A stretch of DNA of 64,000 nt from an uncultured Chloroflexia bacterium (GTDB taxonomy: Bacteria > Chloroflexota > Limnocylindria > Limnocylindrales > CSP1-4): the NCBI GenBank assembly GCA_963707215.1, contig CAVPPB010000001.1, positions 384,001 to 448,000 of the forward strand. The letters are read 5' to 3'. Below, piece after piece: positions 1 through 64,000 of the stretch. The first letter of the stretch is position 1. Each line of letters begins with the position of its first letter. A model generated the notes under the pieces. That model was not told where the DNA came from. It saw only the letters and a program-made list of their open reading frames with translations, and ran no database searches. The position numbers and the translations under genes were made by a program.

Positions 1-353
1 GTCGGGATCCCGTGGGCCAGGGTCCACGCTTCGAGGGCCGCCGGCTCGGAGCGGCGGTTCGGCTTGCCGGGCCGCAGCGGGATGGCGCCCCGGTCGGAGA
101 TCAGCAGCGGATCGAAGGTGTAGGTCAGGTCCGGGCTGCCGCACTCCCCGTCGAGCTCGTGAACGGTGACACCGAGGCGGGCCAGGATCCCGACGAAGGC
201 GTCGTGCTGGCGGCGGGCCGCGTCGAGGTCGACCGGGCGCAGGAAGCCGTGGGCCGGGTCCTCGAAGGCACGCCCGAACGGTTCGCCGGGACGCTTCACG
301 AGGACCTCGTGGAGCGGGGCCGTCATGCTCTGGGCGCCGTAGGTCCGGGGCAT
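1..353 (-). CDS. Amidinotransferase / dimethylargininase (DDAH)-arginine deiminase superfamily protein (runs off window edge)
   Basis: Manual translation MPRTYGAQSMTAPLHEVLVKRPG...DLDAARRQHDAFVGIL...PDLTYTFDP...LRPGKPNRRSEP; AAGGGGG RBS upstream; not in ORF track because truncated. Confidence 0.8.
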   Translation of the reverse strand, partial: MPRTYGAQSMTAPLHEVLVKRPGEPFGRAFEDPAHGFLRPVDLDAARRQHDAFVGILARLGVTVHELDGECGSPDLTYTFDPLLISDRGAIPLRPGKPNRRSEPAALEAWTLAHGIP

Positions 354-407
354 CGGTGGTCGTTCCCCCTTCGTCGGGCTCTGGCGTGGACGGAGTGTAG
401 CCGGGGT

Positions 408-1547
408 TCAGCCGAGCGGCGGTGTCCCGAAGCGGCCGACGTCGAGCTCGGCCGGGATCACCCCGCGGTCCAGGATGAGGTCGACGACCCACCGTGCCGA
501 GCCAGGACCCGTGGAGATGCCCCACGGCCCGTGGCCTGCGCAGACGAACAGGCCGTCCACGCCGGGCACGGCGCCCAGAAGCGGTCGGCCGTCGACGGAG
601 ACCGGGCGGGCACAGGCCCGGGTCTCGCGGATCGGCGCCGAGAGCAGCCCGGGCACGAAGCGGAGGCAGCGCTCCAGGAGCCGCTCGGTCCAGGCCGCGG
701 GATCCGGCTCCTCGGCAAGGAAGGTCGAGCCGACGACGGAGACCCCGCCGGCGGTCACCAGGCTGGAGCTCGGCGCGTCATCGTTCGTCTCCGTGGACGA
801 TCCCGGCGGGCCGACGACCTCGTCCATCTCGGCCTCCTCGATCACGTGCCGGGGCGGTACGTCCAGCAGGGTCTCCACGACCACCCCCCACCGAGCGACG
901 ATCGGGCGCCAGGCACCCGACCCGAGGACGAGCTCCGGCGTCCAGGGCCCGGCGGCGACGAGGACGGCGTCGACGGGCTCCACGCGTCCTGCCACCTCGA
1001 CACCAGCGACCCGACCGCGTTCGATGACCGGCCGGGCAGCGTGGCCCACCCGGATCCGGGCGCCCCGACGCTCGGCGAAGGTCGCGAAGGCGTAGGTGGG
1101 GGCCGACGGGACGACCGGGTGGCCGACGTCGATCCGGCAGGCCGCCACGCCGGGCGCCAGGGCCGGATCCGCGTCGACCAGCTCAGCCCCGACGAGGACC
1201 TCCGGCCGCAGGGCCGGGAAGGCCACGGCGAGATCGTCCGCCAGCCGGCGGAGGAGGGCGGGGTCCTCGGAGACGAGCAGCAGGCCCGTCGGGCGATCCG
1301 GCAGGCGGAACCCGGCCTCCGGCACCGCCTCGGCAAGGGCGTTGTACTCGCTGACGGTCGCGGCGTAGGCCGGCCCGAGCGCGGGGTCGAAGGGCAGCTG
1401 GACGACGCCGCTGTTGCGTCCGGAGGCCCCGGCGCCAAGGGCCTCGCGCTCGTAGAGGGTCACCCGGACACCGGCCTCGGCGAGGAACGTCGCCGCGGCC
1501 GTCCCCACGATCCCGCCGCCGATGACGGCGACCTCGGTCGGGCTCAT
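408..1547 (-). CDS. FAD-dependent oxidoreductase, DAO/DadA/glycine oxidase family
   Basis: VAVIGGGIVG Rossmann motif, GASGRNSG, DGRPLLG, GHGPWGISTGP. Confidence 0.9.
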   Translation of the reverse strand: MSPTEVAVIGGGIVGTAAATFLAEAGVRVTLYEREALGAGASGRNSGVVQLPFDPALGPAYAATVSEYNALAEAVPEAGFRLPDRPTGLLLVSEDPALLRRLADDLAVAFPALRPEVLVGAELVDADPALAPGVAACRIDVGHPVVPSAPTYAFATFAERRGARIRVGHAARPVIERGRVAGVEVAGRVEPVDAVLVAAGPWTPELVLGSGAWRPIVARWGVVVETLLDVPPRHVIEEAEMDEVVGPPGSSTETNDDAPSSSLVTAGGVSVVGSTFLAEEPDPAAWTERLLERCLRFVPGLLSAPIRETRACARPVSVDGRPLLGAVPGVDGLFVCAGHGPWGISTGPGSARWVVDLILDRGVIPAELDVGRFGTPPLG

Positions 1548-1599
1548 GCCCGGCGCTCCGTGGCCCGGCGCCGGCTGCCGGCGCTCGATCGCCACGCCG

Positions 1600-1965
1600 T
1601 CAGCGACAGTCGGTGCTCGACGAGAGCTCGTCGCCGCGCTCGTTGATGATGACGACCGTCGCCGACGTGGCCTCGTTGCTCTCGAGGATCGTGGTGATGT
1701 TCGAGCACATGAAGAGCTTGGCACCGCCGGCGCTGAAGTTGTTGTCGATGGTGATGGTGATGGTGTCCCCCTCGATCGAGCTGTCGAGCATCGAGGTGCC
1801 GAAGGTCGCCTGGATGGCGGCCACCACCTTCCCGTAGTCCGGGCCGCCATCGCCGCCGCCACCGCCGCCCCCGCACGCCGCGACGATGAGCGAGGCCGTC
1901 ATGGCGACCGCGACCAGCAGCCGACTCGCTCGTGGGCCGTTCGCGGCGTTGCGCTCTCGTTCCAT
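1600..1965 (-). CDS. Small hypothetical lipoprotein
   Basis: Strong GGAGGAGG RBS; signal peptide with lipobox IVAAC, then a poly-Gly linker. Confidence 0.75.
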   Translation of the reverse strand: MERERNAANGPRASRLLVAVAMTASLIVAACGGGGGGGDGGPDYGKVVAAIQATFGTSMLDSSIEGDTITITIDNNFSAGGAKLFMCSNITTILESNEATSATVVIINERGDELSSSTDCR

Positions 1966-2089
1966 GGGGCGGCTCCTCCTCCAGGCCCCGGAGCCGACGC
2001 GGGCCGGCGGGACGTGGGGCGGATTGTAGGCCGACACCGGACGGCGGGGAAGGCTAGGCCGGCTCGCGACGGGTCACCGCCGTTCCGGA

Positions 2090-3376
2090 TCAGCCGAGCG
2101 GTCGCCCCGTCGCCCCCGCCACCGCGATCGCTTCGAGCTCGCCGAGGAGGCGGTCCACCTCGGCGGCGGTGTTGTAGTGGACGAGCCCGATCCGCAGGAC
2201 GCCGCCCGACGATGCGAGTCCGAGCCGCTCGATGAGGCCCGTCGCGTAGAAGTCGCCGTCCCAGGTGGCGATCCCCCGCCGCCCGAGTGCTTCCGCGGCG
2301 GCCCGGGGATGGATCCCCTCGATCGTCACGGCGGCCGTCGGCGTCCGCTCCCCGAACCGGGTCGGGTCGGCGATCCCGAGCAGCCGGACGCCCGGGATCC
2401 GGGCCAGGCCGTCGGCAAGGTGCTCGAAGAGCTCGCGCTCGTCCGCGGCGATGGAGGTCATCGCCGCGACCAGCTCGGCCCGTCGCCCGTCGTGCCCGCT
2501 CGAGCGGGCCGCCTCGACGTCGCCGAACGACCGCCCCACCCAGGCCAGGTAGTCGACCGCGGCGGCTGTCCCGGCGATCGCCTCGAAGTCGCCGGTCCCG
2601 GTCTCGAGCTTGTCGTCGGCCGGGCGGACCTTGTAGGCCGGCAGGCGGTCGTAGACGTCCTCCCGGACGTGGAGCACGCCGGCGTGCGGCCCGAAGAACT
2701 TGTAGGCGGAGCAGACCAGGAAGTCGCTGTCCAGGGCGACGACGTCGATCGGGGCGTGCGGCGCGTAGTGGACCGCGTCCACGTAGGTCAGGGCGCCGAC
2801 GGCGTGGGCCCGCTCGACGATCCCGGCCACCGGATTGACGGTGCCCAGGGCGTTCGACGCGGCGCCGACCGCGACGACCCGGGTCCGCGAGCCGATGACC
2901 CGGTCGAGGGACGCCGGGTCCAGGGTGCCGTCCTCGTCGCGGATGTCGACCCGTCGCAGCTCCAGGCCGCGCTCGGCGGCCATCAGGGCCCACGGGTCGA
3001 CGTTGGCCTGGTGGTCGAGGACCGTCACGACGACCTCGTCCCCGGGCTCCAGCATCGCCCCGATCGACCGGCTGGCGTGGAAGGTCAGCGTCGTCATGTT
3101 GGCGCCGAAGTGGATCTCGACGGGATCCCGGGCACCCAGCAGGTCGACCAGGGCGGCCCGGGCGCCCTCGACGATCCCGTCGCTGCGCACGCTGGTCAGG
3201 AAGGCTCCGCCGTGGTTGGCGTTCGCCTCCCGGTAGTAGCCGGCCACAGCGTCGATGACCAGGTCCGGGACCTGGGTGCCACCGGGACCGTCGAAGAGGG
3301 CGACGGGCCGGCCGCCCTGCTCGATCGAGAGGCTGGGGAAGCGGGCGCGGATGGCGGCGGGATCGAGTCGGGGCAT
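2090..3376 (-). CDS. Cysteine desulfurase-like class V aminotransferase (PLP)
   Basis: FDGPGGTQVP, DAVHYAPH, CSAYKFFGPH (PLP Lys), LRIGLVHYNT. Confidence 0.9.
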   Translation of the reverse strand: MPRLDPAAIRARFPSLSIEQGGRPVALFDGPGGTQVPDLVIDAVAGYYREANANHGGAFLTSVRSDGIVEGARAALVDLLGARDPVEIHFGANMTTLTFHASRSIGAMLEPGDEVVVTVLDHQANVDPWALMAAERGLELRRVDIRDEDGTLDPASLDRVIGSRTRVVAVGAASNALGTVNPVAGIVERAHAVGALTYVDAVHYAPHAPIDVVALDSDFLVCSAYKFFGPHAGVLHVREDVYDRLPAYKVRPADDKLETGTGDFEAIAGTAAAVDYLAWVGRSFGDVEAARSSGHDGRRAELVAAMTSIAADERELFEHLADGLARIPGVRLLGIADPTRFGERTPTAAVTIEGIHPRAAAEALGRRGIATWDGDFYATGLIERLGLASSGGVLRIGLVHYNTAAEVDRLLGELEAIAVAGATGRPLG

Positions 3377-3478
3377 CGTGGTCTCCGGGGGGGGTCGGTG
3401 TGGGCCGGGCGGCTCGGCTCGGGAGGAGCGCCGGGCCGCGCCCATGATGCCCGAGCGAGGCGACCGCCGGACGGCGGC

Positions 3479-4819
3479 TCAGCCGTTCGACGGCTCAGCC
3501 GGCTCGGCGCTCCGCAGCGAGTCGGCGAAGGCGACCACCCGGTCCTCGGCCGCCTCGCGGACGGGCGAGTGCGCGGCCAGGAGGTCGTGCCCGGCGTCGA
3601 GCTCCAGGAGCTCCGGCCGGCTCGGCAGCCGTGCCAGGAGCCTCGCCGTTCGGGCCGGCAGGCTGACCGCGTCGGTGGTGCCCTGGATCGCCAGCACGGG
3701 ACCGGTCACCCGACGCGCTCCCCGGTCAGCGGCCCGCGACGCCCGGAACAGCTGCTCGAGGGCGGAGACCGGGACGCGAAGGCCCTGGATGCCCCGCCGG
3801 ACCTCCGGGTCGTCCAGGTCGACACCGGGCAGGAAGCCCTCGATGCCGGACCGCACGTCCGGGGCAGCCAGGTCGAGCCGCGACAGCGGCCGGATGCCGG
3901 CCGGCAGGAACGGTCGGACGAGCGGGCCGAGCAACCACAGGGCCTGGTTGACAGGCCACGAGAAGGGAGCCACGAGGACCAGCCCGTCCGGGCGGACCGA
4001 CCGCTCGGTCGCCACGGCGAGGGTCCCGCCCATCGAGAAGCCGACGACGAGGAGCGGTTCGTGGCCCTCGCGGCGGAGTCCGTGGCCAGCGGCCTCGACC
4101 GCGCCGATCCAGTCCTCGAGGCGCCTGTCCGGCAGCTGTCGGATCTCCGCCCCGAAGCCCGGCAACAGGGGCACCTCGACGGTCCAGCCGGCCGCCGCCA
4201 GGCGCTCGGCGAGTGAGCGGAGCTCGGCCGGCGTCGCGCCATAGCCGTGGACGAGGAGCGCCGCCGGGCCGGGCCGGTCGGTCCCGCCGCCCGGGCCGCT
4301 CTCAGGATCGCCGCCCGAGCCGGCCTCGGGGTCGAGGCAGAAGGGCTCGTGCTCGGGCCCGTCGAAGAGCTCCAGCCCGGGCGGCAGGATCGGCTCGGCA
4401 TCCGGGACCCAGGTGGCATGCACGGCGTCGAAGACCAGCAGGAACGCGCCCTGGACGACGACGCCCCATCCGTTGCCGGCCAGGAAGGGATCCCCGGCCG
4501 CGATGGGGCCGGCGAGGACGAGCCCACCGATGACGTAGGCGACGTCGAGCCCGGCGTTGACCCAGAGGAGCCGCCGGATCCGCCGGGCCTCGCGCCGGGC
4601 CGCGGTCTCGTCGCCGGCATGCAGGCGCCGCCCGCGGGCTGCGCCGCGCCGCCCGACGATGCCGATGGCCCCGTCGATGACGCCCCAGACGACCGCCTGG
4701 AGGCCGATGCCCCGCCAGAACGCATCGCCGAGCGCCAGCAGGATCGCCCCACCGAGCACGCTGAGCACCGCCCACAGGATGAGACGGCGTCCCAGGAGGT
4801 CGGCGAACTCCCAGGTCAT
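3479..4819 (-). CDS. Membrane domain fused to alpha/beta-hydrolase (carboxylesterase-like)
   Basis: About 4 N-terminal TM helices (NAGLDVAY motif), then LVHGYG, LPGFG, GFSMGG nucleophile elbow, QGTTD, GHD. Confidence 0.8.
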   Translation of the reverse strand: MTWEFADLLGRRLILWAVLSVLGGAILLALGDAFWRGIGLQAVVWGVIDGAIGIVGRRGAARGRRLHAGDETAARREARRIRRLLWVNAGLDVAYVIGGLVLAGPIAAGDPFLAGNGWGVVVQGAFLLVFDAVHATWVPDAEPILPPGLELFDGPEHEPFCLDPEAGSGGDPESGPGGGTDRPGPAALLVHGYGATPAELRSLAERLAAAGWTVEVPLLPGFGAEIRQLPDRRLEDWIGAVEAAGHGLRREGHEPLLVVGFSMGGTLAVATERSVRPDGLVLVAPFSWPVNQALWLLGPLVRPFLPAGIRPLSRLDLAAPDVRSGIEGFLPGVDLDDPEVRRGIQGLRVPVSALEQLFRASRAADRGARRVTGPVLAIQGTTDAVSLPARTARLLARLPSRPELLELDAGHDLLAAHSPVREAAEDRVVAFADSLRSAEPAEPSNG

Positions 4820-5025
4820 GCCGGAGACGAGGTGGCGGGATGGTCGGCCATCGCGGTCATCGTGCGCCACCGACCCCGTGGCTGCAACGAACGTCCCTCG
4901 AGGTCCCGTCGGGCGGCGAGCCGGGGTCCCGGCCGACCGGCGCCGCCGAGCCCTCCACCCACCCACCATCCGAGGCTGGCGCGCTACCATGTCGTGCCGA
5001 GCGACCCCACCCGAGGCCAGCCAGG

Positions 5026-5574
5026 ATGACGACCAGTCGAGCGACCGCCATCGAGCCCCCGCCGCGTCCGGGCCTGGCCGCCCGTGACCCCCGGCTGGCC
5101 GACTGGCGGGCGCTCCTGCAGGCGCATGCGCTGCTCGTGCGGCGGCTGGACGAGGAGCTTCGCGCCGAGCACGATCTCTCGCTCGCCGAGTACGAGACCC
5201 TGCTCCACCTCGCAGGATCCCCGGACGGTCAGCTCCGGATGAACTCGCTCGCCGACCAGGTCCTCCTGAGCCGCAGCGGCATCACCCGGCTCGTGGATCG
5301 CCTGGAGTCGACGGGGCTCGTCCGGCGCCAGCAGTGCGCCACCGATCACCGCGGATCGTGGGCCGTCCTGACGGTCGCGGGCCTCGAGCAGCTCCGCTCG
5401 GCGTCGAGGACGCATCTCCGCGGCATCGACGAGCACTTCATGAGGGTGATCGAGCCCGGCGACCTCGCCGCCATCGGTCGCTCCATGACGGCCGTCGCAG
5501 AGCGGCTTGCCGCGACCGGGGAGACGGAGGTGGGAGCGGGCCCGGCGGAGGCCGAGGCATCCGCCCTGCCGTAA
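5026..5574 (+). CDS. MarR family transcriptional regulator
   Basis: LSLAEYETLLHL...LSRSGITRLVDRLE..GLV.R...DHRG winged HTH. Confidence 0.9.
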   Translation: MTTSRATAIEPPPRPGLAARDPRLADWRALLQAHALLVRRLDEELRAEHDLSLAEYETLLHLAGSPDGQLRMNSLADQVLLSRSGITRLVDRLESTGLVRRQQCATDHRGSWAVLTVAGLEQLRSASRTHLRGIDEHFMRVIEPGDLAAIGRSMTAVAERLAATGETEVGAGPAEAEASALP

Positions 5575-5591
5575 CCGGTCGGCTCGGCAGC

Positions 5592-6341
5592 ATGACCGGG
5601 AGGCTTCGCGTCGGCACGAGCGGCTTCTCGTATCCGGGCTGGGCGCCGCGGTTCTACCCGGCCGGGACCCCGGCCGGTCGACGCCTCGAGACCTATGCCC
5701 GGCAGCTCGGTGCGGTCGAGCTGAACAGCACCTTCTATCGCCGGCCTTCGGAGCGGCAGCTCGTCGAGTGGGCCGCCGCGACACCCGGGGGGTTCCGCTT
5801 CGTGGTCAAGGCGCAACGCGGCGCAACCTGGAGGGCCTTCCGGTCGCCTGACCCCGCGGCCAGCCTCGCCTGGCTCTGTGAGCCGCTGCCGGGCCTGGGC
5901 GATCGACTGGGTGCGGTGCTGCTCCGGGTCCCCGATGACATGACCCGTGACGATGACCGCCTCGACGCGGTCCTGGGCGGCTGGCCGACGAGCGTGCCGC
6001 TGGTCGTCGAGGCACGAGACCCCAGCTGGCACGTCGACGAGGTGTTCGATCGGCTCCGTCGGGCAGAGGCGGTGCTCTGCGCGACCGACCTCGACGGCTC
6101 GCCGCCGCCGGACCTGCGGGTCCTGGGCAGCTTCCTCTACCTGCGGCTTCGCCGCGGGGGCTATGACGACGAGGCGATCGAGGCCTGGGCCGGCCGGCTC
6201 GCCCCGTTCCTGGCCGCCGGTATCGACGCCTACGCCTTCGTCCGCCACGACGACGACGGTGCCTCGGCTGCCGTGGCAGCGGCGCTCGGCGAAGCCACGG
6301 TGTCCCGGCTGCGTCGCGAGCGCCGCCCGGACGACGGCTAG
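5592..6341 (+). CDS. DUF72 family protein
   Basis: VGTSGFSYPGW, VELNSTFYRRP, FRFVVKA, YLRLR. Confidence 0.9.
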   Translation: MTGRLRVGTSGFSYPGWAPRFYPAGTPAGRRLETYARQLGAVELNSTFYRRPSERQLVEWAAATPGGFRFVVKAQRGATWRAFRSPDPAASLAWLCEPLPGLGDRLGAVLLRVPDDMTRDDDRLDAVLGGWPTSVPLVVEARDPSWHVDEVFDRLRRAEAVLCATDLDGSPPPDLRVLGSFLYLRLRRGGYDDEAIEAWAGRLAPFLAAGIDAYAFVRHDDDGASAAVAAALGEATVSRLRRERRPDDG

Positions 6342-6664
6342 GGTCGCGAGCCCTCGGCCGGTCCGAAGACCACGAGGACGACGAGATCCTCCGCGATCGC
6401 CTCGAAGCGATGCGGGACGCCGGCGGCGACGAATGCGCTGGTCCCAGGTCCGACGGATCTGGCCTCGTCGGCCACGCGCAGGACGGCGCGGCCGCGGATG
6501 ACGTGGTAGAGCTCGTCCTCCCCGTGCGGCGCCTGTGGGTCGACCCCGCCGGCCGGCAGCACGTAGAGGCCAGCGCTCAGGTCCGGGACCCGGAGGAACT
6601 CGAGGTACGACTCGCCGGCGGCAGCGTGTCGATCGAGCAGGTCGGCGAGGTCGTGGACGTCCAT
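6338..6664 (-). CDS. Cupin domain protein
   Basis: YLEFLRVPDLSAGLY..DPQAPHGEDELYHV...VPHRF cupin motifs; GGAG RBS. Confidence 0.85.
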   Translation of the reverse strand: MDVHDLADLLDRHAAAGESYLEFLRVPDLSAGLYVLPAGGVDPQAPHGEDELYHVIRGRAVLRVADEARSVGPGTSAFVAAGVPHRFEAIAEDLVVLVVFGPAEGSRP

Positions 6665-6748
6665 GGCATCTCCCCGGCTCCGGTCGGTCCGTTGCGCCTG
6701 CCGGTCTGCGACGATCCGGACCGAGGCGGCCAGCGTACGACAGGCGCG

Positions 6749-8071
6749 ATGACCACCCCCGCCCGCCGACGGACCGCTCGCACCACAGCCAGGACCGCCG
6801 CGATCATCGTCCTGGGAGCCGCCCTGGCGACCCTCCTTTCGGCCTGCGGCGGAGGACCCACCCCTCCGCCACCGACGCCCACGCCGACGCCGGTCTCCCT
6901 CCCGTCGCCATCGCCGTCGCCGGTCACGCCCGCCCCTTCTACGAGCCCGGATCCAAGCCCGGGCCGACCTGCGGGCGGCGACCCCATCGGGCTGACGGTG
7001 CGCCTCGAGCCCGTCATCGATGGGCTGGCGGCTCCCGTCGCGGTACGCTCGCCCGGCGACGGCAGCGGTCGACTGTTCGTCGTCGAGCAGCCGGGGCGGA
7101 TCCGGATCGTCCGGGACGGCCGGCTCCTGGAGCGACCGTTCCTCGACATCGAGCGGCTGGTCGGGTCCGGTGGCGAGCGTGGCCTGCTCGGGCTCGCCTT
7201 CCACCCACGGTTCGGCGCGGGCGATGACCGGTTCTTCATCGACTTCACCGATCGCGAGGGCACCACCGTCATCGCCGAGGCCCGTCCGTCCGAGGACCCG
7301 GACGTCGCCGACGGTGCCTCGCTCCGGGTCCTGATGCGGATCGCGCAGCCCTTCGCGAACCACAACGGCGGCGACGTGGCCTTCGGGCCAGATGGCCACC
7401 TCTACGTGGCGCTGGGTGACGGCGGATCGGGTGGGGATCCACTCGGCTCCGGCCAGCGCCTGGACACGCACCTCGGCAAGATCCTGCGCATCGACGTCGA
7501 CCGGACCGAAGGCTCGGCCGCCTATGCCATCCCGCCCGACAACCCCTTCGTCGGTGTCGAGGGAGCCAAGCCGGAGATCTGGGCGCTCGGACTCCGCAAT
7601 CCGTGGCGGATCTCCTTCGACCGGGCCACCGGCGACCTCTGGATCGGGGACGTCGGCCAGGGAGCCATCGAGGAGGTCGACCGGCTCACCGCGGCGACCG
7701 GCGGCGGACGCGGGGCCAACCTGGGCTGGAACCGGATGGAGGGCTCGGCCTGCTTCCCGGGCGGCACCGCCTGCGACCCGGCGGGCCTCGTCCTCCCGCT
7801 GGCCGAGTACGGTCACGATCTCGGCTGCGCTGTGACCGGCGGGTACGTCTACCGCGGATCCGATCACCCGGACCTGGTCGGCGTGTACGTCTACGCGGAC
7901 TACTGCTCGGGACGAGTGTGGGGCGTGTCTTCCGGCGGTCCCGACCGCCAGGATGCCGTGCTGCTGGCAGAGACCGGGGTGACGCTCTCGTCGTTCGGCG
8001 AGGACGATGCCGGCGAGCTGTACGTCACGGATCTGGGCGGTCGGCTGCTTCGGCTCGTGGAGGCCGGCTGA
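6749..8071 (+). CDS. PQQ-dependent sugar (glucose/sorbosone) dehydrogenase lipoprotein
   Basis: Lipobox LLSAC, Pro/Thr linker, GERGLLGLAFHP, NHNGG, FGPDG, GLRNPWR, GDVGQ, SSFGED. Confidence 0.92.
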   Translation: MTTPARRRTARTTARTAAIIVLGAALATLLSACGGGPTPPPPTPTPTPVSLPSPSPSPVTPAPSTSPDPSPGRPAGGDPIGLTVRLEPVIDGLAAPVAVRSPGDGSGRLFVVEQPGRIRIVRDGRLLERPFLDIERLVGSGGERGLLGLAFHPRFGAGDDRFFIDFTDREGTTVIAEARPSEDPDVADGASLRVLMRIAQPFANHNGGDVAFGPDGHLYVALGDGGSGGDPLGSGQRLDTHLGKILRIDVDRTEGSAAYAIPPDNPFVGVEGAKPEIWALGLRNPWRISFDRATGDLWIGDVGQGAIEEVDRLTAATGGGRGANLGWNRMEGSACFPGGTACDPAGLVLPLAEYGHDLGCAVTGGYVYRGSDHPDLVGVYVYADYCSGRVWGVSSGGPDRQDAVLLAETGVTLSSFGEDDAGELYVTDLGGRLLRLVEAG

Positions 8072-8073
8072 GG

Positions 8074-8970
8074 TCAGGCCCCGGGCGCGGTCTCCGTGCG
8101 CGGTGCGGCCTCGGCCCCGACCTCGCGCGGCTTCACCGGTCGCAGGTAGAGCGGCAGCACGATCCCGACGTAGGCGACCCAGGCGACCACGGTGACGACC
8201 TCCGGCGTGGAGCTGTAGCCGAACATCGCCCGGAGCATCATCCCCAGCAGGTTCCCGGCATCCTGCGAGTGCGGCAGGATCGCGCTCAGGTCCCATGCGG
8301 TCTGGGTCCCGATCGTGATGATCCCGGCTTCCACGAACTCGTGGACCGCGTACGACACGAGGCCGGCGGCGATGAAGATCAGCAGGACGCCGGTCCAGCG
8401 GAAGAAGCGTGCCAGGTCGATGCGCCGGCTGCCCTGGTAGAACCCGTAGCCGATGGCGACGGCGATACCCAGCCCGACGATCGCCCCCAGCAGGACGGAC
8501 AACGCGCCGGCCTCGCTACCGGCCTGCGCAGCGCTGGCCTGCCCGACCAGGAACAGAGCCGTCTCGATCCCTTCGCGGATGACCGCGATGAAGGCCAGGA
8601 AGGTCAGGCCCCAGAGGCTGCCCTCGGTGAGGGCGCGATCGACGGACGATCGCAGCTCGCCGCTGACGCTGGAGGCCTGGCGCCGCATCCAGAACAGCAT
8701 CCAGGTAACGACGCCGGCGGCCAGGAGCATCGTCAGCCCCTCGAAGATCTGCTCGTACGGCTCCTCGAAGGCGCCCACGGTCGCGAACAGGGCGATACCC
8801 AGGGCGGCGCTGACGACGACCGCCCCGCCCACGCCCAGCCAGATGCGCCCGACATGGCGGCCGTTCCCGGTCCGGGCCAGGTAGGCGAGGATGATGCTGA
8901 CGATCAGGGCGGCTTCGACGCCTTCTCGCAGCCCGGTCAGCAGGCCGGACGTGAACGAGCCGAGCTCCAC
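8074..8970 (-). CDS. efeU: FTR1/EfeU family high-affinity iron permease
   Basis: Two REGxE motifs (LREGVEA, IREGIET), about 7 TM helices, GGAGG RBS before GTG. Confidence 0.9.
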   Translation of the reverse strand: MELGSFTSGLLTGLREGVEAALIVSIILAYLARTGNGRHVGRIWLGVGGAVVVSAALGIALFATVGAFEEPYEQIFEGLTMLLAAGVVTWMLFWMRRQASSVSGELRSSVDRALTEGSLWGLTFLAFIAVIREGIETALFLVGQASAAQAGSEAGALSVLLGAIVGLGIAVAIGYGFYQGSRRIDLARFFRWTGVLLIFIAAGLVSYAVHEFVEAGIITIGTQTAWDLSAILPHSQDAGNLLGMMLRAMFGYSSTPEVVTVVAWVAYVGIVLPLYLRPVKPREVGAEAAPRTETAPGA

Positions 8971-9028
8971 CGGTAGCTTCCTCCGCGATGGCGAGGCGGG
9001 ACGCGGCCTCCGGCCGCTCAGTGGCAGC

Positions 9029-9082
9029 ATCGTAGCCCGCCCGTCACTCGGTGGTCAACCATGCTTGAGTCATCTCGACAAG
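9029..9082 (-). promoter_or_regulatory. Putative sigma70 promoter of the FTR1 gene with upstream dyad
   Basis: Minus-strand TTGACC-N18-TACGAT (9058-9029); dyad CTTG-N11-CAAG at 9064-9082. Confidence 0.5.
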
Positions 9083-9155
9083 TGACCCTTGGCCCTGCTC
9101 TCGAGATCCCGCCGGCGGGGCGCTTCGGCGGCCCGACGTCGGTACCATTGCCCGC

Positions 9156-9845
9156 ATGGAGCGCCTGGGGATCCCGGTCGAGCGACTCGGAGCGGTCCTC
9201 GTCGTCTTCGGGGCCGTCGGGATCGGCCTCTCGTTCCTGCTCACGGTGGCGCTCGTCGCCGGATCGGTGGCCGCCCTGTCGGTCGACGAGCGGCTGACCG
9301 AGGTCGGCACGGACGTCGCGACCTCGCTCCACGAGGCGTCTGACGCGATCGGCGATGCGGTCATCACCACCGATCGGGCACGAGCCGCGCTGGGCTCCGG
9401 GTCCGATGCGGTCCGCGAGACGTCCGGTACCCTTGCCACGCTGGCGGAGGCGACGGCCGACCTCGCCGGGGCGCTCGATTTCACGATCTTCGGCCAGCAG
9501 CCGCTGGCCGGCGTCGCCGCGACCTTCGACACGTTCACCGGCGACCTGCGGCGGACCTCACAGGAGCTGACGGTCCTCTCCGCCGACCTCGCCGAGCTCG
9601 ACTCCAGCCTGGGCCCGATCGCCGATGACCTGCGCTCCCTGGAGCGGCGCTTCGATGCCCTCGCAGCCCAATTCGAGTCGGGCGAGGTATTCGCCGGCAT
9701 CGGCACCGCCTTCGGCGTGGGCCTGCTCCTCCTCGCCGGGATGGCTGGCTGGCTGCTGGCGGCAGCGGTCGGCGCAACGTGGATCGGCTGGCGCCTTCGT
9801 CAGCCGATCGCCCCTCGAACCATGGACACGCCCGGGCCGGCCTGA
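9156..9845 (+). CDS. Hypothetical membrane protein (TM - helical domain - TM)
   Basis: Hydrophobic termini flank an amphipathic helical region; TACCAT 7 nt before ATG. Confidence 0.7.
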   Translation: MERLGIPVERLGAVLVVFGAVGIGLSFLLTVALVAGSVAALSVDERLTEVGTDVATSLHEASDAIGDAVITTDRARAALGSGSDAVRETSGTLATLAEATADLAGALDFTIFGQQPLAGVAATFDTFTGDLRRTSQELTVLSADLAELDSSLGPIADDLRSLERRFDALAAQFESGEVFAGIGTAFGVGLLLLAGMAGWLLAAAVGATWIGWRLRQPIAPRTMDTPGPA

Positions 9846-9905
9846 CGGCCGTGACGCAGACCGGGCTCTGCCGTCATCCGGGCCCGCCCAGGGACCGGGA
9901 CCCGC

Positions 9906-12593
<2,688 letters not shown>

Positions 12594-12625
12594 CCGGACA
12601 GGCTCCTGGGACGGCGGGACGGCGG

Positions 12626-12991
12626 TCAGGCCGGGGCCAGCCGGAGGGTCGTGGGCAGGACCTCGGGGCGGACCATGTCGGGTGTCTCGGCCTCGCTCGC
12701 GTACTTCCGCTCGAGGCCGGCCGACGTCCGGGCGATGGAGTCATCGTCGGGGGCGGGCACGGCCCGACAGGCGATCCGGCGGCCGTCCACGTGGATGGCC
12801 ACGCTCGGATCGGCGAGCGCCTCCCGGTACCAGCGGGCGCGGGCGCCGACGTAGGAACGGATGAAGACATCCGTCCCGTCGACGACGACCCAGATGATGG
12901 TCCGGTGGATCGTGCCGTCGATCGATCGAGTCTCGATCTCGACCTCGGCGGTGTCGGCCAGGGCGGCCAGGTCGGACGTATCGAACTGCAT
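12626..12991 (-). CDS. DUF2255 / split-barrel flavin- or F420-binding-like protein
   Basis: EVEIET...HRTIIWVV..D.VFIRSY.G.RARWYR pattern. Confidence 0.7.
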   Translation of the reverse strand: MQFDTSDLAALADTAEVEIETRSIDGTIHRTIIWVVVDGTDVFIRSYVGARARWYREALADPSVAIHVDGRRIACRAVPAPDDDSIARTSAGLERKYASEAETPDMVRPEVLPTTLRLAPA

Positions 12992-13103
12992 GTCCGCAGG
13001 GTACCGTGGACCGATCGGGGGCGCGCAGGCCCGGTCGGTTGCGATCGCGTTGCGGTCCGCCGCCGGCCAAGACGGTTCCGCGACGGTGCGCTAGCGTAGG
13101 GCC

Positions 13104-13709
13104 ATGCCACCCTACGACCCGGCGACCGCCCTCGTCGTCGTCGACGTCCAGAACGACTTCGCCGAGCCCACCGGCAGCTGGCGGTCAGGGTCGGCCTCGC
13201 GATCGTACCCGTCCTCCACGAGGAGGTCGGCCCGGGCCCAGGCGGCCGGAGCCCTCGTCGTCTACACGCAGGACTGGCATCCGGCAGCACACCACGCACT
13301 TCGCCGGGGACGGCGGTATCTGGCCCGTCCACTGCGTCCAGGGACACCTGGGGCGCGGCGCTGCACCCGAGCTCGCCGTGGTCGGGCCCGTGTGCGCAAG
13401 GGAGCCAATGGCGAGGACGGCTACAGCGGCTTCACGATGCGCGATCCGGTGACCGGCGAGACGCGTCCCGACCGAGCTGGCGCCATCCTCCGCGAGCGCG
13501 CCATCGAGCGCGTCGTCGTGGCCGGGCTGGCGACCGACTACTGCGTCAAGGCGACCGCCCTCGACGCGGTCGAGCTCGGCTTCGACACCGTCGTGCTCCT
13601 CGACGCCGTCGCGGCCGTCGACCTCGAGCAGGGTGACGGCGGCCCGGGCCGAGGAGGCGAGCGTGCGCGAGGCCGGCGTCGAGCCTCCGGCGGGCGGCTG
13701 CCGCGATGA
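13104..13709 (+). CDS. pncA: Nicotinamidase/pyrazinamidase (isochorismatase family); frameshifted in this sequence
   Basis: ALVVVDVQNDF, TQDWHP, WPVHCV (other frame), YSGF, GLATDYCVKATALDA. Confidence 0.85.
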   Translation: MPPYDPATALVVVDVQNDFAEPTGSWRSGSASRSYPSSTRRSARAQAAGALVVYTQDWHPAAHHALRRGRRYLARPLRPGTPGARRCTRARRGRARVRKGANGEDGYSGFTMRDPVTGETRPDRAGAILRERAIERVVVAGLATDYCVKATALDAVELGFDTVVLLDAVAAVDLEQGDGGPGRGGERARGRRRASGGRLPR

Positions 13710-14296
13710 TGGCGGACTTGTGCCGGAGCCTCGTTCGCCTCACGGTGCTCGGCGGCGTCGCGGCCTACGCCACCGACCGCATCCTGGCCGCCAGGCGCGG
13801 CGATGGACCGCCGACGCCGATCCGCCGATGGTCGTCATCGACGCACCGATCGAGCGAGTCTGGGAGGAGCTCGCCGACATCGAAGGCCAGCCCCGCTGGA
13901 TGCGGAGATGAAGGCCGTTCGCGTCCGACCCCCGGCCCGATCGGCGTCGGCACGCGGGGCGAGGCCGACGTCCGGATCCTCGGCATCGGGGTCACCGACC
14001 CGGTGGAGATCGTCGAGTTCGACCCGCCGCGACGTTTCGCCATCCGCCACGACGGCGTGTTCAAGGGCGGCGGGGTGATCGAGCTGACAGGCCGGGCACG
14101 GACGGTCGGTCGACGATCGTGACCTGGGACGAGACGCTCATCCCACCCGGCCTACCCGAACTCGGTGCCGCTGTGCAACGACCGATCCTGGCGAGGGTAT
14201 TCCAGGCCGATCTCGATCGTTCCGCGAGCTCCTGGAGACCCCCGCTCCGAGTCCCGATCCGGGCAAGACGCGGGACGAGCCGCCGAACCGGCCTGA
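13706..14296 (+). CDS. SRPBCC/START (polyketide cyclase-like) protein; frameshifted, ends approximate
   Basis: Pieces across frames: VVIDAPIERVWEELADIE..PRWM, GVGTR, EFDPPRRFAIRH, TWDETL, VFQADL. Confidence 0.7.
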
Positions 14297-14315
14297 CCGC
14301 CGACCCGACAGCCCG

Positions 14316-15216
14316 GTGGACCTGCACCCTCGTCGACGCCACCTACGAGCTCTTCCGGGCCCACTTCGCGCCCGCGACCGCCGGTCCGCGGTCGTGATGA
14401 CATCGACCTGAGCGGGGTGACCGGCCTCGTCGACCAGGTCCTGTACCTGCTTCGCGATGAGGAGCGCGACGCACCTCGGCTGCGCCACGGACCGGACGAT
14501 CCGCTCGTTCCGCAACGAGCTGTATGCCGGCTACAAGACCGACGCCGGGGTGCCCGCCGGAGCTGCTCGGCCAGTTCCCCGATCGCCGAGGCGGCCATCG
14601 AGTCGCTCGGGGTCGTGCTGTGGCCGATGGTCGAGTTCGAGGCGGACGATGCGATCGCGACCGCGGCGGCCCGTTGGATCGACGAACCGGCGGTCGATCG
14701 CGTCATCATCGCTCGCCGGACAAGGACATGGCCCAGTGCGTCCGCGAGGATCGGGTGGTGCTCTGGGACCGCCGCCGAGCCGGATCGTCTACGACGACGC
14801 GGGCGTCCGCGCCAAGTGGGGCGTCGATCCCGGCTGCGGTCGCTGACCGGCTGGCGCTGGTGGGCGACGCCTCCGATGGCTACCCGGGCATCCCCGGCTG
14901 GGGAGCCAAGAGCGCCTCGGCCGTGCTGGCACGCTATGGCTCGATCGATGCGATCCCGGAGCCCGGGCCAGGGATTGGGACGTGCCGGCGCTGCGTGGCG
15001 TCGCGGCCCTCGCCGCTGCGCTCGCTCACCATCACGACGAGGTCCGCGCTCTACCGGGAGCTGGCACGTCTGCGAACGGACGCTCCACTCCCCCAGCGCG
15101 AACCCGACGAGCTGCACTGGCACGGCATGCCGCGCGCCGCCTGGAAGCGGTTCTGCGACCAGTGGGGCCTCGAACGACTGCGGGACCGTCCGCATCGCTG
15201 GAGCGACCGCGGGTAG
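14316..15216 (+). CDS. Stand-alone 5'-3' exonuclease / flap endonuclease; frameshifted
   Basis: LVDATYELFRAHF, SFRNELYAGYK, EFEADDAIATAA, SPDKDMAQCV, LALVGDASDGYPGIPGWGAKSA. Confidence 0.85.
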
Positions 15217-15246
15217 GGCTGCCTCCGGGCTGTGCCGCCAGGGTCA

Positions 15247-15262
15247 TGTCGGACACCCGACA
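15247..15262. promoter_or_regulatory. Perfect dyad TGTCGG-N4-CCGACA, candidate operator
   Basis: Intergenic palindrome about 85 nt upstream of the small ORF at 15347. Confidence 0.4.
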
Positions 15263-15346
15263 CCCGGCCTGTCGCCGGCGGGCTGGACCGATCGACGCGT
15301 TCGCCGAGACTGGACCGATCAAGTCAGCGATCGAGCGGAGGCCACG

Positions 15347-15564
15347 ATGAGCCAGGAGCGTCCCACCAGCGACCTCGAGCCACAGGCACGCGCCGACGAG
15401 GCGGCCGAGGAGCCCGACACCGAGGGGAACTCGATGCTCGTCTACGAGCTCGGGCTGACGACCGAGATGGAGCGCCGCCGGCAGGCCGACCAGGCGTCGC
15501 GGGGCGCTGGCGGTCGGCGGCTCCCGCACACCGCCGCCTGGTCGATCGACTCCGGCGACGGTAG
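15347..15564 (+). CDS. Small hypothetical protein with DTEGN motif (likely one frameshift near the 3' end)
   Basis: GGAGG RBS then MSQERPTSDLEPQARADEAAEEPDTEGNSMLVYELG...; a shifted frame gives RLVDRLRRR* at 15564. Confidence 0.55.
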
Positions 15565-15603
15565 CCGCCAAGGGACGAGGTCCTGTGACCTCGGTCCGAT
15601 CGG

Positions 15604-16442
15604 TCAGCCCCTGGCGAGACCCAGCAGCGTCGCGTGGTGGGCGGGCGGTGCGGCGACGAGCCCGAGCTGCCTGGGACTGTGCTCGAGGTCGAACCAGGCG
15701 ACCGCCCGGAAGTCGGTGACGACGGCGCCGGAGCGTTCGGCGATGAGCCCCGCGGCGGCCACGTCCCAGGTCGACAGGCCCGCCTTGCTGGACGAAGGCG
15801 TCGAAGCGGCCGTTCGCGACGTAGGCGAGGGCGAGCGCCGCCGAGCCCATCGAGCGCGGGATGCGTACCGCTCGCCGACGGCTCGCGAGCGGGTGGCGAC
15901 GGCTCGTCCGCCGAGGGCGAGCGAGATCACGAAGTCGGACAGCCGGTCTTTGTCGCTTACCGTGACCGGTGGCCCCACAGCGTCGCTGGACCGTCGACGG
16001 TGGCCGCATAGGTCTCGTCGCGCGTCGGGTCGCGGACGACCCCGACGCGTCGGCCGTCCGTCGATGACGAGGGCGATCGAGACGCAGAAGAACGGGATGC
16101 CGTTCGCGTAGTTGACCGTCCCGTCGAGCGGATCGACGATCCATGTCCGCCCCAGCGACGCCCCACCGCGACGCCGTCGCGACGCTGGTGCTCGCCCGAC
16201 TCCTCGGCCAGGATCGCGTCCCCCGGGAAAGCGGGATCGGATGGCCTCGAGGATGAGAGCTTCCGAAGCATGGTCCGCCTCGGTCACGATGTCGCGCGGT
16301 GACTTGTAATCGATCCGCTCGAGCCACTCGTAGCGATCCATAAGGAGGCCGGCCGGCCGCCTCGGCATCTCGACGGTGAAGACGCAGCTCGGCGCCCAGG
16401 TCCGGGACGCGCCGGGCATCGTCGACCCGGGACGCGGGTCAC
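15604..16442 (-). CDS. Inositol monophosphatase family (SuhB-like); frameshifted
   Basis: DIVTEADHASE, ILAEES, WIVDPLDGTVNYANG, MGSAALALAYVANGRFD, WDVAAAGLIAE. Confidence 0.85.
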
Positions 16443-16947
16443 AGGCTCGCGCAGGCGTCGGCCGCGACGCCGTCGGCGACTCCCGAGCTCGGTGATCCGG
16501 GAGAAGGTGATCGTCGCGCCGGCCCCGACCCGGGGTGACTGGAGAAGCGCGGTCTCGGGCCGACGCCCAGCTCGGGTCGTAGACGCGGCAGGTCGTCGAT
16601 GCCGGATCGCGTGCCCGTCGTTGGTGACGGTGACGGTGACGAGAGGCCGGGCGGTCGGAGACGATCGCCGCGAGTCGTGGCCCGGAACGGACCGGCCCCC
16701 GGAGCGCGAAGCCGGCGAGCAGCGCCAGGCCGATCGACGGCGATGCCGACGCCCACGAACACCGTGCCGTGCACCTGCGAGCTGGACGGCTGGGAGAGAC
16801 CGAGCGGATTGCACGGTCGCACATCGCGACGTCGAGCGGGACAGGTGCGCCGCAACGGACGCAGCCGTGCGTCGGCGCGCCAGTCGACGCGGCTCGCGGA
16901 AGCCGCCCGGCGCAGCGGGTGTCGAGAGGTCACGGTGGGTCGCTCAT
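16439..16947 (-). CDS. Hypothetical zinc-ribbon + TM + extracellular beta-domain protein; frameshifted, start approximate
   Basis: Reconstructed GCVRCGAPVPLDVAMCDRCNPLG, SQVHGTVFVGVGIA.IGLALLA TM, VTVTVTNDG..CRVYDP. Confidence 0.55.
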
Positions 16948-17040
16948 CGACGGGATGGTGCCATGGTCGTGGCGAGGACGCTGGCGACCGGGTCCGCGAC
17001 CGGCGGATCCTCCGGGCCGCGGGCCCGCGGCCCGGTCGGC

Positions 17041-17900
17041 TCACCAGCGCTCGGCGGCGGCCAGGAGGGCGTCGATGTCCGCCGGAGTCCGGGCCTGCAT
17101 CACGACCCCGTCGGCGCCACGTGCCCGCCAGGCCGCCAGCGTCTCCAGGGGACGCTCACCCACGGCGAGCCGACGAGAGCGTCGCCAGTGCCCCAGCCCT
17201 CCTGGACCCCGAGCAGGACGACCGTGTCGTCGCGCCGGCGCCCGGCGTCGGCGAGGGCGTCGACGTAGATCGTGACGAGTTCGCTCGAACCGGTCGCTGA
17301 AGCCGGTCCAACCGTCTCCGATCCGGGCCGCCAGGCGAGCTCCGGCCCGGGTCTCGCCGCCGACGACGATCGGCGGCGGAGCGGTCCGGCACCGGATGGG
17401 CGACCGCGTCCCGGAGCGGGTAGAACGGGCTCGGCCGGTCGACCGGGCCGCCGGACCAGAGGGCCCGGATCACCGCCACGGCCTCCTCCAGGCGGGCCAC
17501 GCGCTCGGGCACGTCCGGGAACGGGATCCCGTACGCCTCGTGCTCGTCCGGATGGCCGCCGATCCCGATGCCCAGCACGGCCCGACCCCCCGAAGCCGCC
17601 TGGAGCGTGCCCACCATCCGGGCCAGGACGGCCGGATGCCGGTTCATCACGTTCGTGACGAAGGATCCCACGCTGAGCTCGCGGGTCGTCGCCAGCGGCC
17701 ATCGCCAGCATCGACCAGCACTCGAGGACCGGGGTCGTCGTCGATCGCCACGACCGATGAAGTGGTCCCAGGCCCAGACGCCGGCGTAGCCGGCCTCGTC
17801 GAGACGCCGGGCCGAGTCCAGCCACCAGCCGGCGTCCGCCCCGATGACGCCGATGGCGACCCCGATCGGCAGCCGACCACGCCGCAGGAACGCTCGAGGG
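17041..17900 (-). CDS. LLM-class (luciferase-like) flavin/F420-dependent oxidoreductase; frameshifted, start approximate
   Basis: GVWAWDHF, VLECWSML, GSFVTNVMNRHPAVLARM, SGGRAVLGIGIGG, RLEEAVAVIRALW. Confidence 0.85.
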
Positions 17901-17936
17901 TCGGGTGGGTCGGCGGTCGTTCCACCGGCCGGCGAC

Positions 17937-18785
17937 CTAGAGGCCGGTCTCGAAGAGTCGGACGTCCTCGGGCGCGACGACGTGGCCGTCGCCGCGGCTG
18001 TGGCGGAGCGCTTCGCGCGCCCCGAGCGAGTCGAGGTCGGCCGGGAAGCGCCGGATCATCTCCAGGACCACCTTCTGGACCCGGGCGGCGTTCTGCTGGA
18101 AGACCTCGAGGACGGACTCGGCGTCGACTGCCTCGGTACCCTCGATGACCCCCGCGTCGTAGTCGGTGATGAGGCTGATGTTCACGACCGCCATGCCCAG
18201 CTCCCGACAGAGGTAGGCCTCGGGGTACTGGGTCATGTTGATGACCTCCCAGCCGGCGGCAGAGAACCACGTCGACTCCGCCTTCGTCGAGAACCGGGGC
18301 CCGTTGATGACCACGACCGTGCCGCGCTCGTAGAACGGGATGCCCTGCTCGCGGATGACATCCGCGGCGATCGCCCGGAGGGTGGGGTCGTAGATCTCGG
18401 CGGAGCTGACGTGGCTGACGACCGGGCCGTCGAAGAACGTGTCGTCGCGGCCGCTGGTCCGGTCGACGAACTGGTCGCAGGTGACGAACGATCCAGGCTC
18501 GACGTGGCGCTGGAGCGACCCGGCCGAGCAGGGGCTGATGACCGCCTTGACGCCGAGCGCGCGCATCGCCCAGACGTTCGCCCGGTAGTTGATCCGGTGG
18601 GGCGGGATGCTGTGGCGACGCCCGTGGCGGGGCAGGAAGGCCACCGCGCGCCCGCCGACGTCGGCCAGGAAGACGCTGTCGGACGGCGGGCCGTAGGGCG
18701 TGTCGACCTTGATCTCGCGGACATCGTCGAGGAGCGAGTAGAACCCCGAGCCTCCGAACACCCCGATCTCCGCCCTGTCCGTCAT
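17937..18785 (-). CDS. mtnP: S-methyl-5'-thioadenosine phosphorylase
   Basis: IGVFGGSG, TPYGPPS, FLPRHG, INYRAN, GPRFSTKAES, INMT..PEA, TDYD. Confidence 0.93.
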   Translation of the reverse strand: MTDRAEIGVFGGSGFYSLLDDVREIKVDTPYGPPSDSVFLADVGGRAVAFLPRHGRRHSIPPHRINYRANVWAMRALGVKAVISPCSAGSLQRHVEPGSFVTCDQFVDRTSGRDDTFFDGPVVSHVSSAEIYDPTLRAIAADVIREQGIPFYERGTVVVINGPRFSTKAESTWFSAAGWEVINMTQYPEAYLCRELGMAVVNISLITDYDAGVIEGTEAVDAESVLEVFQQNAARVQKVVLEMIRRFPADLDSLGAREALRHSRGDGHVVAPEDVRLFETGL

Positions 18786-18939
18786 CGACCGACCTCCCTG
18801 CTTCCCATCCGGCGTGGGCCGGGCAATTCTAGGCGTCCGTGACCGGCCTGTCGCCCGTCGGCCGCGGCGCCTCCAAGCGGTCGCCCGACACGAGCCTGGG
18901 CCGGGAGCGCCTCGCCCTCGCCCGTCGTACCATCGCGGC

Positions 18940-19374
18940 ATGCCCGACCCCGTGACGCTCACCGCCGACCAGCGCGCCTTCCTTGGCGACCTCCACTTCG
19001 CCACGCTCGGCACGGTCGCCGAGGACGGATCGCCGCGCCAGGCGGTCGTCTGGTACGGGATCGAGAGGGACGGCTCCATCCTCGTCAACAGCGCGGAGGG
19101 CAGGCGCTGGCCGGCCGACCTGCGGCGCGACCCCCGGGTCAGCGTCGCCATCCCGGATCGGTCGGACGGCTACCGATGGATCGGCATCAAGGGTGTCGTC
19201 GAGGCCATCGTCGACGAACAGGGCGTCGCCCAGGCCGACATCGCGGCGCTCGCCCGCCGCTACCACGAGGACGAACCCGAGAAGGCGGAGCGCCTGATCC
19301 GGGAACGCTTCGAGCGCCAGCACCGGGTCTCGTTCCGGATCCGCCCGCTGGCGATCCACGACCACCTGGACTGA
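18940..19374 (+). CDS. PPOX-class (FDOR) F420-dependent oxidoreductase
   Basis: FATLGTVAEDGSPRQAVVWY, LRRDPRVSV, RVSFRIRP; next to cof genes. Confidence 0.85.
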   Translation: MPDPVTLTADQRAFLGDLHFATLGTVAEDGSPRQAVVWYGIERDGSILVNSAEGRRWPADLRRDPRVSVAIPDRSDGYRWIGIKGVVEAIVDEQGVAQADIAALARRYHEDEPEKAERLIRERFERQHRVSFRIRPLAIHDHLD

Positions 19375-19390
19375 GGGCCCGGGGTCGTCG

Positions 19391-20380
19391 ATGGGCGAAG
19401 CGGGCCGGGCGTCCTCCGGCGCCAACGGGGGCCGGGATCCCGTCGTCCTGCTTGCCGGAGGGGTCGGCGGGGCGCGGCTGGGCCACGGCCTGCAGGCCCA
19501 GCTGGGCGAGGACCTGGTGGTCGTCGTCAACACTGCCGACGATCTGGAGCGCCACGGCCTCGTCATCTGGCCCGACCACGACACCGTCCTCTACACGCTC
19601 GCTGGCCTCGACGACCGCGAACGCGGCTGGGGGCTGCGCGACGAGACGTGGGCGACGATCGACGCTCTCGGCAGGCTGGGCGAGCCGACCTGGTTCCGGC
19701 TGGGAGACCGCGACCTCGCGACCCATCTCGTGCGGACCGAGCTGCTGGGTTCCGGCTGGCGGCCGACCGAGGTGGCCCTCGACCTGCGCCGGCGCTTCGG
19801 CGTCGTCGCCACGATCCTGCCGATGACCGACGATCCCGTCCGGACCGCGGTCCGGACGGACGATGGCTGGCTGCCGTTCCAGGACTACTTCGTCCGGCTC
19901 GGCCAGGCACCCGAGGTCCGCGAGGTCCGTTTCGACGGCGTCGACGCTGCCCGACCGACCCCGGAGGCCCTGCGGGCCATCGCCGCTGCCCGGACCATCC
20001 TCGTCGCCCCCTCGAACCCGTTCGTCTCGATCGGCCCGATCCTCGCCGTCCCGGGCTTGCGAACAGCCGTTGACGACGCCCGAGGGCGGGGGGTCCCGAT
20101 CATCGGCGTCTCGCCGATCGTGGGCGGCCGGGCGATCAAGGGCCCAGCCGACCGGATGCTCGTCTCACTGGGCGGCGAGGCTTCCGCGCTCGGGGTCGCC
20201 CGTCAGCTCCGCGACCTGCTCACGGGCTTCGTCGTCGACGAGGTCGATGCCGAGCAGGTCCCGGCGATCGAAGCGCTCGGCCTCGTGGTGGTGGTCGCCG
20301 ATTCGATCATGCGCGACGATGCCGCCCGGGCCGGGCTGGCGGCGGCCGTCCTGGGCCTGGCCGAGCGGACCCGGGGCTGA
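19391..20380 (+). CDS. cofD: 2-phospho-L-lactate/PEP transferase (F420 biosynthesis, CofD/FbiA)
   Basis: LAGGVGGAR, VNTADD, PDHDTVLYTLAG, WFRLGDRDLATH, APSNPFVSIGPIL, KGPADRM. Confidence 0.95.
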   Translation: MGEAGRASSGANGGRDPVVLLAGGVGGARLGHGLQAQLGEDLVVVVNTADDLERHGLVIWPDHDTVLYTLAGLDDRERGWGLRDETWATIDALGRLGEPTWFRLGDRDLATHLVRTELLGSGWRPTEVALDLRRRFGVVATILPMTDDPVRTAVRTDDGWLPFQDYFVRLGQAPEVREVRFDGVDAARPTPEALRAIAAARTILVAPSNPFVSIGPILAVPGLRTAVDDARGRGVPIIGVSPIVGGRAIKGPADRMLVSLGGEASALGVARQLRDLLTGFVVDEVDAEQVPAIEALGLVVVVADSIMRDDAARAGLAAAVLGLAERTRG

Positions 20381-20419
20381 GGCCGCCCGGCGGCCGCCGG
20401 GCAGCGGTAGCATCCGGGT

Positions 20420-21100
20420 ATGCCGATGCCCCACCGCGACGGCCGGATCGTCGCCGTCATCCCGGTCCGCGGCCTCGAGGGCGCGAAGTCCCGGCTTGGC
20501 GGCGTGCTCGACCCGGAGGAGCGTCGCGACCTGGTGAGCACGCTCCTGCGGCGGGTCGTCGAAGCGGCAGCGGCGGCGGCGGAGATCAGCGAGGTCGTCG
20601 TCGTCAGCCCGGACCCGGCGGCTCTGGAGCTCGCGGTGGAGGCGGGAGCGCGGCCCCTGCTCCAGCACGGGGCGGGCCTGAACGAGGCCCTCCAGGAGGC
20701 CCGGGCCGACGTGCTTCGCGATGGTCCGGCCGACCTCCTCATCCTGCCCGCCGATCTCCCGGAGATCGATCCGGCTGCGATCGCGACGATGGTCCGGGGC
20801 GCCGACCAGCGCCCGGGCGTGGTGCTCGCACCGGACCGCCACGGACGCGGGACGAACGCCCTGCTCCTGGCCCCGGCCGGGACCATCGATTTCGCGTTCG
20901 GCGGCGACAGCCGCTCGGCCCACGCCCGGGCCAGCCATGCTGCAGGTGCGGGCTATCGCGAGATCGACGCCGGGTTGTCGCTCGACCTCGACACTCCCGA
21001 CGACCTGCTCCTCCATGAGACCCGGGCGACCGAGAGGCGGTCGACGTCGCTCGACCTCGGCGCATCCACGGCGCGCCGGGCCGCCACCGACCCTCGATGA
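20420..21100 (+). CDS. cofC: 2-phospho-L-lactate/PEP guanylyltransferase (CofC/FbiD)
   Basis: IPVR..AKSRL, GLNEAL, PADLP, APDRHGRGTNAL, FGGDS..H, DLDTPDDL. Confidence 0.93.
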   Translation: MPMPHRDGRIVAVIPVRGLEGAKSRLGGVLDPEERRDLVSTLLRRVVEAAAAAAEISEVVVVSPDPAALELAVEAGARPLLQHGAGLNEALQEARADVLRDGPADLLILPADLPEIDPAAIATMVRGADQRPGVVLAPDRHGRGTNALLLAPAGTIDFAFGGDSRSAHARASHAAGAGYREIDAGLSLDLDTPDDLLLHETRATERRSTSLDLGASTARRAATDPR

Positions 21101-21864
21101 CGTCCTCGATCACCGTCCTGGCGCTCGAAGGGATCCCGGAGGTCATCCCCGGTGACGACCTCGGCCGGCTGCTCGTCGAGGCCATCCGGGCCACGCCCGG
21201 CGTCCCACCCGTCCGCCCCGACGACGTCCTGGTGGTCACCCAGAAGGTCGTCTCGAAAGCCGAGGGCGCCGTCGTGGACCTCTCGATGGTCGAGCCGCGA
21301 CCGGAGGCGGTGGCCTTCGCCGAGCGGTGGGATCGCGACGCGCGCCAGATCGAGGTCGTGCTCCGGGAGGCCCGTCGGGTCGTCCGCATGGAGCGAGGCA
21401 TCCTGATCACCGAGACCGAGCACGGGTTCGTCTGTGCCAACGGCGGGGTCGACGCGTCGAACGTCGGCCCCCGCTCGGGCGAGCACGTGACCCTGCTACC
21501 GCGGGATCCGGACGCCTCCGCGACCCGCCTCCGGAGCGCGATCCTCGAGGGCCTTGGCGTCGACCTGCCGGTCGTCATCTCGGACAGCTTCGGCCGCCCC
21601 TGGCGCTGGGGCATCGTCGACGTCGCCATCGGCGTCTCGGGCCTCCATCCGCTCCAGGACCTGCGGGGCATCCCGGACGTGGATGGGCGGCCGATGCGGG
21701 TCACGATCCGGGCGGTCGCGGACGAGCTGGCTTCGGCGGCCGAGCTGGCCCTCGGGAAGGTCGGCCGACGGCCGGCCGCCATCGTCCGCGGGGCCGACCC
21801 GCCGCTGGGCGAGGGCTCGATCCGCGAGGCCCTGATGGAGTCGACTGCCGACCTCTTCCGCTAG
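21097..21864 (+). CDS. cofE: Coenzyme F420-0:L-glutamate ligase (CofE, no fused nitroreductase domain)
   Basis: GIPEV.PGDDL, VVTQKVVSKAEG, HGFVCANGGVDASN, LPRDPDASA, SDSFGRPWR, ADELASAA, DLFR. Confidence 0.95.
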   Translation: MTSSITVLALEGIPEVIPGDDLGRLLVEAIRATPGVPPVRPDDVLVVTQKVVSKAEGAVVDLSMVEPRPEAVAFAERWDRDARQIEVVLREARRVVRMERGILITETEHGFVCANGGVDASNVGPRSGEHVTLLPRDPDASATRLRSAILEGLGVDLPVVISDSFGRPWRWGIVDVAIGVSGLHPLQDLRGIPDVDGRPMRVTIRAVADELASAAELALGKVGRRPAAIVRGADPPLGEGSIREALMESTADLFR

Positions 21865-21934
21865 GCTGCGGCCATCCGACGTCCCCGCGGGGCCGAAGGA
21901 CGGACAGCATCGGATCCCCGGGAGGCCTGACCGG

Positions 21935-22852
21935 ATGAAGCTCGGACTCCAGATCAGCTCGTTCGCCTGGCCCGGGGGGCCGGAGGCGATCGGCCCGACG
22001 CTCGGCCGCATCGTGCGGACGGCCGACGACGCCGGCTTCGATTCGATCTGGGTGATGGACCACTTCTTCCAGATCCGCGGCGTCGGCCCGGCGACCGACC
22101 CGATGCTCGAGGGCTGGACGACCCTCGGCTTCCTGGCAGCCCACTCCCGCCGGGCCCGGCTGGGACTGATGGTGGGCGGCGTCCATTACCGCCACCCCGG
22201 GCTCTGGGTCAAGGCCGCCACGACACTCGACGTCCTGTCGGGCGGACGGGCCTGGTTCGGGATCGGGGCGGCCTGGAACCAGGAGGAGTCCGACGCCCTC
22301 GGGTTCCCGTTCCCGCCGCTCGGGGAGCGGTTCGAGATGCTCGAGGAGACGCTCCGCATCGCTCACGGCATGTGGAGCGGCGAGATCGGCTCCCAGCACG
22401 CCTTCGAGGGTCGTCACTACCGCGCCACGAGGCTGCTCAACTCCCCCCAGTCGCTCAGTCGGCCCCGGGTCCCGATCCTCGTCGGCGGCGGCGGCGAGCG
22501 GCGGACGCTCCGCCTCGTCGCGGAATACGCCGATGGCGCCAACGTCTTCGGCGGCCCGGAGGCGATCGCCCACAAGTTCGCGGTCCTTCGCGAGCACTGC
22601 GACGCGCTGGGCCGGCCCTACGACGAGATCGAGCGGACGACCCTCCAGAGCGTCCACGTAACCGAGCACGGCACCGAGGGCTCTTCGACACCGGTCCAGC
22701 TCGTGGACCGGTTCGGCGACCTTGCCGACGCCGGTGCCCAGCACGTCATCTTCAGCGTCCGGGACGTCTGGCAGACCGACAAGCTCGAGTTGATCGGACG
22801 GGACGTGCTGCCGGCCGTCCGCGACCTCCAGGAGTCGGAGCGAGCGACCTGA
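21935..22852 (+). CDS. LLM-class F420-dependent oxidoreductase
   Basis: GFDSIWVMDHFFQI, MLEGWTTLGFLAA, TTLDVLSGGRA, PILVGGGGERRTLRLVA. Confidence 0.92.
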   Translation: MKLGLQISSFAWPGGPEAIGPTLGRIVRTADDAGFDSIWVMDHFFQIRGVGPATDPMLEGWTTLGFLAAHSRRARLGLMVGGVHYRHPGLWVKAATTLDVLSGGRAWFGIGAAWNQEESDALGFPFPPLGERFEMLEETLRIAHGMWSGEIGSQHAFEGRHYRATRLLNSPQSLSRPRVPILVGGGGERRTLRLVAEYADGANVFGGPEAIAHKFAVLREHCDALGRPYDEIERTTLQSVHVTEHGTEGSSTPVQLVDRFGDLADAGAQHVIFSVRDVWQTDKLELIGRDVLPAVRDLQESERAT

Positions 22853-22855
22853 TCT

Positions 22856-22872
22856 ATACTCCCTAGGAGTAT
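22856..22872. promoter_or_regulatory. CsoR/RcnR-family-like operator upstream of trxB
   Basis: Perfect dyad ATACTCC-CTA-GGAGTAT, followed by -10-like TAGGAT at 22882. Confidence 0.6.
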
Positions 22873-22928
22873 CACAACGCGTAGGATGCGCGGACGGCGT
22901 CGCAGGTGACGTCGCTCGAGGGACACCG

Positions 22929-24056
22929 ATGCCTGACCAACCAGACCAGCAGACCCGGAACCCCGCCCCGTTCGGCGGCCTCTCCATCGACTTCGGCGCC
23001 GAGGAGGGAGCCCAGGACGGCGGCATCGCCCTGTCGGCCCCGCCGATCGCCATCGAGACGCCGCAGCCGGGACATCCCGGGGCCGTCGGGATCGGCGGCG
23101 ACGGACCCCATGAGACACGGGTCCTCATCGTCGGGTCCGGCCCGGCCGGCCTGACCGCCGCGATCTACGCCGCCCGGGCAGACCTGGAGCCGATCGTCCT
23201 CGCCGGCACGACGCCCGGTGGCCAGCTGACGATCACCTCCGAGGTCGAGAACTACCCGGGCTTCCCGGAGGGCATCCAGGGCCCCGACCTCATGGTCGCC
23301 ATGCGGGCCCAGGCCGAGCGCTTCGGGACTCGCCTCATCGATGTCGACGTGGACCGGGTCGACCTGTCCGGGCCGCCGTTCCGCCTCTGGGCCCGCGGCG
23401 TCGAGTACCGGGCCCAGGCGCTCATCGTGGCGACCGGCGCATCCGCGATCTGGCTCGGGCTCGAGTCCGAGGAACGCCTTCGGGGACGCGGGGTCTCCGC
23501 CTGTGCCACCTGCGATGGCTTCTTCTTCCGCGACCGTGAGATCGCCGTCGTCGGCGGTGGCGACAGCGCCCTGGAAGAGGCGACCTTCCTGACCAAGTTC
23601 GCCAGCAAGGTCCACATGCTCGTGCGCCGGGACGTCTTCCGGGGCAGCCGGATCATGCAGCAGCGGGCCCTCGATCACCCGAAGATCGAGGTCCACTTCA
23701 ACACCGCCGTCGACGAGGTGCTCGGTGACGACCACGTGACCGGCCTCCGGCTGCGCGACACGGTCAGCGGGGAGGCCCGCGAGGTCCCGATGGAGGGGCT
23801 CTTCGTGGCCATCGGCCACAAGCCGAACACCGAGGTCTTCCGGGACTGGCTCGAGGTGGACGAGAAGGGCTACCTCGTCGTCACCGACCACACCGGGACG
23901 AGGATCGAGGGCGTCTTCGTGGCCGGCGACGTCCACGACCATCGCTATCGCCAGGCGGTGACCGCCGCCGGCGACGGAGCCAAGGCCGCCATCGACGCCG
24001 AGCGCTGGCTCGAGGCCCAGGGCCTCGTCGAGGCCAGGACCGCGACCGCCTGGTGA
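22929..24056 (+). CDS. trxB: Thioredoxin-disulfide reductase with N-terminal extension
   Basis: GSGPAG, VENYPGF, GVSACATCDG, GGGDSALEE, AIGHKPN, GDVHDHRYRQA. Confidence 0.96.
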   Translation: MPDQPDQQTRNPAPFGGLSIDFGAEEGAQDGGIALSAPPIAIETPQPGHPGAVGIGGDGPHETRVLIVGSGPAGLTAAIYAARADLEPIVLAGTTPGGQLTITSEVENYPGFPEGIQGPDLMVAMRAQAERFGTRLIDVDVDRVDLSGPPFRLWARGVEYRAQALIVATGASAIWLGLESEERLRGRGVSACATCDGFFFRDREIAVVGGGDSALEEATFLTKFASKVHMLVRRDVFRGSRIMQQRALDHPKIEVHFNTAVDEVLGDDHVTGLRLRDTVSGEAREVPMEGLFVAIGHKPNTEVFRDWLEVDEKGYLVVTDHTGTRIEGVFVAGDVHDHRYRQAVTAAGDGAKAAIDAERWLEAQGLVEARTATAW

Positions 24057-24105
24057 GCCGGAGCGGCGTCCCGGCCGGGGCGTCCCCTTCCCGGTCTGTC
24101 TCGTC

Positions 24106-24741
24106 GTGAACCACGCGGCGGCGACCGAGCCGACGACGGCGACCCTGGTCCGCGCGGCCCTCGATGAGGCCGTCGCCCGGGCGGAGGCGAGCGGCCGTCC
24201 GGTCGTCGCGCTCGACGCCGGCTGCGGGCGGGTCTCGGCACTGAAGCCGTACCGACCCCGGATCGCCCGTCTCGTCGGAGTCGACATCCACGAGCCGGCG
24301 CCGGGAGCGCTCCCCCACCTCGACGAGTTCGCCCTCGTGGACGTCTGCCGCGACGTCCCAGCCTTCGAGCCGGGGACCTTCGACGTGGCCCTCTCCAGCT
24401 TCACGGTCGAGCATTTCGCCGACCCGTCCGCCGCGTTCGTCAACCTGCGGCGCTGGCTGGTCCCCGGTGGTCGGCTCGTCCTCACGACCGTCAACCGCCG
24501 CCACCCGTTCGTGGCCGCCTACCTGGGGATGCCGACGCTCCTGCGGGATCGCCTGCAGCCGCTGGTCAAGGCGTCACAGGCGGACGCTCACCCGCTCGTC
24601 GGTGCGTGTAACACCCCGGACGACCTCCGCGCGGCCCTGGAGCGCGCCGGTTACCTCGACGTCCGAGTCTGGACCGTCGGCCACCTCGAGACGGCCTGGG
24701 GACGACGCCGGTGGGACCCGGGCGCTGGGACGCCTCGGTGA
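24106..24741 (+). CDS. Class I SAM-dependent methyltransferase (3' end possibly frameshifted)
   Basis: LDAGCG motif I, GVDI, FDV, VEH, LVPGG. Confidence 0.8.
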
Positions 24742-24827
24742 CGCGCCTGGCCACGGACCTGGGCCGTCGCGCCGCTCGACGAGGTCGCGTCTCGGCAGCA
24801 GCGCCCGACCCCGACGGGGGTGGCGTG

Positions 24828-27052
24828 ATGTCCGGCGGGCGTGGGTACGGTGGCGGTGGCCTGTTCGGCGGGCCGTCGCGGGACTTCGAACCGGTGCCGA
24901 GGGAACGCCGCGGAACGACGATCCGGCGGATCGTCGCGTTCTTCCGGCCGTATCGCTTGCAGGTCACCTCGTGGTCGTCGCGATCACAGCGACGAGCCTG
25001 CTCGGGCTCGTCAACCCGCTACCTGCTCAAGGCTCTGATCGACAATGCCATCTCGAAGCAGCGACTTCTTCCGGCTGAACCTCTACGTGGGGCTGATGAT
25101 CGTCGTGCCGATCGTGTCCGGGCTGATCGGGATCGCCCAGAGCACTTGGCAGAGCAACGTCATCGGGCAGAGCGTGATGCAGGACCTGCGCAACGCGCTC
25201 TACGTCCATCTCCAGCGGATGCCGCTGCGCTTCTTCACCGAGACGCGGACCGGCGAGATCCAGAGCCGCCTGTCCAACGACGTCGGCGGCGTCCAGGCGG
25301 TCGTCACCGACACCGCAGCTCGATCGCCAGCAACCTGGCCGTCGCGATCGAGCACGATCCTGGCGATGTTCATCATCGACTGGCGCCTTTCCCTGCTCTC
25401 GCTCGGCATGCTGCCGTTCTTCATGTTCCTGACCCGGCGGGTCGGCACGCTCGACGAGAGGTCACCGGCGAGACCCAGCGATCGCTGGCGGCGCTGACCG
25501 CGACGACCGAGGAGACGCTCTCCGTCTCCGGGATGCTGCTGACCAAGACGTTCGGAGCAGCAGGCCCAGGCCACGACCGGTTCGCGCGGCCTCAACCGCG
25601 AGGTGGCCCGGCTCCAGCTCCGCCAGGCGATGGTCGGGCGCTGGTTCTTCATGATCGTGGGCACGATCTTCAGCATCACCCCGGCCCTGGTGTACTGGCT
25701 GGCCGGCGTGCTGGTGATCTAACGGCGACACCACGGCTCCCACGATCGGCGACATCGTCGCGTTCACGACGCTCCAGAGCCGGCTGTTCTTCCCGATCGG
25801 CCAGTTGCTCAACGTCCAGGTCGAGATCCAGGGCGCCCTGGCGCTCTTCGATCGGATCTTCGAGTACCTGGACATGGACCCTCGAGATCACCGACGCACC
25901 GGATGCGATCGCCCTCGATCCGGGCCGGGTCGAGGGCAGGATCCGCTTCCACCGGGTCTCGTTCCGCTACCCCTCCGCGCCCGTCCCGTCGAGCCGGGCC
26001 CACACCGAGGCAGCGACCCAGGCCGGCCGCGCCCATGCTGACGCCGTATCGACGTCGGCGCGCGACGAACCATCGCCCGGATCGTCGGCCGATGATGGAG
26101 GATCGCGATCCCGCGGGCCCGCCGAGATCAAGGACATCGAGCTGGTGCTGGACGGAGCCGACGCCCGTCCAGCAGCCGACGACTTCATGGTCGGCGCGGA
26201 GCTCGAGGGCCTCGATGAGGACGATGCCGATGGCCGCGCGGATGGCGGTCCCGGCTCCGTCGCGGGCCGGAATGGTGTGTCGGCCCCGCCCCCGTTCACG
26301 CTGGAGGAGCTCGACTTCGAGGCCGAGCCGGGCGAGCTCGTCGCGCTGGTCGGACCGTCGGGCTCGGGCAAGACCACGACGACGTACCTCATCCCGCGGC
26401 TCTACGACGTGGACGGCGGTGCGGTCGAGATCGACGGACTCGACGTCCGCAGGGATCCGGCTGGAGTCCCTGGGCCGGGCGATCGGTTTCGTCACCCAGG
26501 AGACCTACCTCTTCCATGCCAGCATCCGCGACAACCTGCGCTACGCACGGCCCGATGCCACCCCCGAGGCAGCTGGTGACCGCGACCACGGCAGCGGCCA
26601 TCCACGACCGCATCCTGGAGCTGCCCGACGGCTACGACACGATGGTCGGCGAGCGTGGCTACAAGCTCTCCGGCGGCGAGAAGCAACGGATCGCCATCGC
26701 CCGGGTCCTGCTCAAGGATCCCCGCATCCTGATCCTGGACGAGGCGACCTCGGCACTCGACACCGTGAGTGAGCGGCTCATCCAGGCAGCCCTCGAGCGC
26801 CTCATGGAGGGCCGAACGACGATCGCCATCGCCCACCGCCTCTCGACGATCCTCCGGGCCGACCGGATCCTCGTCTACCGGCGGGGTCGGATCGTCGAGC
26901 GAGGCACTCATCCCGAGCTCCTGGCCCGAGGCGGGCTCTACGCAGAGCTGTACCGGGAGCAGTTCCTCGCCGAGGCCGAGGCGAGCGCGGACGGATCCGG
27001 GGAGACGGCCGGCTCGATGGCCGCCGACGGGCCAGGCCACACTGGCCCCTGA
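24828..27052 (+). CDS. ABC exporter (fused TMD + NBD, MsbA/MdlB-like); multiple frameshifts
   Basis: [83 protein letters not shown]. Confidence 0.9.
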
Positions 27053-27224
27053 TCCCGGAGGCGGACCGGTCCCCGGGTCACGGACCCGCCGGTGTCGGGC
27101 GATGCGACATCCGCCCGTCCGGGCGACAATGGGGAGGTCCAGGCGAGACTCGTCGCCGTGGCCTGCGGCCGCGGTCGCGAGGAGCCGCTCGAACCACGCT
27201 TGCGTCCGAGGAGTCCGGAACCAC

Positions 27225-27710
27225 ATGCCCGTCGTGAAGACCGCCGAGCTGACCTTCCAGGGAGGGATGCGCTTCGAGGCCGAGCTCGGCTCGGGCGCCC
27301 GCATCACCTATGACGAGTCGTCGAATGGTGGCCCCGGCCCCATCGAGGTCGTCCTCTCGACGCTGGCCGCCTGCTCGGCGATGGACGTCGTCTCGATCGC
27401 CCTCAAGAAGCGCCAGGAGCTCAGCGCCTACCGCATCCACGTCCAGGGCGACCAGCGCGACGAGTACCCCAAGATCTACACGAGCATCGACGTCGTCCAC
27501 GAGGTCGAGGGCCCGACCGTCGACACCGCAGCGATCGTCCGCTGCATCGAGCTCTCGGCCGAGAAGTACTGTCCGGTGAACGCGATGCTGTCGGCCGGCG
27601 ACACCGAGATCCACCACCGCTATCGGATCGTCCGCCCCGATGGCACCGTCGAGGAGGGCGAGGTCATGACCACCGGCCCGGACCGACGCACGGCGGTCCT
27701 CACCAGCTGA
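27225..27710 (+). CDS. OsmC/YhfA family protein
   Basis: GPIEVVL..LAACSAMDV, ELSAEKYCPV (two conserved Cys). Confidence 0.9.
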   Translation: MPVVKTAELTFQGGMRFEAELGSGARITYDESSNGGPGPIEVVLSTLAACSAMDVVSIALKKRQELSAYRIHVQGDQRDEYPKIYTSIDVVHEVEGPTVDTAAIVRCIELSAEKYCPVNAMLSAGDTEIHHRYRIVRPDGTVEEGEVMTTGPDRRTAVLTS

Positions 27711-27775
27711 CCTCGGACGGCCGGGGGCCACGACCTTGGGCCGAGCGCCACTGAGCGCCACCCGACCACGCAGGG

Positions 27776-27810
27776 TTGCATGACTATGCATCTGACCGTA
27801 TAGTCATGCG
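27776..27810 (+). promoter_or_regulatory. arg operon promoter with tandem ARG boxes (ArgR operator)
   Basis: TGCATGACTATGCA (27777-27790) and CGTATAGTCATGCG (27797-27810) overlap TTGCAT-N17-TATAGT; argR lies in the operon. Confidence 0.85.
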
Positions 27811-27882
27811 TGTCATGACGGCGGCCACCCCGATCCCCGCACCCGTCGCCCGGCGGCCCCCCGCGAGGGGCCCCGTGCGCCC

Positions 27883-28995
27883 GTGAGCGCAAGCCCGGCG
27901 CCGGGATCGAGGATCGAGGCGGGCCGCCGGCAGGACCCCGTCCCCATCGCCGTCGTCGGGGCGACCGGCTACGTCGGCGCGGAGCTCATCCGCCTGCTCG
28001 CCCGCCATCCCGGTGTCCGGATCGTGGGGCTCGTGGGCCGGGGTCGTGACGACGAGCCCATCGGCCGGACCCACGCCCATCTCGCCTCGACGGGCCTCTC
28101 GGTCGACGATTCGGTCCCCGACGAAGCGGAGGCGGTCTTCCTCGCCCTCCCCCATGGCGTCGCTGCCGACCTGGTCCCCGGGTTCCGGGAGCGTGGGCTG
28201 GCGACCATCGATTTGGGCCCGGACTTCCGCCTGCGGTCCCCCTCCGACTATCCGCGCTGGTATGGCTTCGAGCACCCCCGGCCTGACCTCCTGGAGCACG
28301 CTGTCTACGGGTTGCCGGAGCTCCACCGCGAGGACCTGGTCGTCGCAGCCGCGGACGGTGGCCCGATCGTCGGCGCACCGGGCTGCTACCCGACGGCCAC
28401 CCTGTTGGCCCTCGCGCCACTCGCGCGCGCCGGGCTCATCGGGGACCTCGTCGTCGACGCCAAGAGCGGTGTCTCCGGGGCCGGCCGCGAGCCGAAGGCC
28501 GAGCTCCACTACGGCGAGGTCAACGAGAGCGTCCGTGCGTATGGTGTCGGCGGCCACCGGCACACGGCCGAGCTCGAGCAGGAGCTCGCACGGTTGGGCG
28601 AGGTCGGCGTCGGCTCCGCCGAGGCCAACCCGGGGGCGGCCGGAGTGGACTTCCTGCCGCACCTCGTGCCGATGACCCGGGGCATCCTGGCGGCCTGCCA
28701 CGTCCGGCCCACCCGAGCCGTCGGCCAGTCCGAGCTCGACCGGCTGTACGCCGCGACCTACGACGGCGAGCCGTTCGTCGACGTCGTGGCGGAGCCGCCG
28801 GCGACGAAGCAGGTCCTCGGTAGCAACCATGCCCGGGTGTTCGTTCGGGCGGACGAGCGGACCGGCCGGGTCCTCGCCATCGGCGTCATCGACAACCTCG
28901 TCAAGGGAGCGGCCGGCCAGGCCATCCAGGCCTTCAACGTCGTGATGGGGCTGCCCGAGGCGACCGGCCTCGAGCAGCTCCCGCTGGCGCCCTAG
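27883..28995 (+). CDS. argC: N-acetyl-gamma-glutamyl-phosphate reductase
   Basis: GATGYVG, LALPHG, YGLPE, PGCYPT, DAKSGVSGAG, HRH, DNLVKGAAGQA. Confidence 0.96.
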   Translation: MSASPAPGSRIEAGRRQDPVPIAVVGATGYVGAELIRLLARHPGVRIVGLVGRGRDDEPIGRTHAHLASTGLSVDDSVPDEAEAVFLALPHGVAADLVPGFRERGLATIDLGPDFRLRSPSDYPRWYGFEHPRPDLLEHAVYGLPELHREDLVVAAADGGPIVGAPGCYPTATLLALAPLARAGLIGDLVVDAKSGVSGAGREPKAELHYGEVNESVRAYGVGGHRHTAELEQELARLGEVGVGSAEANPGAAGVDFLPHLVPMTRGILAACHVRPTRAVGQSELDRLYAATYDGEPFVDVVAEPPATKQVLGSNHARVFVRADERTGRVLAIGVIDNLVKGAAGQAIQAFNVVMGLPEATGLEQLPLAP

Positions 28996-29009
28996 GGCCA
29001 TCGGTCCGC

Positions 29010-30341
29010 ATGCCCGGCGTCGAGCGCAGCGCGCGGATCCCGGCCGGCTTCGCCGCGGCGGCCGCCACGGCGGGCATCAAGGCCAGCGGTCGACCGGACC
29101 TGGCGCTCATCGTGGCCACCGGCGGCCCAGTGCCGGCCGCCGCCGTCACCACCCCGAACGCCTTCGTGGCGGCCCCGGTCCGGCTGTCACGGGCCCACCT
29201 CGAGACGACCCTCCCCGCTGGGTCGGGCCGCCACGGGTTCGCCCGGGCGGTCGTGGCGACGTCGGGCTGCGCCAATGCCGCGACGGGCCCGGCCGGCGAC
29301 GATGACCAGCGATCGGTCGCCGAGGCGACCGCGCGGATCCTCGAGGCACCCGTGGAGGAGGTCCTCTGCCTGTCGACCGGGGTCATCGGAACGCGTCTGC
29401 CCGTCCCGGCGGTCCGGCTCGGGGTCTCCGGCCTGCTCCCGTCGCTGGCCGCCACGGACGCAGCCCTCGAGGCTGCCGCGACCGCCCTCATGACGACCGA
29501 CACACGCGTGAAGATGGCCTCGGTCGCCCTGGATCTGCCGGCCCCCGACGGCTCGCCACGATCCGTCCGGGTCAGCGGCATCGCCAAAGGCGTCGGGATG
29601 ATCCACCCACGGATGGCGACGATGCTGGCGGTGATCCTGACCGATGCCGACGTCGCGCCGGAGACGCTCTCGGCGATGCTGCGCGGGGCCGCGTCGCGGA
29701 CCTGGGACCAGCTGAGCGTCGATGGCGACACGAGCACCAACGACACGGTCTTCCTCCTCGCCTCGGGATCGGCCGGCGACGGAGCGGGTCCACCCGGGTG
29801 GACCGCCGGCCGAGAGCTGGCCGCCGCCATCGAGGCTGTGGCCCGGGACCTCGCTCGCCAGCAGGCGGCCGACGGCGAAGGCGCAACCACGCTGATCACG
29901 GCCTGGTGACCGGCGCGACGCGACGACGCCGAGGCCCGAGCCGTCGCTCGGGCCGTCGTCGCCAGCTCGCTCGTCAAGGCCGCCGTCCACGGTCGCGATC
30001 CGAACTGGGGTCGCGTCGCCGCGGCTGCCGGCAACGCACGGCTGGCCGATGCGGCGGTGCTCCGATCGGCCGGGATCGACGCCGACGAGGCCGAGCGTCG
30101 GGCCGGGCGGCCGGCGACGTCGATCCCGACCGGCTGCGCATCCACATCGCCGGTCGCCCGGTCTACGACGGCGTGCGCCGGCGGTCCCCTGCCCTTCGAT
30201 CGGGACGCTGCTCGAGCGGCGATGGAGGCCGACGAGGTCGTCTTCGAGCTCGATCTCGGCCTCGGGGATGGGACGGGCGAGGCGTTCGGCTGCGACCTGA
30301 CCGAGACCTACGTCATCGAGAACTCGGAGTACACGACGTGA
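29010..30341 (+). CDS. argJ: Ornithine acetyltransferase; frameshifted near 29900-30180
   Basis: STGVIG, MTTDT, KGVGMIHPRMATML, VDGDTSTNDT, DGEGAT, DPNWGR (other frame), GCDLTETYVIENSEYTT. Confidence 0.92.
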
Positions 30342-30366
30342 GCCGGGACCGATCAGGGAGCCGGCG

Positions 30367-31153
30367 ATGAGCGACATCCTCGTCGTCAAGCTCGGCGGCA
30401 CGACGATCGCCGACCAGCGCCAGGTCCTCGCCGAGATCGCGTCCGTCGCCCGCCGCCGACCGGTCGTCGTCGTCCACGGCGGCGGCAAGCGGATGACCGA
30501 GTGGCTCGAGCGGCTTGGGCGTGGAGACCCGCTTCCACGAGGGTCTCCGGGTGACCGACGCGGCCTCGCTCGAGGTCGCCGCCGCCGTCCTCCGGGGCGT
30601 GGTGAACAGCGAGCTGGTGGCCGCCCTGCGCGATCTGGGTGTCGACGCGGTCGGCCTCTCGGGCGTCGACGGCGGGATGCTCATCGCCGAACGGGTCGCC
30701 GACATCGGCCTGGTGGCCCACGTCGTGGGCCTCCGGCGCGATCTCCTCGACGCCCTCCTCGTGACCGGCCAGGTCGCCGTGGTGGCCCCCTTGGCCCGCG
30801 ACGAGGACGGCATCGTGTGCAACGTCAACGCCGACGACGCAGCCTCCGGGATCGCCGCCGGCCTGGGGGCCCGCCAGGTCGTCCTGATGACCGACGTCGA
30901 CGGGGTCCGCGGGGCCGGCGGCCAGCGCATCCACAGCCTTACGGCCGACGAGGCGGAAGCGCTCATCGCCGACGGCACGATCGCCGGCGGGATGGTCCCC
31001 AAGGTGCGGTCCGCGCTCTCGGCACTCGCCTACCCTGGGGCTGAGGCCATCATCTGCGACGCGGCAGCGCCGGGCGCTCTCGAGCGGGCGCTTGCCGACC
31101 CGACCTTCGGCACGCGGATCGCACTGGACCGACGGCCCGGAGAGGACGCATGA
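30367..31153 (+). CDS. argB: Acetylglutamate kinase; frameshift in a G-run near 30517
   Basis: VVKLGG, VVHGGG, GLRVTD, GLSGVDG, NVNADDAA, MTDVDGV, GGMVPKV. Confidence 0.92.
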
Positions 31154-31690
31154 CGGCTGCCGACAAGCCGGCCAGGCAACGGACCATCCGCGACCTCATC
31201 GCCCGACGCCCGATCGGCAGCCAGGCGGCCCTGGCGGACGCGCTCGCCGAGCGCGGCTTCGCCGCCACCCAGGCCACGGTCAGCCGCGACATCGCCGAGC
31301 TCGGACTGGTCAAGGTGCCCCGTACGGCCGGACCGGTCTACGTGGCTCCCGAGGACCTCGCTGCCACCCGCTCGGAGCGCCTCGGACGAGCGCCTCCGAC
31401 GGATCCTTTCCGACGTCCCGGTGACGGTCGGACGGAGCGGCCTGATCCTCGTCCTGACCGGCTCGGCAGGGACCGCGAGCGTCGTCGCCCAGGCGATCGA
31501 CGAGTCGACCCTGACCGACCAGGTCGGCACGCTGGCCGGCGACAACACCGTCCTCGTCCTCTTCGCGGACGAGGCCCACCTCGAGCGCTGGCTCGAGCAC
31601 TTCGAGACCCTGCGGGACGGCCTCGAGGCCGTCCCGACCCCCGCCCCCGTCGGTGACGAGGGCCGCACCATGGAGGCACCCCGATCATGA
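31150..31690 (+). CDS. argR: Arginine repressor; frameshift near 31375
   Basis: RQRTIRDLI, SQAAL, TQATVSRDIAELGLVK, GTLAGDNTVLV. Confidence 0.92.
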
Positions 31691-32967
31691 AGAAGGTCGT
31701 CCTCGCCTACAGCGGCGGCCTCGACACCTCGGTCGCCGTCGCCTGGCTTCGCGAGCAGTACGGGGTCGAGGTCGTGACCCTCACCGTGGACGTCGGCGGC
31801 GGCTCGCTCCGCCCGGGCGTCGAGGACCGGGCCATGTCCGCCGGCGCGTCCAAGGCCTACGTCGTCGATGCCCGCGACCGGTTCGTCACCGACTTCGCCT
31901 GGCCGCACCTCCAGGCCGAGGGTCTGTACCAGGGCGCCTACCCGCTGGCGACCGCCCTGGCCCGGCCGCTCATCGCCCAGCTCCTCGTCGAGGTCGCCCG
32001 GCTCGAGGGCGCCGACGCGGTCGCCCACGGATGCACCGGCAAGGGCAACGACCAGGTCCGCTTCGACGTCGCGGTCCATGCCCTGGACCCTGGACTGGCT
32101 GTCGTGGCGCCGATGCGGGTCGGCATGGGCCTGACCCGTGACCAGGAGATCGACTACGCGGAGGCCCGCGGCATCGAGATCCCGATCACCAAGCAGTCGC
32201 CCTACTCGATCGACGTCAACCTGTGGGGCCGCTCCTGCGAGACCGGGGTCCTCGAGGACCCCTGGACGACACCGCCGGCCGATGCGTATGAGTGGACGGT
32301 CGCCCCGTCGGACGCGCCCGCCCCGGTCGAGATCGTCGTCGCCTTCGAGGGCGGCATCCCGGTCTCGGTCGACGGCGAGCGGCTGCCACCGGCCGAGCTG
32401 GTCGAGCGGCTCAACACCCTCGGCGGGGCCCACGGCGTCGGCCGGATCGACCACGTCGAGGACCGCCTCGTCGGCATCAAGAGCCGCGAGGTCTACGAGG
32501 CGCCTGCCGCGGCGATCCTCCACACGGCCCACCGCGCGCTCGAGGGCCTCACCCTGACCAAGGACACCCTCCGCTTCAACAGCCTCGTCGCCGACGAGCT
32601 GGCCCGCCTGACCTACGACGGCCTGTGGTTCAGCGCCCTGTCACGGGATCTGCGGGCGTACGCGGCGTCATCGCAGCGGGTCGTCTCGGGCGAGGTCCGG
32701 CTGCGGCTCGACCACGGATCGGCGGTCCTGGCCGGCCGGCGCTCGCCGCTCTCGCTCTACGACAAGGACCTCGCGACGTACGACGAGGGCGACGCCTTCG
32801 ACCACGCCAGCGCGGTCGGGTTCATCGAGATCTTCGGCCTGCCGCTGCGGGTCGAGGCGGCCCGCCACGGCGCCGTCGGAGCCCACCACGGCGCGGCCTG
32901 GGCCTGGACCGACCCGCTCCTCGAGCGTCTCGAGGTGAGCATGACGGAGGCGACACCGACCGGCTGA
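31687..32967 (+). CDS. argG: Argininosuccinate synthase
   Basis: LAYSGGLDTS, HGCTGKGNDQVRF, YSIDVNLWGRSCE, GIKSREVYEAP. Confidence 0.97.
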   Translation: MKKVVLAYSGGLDTSVAVAWLREQYGVEVVTLTVDVGGGSLRPGVEDRAMSAGASKAYVVDARDRFVTDFAWPHLQAEGLYQGAYPLATALARPLIAQLLVEVARLEGADAVAHGCTGKGNDQVRFDVAVHALDPGLAVVAPMRVGMGLTRDQEIDYAEARGIEIPITKQSPYSIDVNLWGRSCETGVLEDPWTTPPADAYEWTVAPSDAPAPVEIVVAFEGGIPVSVDGERLPPAELVERLNTLGGAHGVGRIDHVEDRLVGIKSREVYEAPAAAILHTAHRALEGLTLTKDTLRFNSLVADELARLTYDGLWFSALSRDLRAYAASSQRVVSGEVRLRLDHGSAVLAGRRSPLSLYDKDLATYDEGDAFDHASAVGFIEIFGLPLRVEAARHGAVGAHHGAAWAWTDPLLERLEVSMTEATPTG

Positions 32968-33012
32968 CGGATCGCCGCAGGCTGTTCGACCCCCGACTCG
33001 CGGCCCGACCCC

Positions 33013-34116
33013 CTATCCGACGACGACCGGCAGCTCCTCGGCCCGGATCCGGGCGTAGCCGGGCTTGACGACCTCGTTGATGAGGCGGAGCCGCTCGTCG
33101 AACGGGGCGAAGGCGCTCTTGAGGGCGTTGATCGTCAGCCATTCGAGCTCGCCGAGACCCAGCCCGAAGGCCGTGTCGAGGGCGGCCATCTCGCTCGACA
33201 TGGACACTCCGCTCATCAGCCGGTTGTCGGTGTTGACGGTGACCCGGAAGCGGAGACGTCGGAGCAGGTCGAAGGGGTGGGCCTCGATCGAGGCGGCGGC
33301 CCCGGTGTGGACGTTCGAGGTCGGGCACATCTCGAGCGGCACGCGCCGGTCGCGCACGAGGGCCGCCAGGCGACCGAGGTGGACCGACCCGTCGTCGCGG
33401 ACCTCGACGTCGTCGACGATCCGGACGCCGTGGCCCAGCCGCTCGGCGCCGCACCACTGGAGCGCCTCGGCGATCGACGGGAGCCCGAAGCTCTCGCCGG
33501 CGTGGATCGTGAGATGGAAGTTCTCGTGGCGGACGAGGTCGAACGCCTCCAGGTAGCGGGTCGGCCGGTAGCCTGCCTCGGGGCCGGCCACGTCGAAGCC
33601 GACGACCCCCTGATCCCGCCAGCGGACGGCCAGCTGGGCGATCTCCAGGCTCCGGGCGAACTGGCGCATCGCCGTGATCAGCGTCCGGACCTCGATGGGG
33701 TGGCCGGCGGCGGCGGCCCGCCGCTCGCCCTGGCGGAAACCGGCCTGGACTGCCTCGACGACCTCGTCGAGGGTCAGGCCTCGCTCGACGTGGAGCTCGG
33801 GAGCGAACCGGACCTCGGCGTACACGACGCCGTCGGCGGCGAGGTCCTCGGCGCACTCTGCGGCGACACGCGCCAGGGCGTCCGGTGTCTGCATGACCCC
33901 GACGGTGTGAGCGAAGGTCTCGAGGTAGAGCTCCAGGCTCTTGCGGTCGGCACCCTGGGTGAACCAGCGGGCCAGCTCGTCGACGTCCATCGTCGGCAAC
34001 GCCCCGTAGCCGGTCTCGCGAGCGAGTTCGACGACCGTCGCGGGTCGCAGTCCGCCGTCGAGGTGGTCGTGGAGCAGTGCCTTGGGTGCCCGTCGGATCG
34101 TCTCGAGTGTCAGCAC
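33013..34116 (-). CDS. add: Adenosine deaminase
   Basis: [44 protein letters not shown]. Confidence 0.95.
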
Positions 34117-34225
34117 GCCTCGCCCTCCACGGCCGATCGATCCTGCGATCGATCGCGCCGATCGTACCGCGCCGAGACCACCCGTCGACCGCTCGGTACA
34201 CTCGGCGAGCCGGTACGGGAGCACC

Positions 34226-36049
34226 ATGTCCAAGCCGATCGAATCCTACGCCCTGCTCGGTGACACGCACACCGCGGCGCTGGTCGCCCGCGACGGGTCC
34301 GTCGATTGGATGTGCGCGCCGCGCTTCGACTCGCCGGCCTTCTTCGCCGCCCTCCTGGGGACGGCCGACCACGGTCGCTGGCAGCTCGCGCCCGTCGAGC
34401 CGTCCACCTCCACCGAGCGCCGCTATCGAGGGGACAGCCTGGTCCTCGAGACGGAGATGACGACGGACTCGGGTACGGTCCGGATCGTCGATTGCCTCGT
34501 CCCCGGACGGGCGACGCCCCACCTCGTGCGTGTCGTCGAGGGCATGCGCGGCTCGGTCCGGTGCCGCTCCGAGCTCATCCTGCGCTTCGACTACGGCTCG
34601 GTCGTCCCATGGGTCCGGCAGCTCGACGGCCGGCTTCACGCTGTGGCCGGACCCGACGCGATCGTCCTCGACACACCTGTCGAGACCCACGGCGAGGACC
34701 GGGCCACGGTCGCCGAGTTCACCGTCGGCGAGGGTGACCGTGTCCCGTTCGTGCTGGGCTGGCACGCGTCGCACCATCACGCCCCCCGGCCGCTCGAGGC
34801 GGCCGAGGCGATCGAGCAGACCACCGAGTGGTGGGCGTCCTGGTCCGCCAAGTGCACCTACGAAGGACCATGGAGTGCCGCGGTACGCGGTTCCTTCACG
34901 GTGTTGAAGGCGCTCACGTACGGCCCCACCGGCGGTCTCGTCGCTGCCGCCACGACGTCGCTCCCGGAGCAGCTCGGCGGGGTCCGCAACTGGGACTATC
35001 GCTACTGCTGGCTTCGCGATGCGACCTTCGCGCTGTACGCCCTCGTCCTCGGCGGGCACCGGGACGAGGCAAAGGCCTGGCGCGACTGGCTCGTTCGAGC
35101 CGTCGCCGGTGATCCGGATCGGGTCCAGATCATGTACGGGCTGGCGGGCGAGCGTCGACTGCCCGAGCTCACGCTCGAGTGGCTGCCCGGGTACGCGGAT
35201 TCGCGGCCCGTCCGGATCGGCAACGGTGCCGTCCGCCAGGTCCAGCTCGACGTCATCGGCGAGATCCTTGATGCCGGACACGTGGCTCGACGGGCCGGCA
35301 TCCCGCCTGACCCCGTCGCCTGGGCGATGCAGCGGCACCTGCTGGGCTACCTCGAGGAGCACTGGCGAGATCCGGACGATGGCCTCTGGGAGGTCCGCGG
35401 CGGCGGTCGCCGCTATACCCATTCGGGAGTCATGTCGTGGGTCGCCTACGACCGGGCCGTCAAGGCCGTGGAGCGGTTCGGGCTGCCGACGACGGTCCCG
35501 GTCGAGCGTCTCCGGGCGATCCGCGACGCCATCCATGCCGAGGTCTGCGACTTCGGATTCGATCCCGAGCGCGGCTCCTTCGTCCAGGCGGCCGGCTCCA
35601 GGGCGCTCGATGCCAGCCTGCTGCTCATCCCGCTGGTCGGCTTCCTGCCCGCCGGCGATCCGAGGGTCCGAGCGACGATCGAGGCGATCGAGCGGGAGCT
35701 CACGGTCGACGGCTTCGTGATGCGCTACCTCCACGACGAGGCCCCCGATGGCCTGCCACCCGGCGAGGCCACCTTCCTGGTCTGCTCCTTCTGGATGGTC
35801 GACTGCCTGAGCCTGGTCGGGCGGACCACGGACGCCCGGCAACGCTTCGAGCGGCTCCTGGCGGTGCGCAACGACGTCGGCCTCTATGCGGAGGAGTACG
35901 ACCCCCGGGCGGCGCGGATGCTCGGCAACTTCCCGCAGGCCTTCAGCCACGTCGGGCTCGTCAACTCGGCCTTCAACCTGGCCGGTCTCCACGGCCCGGC
36001 GGAGCATCGTGCCGAGCGGCCCGGGCAGGGGGAGGCTCGACGGGTCTAG
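34226..36049 (+). CDS. Glycoside hydrolase family 15 (trehalase/glucoamylase-like)
   Basis: [52 protein letters not shown]. Confidence 0.94.
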
Positions 36050-37500
36050 CCCTCGCCGGCCTCCCGGCCCAGGCGTTGGCGGGCTGCGGCCAGGGCCGCC
36101 CGGACCCGCTCGGGCGCGGTGCCGCCGACGACGTCGCACGTCGCCACGGCCGCCTCCAGGGTGGCCCCCGCCCGGAGCTCCGCGCCGATCCCAGGGGCCG
36201 TCGCCAACTTCGCCGCGGCGGGATCGCCGCTACCGGTGAGGACGAGTTCGACGAGGGCGTCGGGGATCTCGTCCAGGCCGAGGCCTGCCTCCTCGGCATG
36301 GGCGACGAGCGAGCCGACGACATGGTGGGCGGCCCGGAACGGCACGCCCCGCCGAGCGAGCGCGTCGGCCACGGCGGTGGCCGTCGTGTAGCCCTCGGCT
36401 GCCGCCTCGCGCATCCGGGCTCGGTCGACGGTGACCGTCGCCACGAGACCGGCCATCACCGCCAGTGAGGCCTCGAGCGTCGCGACGGCCGCGAAGAGCG
36501 GCGCCTTGTCCTCCTGCAGATCGCGCTGATAGGCCAGCGGGAGGCCCTTGAGCAACCCCAGCGTCCCGGCCAGGCCCCCGGCGACGGTGGCGGCGCGCCC
36601 GCGGACCAGCTCCGCCGGGTCCGGGTTCCGCTTGTTGGGCATCATCGAGGAGCCCGTCGAGAAGGCGTCGGCGACCCGGATGAAGCCGAACCGCGGGTTC
36701 GACCACCAGGTGACCTCCTCGGCGAGCCGCGAGAGGTGGGTCATCGCGAGGGCGCAGGCCGCGACGATCTCCACGACGAAGTCGCGGTCCGCCACGGCGT
36801 CGAGCGAGTTGGCAGTCACCCCGTCGAACCCGAGCTCGTCGGCGACCGCCTCCCGGTCGATCGGGAAGCCGGCCCCCGCGAGCGCCCCCGACCCGAGCGG
36901 GCTCAGGTTGAGGCGGCCGCGAGCGTCGGCCAGGCGGCCCCGGTCGCGCTCGAGCATCTCGACATAGGCCAGGAGATGGTGGGCCAGCAGGACGGGCTGG
37001 GCGGGCTGGATGTGGGTGGTTCCCGGCAGGATCGCCTCGCCGTCGCGCTCGGCCAGCCCCACGAGGGCCGCTTCGAGCCCGACGATCGTCCGGTCGAGCC
37101 GGTCGCAGGCGCGCCGCGCCCAGAGGCGCAGGTCGGTCGCGACCTGGTCGTTGCGGGAGCGTCCCGTGTGGAGCTTGCCGGCGACCGGGCCGATCCGCTC
37201 GTGCAGGGCAGCCTCGAGGTTGAGGTGGACGTCCTCGAGCTCCGGGTCCAGCTCCAGCGACCCGTCGACGACCTCGCGGCGAAGGGCCTCGAGGCCCCCG
37301 ACGAGGGTCTCCACCTCGGCGGGCTCGAGGAGCCCGGCCCGTCCGAGCCCGCGGACATGGGCGATGGAGCCGACCAGGTCGTCCTCCGCCAGGGCAGCAT
37401 CGATCTCGGTCGACCGGGTGAACGCGATGACCGACGGGTCGTTGGGCTCGCGGAAGCGGCCACCCCAGAGTCTCATCGGACGCCTCCGCTCATCGTGCAC
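36046..37500 (-). CDS. argH: Argininosuccinate lyase
   Basis: LWGGRF, KLHTGRSRNDQV, PGTTHIQPAQP, STGSSMMPNKRNPD, YQRDLQEDK (start may be ATG at 37476). Confidence 0.96.
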   Translation of the reverse strand: MHDERRRPMRLWGGRFREPNDPSVIAFTRSTEIDAALAEDDLVGSIAHVRGLGRAGLLEPAEVETLVGGLEALRREVVDGSLELDPELEDVHLNLEAALHERIGPVAGKLHTGRSRNDQVATDLRLWARRACDRLDRTIVGLEAALVGLAERDGEAILPGTTHIQPAQPVLLAHHLLAYVEMLERDRGRLADARGRLNLSPLGSGALAGAGFPIDREAVADELGFDGVTANSLDAVADRDFVVEIVAACALAMTHLSRLAEEVTWWSNPRFGFIRVADAFSTGSSMMPNKRNPDPAELVRGRAATVAGGLAGTLGLLKGLPLAYQRDLQEDKAPLFAAVATLEASLAVMAGLVATVTVDRARMREAAAEGYTTATAVADALARRGVPFRAAHHVVGSLVAHAEEAGLGLDEIPDALVELVLTGSGDPAAAKLATAPGIGAELRAGATLEAAVATCDVVGGTAPERVRAALAAARQRLGREAGEG

Positions 37501-37506
37501 CTCCGC

Positions 37507-39006
37507 TCATGGGGTCACCCAGCCTTTCGAGCGCTCGACGGCCCGGTGCCAGTCGTCGAGCAGCCGGCGCCGCCCCGCGGCGGCCATCCGCGGCTCGAAT
37601 CGTCGGTCCAGCCGCCAGGTGGCTGCCAGCTCATCCGTCCCGTCCCAGAAGCCCACCGCCAGGCCGGCCAGGAAGGCGGCCCCGAGGGCCGTCGTCTCCG
37701 TCACCACGGGTCGCTCGACCGGGACCTCGAGCAGGTCAGCCTGGAGCTGCAGGAGCGCATCGTTGCGGGCGGCGCCCCCGTCGACCCGCAGCTCGGCCAA
37801 CCGGGAGCCTGTGTCGGCCTCCATCGCCTCGAGTACGTCGGCGACCTGGAGGGCGATCGAGTCGACCGTGGCCCGGGCGATCTCGGCCAGGCCGGTCCCA
37901 CGGGTCAGCCCGATGAGCAGCCCGCGGGCACCGGGGTCCCAGTGCGGCGCTCCCAGGCCGGTGAAGGCCGGCACGAGCACGACGCGGTCACGGGCGCCAG
38001 CGGCCAGTGCCTCGACCTCGTCCGAGGACCGGATCGCCCCAAGGCCGTCGCGGAGCCACTGGACGGCGGCCCCCGCGATGAACACCGAGCCCTCGAGGGC
38101 ATAGGCGGGCGGGGCGCCCGGTCCGAGCTGCCAGAGGACCGTCGTCACGAGGCCGCTACCCGACGGCACGGGCTGGTCGCCGACGTTGCGGAGCGTGAAG
38201 GCGCCAGTGCCGTAGGTGTTCTTCGCCATCCCCGGCGCCAGGCAGGCCTGGCCGAACGTCGCTGCCTGCTGGTCGCCCGCGATCCCGGCGATGGGGATGG
38301 AGCGCCCGAGCCAGCTGGGATCCGTCTCCGCGTAGACCTCCGAGGATGAGCGCACCTCGGGCAGGACCGCCAGCGGGACGCCGACGAGGTCGGCCAGCTC
38401 CGGATCCCAGCTCATGGCCCGCAGGTCCAGGAGGAGGGTCCGGCTGGCGTTCGACACGTCGGTCGCGTGGATCCGCCCGCAGGTCAGCCGCCAGAGGAGG
38501 AACGAGTCGACGGTCCCGGCGGCGAGTTCACCGGCCTCGGCCCGCGCTCGGGCGCCGGGCACGCTGTCGAGGATCTCGGCGATCTTCGGACCGGCGAAGT
38601 AGGCATCGAGCGGCAGGCCGGTGCGCTCCCGGAAGGCAGACTCATGCCCGGCCGCCCGGAGGGCCTCGCAACGCGGGGCCGTGATCCGGCTCTGCCAGAC
38701 GATCGCGTCGGCGATCGGGTCCCCGGTGGCCCGGTCCCAGACGATCGTCGTCTCGCGCTGGTTGGTCAGCCCGATCCCCGCCACGTCGGCGGCCCCGGCG
38801 CCGGCCCGGGCGATCGCCTCCCGTGCCGTCGCGAGCTGGGTCGACCAGATGTCGGCAGGGTCGTGGGTGACGTGACCGGGCGTCGGGTAGTGCTGGGGGA
38901 ACTCCTGCTGGGCGGTGGCGACCGGTCGACCCGACCGATCGAAGAGGATCGCCCGCGACGACGTCGTGCCCTGGTCGAGAGCCAGGACGAACCGCGGCTC
39001 GGTCAT
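37507..39006 (-). CDS. glpK: Glycerol kinase
   Basis: [50 protein letters not shown]. Confidence 0.96.
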
Positions 39007-40769
39007 CGCCCGGCCACCAGCTCGGACCCGGGGTCGACCGGAACCACGGTCGACCCCACGACGGACGCTGAGCTCGCGCCGGCCCCGGCTGACGCCACCC
39101 CGGGTGACGCGGGGGTGCCGATCGGGTCCGTCGGCCCGCCGGGGACGTCGTACTCCCGTCGCGCCGTCGCCAGGTAGGACTCGACCTCGGCCCGCTGGCG
39201 ATCCTCGTCCCAGCCGAGCTCGCCACCGAGGATGGCGGCGACCCGCGGGGCGATCGAGGCGCCGCGGTCGGGCAGGCTCGTTGAGAGGCGCATCCGTCGC
39301 GACAGGACGTCGTCGAGCGACAGGGCCAGCTCCTGGCGGGCCGCCCAGCTCACCTCGGCCTCGAGCTGGTGGGTCCCCGGGCCGAGGGTGGCCGGGTGGC
39401 CGGGTGAAGATGTCAGCCCGACGACGTCACGCGCCTCGGTGCCGTGGCGGGCGACGAGCCGCTTCGCGACCTCCGGGTCGAGCCCCTCGCCAGCCGCCAG
39501 TTCGTCGGCCAGACCGGCAAGCGCGCGGCGATCGGCGGCACCGACCAGGAGCAGCTGTGACGTCGCCGAGGGGTGCGTCCGGGCCTCGTCGCCCAGCGCC
39601 GCGTCGACCGCGTCTCGGGCCATGATCCGGTAGGTCGTGTACTTGCCGCCGCCGATCCGGACGAGCCCCGACCGCTCGACCCTGACGCGGTGCTCCCGAC
39701 TCACCTTGACGGTGGAGCGGTCGCCGCCGTCGCCGACGAGGGGACGGATCCCGGTGAACGCACCGACGACCTCGTCGAGACGCAGATCGACGTCAAGGGT
39801 GGCGTTCACAGCGTCGAGGATGCGGCGGACCTCGTGCCCGGTGGGCGCCGGGCGGTCGGGGGGGCCGGGGTCGGGCTCGTCGGTCGTCCCGATGAGCCAG
39901 GCGTCCGGCCAGGGCACCACGAAGACCACCCTCCCGGCAACCCGGATCGTCATCCCGGTCCGGAGCGGCAGGCGGTCCCGCCGGACGACGAGATGCGAGC
40001 CTCGGCTGGGAACCATCCGGACGGGAGCCCTGCCGAACGGATCGTCCGTCCGCGACGACCAGACGCCGGTCGCGGCCACGACGTGCCTGGCCCGGACCTC
40101 GAAGTCGACCCCCGCGAGCACATCCCGGACACGGACCCCGCCGACCCGGCCGGCATCGTCGAGGAGAAGTCCGGTGGCCTCGGTCCGCGTCGTGGCGACG
40201 GCCCCGAGCGTCACCGCCGTCCGGGCGAGCGCGACGACGAAGCGGGCGTCGTCCTCGGTGCCGTCGTGGTAGACGATCCCTCCCCGGAGCCCGTCACGGC
40301 GAAGGACCGGGGCCAGATCGAGGGTGGCGTCGACGTCGAGATGCCGCGCCCGTCCGCCGTCGCGGGCCGCCCCGAGCAGGTCGTAGAGGGCGATGCCGCT
40401 CCCGTAGACGAGCCTCGTGACGCCGGGCGGGCCGTAGAGCGGGAAGAGGAACGGCTCGAGGGTCACCAGGTGTGGCGCCAGGCGGAGCAGCCGCGATCGC
40501 TCGGCCAGGGCCTCGCGGACCAGGCCGACGTGGAGCCGCTCCAGGTAGCGGAGCCCGCCGTGGATCAGCCGCGACGATCGCGACGACGTCCCCACGGCCA
40601 GGTCGTCGCGCTCGACCAGGGCGGCCCGCAGGCCGCGCGACGCGGCGTCGAGCAGGATGCCGGCGCCGGTGACGCCGCCGCCCACGACGACGAGGTCCCA
40701 TGGCTCATCGGCGAGCCGGCGGAGGTCGCGGACTCGTCGTTCGAGCGGTCGGTCGGGCGGGCGCTCCAC
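39003..40769 (-). CDS. glpD: FAD-dependent glycerol-3-phosphate dehydrogenase
   Basis: [41 protein letters not shown]. Confidence 0.95.
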
Positions 40770-40866
40770 GTCCGAGAGTGTCGCAGATGTCGGCGCCTCC
40801 GGGCGTCGACCGATCCGGCGATGCGGGCGGTGAGCCGAGCCCCCGGACCCGGCGAGGGCGGGGCGG

Positions 40867-42087
40867 CTAGGCCGTCGCGCCCCCCTCGCTCGGGCCTTCC
40901 GGCCACTCCGGCCGGGGCTCCCGGCGACGGGGCATCGCCGCCCAGCCGACGAGCGCCGCGGCGGCGGTCGCCACCGATGCCGCCGCGAAGAACGGCGCCG
41001 TCCCGGCGGCCTGGATGACGATCCCGCCGACCAGGTTGGCGAGGATGGCCGCCAGACCGAAGGCGGTCGTCTGGTAGAGGCCCTGGCCGGTCCCCTGGAG
41101 CCGATCCGGCAGGAGTCGCTGCATGGTCAGGACGGCGGTGATCCAGATGCCGGCGAAGGCGAGGCCGCTGGGGATCCGCGTCAGGACGATCCAGAGGGGA
41201 TCGGCCAGGAACGCCCAGCTCAGGACGCAGAGCGCGTAGACGACGGCACAGCCGACGAAGAGGGTCCGGATGCCGAGCCGCGGCACGAGTCGTCCGGCCA
41301 CCAGCATCCCCGGGATCTCGGCCAGCGCCGACAGGCCGACGCTGAGCGCGACTGCCGACGGTCCGCCGCCAAGCTCGACCAGGCGCAGCCCAAGGAAGGT
41401 GAAGCCGCCGAGCACGCCAACGTGGACCAGGAGGATCGCCAGCAGGACCAGCGGCAGTCGCGGCTGCACCGCGAAGGCGACCCGAAAGGAGCCGCCCCGC
41501 CCGTGGGACGAGCCGTAGCGGGACAGCTCGGCCCGTGGGCGGTCCGGGATGCCGCCGGCGACGACGGCCATCACCACGGCCCCCAGCGAATAGAGGAGCG
41601 AGGCCGGACCGTATCCGGCGACGTCGTAGAGGAAGCCCACTGCGACGGCGGCTGCGGCGAACCCCAGGCTCGTCAGGAGCCGGATCGGCGGGTACTGGCG
41701 CTCGGGGTCCTCGAGCGCGTTGACGGCGACCGCATCGGCCAGCGGCCCGATGGCCGATTCGGTCCCTGCCCAGCAGAGGTAGAGCGCCGCGAGGAGGATC
41801 GGCGGCCATGGCAGGCCGAACGCGATGAGCGCCACGCCGGACAGCAGCGCCGCGACCCGCAGGGCTCCCGAGCGTCCGAGTCTGACGTCGGCGAGGTGGC
41901 CCCAACCGGGCACCGACGCGGCGAAGACGAGGCTGGCGGCCGCCGTGACCACCCCGATCACGGCCGGCGCGAAGCCCCGGTCGTCAAGGATGACCGCGAC
42001 GAACGGGAAGAAGGTCGCCAGGGCCAGGCCGTAGACGAGGAAGAAGATCCGGATGGCGCGCACGAGGACCCATCGTAGGGTCCGCAC
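40867..42087 (-). CDS. MFS transporter
   Basis: About 12 TM helices, WGHLADVRLGR motif A-like, LPDRLQGTGQG. Confidence 0.85.
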   Translation of the reverse strand: MRTLRWVLVRAIRIFFLVYGLALATFFPFVAVILDDRGFAPAVIGVVTAAASLVFAASVPGWGHLADVRLGRSGALRVAALLSGVALIAFGLPWPPILLAALYLCWAGTESAIGPLADAVAVNALEDPERQYPPIRLLTSLGFAAAAVAVGFLYDVAGYGPASLLYSLGAVVMAVVAGGIPDRPRAELSRYGSSHGRGGSFRVAFAVQPRLPLVLLAILLVHVGVLGGFTFLGLRLVELGGGPSAVALSVGLSALAEIPGMLVAGRLVPRLGIRTLFVGCAVVYALCVLSWAFLADPLWIVLTRIPSGLAFAGIWITAVLTMQRLLPDRLQGTGQGLYQTTAFGLAAILANLVGGIVIQAAGTAPFFAAASVATAAAALVGWAAMPRRREPRPEWPEGPSEGGATA

Positions 42088-42242
42088 CGGGTCCCCGGGC
42101 GGCCGCGGTGCGAGCCGACCGAGGTGCCACGTCGGGTCGCGCCGCCCCGACGTTCCTGCCAGACTGCACCGACCGTGGACAGCCTCCCTGCCGGTCCGTC
42201 CGCTCCCCGACCTCGCCACGACGCCCGCCGGAGGTAGGCGCG

Positions 42243-43250
42243 ATGCAGGCGACCAGCCCGGGTTCGCGCGTCGACTGGGTCCTCTTCGGGCTGCTCGGGC
42301 TGTTCTGGGGCAGCAGCTACCTGTTCATCAAGATCGGGGTCGGCTCGATCACCCCGTTCAGTCTCATCGCCGGCAGGCTGCTGATCGGGGCCCTCATCCT
42401 GGGTATCGTCCTGCTGGCCAGCCGGGTGGAGCTGCCCCGGGAGCGTCGGGTCTACGGCCACCTGGCGGTGATGGCCTGCATCAACATCGCCATCCCGTTC
42501 TTCCTCATCACCTGGGGCGAGCAGTCGATCGACTCGGCCCTGGCGGCCATCCTCAACTCGACCGTTCCGCTCTTCACCATCGGGCTGGCGGCCCTCGTCT
42601 TCCCTGCCGAGGCCATCACCACCAACCGCCTGGCCGGGCTCATCGTCGGGTTCGTCGGGGTCGTCATCGTGGTCGGCCGCGGGACCGGGGTGGACGTCGG
42701 GATCGACGGCCTGGCCGGCGAGCTGGCGCTCATCGGCTCATCGATCTCCTACGCGCTGGGCGTGGTCTACGCACGCCGCTTCGTCCATGGTTTGCGACCG
42801 ATGGTCCCGGCCTTCTTCCAGGTCGCCATCGCCGCCGTGATCACCGGCTCGCTGGCGCTGGCGCTCGAGGCGCCCTGGACCCTCCAGCCCACCCCGGAGG
42901 CGCTCTTCGCGGTCCTCTGGCTCGGCGTCTTCGGCTCGAGCGCCGCGTACCTCATCTTCTTCCGGCTCATCCGCAGCTGGGGTCCGACCCGGACCTCGAT
43001 GGTGGCCTACCTGCTGCCGATCGTGGGCATCGTCCTCGGGGCCATCGTCCTGGGGGAGGTCATCGACGCCCGGATCGCCCTCGGCACCGGCCTGGTCATC
43101 GCCGGCGTCGCCCTGGTCAACTCCCGACGCCGTTCCCGTCAGCTCTACGCACGGGCGGCCACCGAGACCCCGCCGATCCCTCCGGACGCCCTGGCGTCCG
43201 TCGCCGAAGCGACCGACGCTGAGCCCGAGCCCGACCGGCCGACATCCTGA
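42243..43250 (+). CDS. EamA/DMT family transporter
   Basis: FWGSSYLFIK, AAILNSTVPLF, YLLPIVGIVLG..LGE; about 10 TM. Confidence 0.9.
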   Translation: MQATSPGSRVDWVLFGLLGLFWGSSYLFIKIGVGSITPFSLIAGRLLIGALILGIVLLASRVELPRERRVYGHLAVMACINIAIPFFLITWGEQSIDSALAAILNSTVPLFTIGLAALVFPAEAITTNRLAGLIVGFVGVVIVVGRGTGVDVGIDGLAGELALIGSSISYALGVVYARRFVHGLRPMVPAFFQVAIAAVITGSLALALEAPWTLQPTPEALFAVLWLGVFGSSAAYLIFFRLIRSWGPTRTSMVAYLLPIVGIVLGAIVLGEVIDARIALGTGLVIAGVALVNSRRRSRQLYARAATETPPIPPDALASVAEATDAEPEPDRPTS

Positions 43251-43268
43251 CGACCCGGACGCCGCGCC

Positions 43269-44213
43269 TCAGCCCCCAAGGACGAGCAGGGCGACGCCCG
43301 CGACCACGAGGACCGAGGCGAGGATCCGTCGCCCGGCGTCGCGCCGGTCCGACGCCTCGCCGAGGACGATGGCGCCCCATGCGGCCCCGAGCACGACGGC
43401 CGATTCTCGCAGCGGCGAGACGGCAGCCTGGGGCGCCTGCGAGAGGGCGTACAGCACCAGGAGGTAGCCAGCCAGCATGAAGAGGCCGCCCACGGCGGCC
43501 CGGCGCGTGGCGGCCCCGGCCAGCCGCGAACGGACGGAAGCACCCCCGACATCGCGGACCCCGGGACGATCGAGGCGCCGACGGGCGAGGGCAACGACCA
43601 CGAGGCCGAGGGACATCGCCGGCCAGATCAGCATCGCGTAGAGCCAGCCGTCCTCGAGGCGGACACCGATCCGGTCGATCGTCGTGTAGCCGGCGATGGC
43701 GACGCCGGTGGCCAGGGCAAGGACGCCTGCCGAGACGGCTGGGCGACCGCCTGCAGCGGTCCTCACCCGCCCGGCGCCCGCCCGGAGCGCCCGCCAGGGT
43801 CGCGTGAGCACGAGGATGGCGACCAGGAGCGCGACCACGCCGACGCCGCCGGCCGGACCGAGCCGCTCCCCGAGGAGGAGGACGCCGATCGCCGCGACGA
43901 TCACCGGCGAGGTGCCCCGGGCGGTCGGGTAGACGAGCGACAGGTCGCCGCGACGATACGCCTCCGAGAGGAGCGTGAAGTAGATCGTCCCGACCACTCC
44001 CGAGGCCACGATGAGCGCCGCCATGGTCGTGGTGACCGACGGTTGCCCCAACGTCAGCCACCCGACGACCGTGGGGACGACCAGGACCGTGGTCGCCGTC
44101 CACACGGCGATCGAGGTGGCTTCGAGCGGGTCGGCCCCGGTCTTGACCCGGATGTTCCAGGTGACGTGGAGGACGCCGGACAGCAGGACGAGGCCGACGA
44201 TGAGCGGGTCCAC
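43269..44213 (-). CDS. EamA/DMT family transporter
   Basis: LHVTWN, AYRRGDLSLVYPTARG, YTTID, SPLRESAVV. Confidence 0.88.
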   Translation of the reverse strand: MDPLIVGLVLLSGVLHVTWNIRVKTGADPLEATSIAVWTATTVLVVPTVVGWLTLGQPSVTTTMAALIVASGVVGTIYFTLLSEAYRRGDLSLVYPTARGTSPVIVAAIGVLLLGERLGPAGGVGVVALLVAILVLTRPWRALRAGAGRVRTAAGGRPAVSAGVLALATGVAIAGYTTIDRIGVRLEDGWLYAMLIWPAMSLGLVVVALARRRLDRPGVRDVGGASVRSRLAGAATRRAAVGGLFMLAGYLLVLYALSQAPQAAVSPLRESAVVLGAAWGAIVLGEASDRRDAGRRILASVLVVAGVALLVLGG

Positions 44214-44261
44214 GGCTAGGCGCGGCCGCCGCGCCGAGGCGACCGCACCTGCCGACCCGGC

Positions 44262-45959
44262 CTAGCCGTTGACGTCGCGGCGCCGCATCCCCCAGGCGCC
44301 CACCAGGATCCCGCCGACCGCGAGGACCAGGCAGGCGACGATCCCGACGGGGTCGTACTCGCCGATCATCGGCTGGCCGAAGTGGGTCGTGAGGGCGAGC
44401 TGGGCGACCCAGTCCGGCAGCTCGAGCGGCGGGGCGAGCAGGGCGATGAGGAACGTGGCGACGACGAAGAGGGCCACGATCTCCGCCGCGATCGAGCTCC
44501 GCCAGAGCCCGCCGATGGCCACGCCGATGCCGATCAACCCCACGGCATAGATGCCGAGAACGAACGTCCCGACGACCGGCGTCGCGACATCGCCGCCGGC
44601 GAACGCCGAGCCGACGCCGATCCCGATGGCGACCAGCGTGGTCATGACCAGGACAGCGAGGATGGCCCCGATGCCGCCGGCCACGACCCAGCGGGCCGGG
44701 GTCAACGGCGTGACGAGGAGCTCCTCGAGGCGACCGCTGGACTCGTCGGACGCCCAGCGACCCACGAAGGTCGCCGCGGCGAAGCCGATGACGATGATCC
44801 CCATCTCGACGAAGATCAGCTGCAGGAACCAGCCGGACGACGTCATGTCGACCCCGGGGAAGATCGTGGTGAGGATCTCCTCGAACGTCGGGAAGTCGGT
44901 CAGCATCGCCTCCGAGAAGGCCTTGCTGACCGCGGCCATCATGAAGCCGAAGATGCCGATCCCGATGCCCCAGGCGAGCGCTCCGGGCAGCTGGTCGCCG
45001 AACGCGCGGCCCTCGGGACCGCGGAGGCCGAGGGTGGCCTTCGGCAGACCCGGCATCGGGATCCCGGTCATGACGCCGAGATCACGGCGGTTGAAGAGCT
45101 CCACGCCGACCGCGAACAGGACGACCGTGATGACGGCAACGAGGGCCAGCGACGCCCAGTCGTACTGGCCGGCCAGGGCGACGTGGTCGTACGTCCAGTA
45201 GAACCAGGAGATGTTGCCGATCCCCTCGAACGCTGGCACGTAGGGGGCGTAGTTGCCGATCAGGAACATGCCGAGCATCACGGCCCCGGCCACCCCGGCC
45301 GCGCTGGCCCGCCCGACGATCGGCCCGAGGGCGAAGGCGATCGAGCCCGAGATGAGCCCCAGCAGGCCGACCCAGAGGGCGAAGCCGGCGGCCTCCAGCG
45401 GCGAGATGTCGTCCCCGAGGGCCGCGTTGCCGAACACGTTGGACGACACGACGGCAGCCACGGCCATGACCGCCAAGGCGACGACCATGACGGTGACGTG
45501 GGCGGTGAGCTTCTCGAGGGCGATCCGGCGCTTCCCGAAGGGCGCCGCCGCGACGAAGTCGAGGCTGGCCCGGCGAGCCTCACCGGCCAGCGTCGAGGAC
45601 AGCGCCAGGATCGACCAGAGCCCCGCGATGAACACGAAGACCGGGCCGTACTTGTAGGTCAGGAAGCCCCCCATCGTCTCGACTTCCAGCGGGTTGCCGG
45701 CGATGCCAGCCATGATGGGCGGGACCGCCTCGGTGATGGCGACAAGCTCGGCGCGCGCCTCTGGTGTCGAGTAGGTCGTCCCCCAGGCGGTGCCGAGGAC
45801 GAACATCAGGCCGGCGAAGAAGCCGGCCATGATGATGAAGGCGAGCCTCGAGTCGCGGATCGTCTTGCCGTAGATGCTCCCGAACCCGTAGATGCGATGG
45901 CGGAACGGGATGGCGGGGATCGTCGCCCCGCGCGGCGGGAGGTGGGTGTCAACGGCCAT
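44262..45959 (-). CDS. ABC-2 type transporter permease (duplicated domain)
   Basis: Two homologous halves, each ending RRD; GEARRASLD and SDESSGRLEELL loops. Confidence 0.85.
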   Translation of the reverse strand: MAVDTHLPPRGATIPAIPFRHRIYGFGSIYGKTIRDSRLAFIIMAGFFAGLMFVLGTAWGTTYSTPEARAELVAITEAVPPIMAGIAGNPLEVETMGGFLTYKYGPVFVFIAGLWSILALSSTLAGEARRASLDFVAAAPFGKRRIALEKLTAHVTVMVVALAVMAVAAVVSSNVFGNAALGDDISPLEAAGFALWVGLLGLISGSIAFALGPIVGRASAAGVAGAVMLGMFLIGNYAPYVPAFEGIGNISWFYWTYDHVALAGQYDWASLALVAVITVVLFAVGVELFNRRDLGVMTGIPMPGLPKATLGLRGPEGRAFGDQLPGALAWGIGIGIFGFMMAAVSKAFSEAMLTDFPTFEEILTTIFPGVDMTSSGWFLQLIFVEMGIIVIGFAAATFVGRWASDESSGRLEELLVTPLTPARWVVAGGIGAILAVLVMTTLVAIGIGVGSAFAGGDVATPVVGTFVLGIYAVGLIGIGVAIGGLWRSSIAAEIVALFVVATFLIALLAPPLELPDWVAQLALTTHFGQPMIGEYDPVGIVACLVLAVGGILVGAWGMRRRDVNG

Positions 45960-46863
45960 CGCCGGTCACCTCCACGGCCTTGCGGCCGTACTGGGCGAGG
46001 AACGTGTCCTCGAGTGATGGCTCGCGACTGGTGAAGTCGAGCAGCTCATAGCGGGCTGCGGCCTGGACGACCGGCCCGATGGGCCCGTTGACCCGGAGCC
46101 GAAGGACGTGGTCGCTGACCTCGACGTCGCTGACCCCGGGCAGCTGCTCGAACTCGGCGGCCGGGACGGGTCCGCTGAACATCAGCTCGACCTGGTGGTG
46201 GGCGAGGTCACGCAGCGCGTCGACCGTGCCCTCGCGGACGATCCTGCCTTCACGGATGATGGCCACCCGGCCGCAGGTCTTCTCGACCTCGCTCAGGATG
46301 TGGCTCGAGAGGAAGACCGTCGTCCCCTCGGCGGCCGTCTCCATGAGGGTCTCGAAGAAGCTCTGCTGGATGAGCGGGTCGAGGCCCGACGTCGGCTCGT
46401 CGAGGATGAGCAGCTCGGGTCGGTGCTGGAGGGCGATGACCAGGCCGACCTTCTGCTTGTTGCCCTTGGAGTACTCCTTGTACCGGCGGGTCGGATCGAG
46501 ATCGAGGCGCTCGATGAGCGCCGCCTGGTAGGTAGGGTCGACGCCACCGCGGAGGTTGGCGAAGTACTCCATCGTCTGCTTCCCGGTCAGCCGGTCGTAC
46601 AGCGCGAACTCACCCGGGATGTAGCCGATCCGGCGATGGATGGAGACCGGGTCCCTCGTGGACTCGATCCCGAACACGAGGGCCTTCCCGCTCGTCGGCT
46701 TGATGAGGTCGAGCATCGTTCGGATCGTCGTCGTCTTGCCAGCCCCGTTCGGGCCCAGGAAGCCGAAGATCTCGCCCGGCTGGACCTCGAGATCCACCTC
46801 GATGATCCCGCGGTGCGCCCCGTACGACTTCGTGAGCTGCTCGGTGGCGATGACGGCGGTCAT
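45949..46863 (-). CDS. ABC transporter ATP-binding protein
   Basis: GPNGAGKTT, YSKGNKQK, LDEPTSGLD, SSHIL. Confidence 0.95.
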   Translation of the reverse strand: MTAVIATEQLTKSYGAHRGIIEVDLEVQPGEIFGFLGPNGAGKTTTIRTMLDLIKPTSGKALVFGIESTRDPVSIHRRIGYIPGEFALYDRLTGKQTMEYFANLRGGVDPTYQAALIERLDLDPTRRYKEYSKGNKQKVGLVIALQHRPELLILDEPTSGLDPLIQQSFFETLMETAAEGTTVFLSSHILSEVEKTCGRVAIIREGRIVREGTVDALRDLAHHQVELMFSGPVPAAEFEQLPGVSDVEVSDHVLRLRVNGPIGPVVQAAARYELLDFTSREPSLEDTFLAQYGRKAVEVTGDGR

Positions 46864-47360
46864 GCGACCCCTGCCTTTCGTTCGTCCGACGACACGACGG
46901 TCGCTCGGGTCTGGGTAGCGCGGAACCGCTCCAGCATCGAGGGCAGTTCCTCCTCCATGAATGCGTAGACGTCGCGGAGCTCCTGGACCCGGGCCCGTGC
47001 CGCTTGTGAGCGGTCGCCGAGCATCTCCAGCCCATCGTCGGCGAGTCGCCGCCAGGCGACTGTCGACGGGAGGCGGGACTCGAGGACGGCAACCACCGAT
47101 CCGCGCGGGATGCTGAAGTACTCGCGGCGATCCCTCGGACGGGTCGACCGATGGATCAGGCCGGCCTGCTCCAGGAGTCGGACCATCCCGCTGACCGAGC
47201 CGCGGCTGGCGTGCAGCTCGCCGGCGATCGAGGCGGCCGTCTGCTCGGCGGGGTCGCAGATCAGGAGCCAGCCCCAGATCCGTCCGGCCATCCGGGGCAG
47301 GCCGCTGCCGGACAGCATCGAGCCGACGCGCTCGACGAAGGCAGCCTCCTGGTCCGTCAC
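46860..47360 (-). CDS. GbsR/MarR-like transcriptional regulator
   Basis: GLPRMAGRIWGWLLICDP...L.ASRGSVS; GGAGG RBS before GTG. Confidence 0.85.
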   Translation of the reverse strand: MTDQEAAFVERVGSMLSGSGLPRMAGRIWGWLLICDPAEQTAASIAGELHASRGSVSGMVRLLEQAGLIHRSTRPRDRREYFSIPRGSVVAVLESRLPSTVAWRRLADDGLEMLGDRSQAARARVQELRDVYAFMEEELPSMLERFRATQTRATVVSSDERKAGVA

Positions 47361-47424
47361 CCGGGATCCTCCAGTGCGCTCCGTGGCTCGATGTCGACCG
47401 GTCAAGCATGCAGGTTCTCGTGAT

Positions 47425-47440
47425 TTCAGTCAATACTGAA
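47425..47440. promoter_or_regulatory. Dyad operator, probably for the GbsR-like regulator
   Basis: Perfect palindrome TTCAGT-CAAT-ACTGAA in an AT-rich patch upstream of the regulator. Confidence 0.65.
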
Positions 47441-47520
47441 CTCACGAGCATCACAGGATGAGCTGAGGCGAGCCGAGGCCTCGGAAGACCGACATATCGT
47501 CGACAGGTGGCGCCCGACCG

Positions 47521-48756
47521 ATGCCGGCCACGCCGGGTCGCCGCCAGCCTGGCCATGGCCATGGCCATGGGCGATACTGCCGGGATGAGCGATCCGAGCC
47601 TCGGAACCGGCGCCGCGCACGACCCGAAGGCGGCCCACCGCCAGGGGCCGACACGGCGACCGACGACCGCCACGGTCATGGCGACGGCGACCACACGCAC
47701 GATGGCGGCCACACGCACGCGCACGATCGCTCCGGCCCGCTCGGGTTCGTCGCCAGGCTCGTCGGGCACAGCCACGACCACGCCGACTCGATCGACGACG
47801 CCCTGACGAGCGATGCCCGGGGCATCCGGGCGGTCAAGCTGTCCCTCGTCGGGCTGGGCGTCACGGCGGTCCTGCAGCTCGTCGTGGTGCTCATCTCGGG
47901 CTCGGTCGCCCTGCTCGCCGACACCGTCCACAACTTCTCGGACGCCCTGACCGCGATCCCGCTCTGGATCGCCTTCGTGCTCGGATCCCGGGCCGCGACG
48001 CGCCGCTACACCTTCGGCTATCGCCGGGCCGAGGACCTCGCCGGGCTCTTCGTCCTGGTCATGATCCTCGGGTCCGCCCTGCTGGCCGGCTACGAGTCCA
48101 TCAGCCGGCTCATCGACCCGGTCACCATCACGAACATCCCGCTCGTCGTCACCGCCGGCGTCATCGGGTTCGCCGGCAACGAGGCCGTCGCCATCTACAG
48201 GATCCGGGTCGGCCGACGGATCGGCTCGGCGGCCCTGGTCGCCGATGGCTACCACGCCCGGACTGACGGCCTCACCTCGCTGGCCGTCGTGTTCGGCGCC
48301 CTCGGCGTCGCACTCGGCTATCCGATCGCCGACCCACTCGTCGGACTGCTCATCACGGTGACGATCCTGTTCGTGCTCCGCCAGGCGACGGGGCAGATGG
48401 TGGCTCGCCTGATGGACGCCATCGAGCCCGAGATCGTCGACCAGGTCGAGGCGACGGTGCGCTCGGTGCCGGAAGTCCAGGACCTGTCCCGCCTGCGGGT
48501 CCGCTGGGTGGGTCACACCCTGGAGGCCTCGATGGCCATCACCGTCGACTGCGACATGACCGTCAGCCGCGGCCACCGGGTCGCCGAGGAGGTCCGCCAC
48601 CGGCTGCTCCACGACGTCGCCCGGCTCGACACGGTCGCGGTCCACGTCAACCCGTGCGACCACTCGGGGGAGGACCCGCACGCCGAGCTGCGTCACCACG
48701 ATGTCCGGGCCGTGGTCGCCGAGCCTCCTACTCCCAGCCGGTCGCCAGCTCCTTGA
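47521..48756 (+). CDS. Cation diffusion facilitator (CDF) with His-rich N-terminus
   Basis: HSHDH, SGSVALLADTVHNFSD, YTFGYRRAED, ADGYHARTD, VHVNP; true start may be ATG 47585 with a frameshift. Confidence 0.92.
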   Translation: MPATPGRRQPGHGHGHGRYCRDERSEPRNRRRARPEGGPPPGADTATDDRHGHGDGDHTHDGGHTHAHDRSGPLGFVARLVGHSHDHADSIDDALTSDARGIRAVKLSLVGLGVTAVLQLVVVLISGSVALLADTVHNFSDALTAIPLWIAFVLGSRAATRRYTFGYRRAEDLAGLFVLVMILGSALLAGYESISRLIDPVTITNIPLVVTAGVIGFAGNEAVAIYRIRVGRRIGSAALVADGYHARTDGLTSLAVVFGALGVALGYPIADPLVGLLITVTILFVLRQATGQMVARLMDAIEPEIVDQVEATVRSVPEVQDLSRLRVRWVGHTLEASMAITVDCDMTVSRGHRVAEEVRHRLLHDVARLDTVAVHVNPCDHSGEDPHAELRHHDVRAVVAEPPTPSRSPAP

Positions 48757-49888
48757 CGGCTCGACGGTCCCGTCGACGGACCAGCCAGACCGCGGCGGCC
48801 GTGGTCAGCGGAACGGCGGCCACGATGCCCAGGCTGCCGACGAGCGCCCTCACGATCTCGATCGCGACGATCTCGCCGGAGACGATCTCGAGGACACCCT
48901 GGCGGCCCGCAGCGAGAAGTACGAGCAGCGGCAGAGCAGCCCCGACGTAGGCCAGGACGAGCGTGTTCACGGTGGCGGCGATGTGCGAGCGGCCGACGTT
49001 GAGCGAGCGGCCAAAGAGGTCCCGGGACCCCAGCTTCGGATCGGCCTCATGGAGCTCGTGGACGGTCGCCGCCTGGGTGATGGTGACGTCGTCGAGCACG
49101 CCGAGGGCTCCGAGGATGACGGCGGCGAGAAGGAGACCACCGAGATCGAGCTCGATGCCCAGCAGGCTCTCGATGAACAGGGCGTCCTCCGACCCCTGCG
49201 CCGATGTGAACTCGGCCAGGGCGGTCGCGGCCACGGCCAGGCCGGCCGTCAGGCTCAGGGCCGCGAACGTGCCCAAGGCCGCGGCCAGGGTGGTCGGCCG
49301 CCAGCCCTCGGTCAGCAGCAGCGTCACCAGGGTGATCGCCGTGGCGCAGGCGACCGCCAGCAGCACCGGTTCCCAGCCGGCCAGGATCAGCGGCAGCAGG
49401 ACCTTGATGACGATGACCAGGGTCAGGGCGAGGGCCAGCAGCGAGCGGATCCCCCGCCAGCCGCCGACGACGGCGACGGCAAGGGCGAACATCGCCACCA
49501 GGCCGCCGATCGCCGGGATCCGCCAGCGATCCGACACCGCCACGAACGACCCGTCGGGCTGGGCCGTCAGCGACACGATGATCTCGTCGCCGACCGCGTA
49601 GTCCGGTACCTCGATCTGCCCGGACGGTCCCTGGAGGTACCCCTCGCGGGTCTCGCCGCGATGCGGGCCGCTCAGGACCTCGACCACCACCTCCGGGCCG
49701 GTCCCGTCGTCCCCGGCATCCAGGAACTCGACGATCCGACCGTGGGCCAGCTCGATCGGCGGGGCCGACGTGGGCGGCGGCGCGAGGTCGGGCAGGAGCA
49801 GGATGACGACGAGGACGGCCGTCCCGCCCAGGATCGCCCCGAGGTTCTGGCGCAGGCCCGACTCGAGGCGCCCGAGGACCGAGCTCAT
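48728..49888 (-). CDS. YibE/F family membrane protein
   Basis: LGALGVLDDVTITQAATV.EL, GRSHIAATVNTLVLAYVGAALP, EIVRALVGSLG. Confidence 0.9.
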   Translation of the reverse strand: MSSVLGRLESGLRQNLGAILGGTAVLVVILLLPDLAPPPTSAPPIELAHGRIVEFLDAGDDGTGPEVVVEVLSGPHRGETREGYLQGPSGQIEVPDYAVGDEIIVSLTAQPDGSFVAVSDRWRIPAIGGLVAMFALAVAVVGGWRGIRSLLALALTLVIVIKVLLPLILAGWEPVLLAVACATAITLVTLLLTEGWRPTTLAAALGTFAALSLTAGLAVAATALAEFTSAQGSEDALFIESLLGIELDLGGLLLAAVILGALGVLDDVTITQAATVHELHEADPKLGSRDLFGRSLNVGRSHIAATVNTLVLAYVGAALPLLVLLAAGRQGVLEIVSGEIVAIEIVRALVGSLGIVAAVPLTTAAAVWLVRRRDRRAVKELATGWE

Positions 49889-49898
49889 CTGCCGCCCG

Positions 49899-50870
49899 TC
49901 AGACGCCGATCGGATGCCAGACCGTCTTCATCTCGAGGAAGGTGGCGATCCACTCGGGCCGCTCGGCGGCTCGATCGTCCAGCCAGTCGAAGCGGTCCTC
50001 GCGCTGGGCCGTCGGCCGGTGAGCGACGCGCTTGATCGTCTCGGCGGCAGCAAGCTCGGCGTCGACGACCAGCTCGTCGGGGGCACCCCACAGGTCGATG
50101 CCGTCGACGTCGCCATGGGCCGCCAGGATCGGCACCAGCTCGCGGCGGAAGCCGGTCAGGACGTTGACGACGCCGGCCGGCACGTCGGATGTCGCCAGGA
50201 CCTCGGTCAGGCTGATCGCGGGCAGCGGGCGCGTCTCGGACGCCAGGACGACCGTCGCGTTGCCGGCCACCAGCACCGGGGCGAGCCGACTCACCAGGCC
50301 GAGCAGCGACGAGGTCTCGGGGGCGACGATCCCGATCAGGCCGGTCGCCTCGGGGATCGTGAAGTCGAAGTAGGGGGCGGCGACCGGGTTGGACGAGCCG
50401 AGGATCTGGGCGATCTTGTCCGCCCAGCCGGCATACCAGACCCAGCGGTCGATCGAGCGGTCCACGAGCGCGGCTGCCCGGTCAGTCGAGCAGCCCTCGG
50501 CGGCGGCGACCTCGGCAACGAACTGGTCCCGCCGTCCCTCCATGAGCTCGGCGACCCGGTAGAGGATCTGGCCGCGGTTCATGGCGGTGCGATCGGCCCA
50601 TGCGTCGGTCGCCTTGCGGGCCACACGAACGGCGTCGCGGAGGTCCTTGCGTGATGCCCGGCAGGCATTGGCCAGCGGCGTGCCGCCGGGATCGCGGACG
50701 ACGTACGAACGACCGGACTCGGAGCGCGGGAACTGGCCGCCGACGTAGAGCTTGTAGGTCTTGCGGACCTCGATCCTGGGGGCCGGCGCGGCCTCGGCCT
50801 GGGCCTTCCGGGCGACCGCCCGGCCTTCGGCGGCGCGTGCAGCGGTGGTCGATCTCTCCCGGCTCGGCAC
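49899..50870 (-). CDS. Short aldehyde dehydrogenase-family protein (NAD-binding domain only)
   Basis: KTYKLYVGGQFPRSESGR, WYAGWADK, PAGVVNVLTG, KTVWHPIG; no ELGGK or catalytic Cys region. Confidence 0.85.
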   Translation of the reverse strand: MPSRERSTTAARAAEGRAVARKAQAEAAPAPRIEVRKTYKLYVGGQFPRSESGRSYVVRDPGGTPLANACRASRKDLRDAVRVARKATDAWADRTAMNRGQILYRVAELMEGRRDQFVAEVAAAEGCSTDRAAALVDRSIDRWVWYAGWADKIAQILGSSNPVAAPYFDFTIPEATGLIGIVAPETSSLLGLVSRLAPVLVAGNATVVLASETRPLPAISLTEVLATSDVPAGVVNVLTGFRRELVPILAAHGDVDGIDLWGAPDELVVDAELAAAETIKRVAHRPTAQREDRFDWLDDRAAERPEWIATFLEMKTVWHPIGV

Positions 50871-52394
50871 CTAGCGGTCCTCCAGCCGGACGTAGGCCAG
50901 GAGGCCGTGGAGGCCGCCCTCGCGCCCGAAGCCGGACTCTTTGTAGCCACCGAAGGGGCTCGTCGGATCGAACTTGTTGAACGTGTTGGCCCAGACGACG
51001 CCGGCCTTCATCCGCCGGGCCATCTCGAGGATCCGGCTCCCCTTCTCCGTCCAGATGCCGGCCGACAGCCCGTAGGCGGTGTTGTTCGCCTTCTCGACGG
51101 CCTCGTCGGGCGTCCGGAAGGTCAGCACCGACAGGACCGGGCCGAAGATCTCCTCGCGGGCGATGCGGTGGCTGAGGGCCACGTTGGTGAACATCGTCGG
51201 CCGGAAGAACCAGCCCCGGTCGGGCAGCTCGCAGGCCGGCTGGTAGAGCTCGGCGCCCTCCGCGACACCCGATTCGACGAGCTCGGTGATCCGCTCGAGC
51301 TGCTGTTTCGAGTTGATCGCCCCGACGTCGGTGTTCTTGTCGAGCGGATCGCCGACCCGCAGGGTCGCCAGGCGATCCTTGAGCTTGTCGATGAGCGGCG
51401 CGGCGATCGATTCCTGGACCAGCAGGCGGGAGCCGGCACAGCAGACCTCGCCCTGGTTGAAGTAGATCCCGTTGACGATGCCCTCTACGGCCTGATCGAG
51501 GGCCGCGTCCTCGAAGACGATGTTGGCGGCCTTCCCGCCGAGCTCCAGGGTCAGGGCCTTGTCGGTGCCGGCGACGGCCCGCTGGATCGTTCGTCCCACC
51601 TCGGTCGAGCCGGTGAAGGCGACCTTGTCGATCCGCGGATGGGCCGCGAGGTGAGCGCCGATGCTGCCCGGCCCGGTGACGATGTTGACGACGCCCGGAG
51701 GGAGGTCGGCCTGCCGGCAGACGTCGGCGAACAGCAGGGCCGTGAGCGGGGTCGTGCTGGCGGGCTTCAGTACCACCGTGTTGCCGGCCGCGATCGCCGG
51801 GGCGATCTTCCAGGCCAGCATGAGGAGCGGGAAGTTCCAGGGGATGATCTGGCCGGCGACCCCCAGCGGCCGAGCCACCCGACCGGGGAACGCGTACTCG
51901 AGCTTGTCGGCCCAGCCGGCGTAGTACCAGAAGTGCGCGGCGACGAGCGGGATGTCGACGTCGCGGCTCTCCTTGATGGGCTTGCCCGTGTCCATCGACT
52001 CGAGGACCGCGAACTCACGGCTGCGCTCCTGGAGGATGCGGGCGATCCGGAAGAGGTACTTGGCCCGCTCCTTGCCGGCCAGCGACGCCCATCGGCGCTG
52101 CGCACGGCGGGCCGAACGGACGGCCCGGTCGACGTCGGCAGCATCCGCCCGGGCCACCGCCGCGAGCGGCTCCTCGGTCGACGGGTCGACCGTCAGGAAG
52201 GTCTCGCCGCTGGCAGCCGGGACCTCGCGCCCGCCGATGAAGAGGCCGTAGCGGTCCTTGAGCCGGACGACGTCGCGCGCCTCGGGGGCTGGCGCGTATT
52301 CCCAGGGGATCGCCTGGCCGTCACCGAGACCCCACGACGAAGGGGCTCGCCCGCCGGCGGTCGTGAGGGCGCGGTCGGGGGATTGGGTGGTCAT
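50871..52394 (-). CDS. Aldehyde dehydrogenase
   Basis: IPWNFP, FTGSTEVG, LELGGK, FNQGEVCCAG, EEIFGP, PFGGYKESG. Confidence 0.95.
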   Translation of the reverse strand: MTTQSPDRALTTAGGRAPSSWGLGDGQAIPWEYAPAPEARDVVRLKDRYGLFIGGREVPAASGETFLTVDPSTEEPLAAVARADAADVDRAVRSARRAQRRWASLAGKERAKYLFRIARILQERSREFAVLESMDTGKPIKESRDVDIPLVAAHFWYYAGWADKLEYAFPGRVARPLGVAGQIIPWNFPLLMLAWKIAPAIAAGNTVVLKPASTTPLTALLFADVCRQADLPPGVVNIVTGPGSIGAHLAAHPRIDKVAFTGSTEVGRTIQRAVAGTDKALTLELGGKAANIVFEDAALDQAVEGIVNGIYFNQGEVCCAGSRLLVQESIAAPLIDKLKDRLATLRVGDPLDKNTDVGAINSKQQLERITELVESGVAEGAELYQPACELPDRGWFFRPTMFTNVALSHRIAREEIFGPVLSVLTFRTPDEAVEKANNTAYGLSAGIWTEKGSRILEMARRMKAGVVWANTFNKFDPTSPFGGYKESGFGREGGLHGLLAYVRLEDR

Positions 52395-52476
52395 CGCGGG
52401 CCATTATGGCACCCGGCCCAGACGGTGCAGACCCGGGCGCCGTCCGGGCGCGGCCCAAGCGCGGCATCATCAAGCG

Positions 52477-53115
52477 ATGAACGGACCGACAACGATCACC
52501 TTGGTCGTGGCGATCGCCATCGCCGCCGTCGACTGGTGGGCGGTGGCGTCCACCCGGAGCGGCCTCGAGCGGGTCGCGAAGCCAGCGGTGATGGCCGCCC
52601 TGGTCCTCGCCGCGCTGACGACCGACCCGACCGTGAGCGAGCCGGTCCGCATCCTCGTCGTGGTCGCCCTCGCCGCATCGCTTGTCGGCGACGTCCTGTT
52701 GCTGCCGGGTGGATCGCTGGTCGGCGGTCTGGTCGCGTTCGCCGGCGCCCAGCTCGCCTACGGGGCGTCATTCGCACTGCGCGACCCCGCGCCGCCCGCT
52801 GTCGTCGCAGGGATCGTCGTCGGCGCGATCGTGGCTGCGACGGTCGGGCGCACGATCCTTGCCGGCGCGCCGCGCCCGCTCCGGCCGGCCGTCGCCGGCT
52901 ACCTGGTGGTGATCCTGGGCATGGCCGGTCTCGCCACCGGCTCGCTCGTGCCGGCCGCCGTCGTCGGCGCCTGGCTGTTCGTCGCCTCCGACACCATGCT
53001 CGGATGGGCGCTGTTCGTCGCGCCCATCGGTGTCGAACGACCTCGGCGGCGTGCTGCGGTGATGGCCATCTACCACGTCGCCCAGGTGCTGCTCGTCCTC
53101 TCGATCGCGGTCTGA
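52477..53115 (+). CDS. YhhN / lysoplasmalogenase family membrane protein
   Basis: KP, SLVGDVLL, GLVAF..AQLAY, LFVASD, YHVAQ. Confidence 0.85.
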   Translation: MNGPTTITLVVAIAIAAVDWWAVASTRSGLERVAKPAVMAALVLAALTTDPTVSEPVRILVVVALAASLVGDVLLLPGGSLVGGLVAFAGAQLAYGASFALRDPAPPAVVAGIVVGAIVAATVGRTILAGAPRPLRPAVAGYLVVILGMAGLATGSLVPAAVVGAWLFVASDTMLGWALFVAPIGVERPRRRAAVMAIYHVAQVLLVLSIAV

Positions 53116-53186
53116 CGTGGCCGGCTCGGGATCGAACGGCCGCGGCCGGGGAGCCAGGCCCGACCGCCGGGACCGCGGTCCGGGGA

Positions 53187-53951
53187 TCAGCCGATGGCGA
53201 AGACGACCACGACCTGGACCATGACCTCGGTCGTGCCCGGCATGATCGGCACGGCGCCGTCGGCCGCCGCAAGCTCCCGGAAGATCGGCGCAGGCGGCGT
53301 GGCAGCCGTCTCGACGATCGAGATCGGTGCCCCGAGCCCGACGCCTGCGGCCGCGGCCAGGGCCTCGGCCCGGCGCTCGGCGTCGGCGACCGCGGCCTTG
53401 CGGGCCTCATCGGTCGCCTTCGTCGGATCGGCGACACTGAACGCCACGCCGCTCACGGTGGTCGCGCCGGCGGTGACAGCGGAATCGATGAGGACTCCGG
53501 TGTCGTCGATCTCGCGGACCGTGACGGTGAGCTGCTCGCTCGCCCCGTAGCCGACCAGCCGCGGAGCCTGGCCCTCGCGACTGTAGTCGTAGACCGGCGC
53601 CAGCGAGACGTTCGACGTCCGGAGGTCCCGCTCGGCGACGCCCTTGGAGCGCAGCGCGGCGATGACGGCCTCCATCTTCACGCCCGCATCGGCCAGGGCA
53701 GCCGTAGCCGAGTCGGCCTGGAGCTCGACCCCGACCGAGAACGACGCTTCGTCAGGGATGGCGATGACGTTCGCCGTGCCGGTGGCGGTGATCCCGCTGA
53801 CCGGATCGCCAGGTGCCCCCGGTGCCGGCGGCTGCGCCGGGACGGTGGAGATCGGCCGGGCCAGGACCGACGGCGCGATGAGCGCCATCGCTCCGACGGC
53901 GAGGGCGACGACGGCGATGAGGCGGGTGGATGGCTGGCGGTTCTCGGACAT
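53187..53951 (-). CDS. SIMPL (DUF541/YggE) family secreted protein
   Basis: Signal peptide, ITATGTA...PDEA, PVYDY, AVADAERRAEALA, PIMPG. Confidence 0.9.
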   Translation of the reverse strand: MSENRQPSTRLIAVVALAVGAMALIAPSVLARPISTVPAQPPAPGAPGDPVSGITATGTANVIAIPDEASFSVGVELQADSATAALADAGVKMEAVIAALRSKGVAERDLRTSNVSLAPVYDYSREGQAPRLVGYGASEQLTVTVREIDDTGVLIDSAVTAGATTVSGVAFSVADPTKATDEARKAAVADAERRAEALAAAAGVGLGAPISIVETAATPPAPIFRELAAADGAVPIMPGTTEVMVQVVVVFAIG

Positions 53952-54139
53952 GGCTCGGCTCCCATCGGCTCGGGCGCGCCGCTCGCAGCGCGTCGGACGG
54001 ACACGCCTCCCTGACGGACCCGCCGGTCCCCGGGTTCCCCTCCCGGGCGCCGGCGGCTCGGCCGGAGACCCACCGGCATCGGACCGACGACCCGCGGCCC
54101 ATCGCGCTGGGGCTCGATCGAATCGCTAGGCTGACCCCG

Positions 54140-54601
54140 ATGCGGATCCCCGAACCGCTCCCGGGACAGCCGGCCCTGCGTGTCGCCGCCTACGCCGTCT
54201 GCGCGGAGGGAGGACGGCTGCTCCTCTGTCGCATCGGGCCCGGCTACCCGGCCACGGGTCGATGGATGCTGCCCGGCGGCGGCCTGGAGTTCGGCGAGGC
54301 ACCCGAGGAAGCGGTGCTTCGCGAGCTCGTCGAGGAGACCGGGCTCGACGGTGTCGTCGAGGGACTCCTCGACGTCCGGTCCTGGCTGCTCTCCGCCGGC
54401 GTCGCCCCGCACGGGGGCCCGCTCCAGACGCTGGCCGTCCTGTACCGGGTCCGGATCGTCGGCGGGACGCTGCGGGATGAGCCCGCGGGATCGACCGACC
54501 GGGCCGCCTGGCTGGATGCCGACGCCATCTCGGCGGTCCGGCTGGCGCGGCCGGCCGCCCACGCGCTGGGCCTGATCGCCGCCGAGCTCGGGAGAGCCTA
54601 G
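54140..54601 (+). CDS. NUDIX hydrolase
   Basis: Nudix box WMLPGGGLEFGEAPEEAVLRELVEETG. Confidence 0.92.
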   Translation: MRIPEPLPGQPALRVAAYAVCAEGGRLLLCRIGPGYPATGRWMLPGGGLEFGEAPEEAVLRELVEETGLDGVVEGLLDVRSWLLSAGVAPHGGPLQTLAVLYRVRIVGGTLRDEPAGSTDRAAWLDADAISAVRLARPAAHALGLIAAELGRA

Positions 54602-56010
54602 CCGGCGTCGGCGGTATCGACCGCCCGGGCGTCCCCGGGGGCGGCGGAGCCCATTCGATGCGGACCGACAGCCGGGTCGCCGGCCGGCTCCGCTGTCGCC
54701 TGGACGGCCGGGACCGTGGGGGCGTCGACCGGACGCGGACCGACGGCGGCCGCGACATCGCGCTGGGCGACCCGACCCCGCTCCGACCGGATCAGCCAGA
54801 TCGCGGCGATGGAAGCCACCGCCACGGTCACCCCGCCGCCGACGATGAAGCCCGCCCCCACCCCGGCGGCCGAGGCCAGCGCACCGATGATGAGGTTCCC
54901 GATCGGTGACGAACCGATGAAGACCGTCCCATACACGCTCATGACCCGGCCCCGGAGCTGGTCGGGCACGACCACCTGGATCGTCGAATTGCCCGACGTC
55001 AGCATCGTGATGGCCCCGAAGCCGGCTGCCGTCATGAGGACCAGGGCAAGGAAGAACATCCCGGACAGGCCGAGGAGGATCTGGGCGACCCCCAGGAGGA
55101 TCGCCCCGGCCGCCATCCTGGCCGGCCGCGGGGTCCCGACGAACGCCAGCCACAGGGCCGCGGTGAGCGAGCCGATGCCGGATGCCGCCATCAGGAAGCC
55201 GTAGCCCTCCGCGCCCAGATCCAGGACGTCCCGAGCGTAAACGGGGGCGAGGATGATGAAGTTCAGGCCGAAGGTCGAGGCCGATCCGACCACGACGAGG
55301 GCGAGCAGGACGATGGGCGTCCGGCGCACGTAGCCCAGCCCCTCGCCGAGCGCCCCGACGACCTCCCCGACCGAGCGCGGTCGGGCGACGGCGGGCGGGG
55401 GCAGCAGCTCGCTCGTCCGCATGAGCAACAGGGCGACGATCACGGCGCTGAAGCTGAGGGCGTTGATCAGGAACGCTGCCGCGACCCCGGTGGCCGCGAT
55501 GACGAGGCCGGCCAGGGCCGGACCCACGATCCGGGCGCCATTGAAGATCGCCGCGTTGAGGGCCACGGCCGCGGCGACGTCCTGGCGGCCGACCATCTCG
55601 ATCGAGAAGGCCTGGCGGACTGGCATGTCCACGGAGTTGCAGAGGCCCAGCAGCAGCGCCATCGCGACGACCATCCAGACCTCGACGAGCCCTGAGACCG
55701 TCAGCCCGAAGAGGACGAAGGCCAGCACCATCATCGCGAGCTGGGTCGCCACGAGCGTCGGCCGCTTGGGCAGCGCGTCGGCGACGAGTCCGCCGAACAG
55801 GCCGAGCACAAGGACCGGCAGGAACTGGGCCGCGAAGACGACCCCGATGAGGAAGGGATCCCCGGTCAGCTCGAGGACGAGCCAGGACTGGGCGACCGAC
55901 TGCATCCAGGTCCCGATGAGCGAGACCGTCTGGCCGCCGTACCAGAGTCGGAAGTTGCGGTGGCCGAAGACCCGGATGACCCCGGAGGACCCGAGGGGTC
56001 GAGCCCTCAC
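54598..56010 (-). CDS. MFS transporter (EntS/DHA3-like)
   Basis: HRNFRL, SLIGTWMQ, GGLVAD, DMPVRQ, ARIVGPALAG, LRGRVMS; GTGA overlap with merR. Confidence 0.9.
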   Translation of the reverse strand: MRARPLGSSGVIRVFGHRNFRLWYGGQTVSLIGTWMQSVAQSWLVLELTGDPFLIGVVFAAQFLPVLVLGLFGGLVADALPKRPTLVATQLAMMVLAFVLFGLTVSGLVEVWMVVAMALLLGLCNSVDMPVRQAFSIEMVGRQDVAAAVALNAAIFNGARIVGPALAGLVIAATGVAAAFLINALSFSAVIVALLLMRTSELLPPPAVARPRSVGEVVGALGEGLGYVRRTPIVLLALVVVGSASTFGLNFIILAPVYARDVLDLGAEGYGFLMAASGIGSLTAALWLAFVGTPRPARMAAGAILLGVAQILLGLSGMFFLALVLMTAAGFGAITMLTSGNSTIQVVVPDQLRGRVMSVYGTVFIGSSPIGNLIIGALASAAGVGAGFIVGGGVTVAVASIAAIWLIRSERGRVAQRDVAAAVGPRPVDAPTVPAVQATAEPAGDPAVGPHRMGSAAPGDARAVDTADAG

Positions 56011-56522
56011 GACGTCGCCTCTGCGGCCCCGGTCGCCGAGACCGGCGCTGCGGATCCCTCGACGAGGTCGCCGAGATGGCCCCGGAGATGGCGCCGGCGC
56101 TCCTCGGCCGCCTCGATCATGGCGGCGATCCGGTCGGCCTTGGTTCGCAGCATGGCCAGCTGGCGGTCGACCCGGGCCAGCGCGTCCTCGGCGATGGCCC
56201 GGCGCTCGAGCGGGTCCTCGGTCGCCCGGAAGCGCTCCCGGGCGTCGCGCCGAAGCGTCTCGTCCTCGAGCAGAAGGGCGATCTCGGCCAGCGAGAAGCC
56301 GGCGTCATCGCGGAGTCCCCTGATGAAGCGGAGGCGGTCCAGGTCGGAGGCGTCGTAGAGGCGATAGGCCCCGTCCGAGCGAGCCGCCGGACTCAGCAGC
56401 CCCAGCTCCTCGTAGTAGCGGATCGCCCTGGCCGTCAGGCCGGTCTCGGCAGCGACCTCGCGGATGCGCAGTAGGCGATCCTCGGGGCCCTGAGGGGGCT
56501 CGACGCCGTCGGGGGTGGACAC
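56007..56522 (-). CDS. MerR family transcriptional regulator
   Basis: IREVA..TGLTARAIRYYEELGLL.P.RS..YRLY, GFSLAEI. Confidence 0.92.
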   Translation of the reverse strand: MSTPDGVEPPQGPEDRLLRIREVAAETGLTARAIRYYEELGLLSPAARSDGAYRLYDASDLDRLRFIRGLRDDAGFSLAEIALLLEDETLRRDARERFRATEDPLERRAIAEDALARVDRQLAMLRTKADRIAAMIEAAEERRRHLRGHLGDLVEGSAAPVSATGAAEATS

Positions 56523-56528
56523 ACCGCG

Positions 56529-56561
56529 AGTCTACTCGAACCTTGACGTTCGCGTAAAGGT
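56529..56561 (-). promoter_or_regulatory. merR-MFS promoter with MerR-type dyad
   Basis: ACCTTGACG-TTCG-CGTAAAGGT imperfect palindrome; -10 TAGACT 6 nt before GTG. Confidence 0.6.
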
Positions 56562-56694
56562 AAAGGTCGTCGGGCGATGCGACGGGATCCCGGGAGAGGC
56601 CGCGGAGCCCAGCCGGTGCGCCTCCGGGGATGTCTTCGTCTTGGAGCGCGCTCATCGGCGCCAAGGTGCCGACCCAGGCTGCTACGCTCGCCGG

Positions 56695-58548
56695 ATGAGC
56701 ACGACCCGCCCCGCCCCGGCCTGGGAGCGCCGCTTCCGGACCCCCCTTCTCGGCTTTCCCGCGTGGACGTCCGCGGCCCCAGACCGGCTGGTCGCCTGGT
56801 CCACCGAGAGCGGCACCTACCAGGTCCATGCCTGGGACGCGGCCAGCGGCGAGCGGCGACGGCTCAGCGACGAGGCGGTCGGGGTGACCGAGGCGATCGT
56901 GACCCCCGACGGCCAGGGTGTCGTCTGGTTCGCCGACGAATCGGGCGACGAGGCCGGTCGCTTCGTCGTCGTGCCCTGGACGGGCGGGCCGCCGCGGCCG
57001 TACGTCGAGGGCGTGCCGCACGGCTGGAACGAGGGGATCTCCGCCCACGCGGACCGGGTGGCCGTGGCGGTCTCGAACGCCGATGGCTTCGGCGTCTACA
57101 TCGCCGAGACCGGACAGGCCGCCCGCCTCCTCCACCGTCACCCCGAGTCCGTCCGGATCGGCGGCGGGCTCATCTACGGCGGCTTCGCGACCGACCGGGC
57201 CGGGCTGTCGGCGGACGGGACGCTCCTCGCCCTCGAGCACAGCGAGCACGGCGACCTCATCCACCAGGCCCTCCGGGTGATCGACGCGCGGACCGGAGCG
57301 ACCGTCGGCGAGCTGGCCGACGAGGGCCGGGAGCTGGCCGCGGCCGCCTGGTCGCCGATCCCCGGGGACCGCCGGCTGGCCATCGCCCACGAGCGGGACG
57401 GCGAACGAGCCCCGGCCATCTGGGATCTCGCGACGGGCGAGATGGCGCCGCTCCGGACGGGGCTGACCGGCTTCGTCGAGCCGGTCGACTGGTGGCCCGA
57501 CGGGAGCGCGCTCCTCCTCATCGAGCTGATCGAAGGTCGCGACCGCGTGCACCGCCTCGACCTCGCGACGATGGGCCTGGAGACCCTGGCCACGCTGCCG
57601 GGGACGATCATCGGGGCCAGGGTCCGACCCGACGGGTCGGTCTGGTACCGCCACGAGTCGGGCGAGCATCCGCCGCGGATCCTGGCCGTCGGCCGGGCCG
57701 AGCCGATCCTGGAGGCCGAGGTCGGGGCGCCCGGCCGCCCGTACCGCGACTGGGCCTTCCGCAACCCGCATGGCCAGGAGGTCCACGGGTTCATCGTCGA
57801 GCCCGAGGGCCCGGGCCCGCACCCGACGATGATGTACGTCCATGGCGGGCCGACCTGGCTCGACCTCGACGAGTGGGATCCCTGGGTCCAGGCCTTCGTC
57901 GACGCCGGCTTCCTCGTCGGCCTGGTGAACTACCGCGGATCCGTCGGCTTCGGGCGGGAGTGGCGGGACGCCCTCATCGGCGACATCGGTCGGCCGGAGA
58001 CCGAGGACATCCTCGCCGGGCACGACGACCTCGTCGCCCGCGGGCTTGCGGACCCGGCCCGGACCGCCATCGGAGGCTGGTCCTGGGGCGGCTATCTGAC
58101 CCTCTTCGTGGCCGGCACCCACCCTGAGCGCTTCGCGGCTGGTGTCGCCGGCGTGCCCGTCGGCGACTACGCCGCCGGCTACGAGGACCTCTCGCCGCTC
58201 CTCCAGGCCTACGACCGCGCCCTTCTCGGTGGCTCGCCCGAGGACGTCCCAGACCTCGTGGCCGATCGCTCGCCGATCACCTACGTCGACGACGTCCGGA
58301 TGCCGCTCCTCATCCTCGCCGGCGAGAACGACAGCCGCTGCCCCATCCGCCAGGTCATGAACTACGTCGAGCGTCTGCGGGCGCGCGGCGCGGACCACGA
58401 GCTGTACCGCTTCGGGACCGGGCACGGCTCGATGGTCATCGACGAGAAGGTCCGCCAGGCCGGGTTGATCCTCGACTTCCTGGCCCGTCGGGTCCCTGGC
58501 GCCGACCGGCTGCCGCCGCCCACCGTCGACCTGCCCGGGACGACCTGA
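56695..58548 (+). CDS. S9 family (prolyl oligopeptidase/acylaminoacyl) peptidase
   Basis: VHGGP, NYRGSVGFG, GWSWGG, NDSRC, GHG. Confidence 0.92.
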   Translation: MSTTRPAPAWERRFRTPLLGFPAWTSAAPDRLVAWSTESGTYQVHAWDAASGERRRLSDEAVGVTEAIVTPDGQGVVWFADESGDEAGRFVVVPWTGGPPRPYVEGVPHGWNEGISAHADRVAVAVSNADGFGVYIAETGQAARLLHRHPESVRIGGGLIYGGFATDRAGLSADGTLLALEHSEHGDLIHQALRVIDARTGATVGELADEGRELAAAAWSPIPGDRRLAIAHERDGERAPAIWDLATGEMAPLRTGLTGFVEPVDWWPDGSALLLIELIEGRDRVHRLDLATMGLETLATLPGTIIGARVRPDGSVWYRHESGEHPPRILAVGRAEPILEAEVGAPGRPYRDWAFRNPHGQEVHGFIVEPEGPGPHPTMMYVHGGPTWLDLDEWDPWVQAFVDAGFLVGLVNYRGSVGFGREWRDALIGDIGRPETEDILAGHDDLVARGLADPARTAIGGWSWGGYLTLFVAGTHPERFAAGVAGVPVGDYAAGYEDLSPLLQAYDRALLGGSPEDVPDLVADRSPITYVDDVRMPLLILAGENDSRCPIRQVMNYVERLRARGADHELYRFGTGHGSMVIDEKVRQAGLILDFLARRVPGADRLPPPTVDLPGTT

Positions 58549-58560
58549 CCCGGTGCCGGG

Positions 58561-59652
58561 TCACCCGGCCGCTCGACCAAAGGCGTAATGCTGCTCGCCC
58601 GGGCGACAGGGATTGCCGCGACCGAACCGGACCTCGCCCGTGGTGACGTCGGCGACGCACCAGAAGACGGTCTTTGAACCAATCCCGCTCGCGTGGTGTC
58701 GGCAGATCGCCGGCTCAGTGGCGTGGTCCGACAGGAACCCGCGCATCGTCGCGGGGTCGACGCTGCCGGGTGCTGCGGCCGCAAGGAGCTCGGTCGCACG
58801 GGCGTGGCGGACGGCCGACCGGCGGGCGTAGGCCCGGTCGCCCTCGAAGCGGGTCATCCGGGCACAGGCGTAATGGTTGGCGTGAGCCAGCCAGCCGCCG
58901 GGCCCGAGCCCGCTCACCTCGGCGTCGGTCGCCGAGCCCTCGACGTTCGCGACGCCCCCGTCGGCGGTCGCCAAGACGGTGTTGTACGAGGAGGCCCGGT
59001 CGGCGCGGAGGGCCATGCCGATCGCCTCGCCCATCGTCCGGGCGGTGAGCTGCTCGCGGACCATCAGCAGCCGCGGCACGCCGACGCGCTCGTCGTTGGG
59101 CGACAGCTCGTTGCCGGTCAGCGAGAGGCCGGCGTCGTTCCAGCCGACGCTGATCCACGGCCCGATGCCCAGGCTCAAGACGACTGGCTCGCCGGGCACC
59201 CGCCACTCGATGGCGACGACCTCGTCCTCGGCGCGCGGCGCGAGGTCGTTGTCGTGGCCGACGATGACGTGGCCGTCGACGGTCAGCGGCGGGCCGGCGA
59301 CGAGATCGGTGCAGCGGCCCGTGACCGGTGCCGTGGCCTGCGACGGGCGGACGGTCCAGATCTCCTCGATCGAGGCGGCGAAGAGGGCCAGCGGGTCGAC
59401 GCCGGCCCCCTCGGCGGCGCCGTCGAGCTCCTCGACGAGCCAGGGGCTGGCGGCGCGGGTCGCGGCGCGGTAGTGCGACGCCAGCTCGAGCTGCTCGGCC
59501 AGAGTCCTGCCGTCGGGGATCGGCCCCTCGAAGGCGACCGCCCGGTGGAGCACCTCGGCCGTCGCCTCGCCCACCTGGCGGCCGACCTCGCGGTGGCTGC
59601 CGGTGACGGTCAGCAGCGGGATCGGATCGGCCGGCGTCGATGGTTCGACCAC
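58561..59652 (-). CDS. C45 family autoproteolytic acyltransferase/hydrolase (Ntn)
   Basis: GSHREVGRQVG, GRCTD nucleophile Cys, GHDND, HANHY. Confidence 0.85.
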   Translation of the reverse strand: MVEPSTPADPIPLLTVTGSHREVGRQVGEATAEVLHRAVAFEGPIPDGRTLAEQLELASHYRAATRAASPWLVEELDGAAEGAGVDPLALFAASIEEIWTVRPSQATAPVTGRCTDLVAGPPLTVDGHVIVGHDNDLAPRAEDEVVAIEWRVPGEPVVLSLGIGPWISVGWNDAGLSLTGNELSPNDERVGVPRLLMVREQLTARTMGEAIGMALRADRASSYNTVLATADGGVANVEGSATDAEVSGLGPGGWLAHANHYACARMTRFEGDRAYARRSAVRHARATELLAAAAPGSVDPATMRGFLSDHATEPAICRHHASGIGSKTVFWCVADVTTGEVRFGRGNPCRPGEQHYAFGRAAG

Positions 59653-59662
59653 GGCGGGACCG

Positions 59663-60646
59663 TCAGTCGAGGGTGAAGTCGTCCGGGTCGGCGTAGGCCC
59701 CGGTCCGTTCCTTCTCGAGCTGCATCAGGACGTCGTTGAGCAGGCTCGAGGCTCCGAAGCGGAAGCGCTCCGGGGTCATCCACCGCGGGCCGAGCGTCTC
59801 GTAGAGGACGACGAGGTACTGGATCGCTTCCTTGGCCGTCCGGATCCCGCCGGCCGGCTTCATCCCGACGGCCCGGCCGGTGGCGGCCTCGAAGTCGCGG
59901 ATCGCCTCGAGCATCACCAGCGTGACGGGCAGCGTGGCCGCGGGGCTGACCTTGCCCGTCGAGGTCTTGATGAAGTCGGCCCCGGCCGCCATCGCCAGGA
60001 CCGAGGCCCGCCGGACGGCATCGTATGTACCCAGCTCGCCGGTCTCGAGGATGACCTTCAGATGGGCCTCGCCGGCGGCATCCTTGATCGCCACGATCTC
60101 GTCGAAGACCGTCCGGTAATCACCGGAAAGGAATGCACCGCGGTCGATCACCATGTCGACCTCGTCGGCCCCGGCGTCCACGGCGGCCCGGGTCTCGGCG
60201 AGCTTGATGTCGAGGAACGTCTGGCCCGACGGGAAGCCGGTCGCCACGGAAGCGACCCGGACCTGGGAGCCTCGCAGCGCCTCCTTCGCCTCGGCGACGA
60301 GCGCCGGGTAGACGCAGACGGCCGCCACCGACGGGATGGACGGGTCGCCGGGCATCGGCCGGACGGCCTTGGCGCAGAGGGCCCGCACCTTGCCCGACGT
60401 GTCCTTGCCCTCGAGGGTCGTCAGGTCGATCATCCGGACCGCAAGATCGAGTGCCCAGACCTTCGAGGCCCGCTTGATCGATCGCTTCTTGAGGGCGTCC
60501 ACGCGCTGCTCAGCGGCGACCTGGTCGACCGGGCTCACCCGGCCGAGCATCCCGGCCAGCGAGCCGGGACGGGCATCCCAGGCCAGGACAAGCTCGTTGG
60601 CCCGGGTCCGGGCCGCGGAATCGCGAGGCGTGGTCGCGGTCGTCAT
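59663..60646 (-). CDS. deoC: Deoxyribose-phosphate aldolase
   Basis: IDLTTLEG, ATGFPSG, GADEVDMVI, LKVILETGEL, FIKTSTGK, KPAGG, RFGASSLL. Confidence 0.96.
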   Translation of the reverse strand: MTTATTPRDSAARTRANELVLAWDARPGSLAGMLGRVSPVDQVAAEQRVDALKKRSIKRASKVWALDLAVRMIDLTTLEGKDTSGKVRALCAKAVRPMPGDPSIPSVAAVCVYPALVAEAKEALRGSQVRVASVATGFPSGQTFLDIKLAETRAAVDAGADEVDMVIDRGAFLSGDYRTVFDEIVAIKDAAGEAHLKVILETGELGTYDAVRRASVLAMAAGADFIKTSTGKVSPAATLPVTLVMLEAIRDFEAATGRAVGMKPAGGIRTAKEAIQYLVVLYETLGPRWMTPERFRFGASSLLNDVLMQLEKERTGAYADPDDFTLD

Positions 60647-60706
60647 GGGACGGGAAGGATACACCCGCCCGTCATGGCCGCCGAGAGCCCTCGCGACCCG
60701 TGGCGA

Positions 60707-62857
60707 TCAGGCGCCGGCCCGCTGCCGGGGCTTCGGCGGGAGTCGTCGCCCGTCGTCGACGAGATACCAGCGGAACCAATCACGGACCTGCTCGAGATGG
60801 GCGACCCGGCGGTACGGTGTCCCTGAGCGGGTGAGCTCGTGCGTCTCCCCGGGCACCCGCATGAGGCGTACCGGCCGGCCCAGCGAGCGCAGGACCGTGA
60901 AGAGCGACTCCGCCTGGGCCACCGTGGTCCGGATGTCGTCCTCCGCGTGCTGGATCAGCAGCGGGGTCCGGATGCCCGACGCGTAGGTCAGCGGCGAGAT
61001 CCGCGCGTAGAGCGCGAGATCCTCCCACGGCGCGACCCCGAACTCGAGACGGGCCCAGTCGCCGGAGGCGATGTCCCCGGTCAGCATGAGCGTCGTCATG
61101 TCGCTGACCCCACGACAGGTCATGGCGGCCCGGAAGCGGTCGTCGTGGGCGATGATCCAGGTCGTGAGGTAGCCCCCATACGAGCCCCCCGTGACACCGA
61201 GCCGATCCGGATCGGCCCGCCCCTCGGCGACCAGGTCGTCTACCCCGGCCAGCACGTCGCGCATGGGCCCATCGCCCCAGTCGCCGGCGTTGGCGGCGTT
61301 GAAGGCCTGGCCGTAGCCCTCCGACCCGCGCGGATTGGCAGCGTAGACCCCGATCCCCTGCCCGGCCAGGACCTGCCACTCCCACATCGGCGCCCAGCCG
61401 TACAGCGTGTGCGGCCCACCATGGATCTCCAGGACGAGCGGCGCCTCGCGGGGTCCGGCGGTCGCGTCGCCGGGGATCGGCGGGTAGTACCAGCCCTGGA
61501 TCCGCCGTCCGTCCACCTCGGACCAACGCTCCTCGGGCTCGACGAGCGCGACGCCGTCGAGGAGGTCGCGGTGCAGGTCGGTCAGGCGGCGGGGCTTGAG
61601 CGAGCCGCGGACCCGGCCGGCCGGGACGTCGACCAGGTGGAGGTCGGCCGGTGAGGTCGCCGTCGCGATGAGCAGCGCGACCCGGGTCGAGCCCCGGGGC
61701 CCCGGGACCGCGTCGACCGACACGACATAGTGGCGTCCCTGCGTGAGGCGCTCGACAGAGCCGTCGGCGACGGCGATCCGCCAGAGCTCGTACGAACCAT
61801 CGACGGGGGCCGTGAAGAGGATCCAGCGCCCGTCGGCCGTCGGCAGCAATCGCTCGCCACGACCGGGCGAGAGGTCGCTGTTCATCGTGGACCCCGGCAT
61901 GAGGTCATGGGCGCCGCTGAGGTTCCGGCCGCCGGTCCGGAGATCATCCGAGCCGTCGGCAGCGAACAGCCAGACGTCCGCCCTGCTACCGGCGCCGACA
62001 GGGAAGCGGTGGCCCAGGAGGGCCAGGGTGCGCCCGTCCGGCAGCCAGGTCGGCTCGAAGAAGACCCCGCCACCGCCGGTGATCCGGGTGACCCGGCCGC
62101 TGGCGACCTCGACCACCCAGACGTCGCTCTGGAACGTCTTGTCCGCGCCGGGTCGTCGATCCGCGACGAAGGCGACCCGGCTGCCGTCGGGGGACCAGGC
62201 CGGCGACTCCTCACTGGTCCGGCCTCGGGTGAGCTGGCGGGCCTCGCCGGTCCCGGCGTCGACGATCCAGAGGTGCGATACACGGTCGTCGATGAAGCCT
62301 CGACCGTTGTAGAGGTACCCGAGCCGGTCGAGGTAGCGGATGTCGGAGCGGGGCGGACGTCCCGGCTCCGACTCGCCGAGCCGGCGCAGCCGGGCGTCGC
62401 GGCGGCGATCGGCGGCCAGCGAAGTCGTCGAGACCAGGAGATAGCGTCCATCCGGCGACCACGACAGGCCGTCGACCCCCCGAGGCAGATCGGTCAGGCG
62501 ACGGGCCTCGCCGCCATCTACCGGCAGGAGGTGGACCTGGCTGCCGTCCTCGCGCTTCGCCGGATCGCGGTCGACGCCGGGCGGTGGGTCCTCCACGAAC
62601 AGCCGGCGGTCCGACAGGAAGGCCAGGGTCCGGCCGTCCGGCGACGGTCGGGCATGGAGATCGCGCCGGGAGCCGAGGGTGACCTGCCGGGTCGCGCCGT
62701 CATCCAGGCCGACGCTCCAGATCGCCTGACGGTAGCCGTCGAAGCCGGGCGCCACCGTCGCGATCGTCATCGTCGCAGACCGCCCGTCGGGCGACAGCCG
62801 CGGGCCGGTGGGGACCCGCAGTCGGTACAGGTCGTCGGGCGAGGCTGGTCGGGGCAT
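60707..62857 (-). CDS. S9 family peptidase with beta-propeller
   Basis: Repeated (W)SPDG blades, IHGGPH, NPRGSEGYG, GGSYGG, EDDIR, ETHELTRSG. Confidence 0.93.
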   Translation of the reverse strand: MPRPASPDDLYRLRVPTGPRLSPDGRSATMTIATVAPGFDGYRQAIWSVGLDDGATRQVTLGSRRDLHARPSPDGRTLAFLSDRRLFVEDPPPGVDRDPAKREDGSQVHLLPVDGGEARRLTDLPRGVDGLSWSPDGRYLLVSTTSLAADRRRDARLRRLGESEPGRPPRSDIRYLDRLGYLYNGRGFIDDRVSHLWIVDAGTGEARQLTRGRTSEESPAWSPDGSRVAFVADRRPGADKTFQSDVWVVEVASGRVTRITGGGGVFFEPTWLPDGRTLALLGHRFPVGAGSRADVWLFAADGSDDLRTGGRNLSGAHDLMPGSTMNSDLSPGRGERLLPTADGRWILFTAPVDGSYELWRIAVADGSVERLTQGRHYVVSVDAVPGPRGSTRVALLIATATSPADLHLVDVPAGRVRGSLKPRRLTDLHRDLLDGVALVEPEERWSEVDGRRIQGWYYPPIPGDATAGPREAPLVLEIHGGPHTLYGWAPMWEWQVLAGQGIGVYAANPRGSEGYGQAFNAANAGDWGDGPMRDVLAGVDDLVAEGRADPDRLGVTGGSYGGYLTTWIIAHDDRFRAAMTCRGVSDMTTLMLTGDIASGDWARLEFGVAPWEDLALYARISPLTYASGIRTPLLIQHAEDDIRTTVAQAESLFTVLRSLGRPVRLMRVPGETHELTRSGTPYRRVAHLEQVRDWFRWYLVDDGRRLPPKPRQRAGA

Positions 62858-62958
62858 CCACTCCTCCCGGGTTCCTTCGGGCAATCGGGCCCGGGCCGGC
62901 CGCCAGTCTAGCGGCTACCATCGAGTGCGATGCGCCCTCTCGGGCCCCGGTGCGAGCC

Positions 62959-63762
62959 ATGACCGACCAGCTGTCGCTCGACCTCGACGACGCCCTGCCC
63001 CATCCTCCGAGCCTCCTTCGACCGATGCTGCCTCGTCCGGCCGCCGAGCCGTTCGACAGCGCCGATCACCTCTTCGAGCCGAGCTGGGGTGGGCGGCGGG
63101 CCCTCGCGTTCCTCGAGCCGGCGGTGGAGCGCGATGCAGGGGGTCGCTGGCTGACGGCGACCGGGGGGCCATCGCTCCGCCTCCTCGATGCCGGCGGGAC
63201 CGACCTGGCCGGGCTCGCCCCCGAGCTCGACGAGCTGGCGCTCCGGGTCGAGGCCCGGTCCGCGGTCCTCGATGGCGAGATCGTCGCCACCGAGCCGTCG
63301 GGTCGGGCGGATCGCGGCGCCCTCGACGTCCGTCTGGGCGGTCGCCCCGGCCCTCCGCTGACCTACCTCGTCTTCGACCTCCTCTACCTGGACGGCCGGC
63401 CGCTCCTGGGGCAGCCACTGGCTCGCCGGCGCGAGGCCCTGCGGCGGATCGTCCGGCCGGGACCGGAGATCGTGGCGGTCCCGGCGATCCCGGGCGAGGG
63501 ACGGGCCCTCCACGATGCGGTCACCGCCCAGGGGCTCGCCGGCGTGCTCGCCCGGCAGCGGGCCAGCCCCTACCTGCCGGGGGTCCGCAGCCGCCTCTGG
63601 CGTTCGATCACCGCCGGGGCTCCCATCCTGTCGTCGGCGTCGACGGGCGACCATGCGGATGCGCCACCGGGGTCGGACGCGGCGGGCGCCGACGTGCCGG
63701 CGCTCGGCCGAGGCTCCATCCTGGCGGTGATCCGCAAGCTCCCGCTGGAGGACGAGCCGTAG
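62959..63762 (+). CDS. ATP-dependent DNA ligase (LigD-like) adenylation-domain homolog, apparently catalytically inactive
   Basis: LRPML, FEPSWGGRRA (KxDGxR degenerate), VLDGEIV, YLVFDLLYLDG, PLARRREAL, AGVLAR, SPYLPGVRS..WRSI; no OB domain. Confidence 0.8.
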   Translation: MTDQLSLDLDDALPHPPSLLRPMLPRPAAEPFDSADHLFEPSWGGRRALAFLEPAVERDAGGRWLTATGGPSLRLLDAGGTDLAGLAPELDELALRVEARSAVLDGEIVATEPSGRADRGALDVRLGGRPGPPLTYLVFDLLYLDGRPLLGQPLARRREALRRIVRPGPEIVAVPAIPGEGRALHDAVTAQGLAGVLARQRASPYLPGVRSRLWRSITAGAPILSSASTGDHADAPPGSDAAGADVPALGRGSILAVIRKLPLEDEP

Positions 63763-63837
63763 CCGACGTCCGGGCGGATCGATAGGCTCGGTCGTGGTGA
63801 TCGGACCAGGAGGTGAGCCGGCGGCGAGCCGAGGCGC

Positions 63838-63999
63838 CTAGTCGCCGCGGCGGGCCACGGCAAGGAAGAGCCGCAGGCCGGGTCGCTGGCCGTAGAGCAG
63901 GACCCCGGCCCGGTAGACGCGGACCGCCACGGCCGCGGCGGCCACGACCGACCCGGCCAGGATGCCGAGCGACAGGGCGAGCTCCCACGGTTCCACTCG
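63838..63999 (-). CDS. ABC-2 permease C-terminal fragment (runs off window edge)
   Basis: Manual translation VEPWELALSLGILAG...AVRVYRAGVLLYGQRPGL...*. Confidence 0.75.
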   Translation of the reverse strand, partial: RVEPWELALSLGILAGSVVAAAAVAVRVYRAGVLLYGQRPGLRLFLAVARRGD

Positions 64000-64000
64000 G

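Follow-up and report, generated by a model that had tools for sequence, protein, structure and literature searches.

A conserved pseudo-ligase is encoded at positions 62959 to 63762 on the forward strand of the window (the whole stretch of 64,000 nucleotides analysed here). The protein is a LigD/LigC-type adenylation (NTase) domain which, judged from its sequence, cannot self-adenylate or seal DNA, because the adenylate-accepting Lys, the motif I Asp, the Lys residues of motifs IV and V, and the entire OB domain have been lost. Its probable role is to help bacterial DNA end joining without acting as an enzyme, since the version carried by a sister lineage sits right behind ku. The more specific reading, in which it is a non-catalytic NHEJ accessory or scaffold protein descended from a stand-alone ku-operon ligase, with the β clamp and Ku as candidate partners, has in our opinion an even chance of being correct. 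The features on which the argument draws are the following, all on the forward strand.

62916..62921, forward: TACCAT, resembling a -10 box and conserved 5′ of the orthologs (read by eye)
62930..62962, forward: putative 10-codon upstream ORF MRPLGPRCEP, ending in a TGA that overlaps the pseudo-ligase ATG (ATGA)
62959..63762, forward: pseudo-ligase CDS, 267 aa plus stop, with ATG at 62959 and an alternative in-frame GTG at 62950
62965..62985, forward: N-terminal peptide D3-Q-L-S-L-D-L9, family pattern [DE]-Q-L-[STDN]-[LF]-x-L, a candidate β-clamp-binding hexapeptide
63016..63615, forward: NTase (adenylation) domain, residues ~20–219 (Pfam PF01068; AF2 pLDDT ~97; Foldseek probability 1.0)
63082..63099, forward: degenerate motif I SWGGRR, residues 42–47 (canonical KxDGxR; Lys to Ser, Asp to Gly, Arg kept)
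63265..63285, forward: retained motif III VLDGEIV, residues 103–109, conserved in homologs
63538..63555, forward: degenerate motif IV AGVLAR, residues 194–199 (canonical EGxxxK)
63598..63612, forward: degenerate motif V WRSIT, residues 214–218 (canonical WxKxK)
63616..63714, forward: Ala/Gly/Pro-rich linker of variable length, residues 220–252, predicted to be disordered (pLDDT 52–68) and rich in alignment gaps
63715..63747, forward: C-terminal peptide SILAVIRKLPL, with a predicted helix at residues 252–260

The LigD/LigC adenylation scaffold claimed by the first-pass annotation is borne out by sequence and by predicted structure. Pfam PF01068 matches with E 2e-13 and 51 bits against a cut-off of 26.2, which supports the NTase fold; the best solved relative is the ligase domain of M. 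tuberculosis LigD (PDB 1vs0, E 8.9e-14); and the top Foldseek matches are archaeal ligases and M. tuberculosis LigD, with probability 1.0. In the AF2 model (mean pLDDT 89), the NTase fold is confident over residues ~20–220 (pLDDT ~97), and beyond residue 220 there is a low-confidence linker followed by one short helix (252–260). All ligase motifs quoted in the annotation, including LLRPML (residues 19–24), motif IIIa YLVFDLLYLDG (residues 136–146) and SPYLPGVRSRLW (residues 203–214), lie where they were placed in the 267-aa protein. The OB fold is likewise absent, as had been claimed: PF04679 is unmatched in the Pfam scan, and no such domain appears in the AF2 model past residue 220. Comparison with the NCBIfam NHEJ ligase models, among them TIGR02779 and NF007210, gave 12 ligase matches, all far under the curated cut-offs (for TIGR02779, 85.8 vs 227.75 bits). 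A protein atlas holds only generic clusters named "ATP dependent DNA ligase domain-containing protein" from Chloroflexota.

The replacement of the chemistry residues (SWGGRR, AGVLAR, and WRSIT), reported previously for the single protein, is general across 120 close homologs of 54–100% identity. At the position of the motif I Lys, these homologs carry Ser (77), Ala (19), Thr (10), His (5), Phe (3), Val (2), Tyr (2), Trp (1), or Asn (1), and none carries Lys. The motif I Asp position is Gly in 116 of the 120, while R47 is invariant (120/120). In motif IV, the Glu position is Ala in 98 homologs and Gly in 15, and the Lys position is Arg in 118, with one Lys and one Ala; motif V has Trp in 119 and Arg in 115, and its second Lys position is taken by Ile (66) or Val (51). 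Motif III is intact, with D105 and G106 present in 120/120 and E107 in 118/120. A displaced nucleophile was considered and rejected, as the 120-homolog alignment contains no Lys-dominated column anywhere in the family.

These data identify a conserved pseudo-ligase rather than a case of recent decay, as far as comparison of sequences can tell. The first-pass annotation had named three computable outcomes that would speak against it, namely KxDG kept in close homologs, dN/dS near 1, and an unconserved QLSL; none of them was found, given that KxDG occurs in 0 of 120 homologs, that the closest ortholog pairs have dN/dS of 0.18, 0.24, and 0.27, and that Q4 and L5 are retained in 119 of 120. The pooled pN/pS over 153 ortholog pairs is 0.57, a poor measure because dS is saturated at GC3 ~0.9. 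By region, the pooled pN/pS is 0.91 (near-neutral) for the linker vs 0.29 for the C-terminal peptide.

The evidence for a role in end joining comes from the sister type, which has the same architecture, is more degenerate, and is marked by the motif FEPWWPGxR. In the class sample, 44 of 44 genomes have it as the next gene after a Ku match, in the same orientation. The one-per-genus family sample places it directly downstream of ku in six of seven carriers, the seventh (G422) having no Ku match, and in G088 the gene order is ku-pseudo-ligase-ligD. This connection of the sister type to Ku and NHEJ was missed by the earlier annotation. In the sister type, motif III has in addition lost its Glu (DGT), and the Phe that stacks on adenine is gone (S/ADLL); the pocket is therefore not a conserved feature. 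The sister type does retain the extreme N-terminal [DEN]QLxLx[IL] and the C-terminal LAL[IL]xRLPL, and two ku-linked orthologs read exactly QLSLPL.

The nearest active relatives are themselves ku-operon ligases. Pfam scans of five loci found Ku upstream at four: immediately upstream of active NTase+OB ligases at two of the three such loci scanned, at one locus of a Lys-less variant with OB, and at one further ligase-type locus. The ku-linked active ligases of other Chloroflexota families (L056-L061; P0179, P0181) belong to the same ligase clade and resemble the pseudo-ligase in having an N-terminal DQL[QS]IEL and, at the C-terminus, LTRFPF, a peptide of hydrophobic-Pro-hydrophobic type; unlike it, they keep KWDG, EGxxAK, WLKVK, and the OB domain, and are 343–345 aa long. 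A free quick tree, in which the backbone is poorly resolved, does not join the two pseudo-ligase types; constraining them to one clade is not rejected and gives lnL +13.9 vs that tree, with p-AU 0.775. We infer that the two pseudo-ligase types are equivalent.

The N-terminus MTDQLSLDL had been taken for a clamp-binding hexapeptide, and the form QLxLxL does fit. The consensus for β-clamp-binding peptides is QL[SD]LF or QLxLxL, and the family counts over the 120 homologs are D 107, Q 119, L 119, S 106, L 112, and L 114. Residues 1–10 have a pLDDT of 59, which places QLSLDL in an exposed, flexible extreme N-terminus, as suits a clamp peptide. The N-terminal clamp-binding motif of Hda, an AAA+ protein of replication control, is QLSLPL, a hexapeptide alike in form and also placed at the very N-terminus; the likeness is confined to the peptide. 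The genome that contains the window also encodes an ImuB-like protein with QLSLF and a DinB with QMALF. It should be noted that the loose pattern occurs near the N-terminus of 14 ORFs of this genome, so the pattern alone is unspecific. A second conserved peptide, PVLAxIRRLPL at the C-terminus, is absent from the earlier annotation. Its consensus is P-V-L-A-[LV]-[IF]-x-R-L-P-[LF] followed by acidic residues, with P 108, V 100, L 95, A 117, R 112, L 119, P 119, and L 98 in the 120 homologs.

Taken as a mechanism, the proposal runs as follows. A ku-adjacent stand-alone ligase would have lost its Lys, its Asp, and the OB domain, leaving a folded, non-catalytic NTase descendant that serves Ku-dependent end joining as an adaptor; an adaptor is the most likely role because selection preserves the fold and the two terminal peptides. 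The N-terminal QLSLxL peptide would dock in the hydrophobic cleft of the β sliding clamp, and the NTase domain, the C-terminal LAxIRRLPL helix, or both would contact Ku (or LigD, or the DNA end), thereby tying Ku-bound ends to clamp-associated factors or stabilizing the repair complex. We infer every one of these binding partners. According to the accessible text of PMC13717202, the C-terminus of M. tuberculosis Ku contacts the ligase (NTase) domain of LigD. The strongest form of the proposal would make the protein a third dedicated NHEJ component in this class of Chloroflexota, a dead ligase that bridges Ku-bound ends, held through the NTase or the C-terminal helix, to the clamp, held through QLxLxL; we offer this form only tentatively.

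The ku linkage seen in the relatives of the pseudo-ligase means that Ku, instead of the clamp, could be what the N-terminal peptide binds. On that account, the protein would be purely a Ku/LigD scaffold or regulator, with no clamp involved and with both terminal peptides inherited as Ku/LigD docking motifs. Mycobacterial LigD binds Ku through its polymerase domain, which stand-alone ku-operon ligases do not have; a stand-alone ligase would need some means of recruitment by Ku. Both peptides occur on active ligases and Lys-less variants directly after ku, and neither the N-terminal QLxLxL nor the C-terminal RLPL peptide is found on the LigD (lig+OB+Prim-Pol) of the window's own genome. The N-terminal peptide nevertheless matches the clamp consensus at each defining position, and a related Lys-less protein, P0198, begins MPQLSLF, the pentapeptide form; known clamp motifs switch between hexapeptide and pentapeptide forms in just this way. 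We know of no bacterial Ku-binding peptide of the form QLxLxL, and we consider the clamp-free account unlikely, although it is the alternative that survives best.

Alternatively, the dead NTase might serve as a decoy or brake, occupying the C-terminal arm of Ku or the 5′-phosphate end or nick and so competing with LigD and holding NHEJ back. The Ku contact on the LigD NTase in M. tuberculosis (as described in the accessible text of PMC13717202) would allow this, as would the many nick- and nucleotide-contacting residues retained by the window's type. A decoy, however, leaves it unexplained why it is the two terminal peptides that have been kept best when the pocket of the sister type has decayed, and we regard it as improbable. 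It overlaps with the adaptor explanation.

The genomic context of the window's type bears on whether the protein left DNA repair altogether when it left the ku operon. The annotation was right that no Ku or ligD partner is adjacent in the window; the own genome encodes both Ku and LigD elsewhere, Ku being on another contig. Among the 23 genomes that hold both the window's type and ku, the two are adjacent in none. What is conserved around the window's type is deoC together with genes for an S9 peptidase and an ABC-2 transporter; polyphosphate genes also occur in the neighbourhood, and no repair gene is among the conserved neighbours. This synteny, together with a linker much longer than in the ku-linked type and with three genomes in which the window's type is present and Ku was undetected, would suit an unrelated job. 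Those three, however, are MAGs of 85–90% completeness, and the two terminal peptides are unchanged between the types. Of 23 higher-quality family genomes, 18 carry the window's type and three the ku-linked type (G088, G253, G365), while G187 and G245 have neither type and no Ku, so that the presence of a pseudo-ligase tracks Ku exactly (21/21 and 0/2). None of these 23 genomes has both types; in the one-per-genus sample, only G422 (5% contamination) matched both. The latter sample, which consists of 41 genomes, many of them incomplete MAGs, shows a weak association (pseudo-ligase and Ku, 29; pseudo-ligase without Ku, 3; Ku without pseudo-ligase, 6; neither, 3). A function outside repair is accordingly quite improbable in our opinion.

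Most of the residues that contact the nucleotide (R47, D105-G-E107, F139-D140, R199, and R215) are still present in the window's type, so that it may have a nucleotide- or nick-binding role. Carried further, this would make the protein a non-covalent binder of nucleotide or adenylated DNA, or an enzyme of step 3 alone, sealing pre-adenylated nicks left by abortive ligation. The near invariance, in the window's type, of R47, DGE, FD, and the Arg residues that replace the Lys of motifs IV and V agrees with such a function, and Lys-less mutants of viral ligases can seal pre-adenylated nicks. In studied ligases, however, the OB domain and the motif I Asp are needed for nick sealing, and the pseudo-ligase has neither; in the sister type, the stacking Phe and the Glu of motif III are gone as well. 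The probability of this function is, we believe, very small.

That the gene is a decaying pseudogene or an annotation artefact is hardly credible: the catalytic residues are missing and evolution is fast (54–65% identity in a family where DnaN is 79–96% identical), but 18 of 19 orthologous loci have an uninterrupted frame, many residues are invariant across the 120 homologs, the predicted fold is confident, and the window's type is found in 25 of 40 genera sampled.

Returning to the adaptor reading, several known systems offer points of comparison. The LigD/LigC ligases (M. tuberculosis LigD; PDB 1vs0, 6nhx), which provide the best sequence and fold matches, share the NTase fold, the PML start, LDGE, FDLL, PLxxRRxxL, and SPYxPGxRSxxW, and have relatives encoded with ku; they differ in having the motif I Lys and Asp, the motif IV Glu and Lys, the motif V Lys, and the OB domain. 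The own-genome LigD differs further in that the pseudo-ligase adds the QLxLxL and RLPL peptides. XRCC4/XLF/PAXX-type accessory factors dock on Ku via short terminal peptides; XRCC4-family proteins have no homology to the pseudo-ligase, and bacterial Ku, to our knowledge, is without the eukaryotic vWA docking domain. ImuB, a Y-family polymerase of the mycobacterial mutasome that is catalytically inactive and binds the β clamp (accessible text of PMC11791113), is likewise a pseudo-enzyme scaffold that kept its fold and a clamp-binding peptide, the peptide of the pseudo-ligase being a candidate; the fold and pathway are unrelated. Eukaryotic DNA ligase IV, for which the accessible text of PMC11754673 reports a structural, non-catalytic role in NHEJ, would be similar as a ligase body that aids end joining without catalysis, if the role proposed here is correct. 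Unlike the pseudo-ligase, Lig4 is an active enzyme in vivo.

The literature search, with subscription-only papers outside its scope, turned up neither a DNA pseudo-ligase in bacteria nor a dead ligase of a Ku operon, nor any link of LigD or Ku to the clamp; a term search of the accessible text of PMC10140301 found nothing relevant. The adaptor reading points to a conserved third player in NHEJ, an operon ligase that was killed and trimmed and kept its docking peptides. Bacterial NHEJ is usually described as a two-protein system of Ku and LigD. If the peptides bind the clamp and Ku, they would explain the recruitment of stand-alone NHEJ ligases, would connect end joining to clamp-dependent DNA synthesis, and would add a ligase fold to the few bacterial repair pseudo-enzymes like ImuB. 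If the bridging is true, the protein would correspond in function to the XRCC4/XLF-type scaffolds of eukaryotes, and it would be the first case in bacteria of a physical connection between the clamp and Ku-dependent end joining. The series from active ku-linked ligase, through the Lys-less form with OB and the Lys-less, OB-less ku-operon form, to the relocated copy of the window is a natural experiment for asking which ligase parts have a value beyond catalysis.

The reading frame itself is secure. The ORF listing gives 62950..63762(+), a 270-aa frame from the GTG, and the intact ORF that had been claimed is the 267-aa frame from the ATG at 62959. The start codon lies exactly two codons 5′ of D-Q-L in 18 of 18 orthologous loci with a readable start; in the 19th locus (L014), an in-frame TGA is present and the start could not be set. 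In-frame stops in six orthologs were rejected, these being natural stop codons through which the profile match reads. A promoter and terminator scan of 62700–64000 found none, and no LexA-box-like GAAC-N4-GTTC occurs upstream of the 18 orthologs. In 16 of 18 orthologs, the TACCAT box, read by eye, precedes the start codon by 6–9 nt, a spacing that suggests a leaderless mRNA; the copy in the window is 37 nt 5′ of the pseudo-ligase ATG.

The pseudo-ligase of the window has a more degenerate relative, in a sister family of the same class, that is encoded directly downstream of ku. This Ku operon link is a new finding, and it moves the likeliest context of the protein from replication to end joining. 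Searches of openly accessible full text turned up neither a bacterial DNA pseudo-ligase nor a dead ligase within a ku operon, and nothing that links Ku or LigD to the clamp; a term search of a LigD review (PMC8656161) likewise returned no mention of any of these.

62916..62921: TACCAT-like box, 37 nt upstream of the pseudo-ligase ATG, followed by a 10-codon ORF whose TGA overlaps that ATG
62959..63762, plus strand: pseudo-ligase gene, an intact ORF of 267 aa from the ATG at 62959, beginning MTDQLSLDL

The first-pass annotation had described this ORF as a dead ligase homolog, and every motif that it quoted is found in its place. The Pfam adenylation-domain (NTase) model PF01068 matches the protein (E 2e-13, 51 bits, cut-off 26.2), and twelve NCBIfam ligase models, LigD/NHEJ-ligase types first, match it far under their curated cut-offs; the Pfam scan detected no OB domain. 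The closest solved structure is the ligase domain of M. tuberculosis LigD (1vs0, E 8.9e-14), to which the HMMER local alignment starts only past motif I; SWGGRR (residues 42-47) is aligned onto KxDGxR by the NCBIfam matches and the family alignments. An AlphaFold2 model built from 121 family members has a mean pLDDT of 89 (~97 over residues 20-220), with residues 1-10 flexible (pLDDT 59), a low-confidence linker at 221-250 (52-68) and a C-terminal part predicted as a single short helix (252-260). Foldseek matched this model to ligase NTase domains only. Set against LigD/LigC ligase domains, the protein is homologous in structure but fails in every catalytic membership feature tested.

The pseudo-ligase state is a property of the family. 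Of 8000 candidates scored in a word-indexed search, 1827 proteins had E <= 0.001; the 120 homologs listed are 54-100% identical to the window protein over nearly full length. Homologs bear the source names Candidatus Limnocylindrales, Chloroflexota and, in a few cases, Candidatus Dormibacteraeota. When 1.84 billion cluster representatives were searched exhaustively, 42 reached E <= 1e-30, past which matches shade into ordinary ligases of 300-350 aa. No Lys-dominated column exists anywhere in the alignment of the 120 listed homologs. Among 149 representatives, proteins with KWDG, EGxxAK and WxKxK separate clearly from the WGG, AGxxAR and LWR set. With motif I Lys in 0/120 listed homologs, the earlier reading of a conserved, not recently decayed, pseudo-ligase is borne out.

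Table. Motif columns of the window's type (120 listed homologs) and motifs of the ku-linked sister type
Window's type, motif I Lys column: S77, A19, T10, H5, F3, V2, Y2, W1, N1; K never
Window's type, motif I Asp column: G116
Window's type, motif I Gly and Arg columns: invariant
Window's type, motif III D-G-E columns: 120, 120, 118
Window's type, motif IIIa F-D columns: 120, 120
Window's type, motif IV Glu column: A98, G15
Window's type, motif IV Lys column: R118
Window's type, motif V columns: W119, R115, next I/V
Sister type, motif I: FEPWWPGxR
Sister type, motif III: DGT, Glu lost
Sister type, motif IIIa: [SA]DLL, stacking Phe lost
Sister type, SPYxPG loop: decayed

The protein has a conserved peptide at each end. 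The N-terminal pattern M-x-[DE]-Q-L-[STDN]-[LF]-x-L (D107, Q119, L119, S106, L112, L114 of the 120 listed homologs) includes the QL noted in the first-pass annotation, each residue of which is present in 119/120. The start codon lies exactly two codons ahead of D-Q-L in 18/18 orthologous loci with a readable start. In 16 of these 18, read by eye, a TACCAT-like -10 box precedes the start by 6-9 nt, which fixes the N-terminus and suggests, from the upstream sequence, that the mRNAs of these 16 are leaderless. In the upstream regions L009-L026 the box often has AGTCTAGCG ahead, forming a TAGC-n-GCTA near-palindrome; in the window (62916-62962) and in locus L019 it lies farther upstream, and a short ORF (10 and 5 codons, respectively) overlaps the main start as ATGA/GTGA.

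A second motif, absent from the first-pass annotation, follows an Ala/Gly/Pro-rich linker of variable length: P-V-L-A-[LV]-[IF]-x-R-L-P-[LF] and a few acidic residues (P108, V100, L95, A117, R112, L119, P119, L98 of the 120). One genome holds near-identical copies (L014, G381:C6:48-827, and G381:C7:450085-450864); L014, which lies at the edge of a contig and is interrupted in frame by a TGA within the linker, ahead of the C-terminal peptide, probably reflects duplication in the assembly or a sequencing error.

In the three closest ortholog pairs, dN/dS is 0.18, 0.24 and 0.27. The pN/pS pooled over all 153 pairs, 0.57, overstates relaxation, since the gene is rich in GC3 and its synonymous sites have reached saturation; by region it is 0.91 in the linker, 0.63 in residues 1-22, 0.54 in the domain and 0.29 in the C-terminal peptide. 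The protein evolves fast, with 54-65% identity within the family versus 79-96% for DnaN and 67-88% for Ku.

The sister type (~230 aa) shares the architecture of the window's type: it is without OB, carries [DEN]-Q-L-x-L-x-[IL] three codons past the start and, after a short linker, ends in RPxLAL[IL]xRLPL. At each of the 7 loci inspected first, Pfam identified the adjoining upstream gene as Ku. A sister-type profile matched 44/121 genomes of the class (39/40 in the sister family, 5/35, from two genera, in the window's family, and 0/39 and 0/5 in two further families), and by coordinates each of the 44 shares contig and strand with a Ku match that immediately precedes it (42/42 without the unpublished genomes G473 and G482). 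A sample of one genome per genus added 7 further or overlapping genomes, 6 of which have the gene adjoining Ku; the seventh, G422, gave no Ku match and is the only genome of this sample with both types (5% contamination). G088 has ku, the pseudo-ligase gene and ligD in that order. Many sister-family genomes that carry the ku-linked type (e.g. G213:C159, G488:C6, G455:C4) have a second, better-scoring Ku paralog (E ~1e-50 to 1e-56) that lies elsewhere, not adjoining the pseudo-ligase. At 4/7 sister-family loci inspected (L070, L071, L072, L074), a Lig1/LigB-type ATP-dependent ligase (EDKYDGIR, N-terminal DNA-binding region) lies 2-3 kb from the pair.

In a sample of 401 genomes spanning the phylum, matches over the full length of the window's type (profile positions 1-254, E < 1e-86) occur only in its own GTDB family, in 18/23 other genomes; remaining matches are LigD-level, to the domain only. 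Three more of the 23 (G088, G253, G365) carry the ku-linked type, and the last two (G187, G245) lack both types and Ku as well. Coexistence of the two types in one genome is thus a rare exception. With one genome per genus, the window's type is present in 26/41 genomes and 25/40 genera, own genome counted, and this noisier sample includes 29 genomes with pseudo-ligase and Ku, 3 with pseudo-ligase only, 6 with Ku only and 3 with neither. The window's type adjoins ku in 0/23 genomes with both genes; two of these have them on one contig, at distances of 121 kb and 1.46 Mb. Its neighbors, an upstream divergent S9 peptidase gene followed by deoC and a downstream convergent ABC-2 transporter gene followed by ppk1, CYTH-CHAD and Ppx genes, include no repair gene; the S9 peptidase/deoC/ABC-2 transporter synteny is kept within the family. 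Just past the window end, the polyphosphate cluster (L004:10823-16727, G000:C1 ~450800-456700) comprises ppk1 (750 aa), the gene of the CYTH-CHAD protein (619 aa) and a gene for a Ppx/GppA-family protein of 578 aa, which runs on the other strand.

Ligase-like relatives adjoining ku are of four kinds: active NTase+OB ligases from a different Chloroflexota family (L056-L061; FEVKWDGLR, 343-345 aa, N-terminal DQL[QS]IEL, extreme C-terminal LTRFPF); K-less proteins of a further family that keep OB (FEVAW[GDEN]GVR, end QLPRLPL); a third family with the order ku - ligase - (phosphoesterase+ligase) (L066, L067), Ku being Pfam-confirmed at L066; and an active ligase of a fourth family, of the window's class, ending in RPRLVVLQSLRLTD. 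Pfam scans placed Ku directly upstream at 4/5 loci; for the active NTase+OB ligases, L056 and L058 have it and L060 has a metallo-beta-lactamase-fold gene. In a wider OB-keeping group of ~320-360 aa, motif I is degenerate (xWGGVR or A for K) and the lysines of motif V are gone (L062-L065, ~5950-7050 in each; P0195, P0215, P0221, P0226, P0190, P0214, P0188, P0222, P0249); Ku is Pfam-confirmed directly upstream at one of its four loci (L063).

A quick ML tree built from 86 NTase domains recovers one clade for the window's type (28 rows, SH-aLRT 97) and another for the ku-linked type (SH-aLRT 100), on an unresolved backbone. Constraining both together gave a log-likelihood 13.9 above the free search (p-AU 0.775); thus a common origin fits the data, and is even preferred, though not proven. 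In the simplest history, a ku-operon ligase already bearing the terminal peptides would have lost catalysis and then its OB domain, sealing passing to a fused LigD, and the gene would have left the ku operon in most genera of the window's family. There, ku and ligD matches are ~1.1-1.3 kb apart, which by coordinates leaves no room for an intervening gene.

What persists most is the two terminal peptides on a folded, catalytically dead NTase domain. In our opinion, the protein has about an even chance of being a non-catalytic NHEJ adaptor with a clamp-binding N-terminus: the N-terminal peptide would engage the beta clamp, and the C-terminal helix and NTase body are candidate Ku contacts. In M. 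tuberculosis, residues D522, K579 and L580 of the LigD ligase domain are contacted by the C-terminus of Ku (PMC13717202); in the 1vs0 alignment these map to A99, E159 and A160 of the window protein, so residue identity at this contact is not kept. The beta-clamp-binding hexapeptide consensus is QLxLxL. The window peptide fits it at each defining position, QLSLPL is read exactly in two ku-linked orthologs, and a related K-less protein (P0198) begins MPQLSLF, the pentapeptide form. The own genome encodes an ImuB-like ORF with QLSLF and a DinB with QMALF. It counts against the clamp reading that 14 ORFs of this genome have a loose version of the pattern close to their N-terminus. The first-pass interpretation is supported in part: the protein is a pseudo-ligase and its N-terminal motif is conserved, and the clamp role is a candidate one. 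In concept, the protein is like ImuB, a dead polymerase with a clamp motif (PMC11791113), and like catalytically inactive Lig4 in its structural role in eukaryotic NHEJ (PMC11754673), the pseudo-ligase clamp motif being a candidate one.

A Ku/LigD scaffold without the clamp we consider possible but rather doubtful. A stand-alone ku-operon ligase requires a Ku-recruiting element, and the N-terminal peptide could serve as that element. The remaining weight falls on a decoy, a nucleotide binder, a new function or a pseudogene. The window's type retains most nucleotide- and nick-contacting residues, nucleophile excepted, so DNA-end or nucleotide binding may persist; the sister type has lost more of them, and thus the pocket is not the feature conserved across both types.

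Elsewhere, the own genome encodes DnaN, Ku and LigD (ligase + OB + Prim-Pol). The ImuB-like ORF (L078, G000:C3 ~1107523-1110915, minus strand; weak IMS match, E 7e-9, in a 509-aa frame) and DinB (L077, G000:C2) display the local form of clamp-binding motifs. The LigD ORF (L005:2753-5599, minus strand, G000:C3 ~797753-800599) matches Prim-Pol profile positions 1-172 of 254 only and continues into an Arg/Gly/Ala-rich tail of ~200 aa, which suggests that the polymerase domain contains a frameshift or an assembly error.
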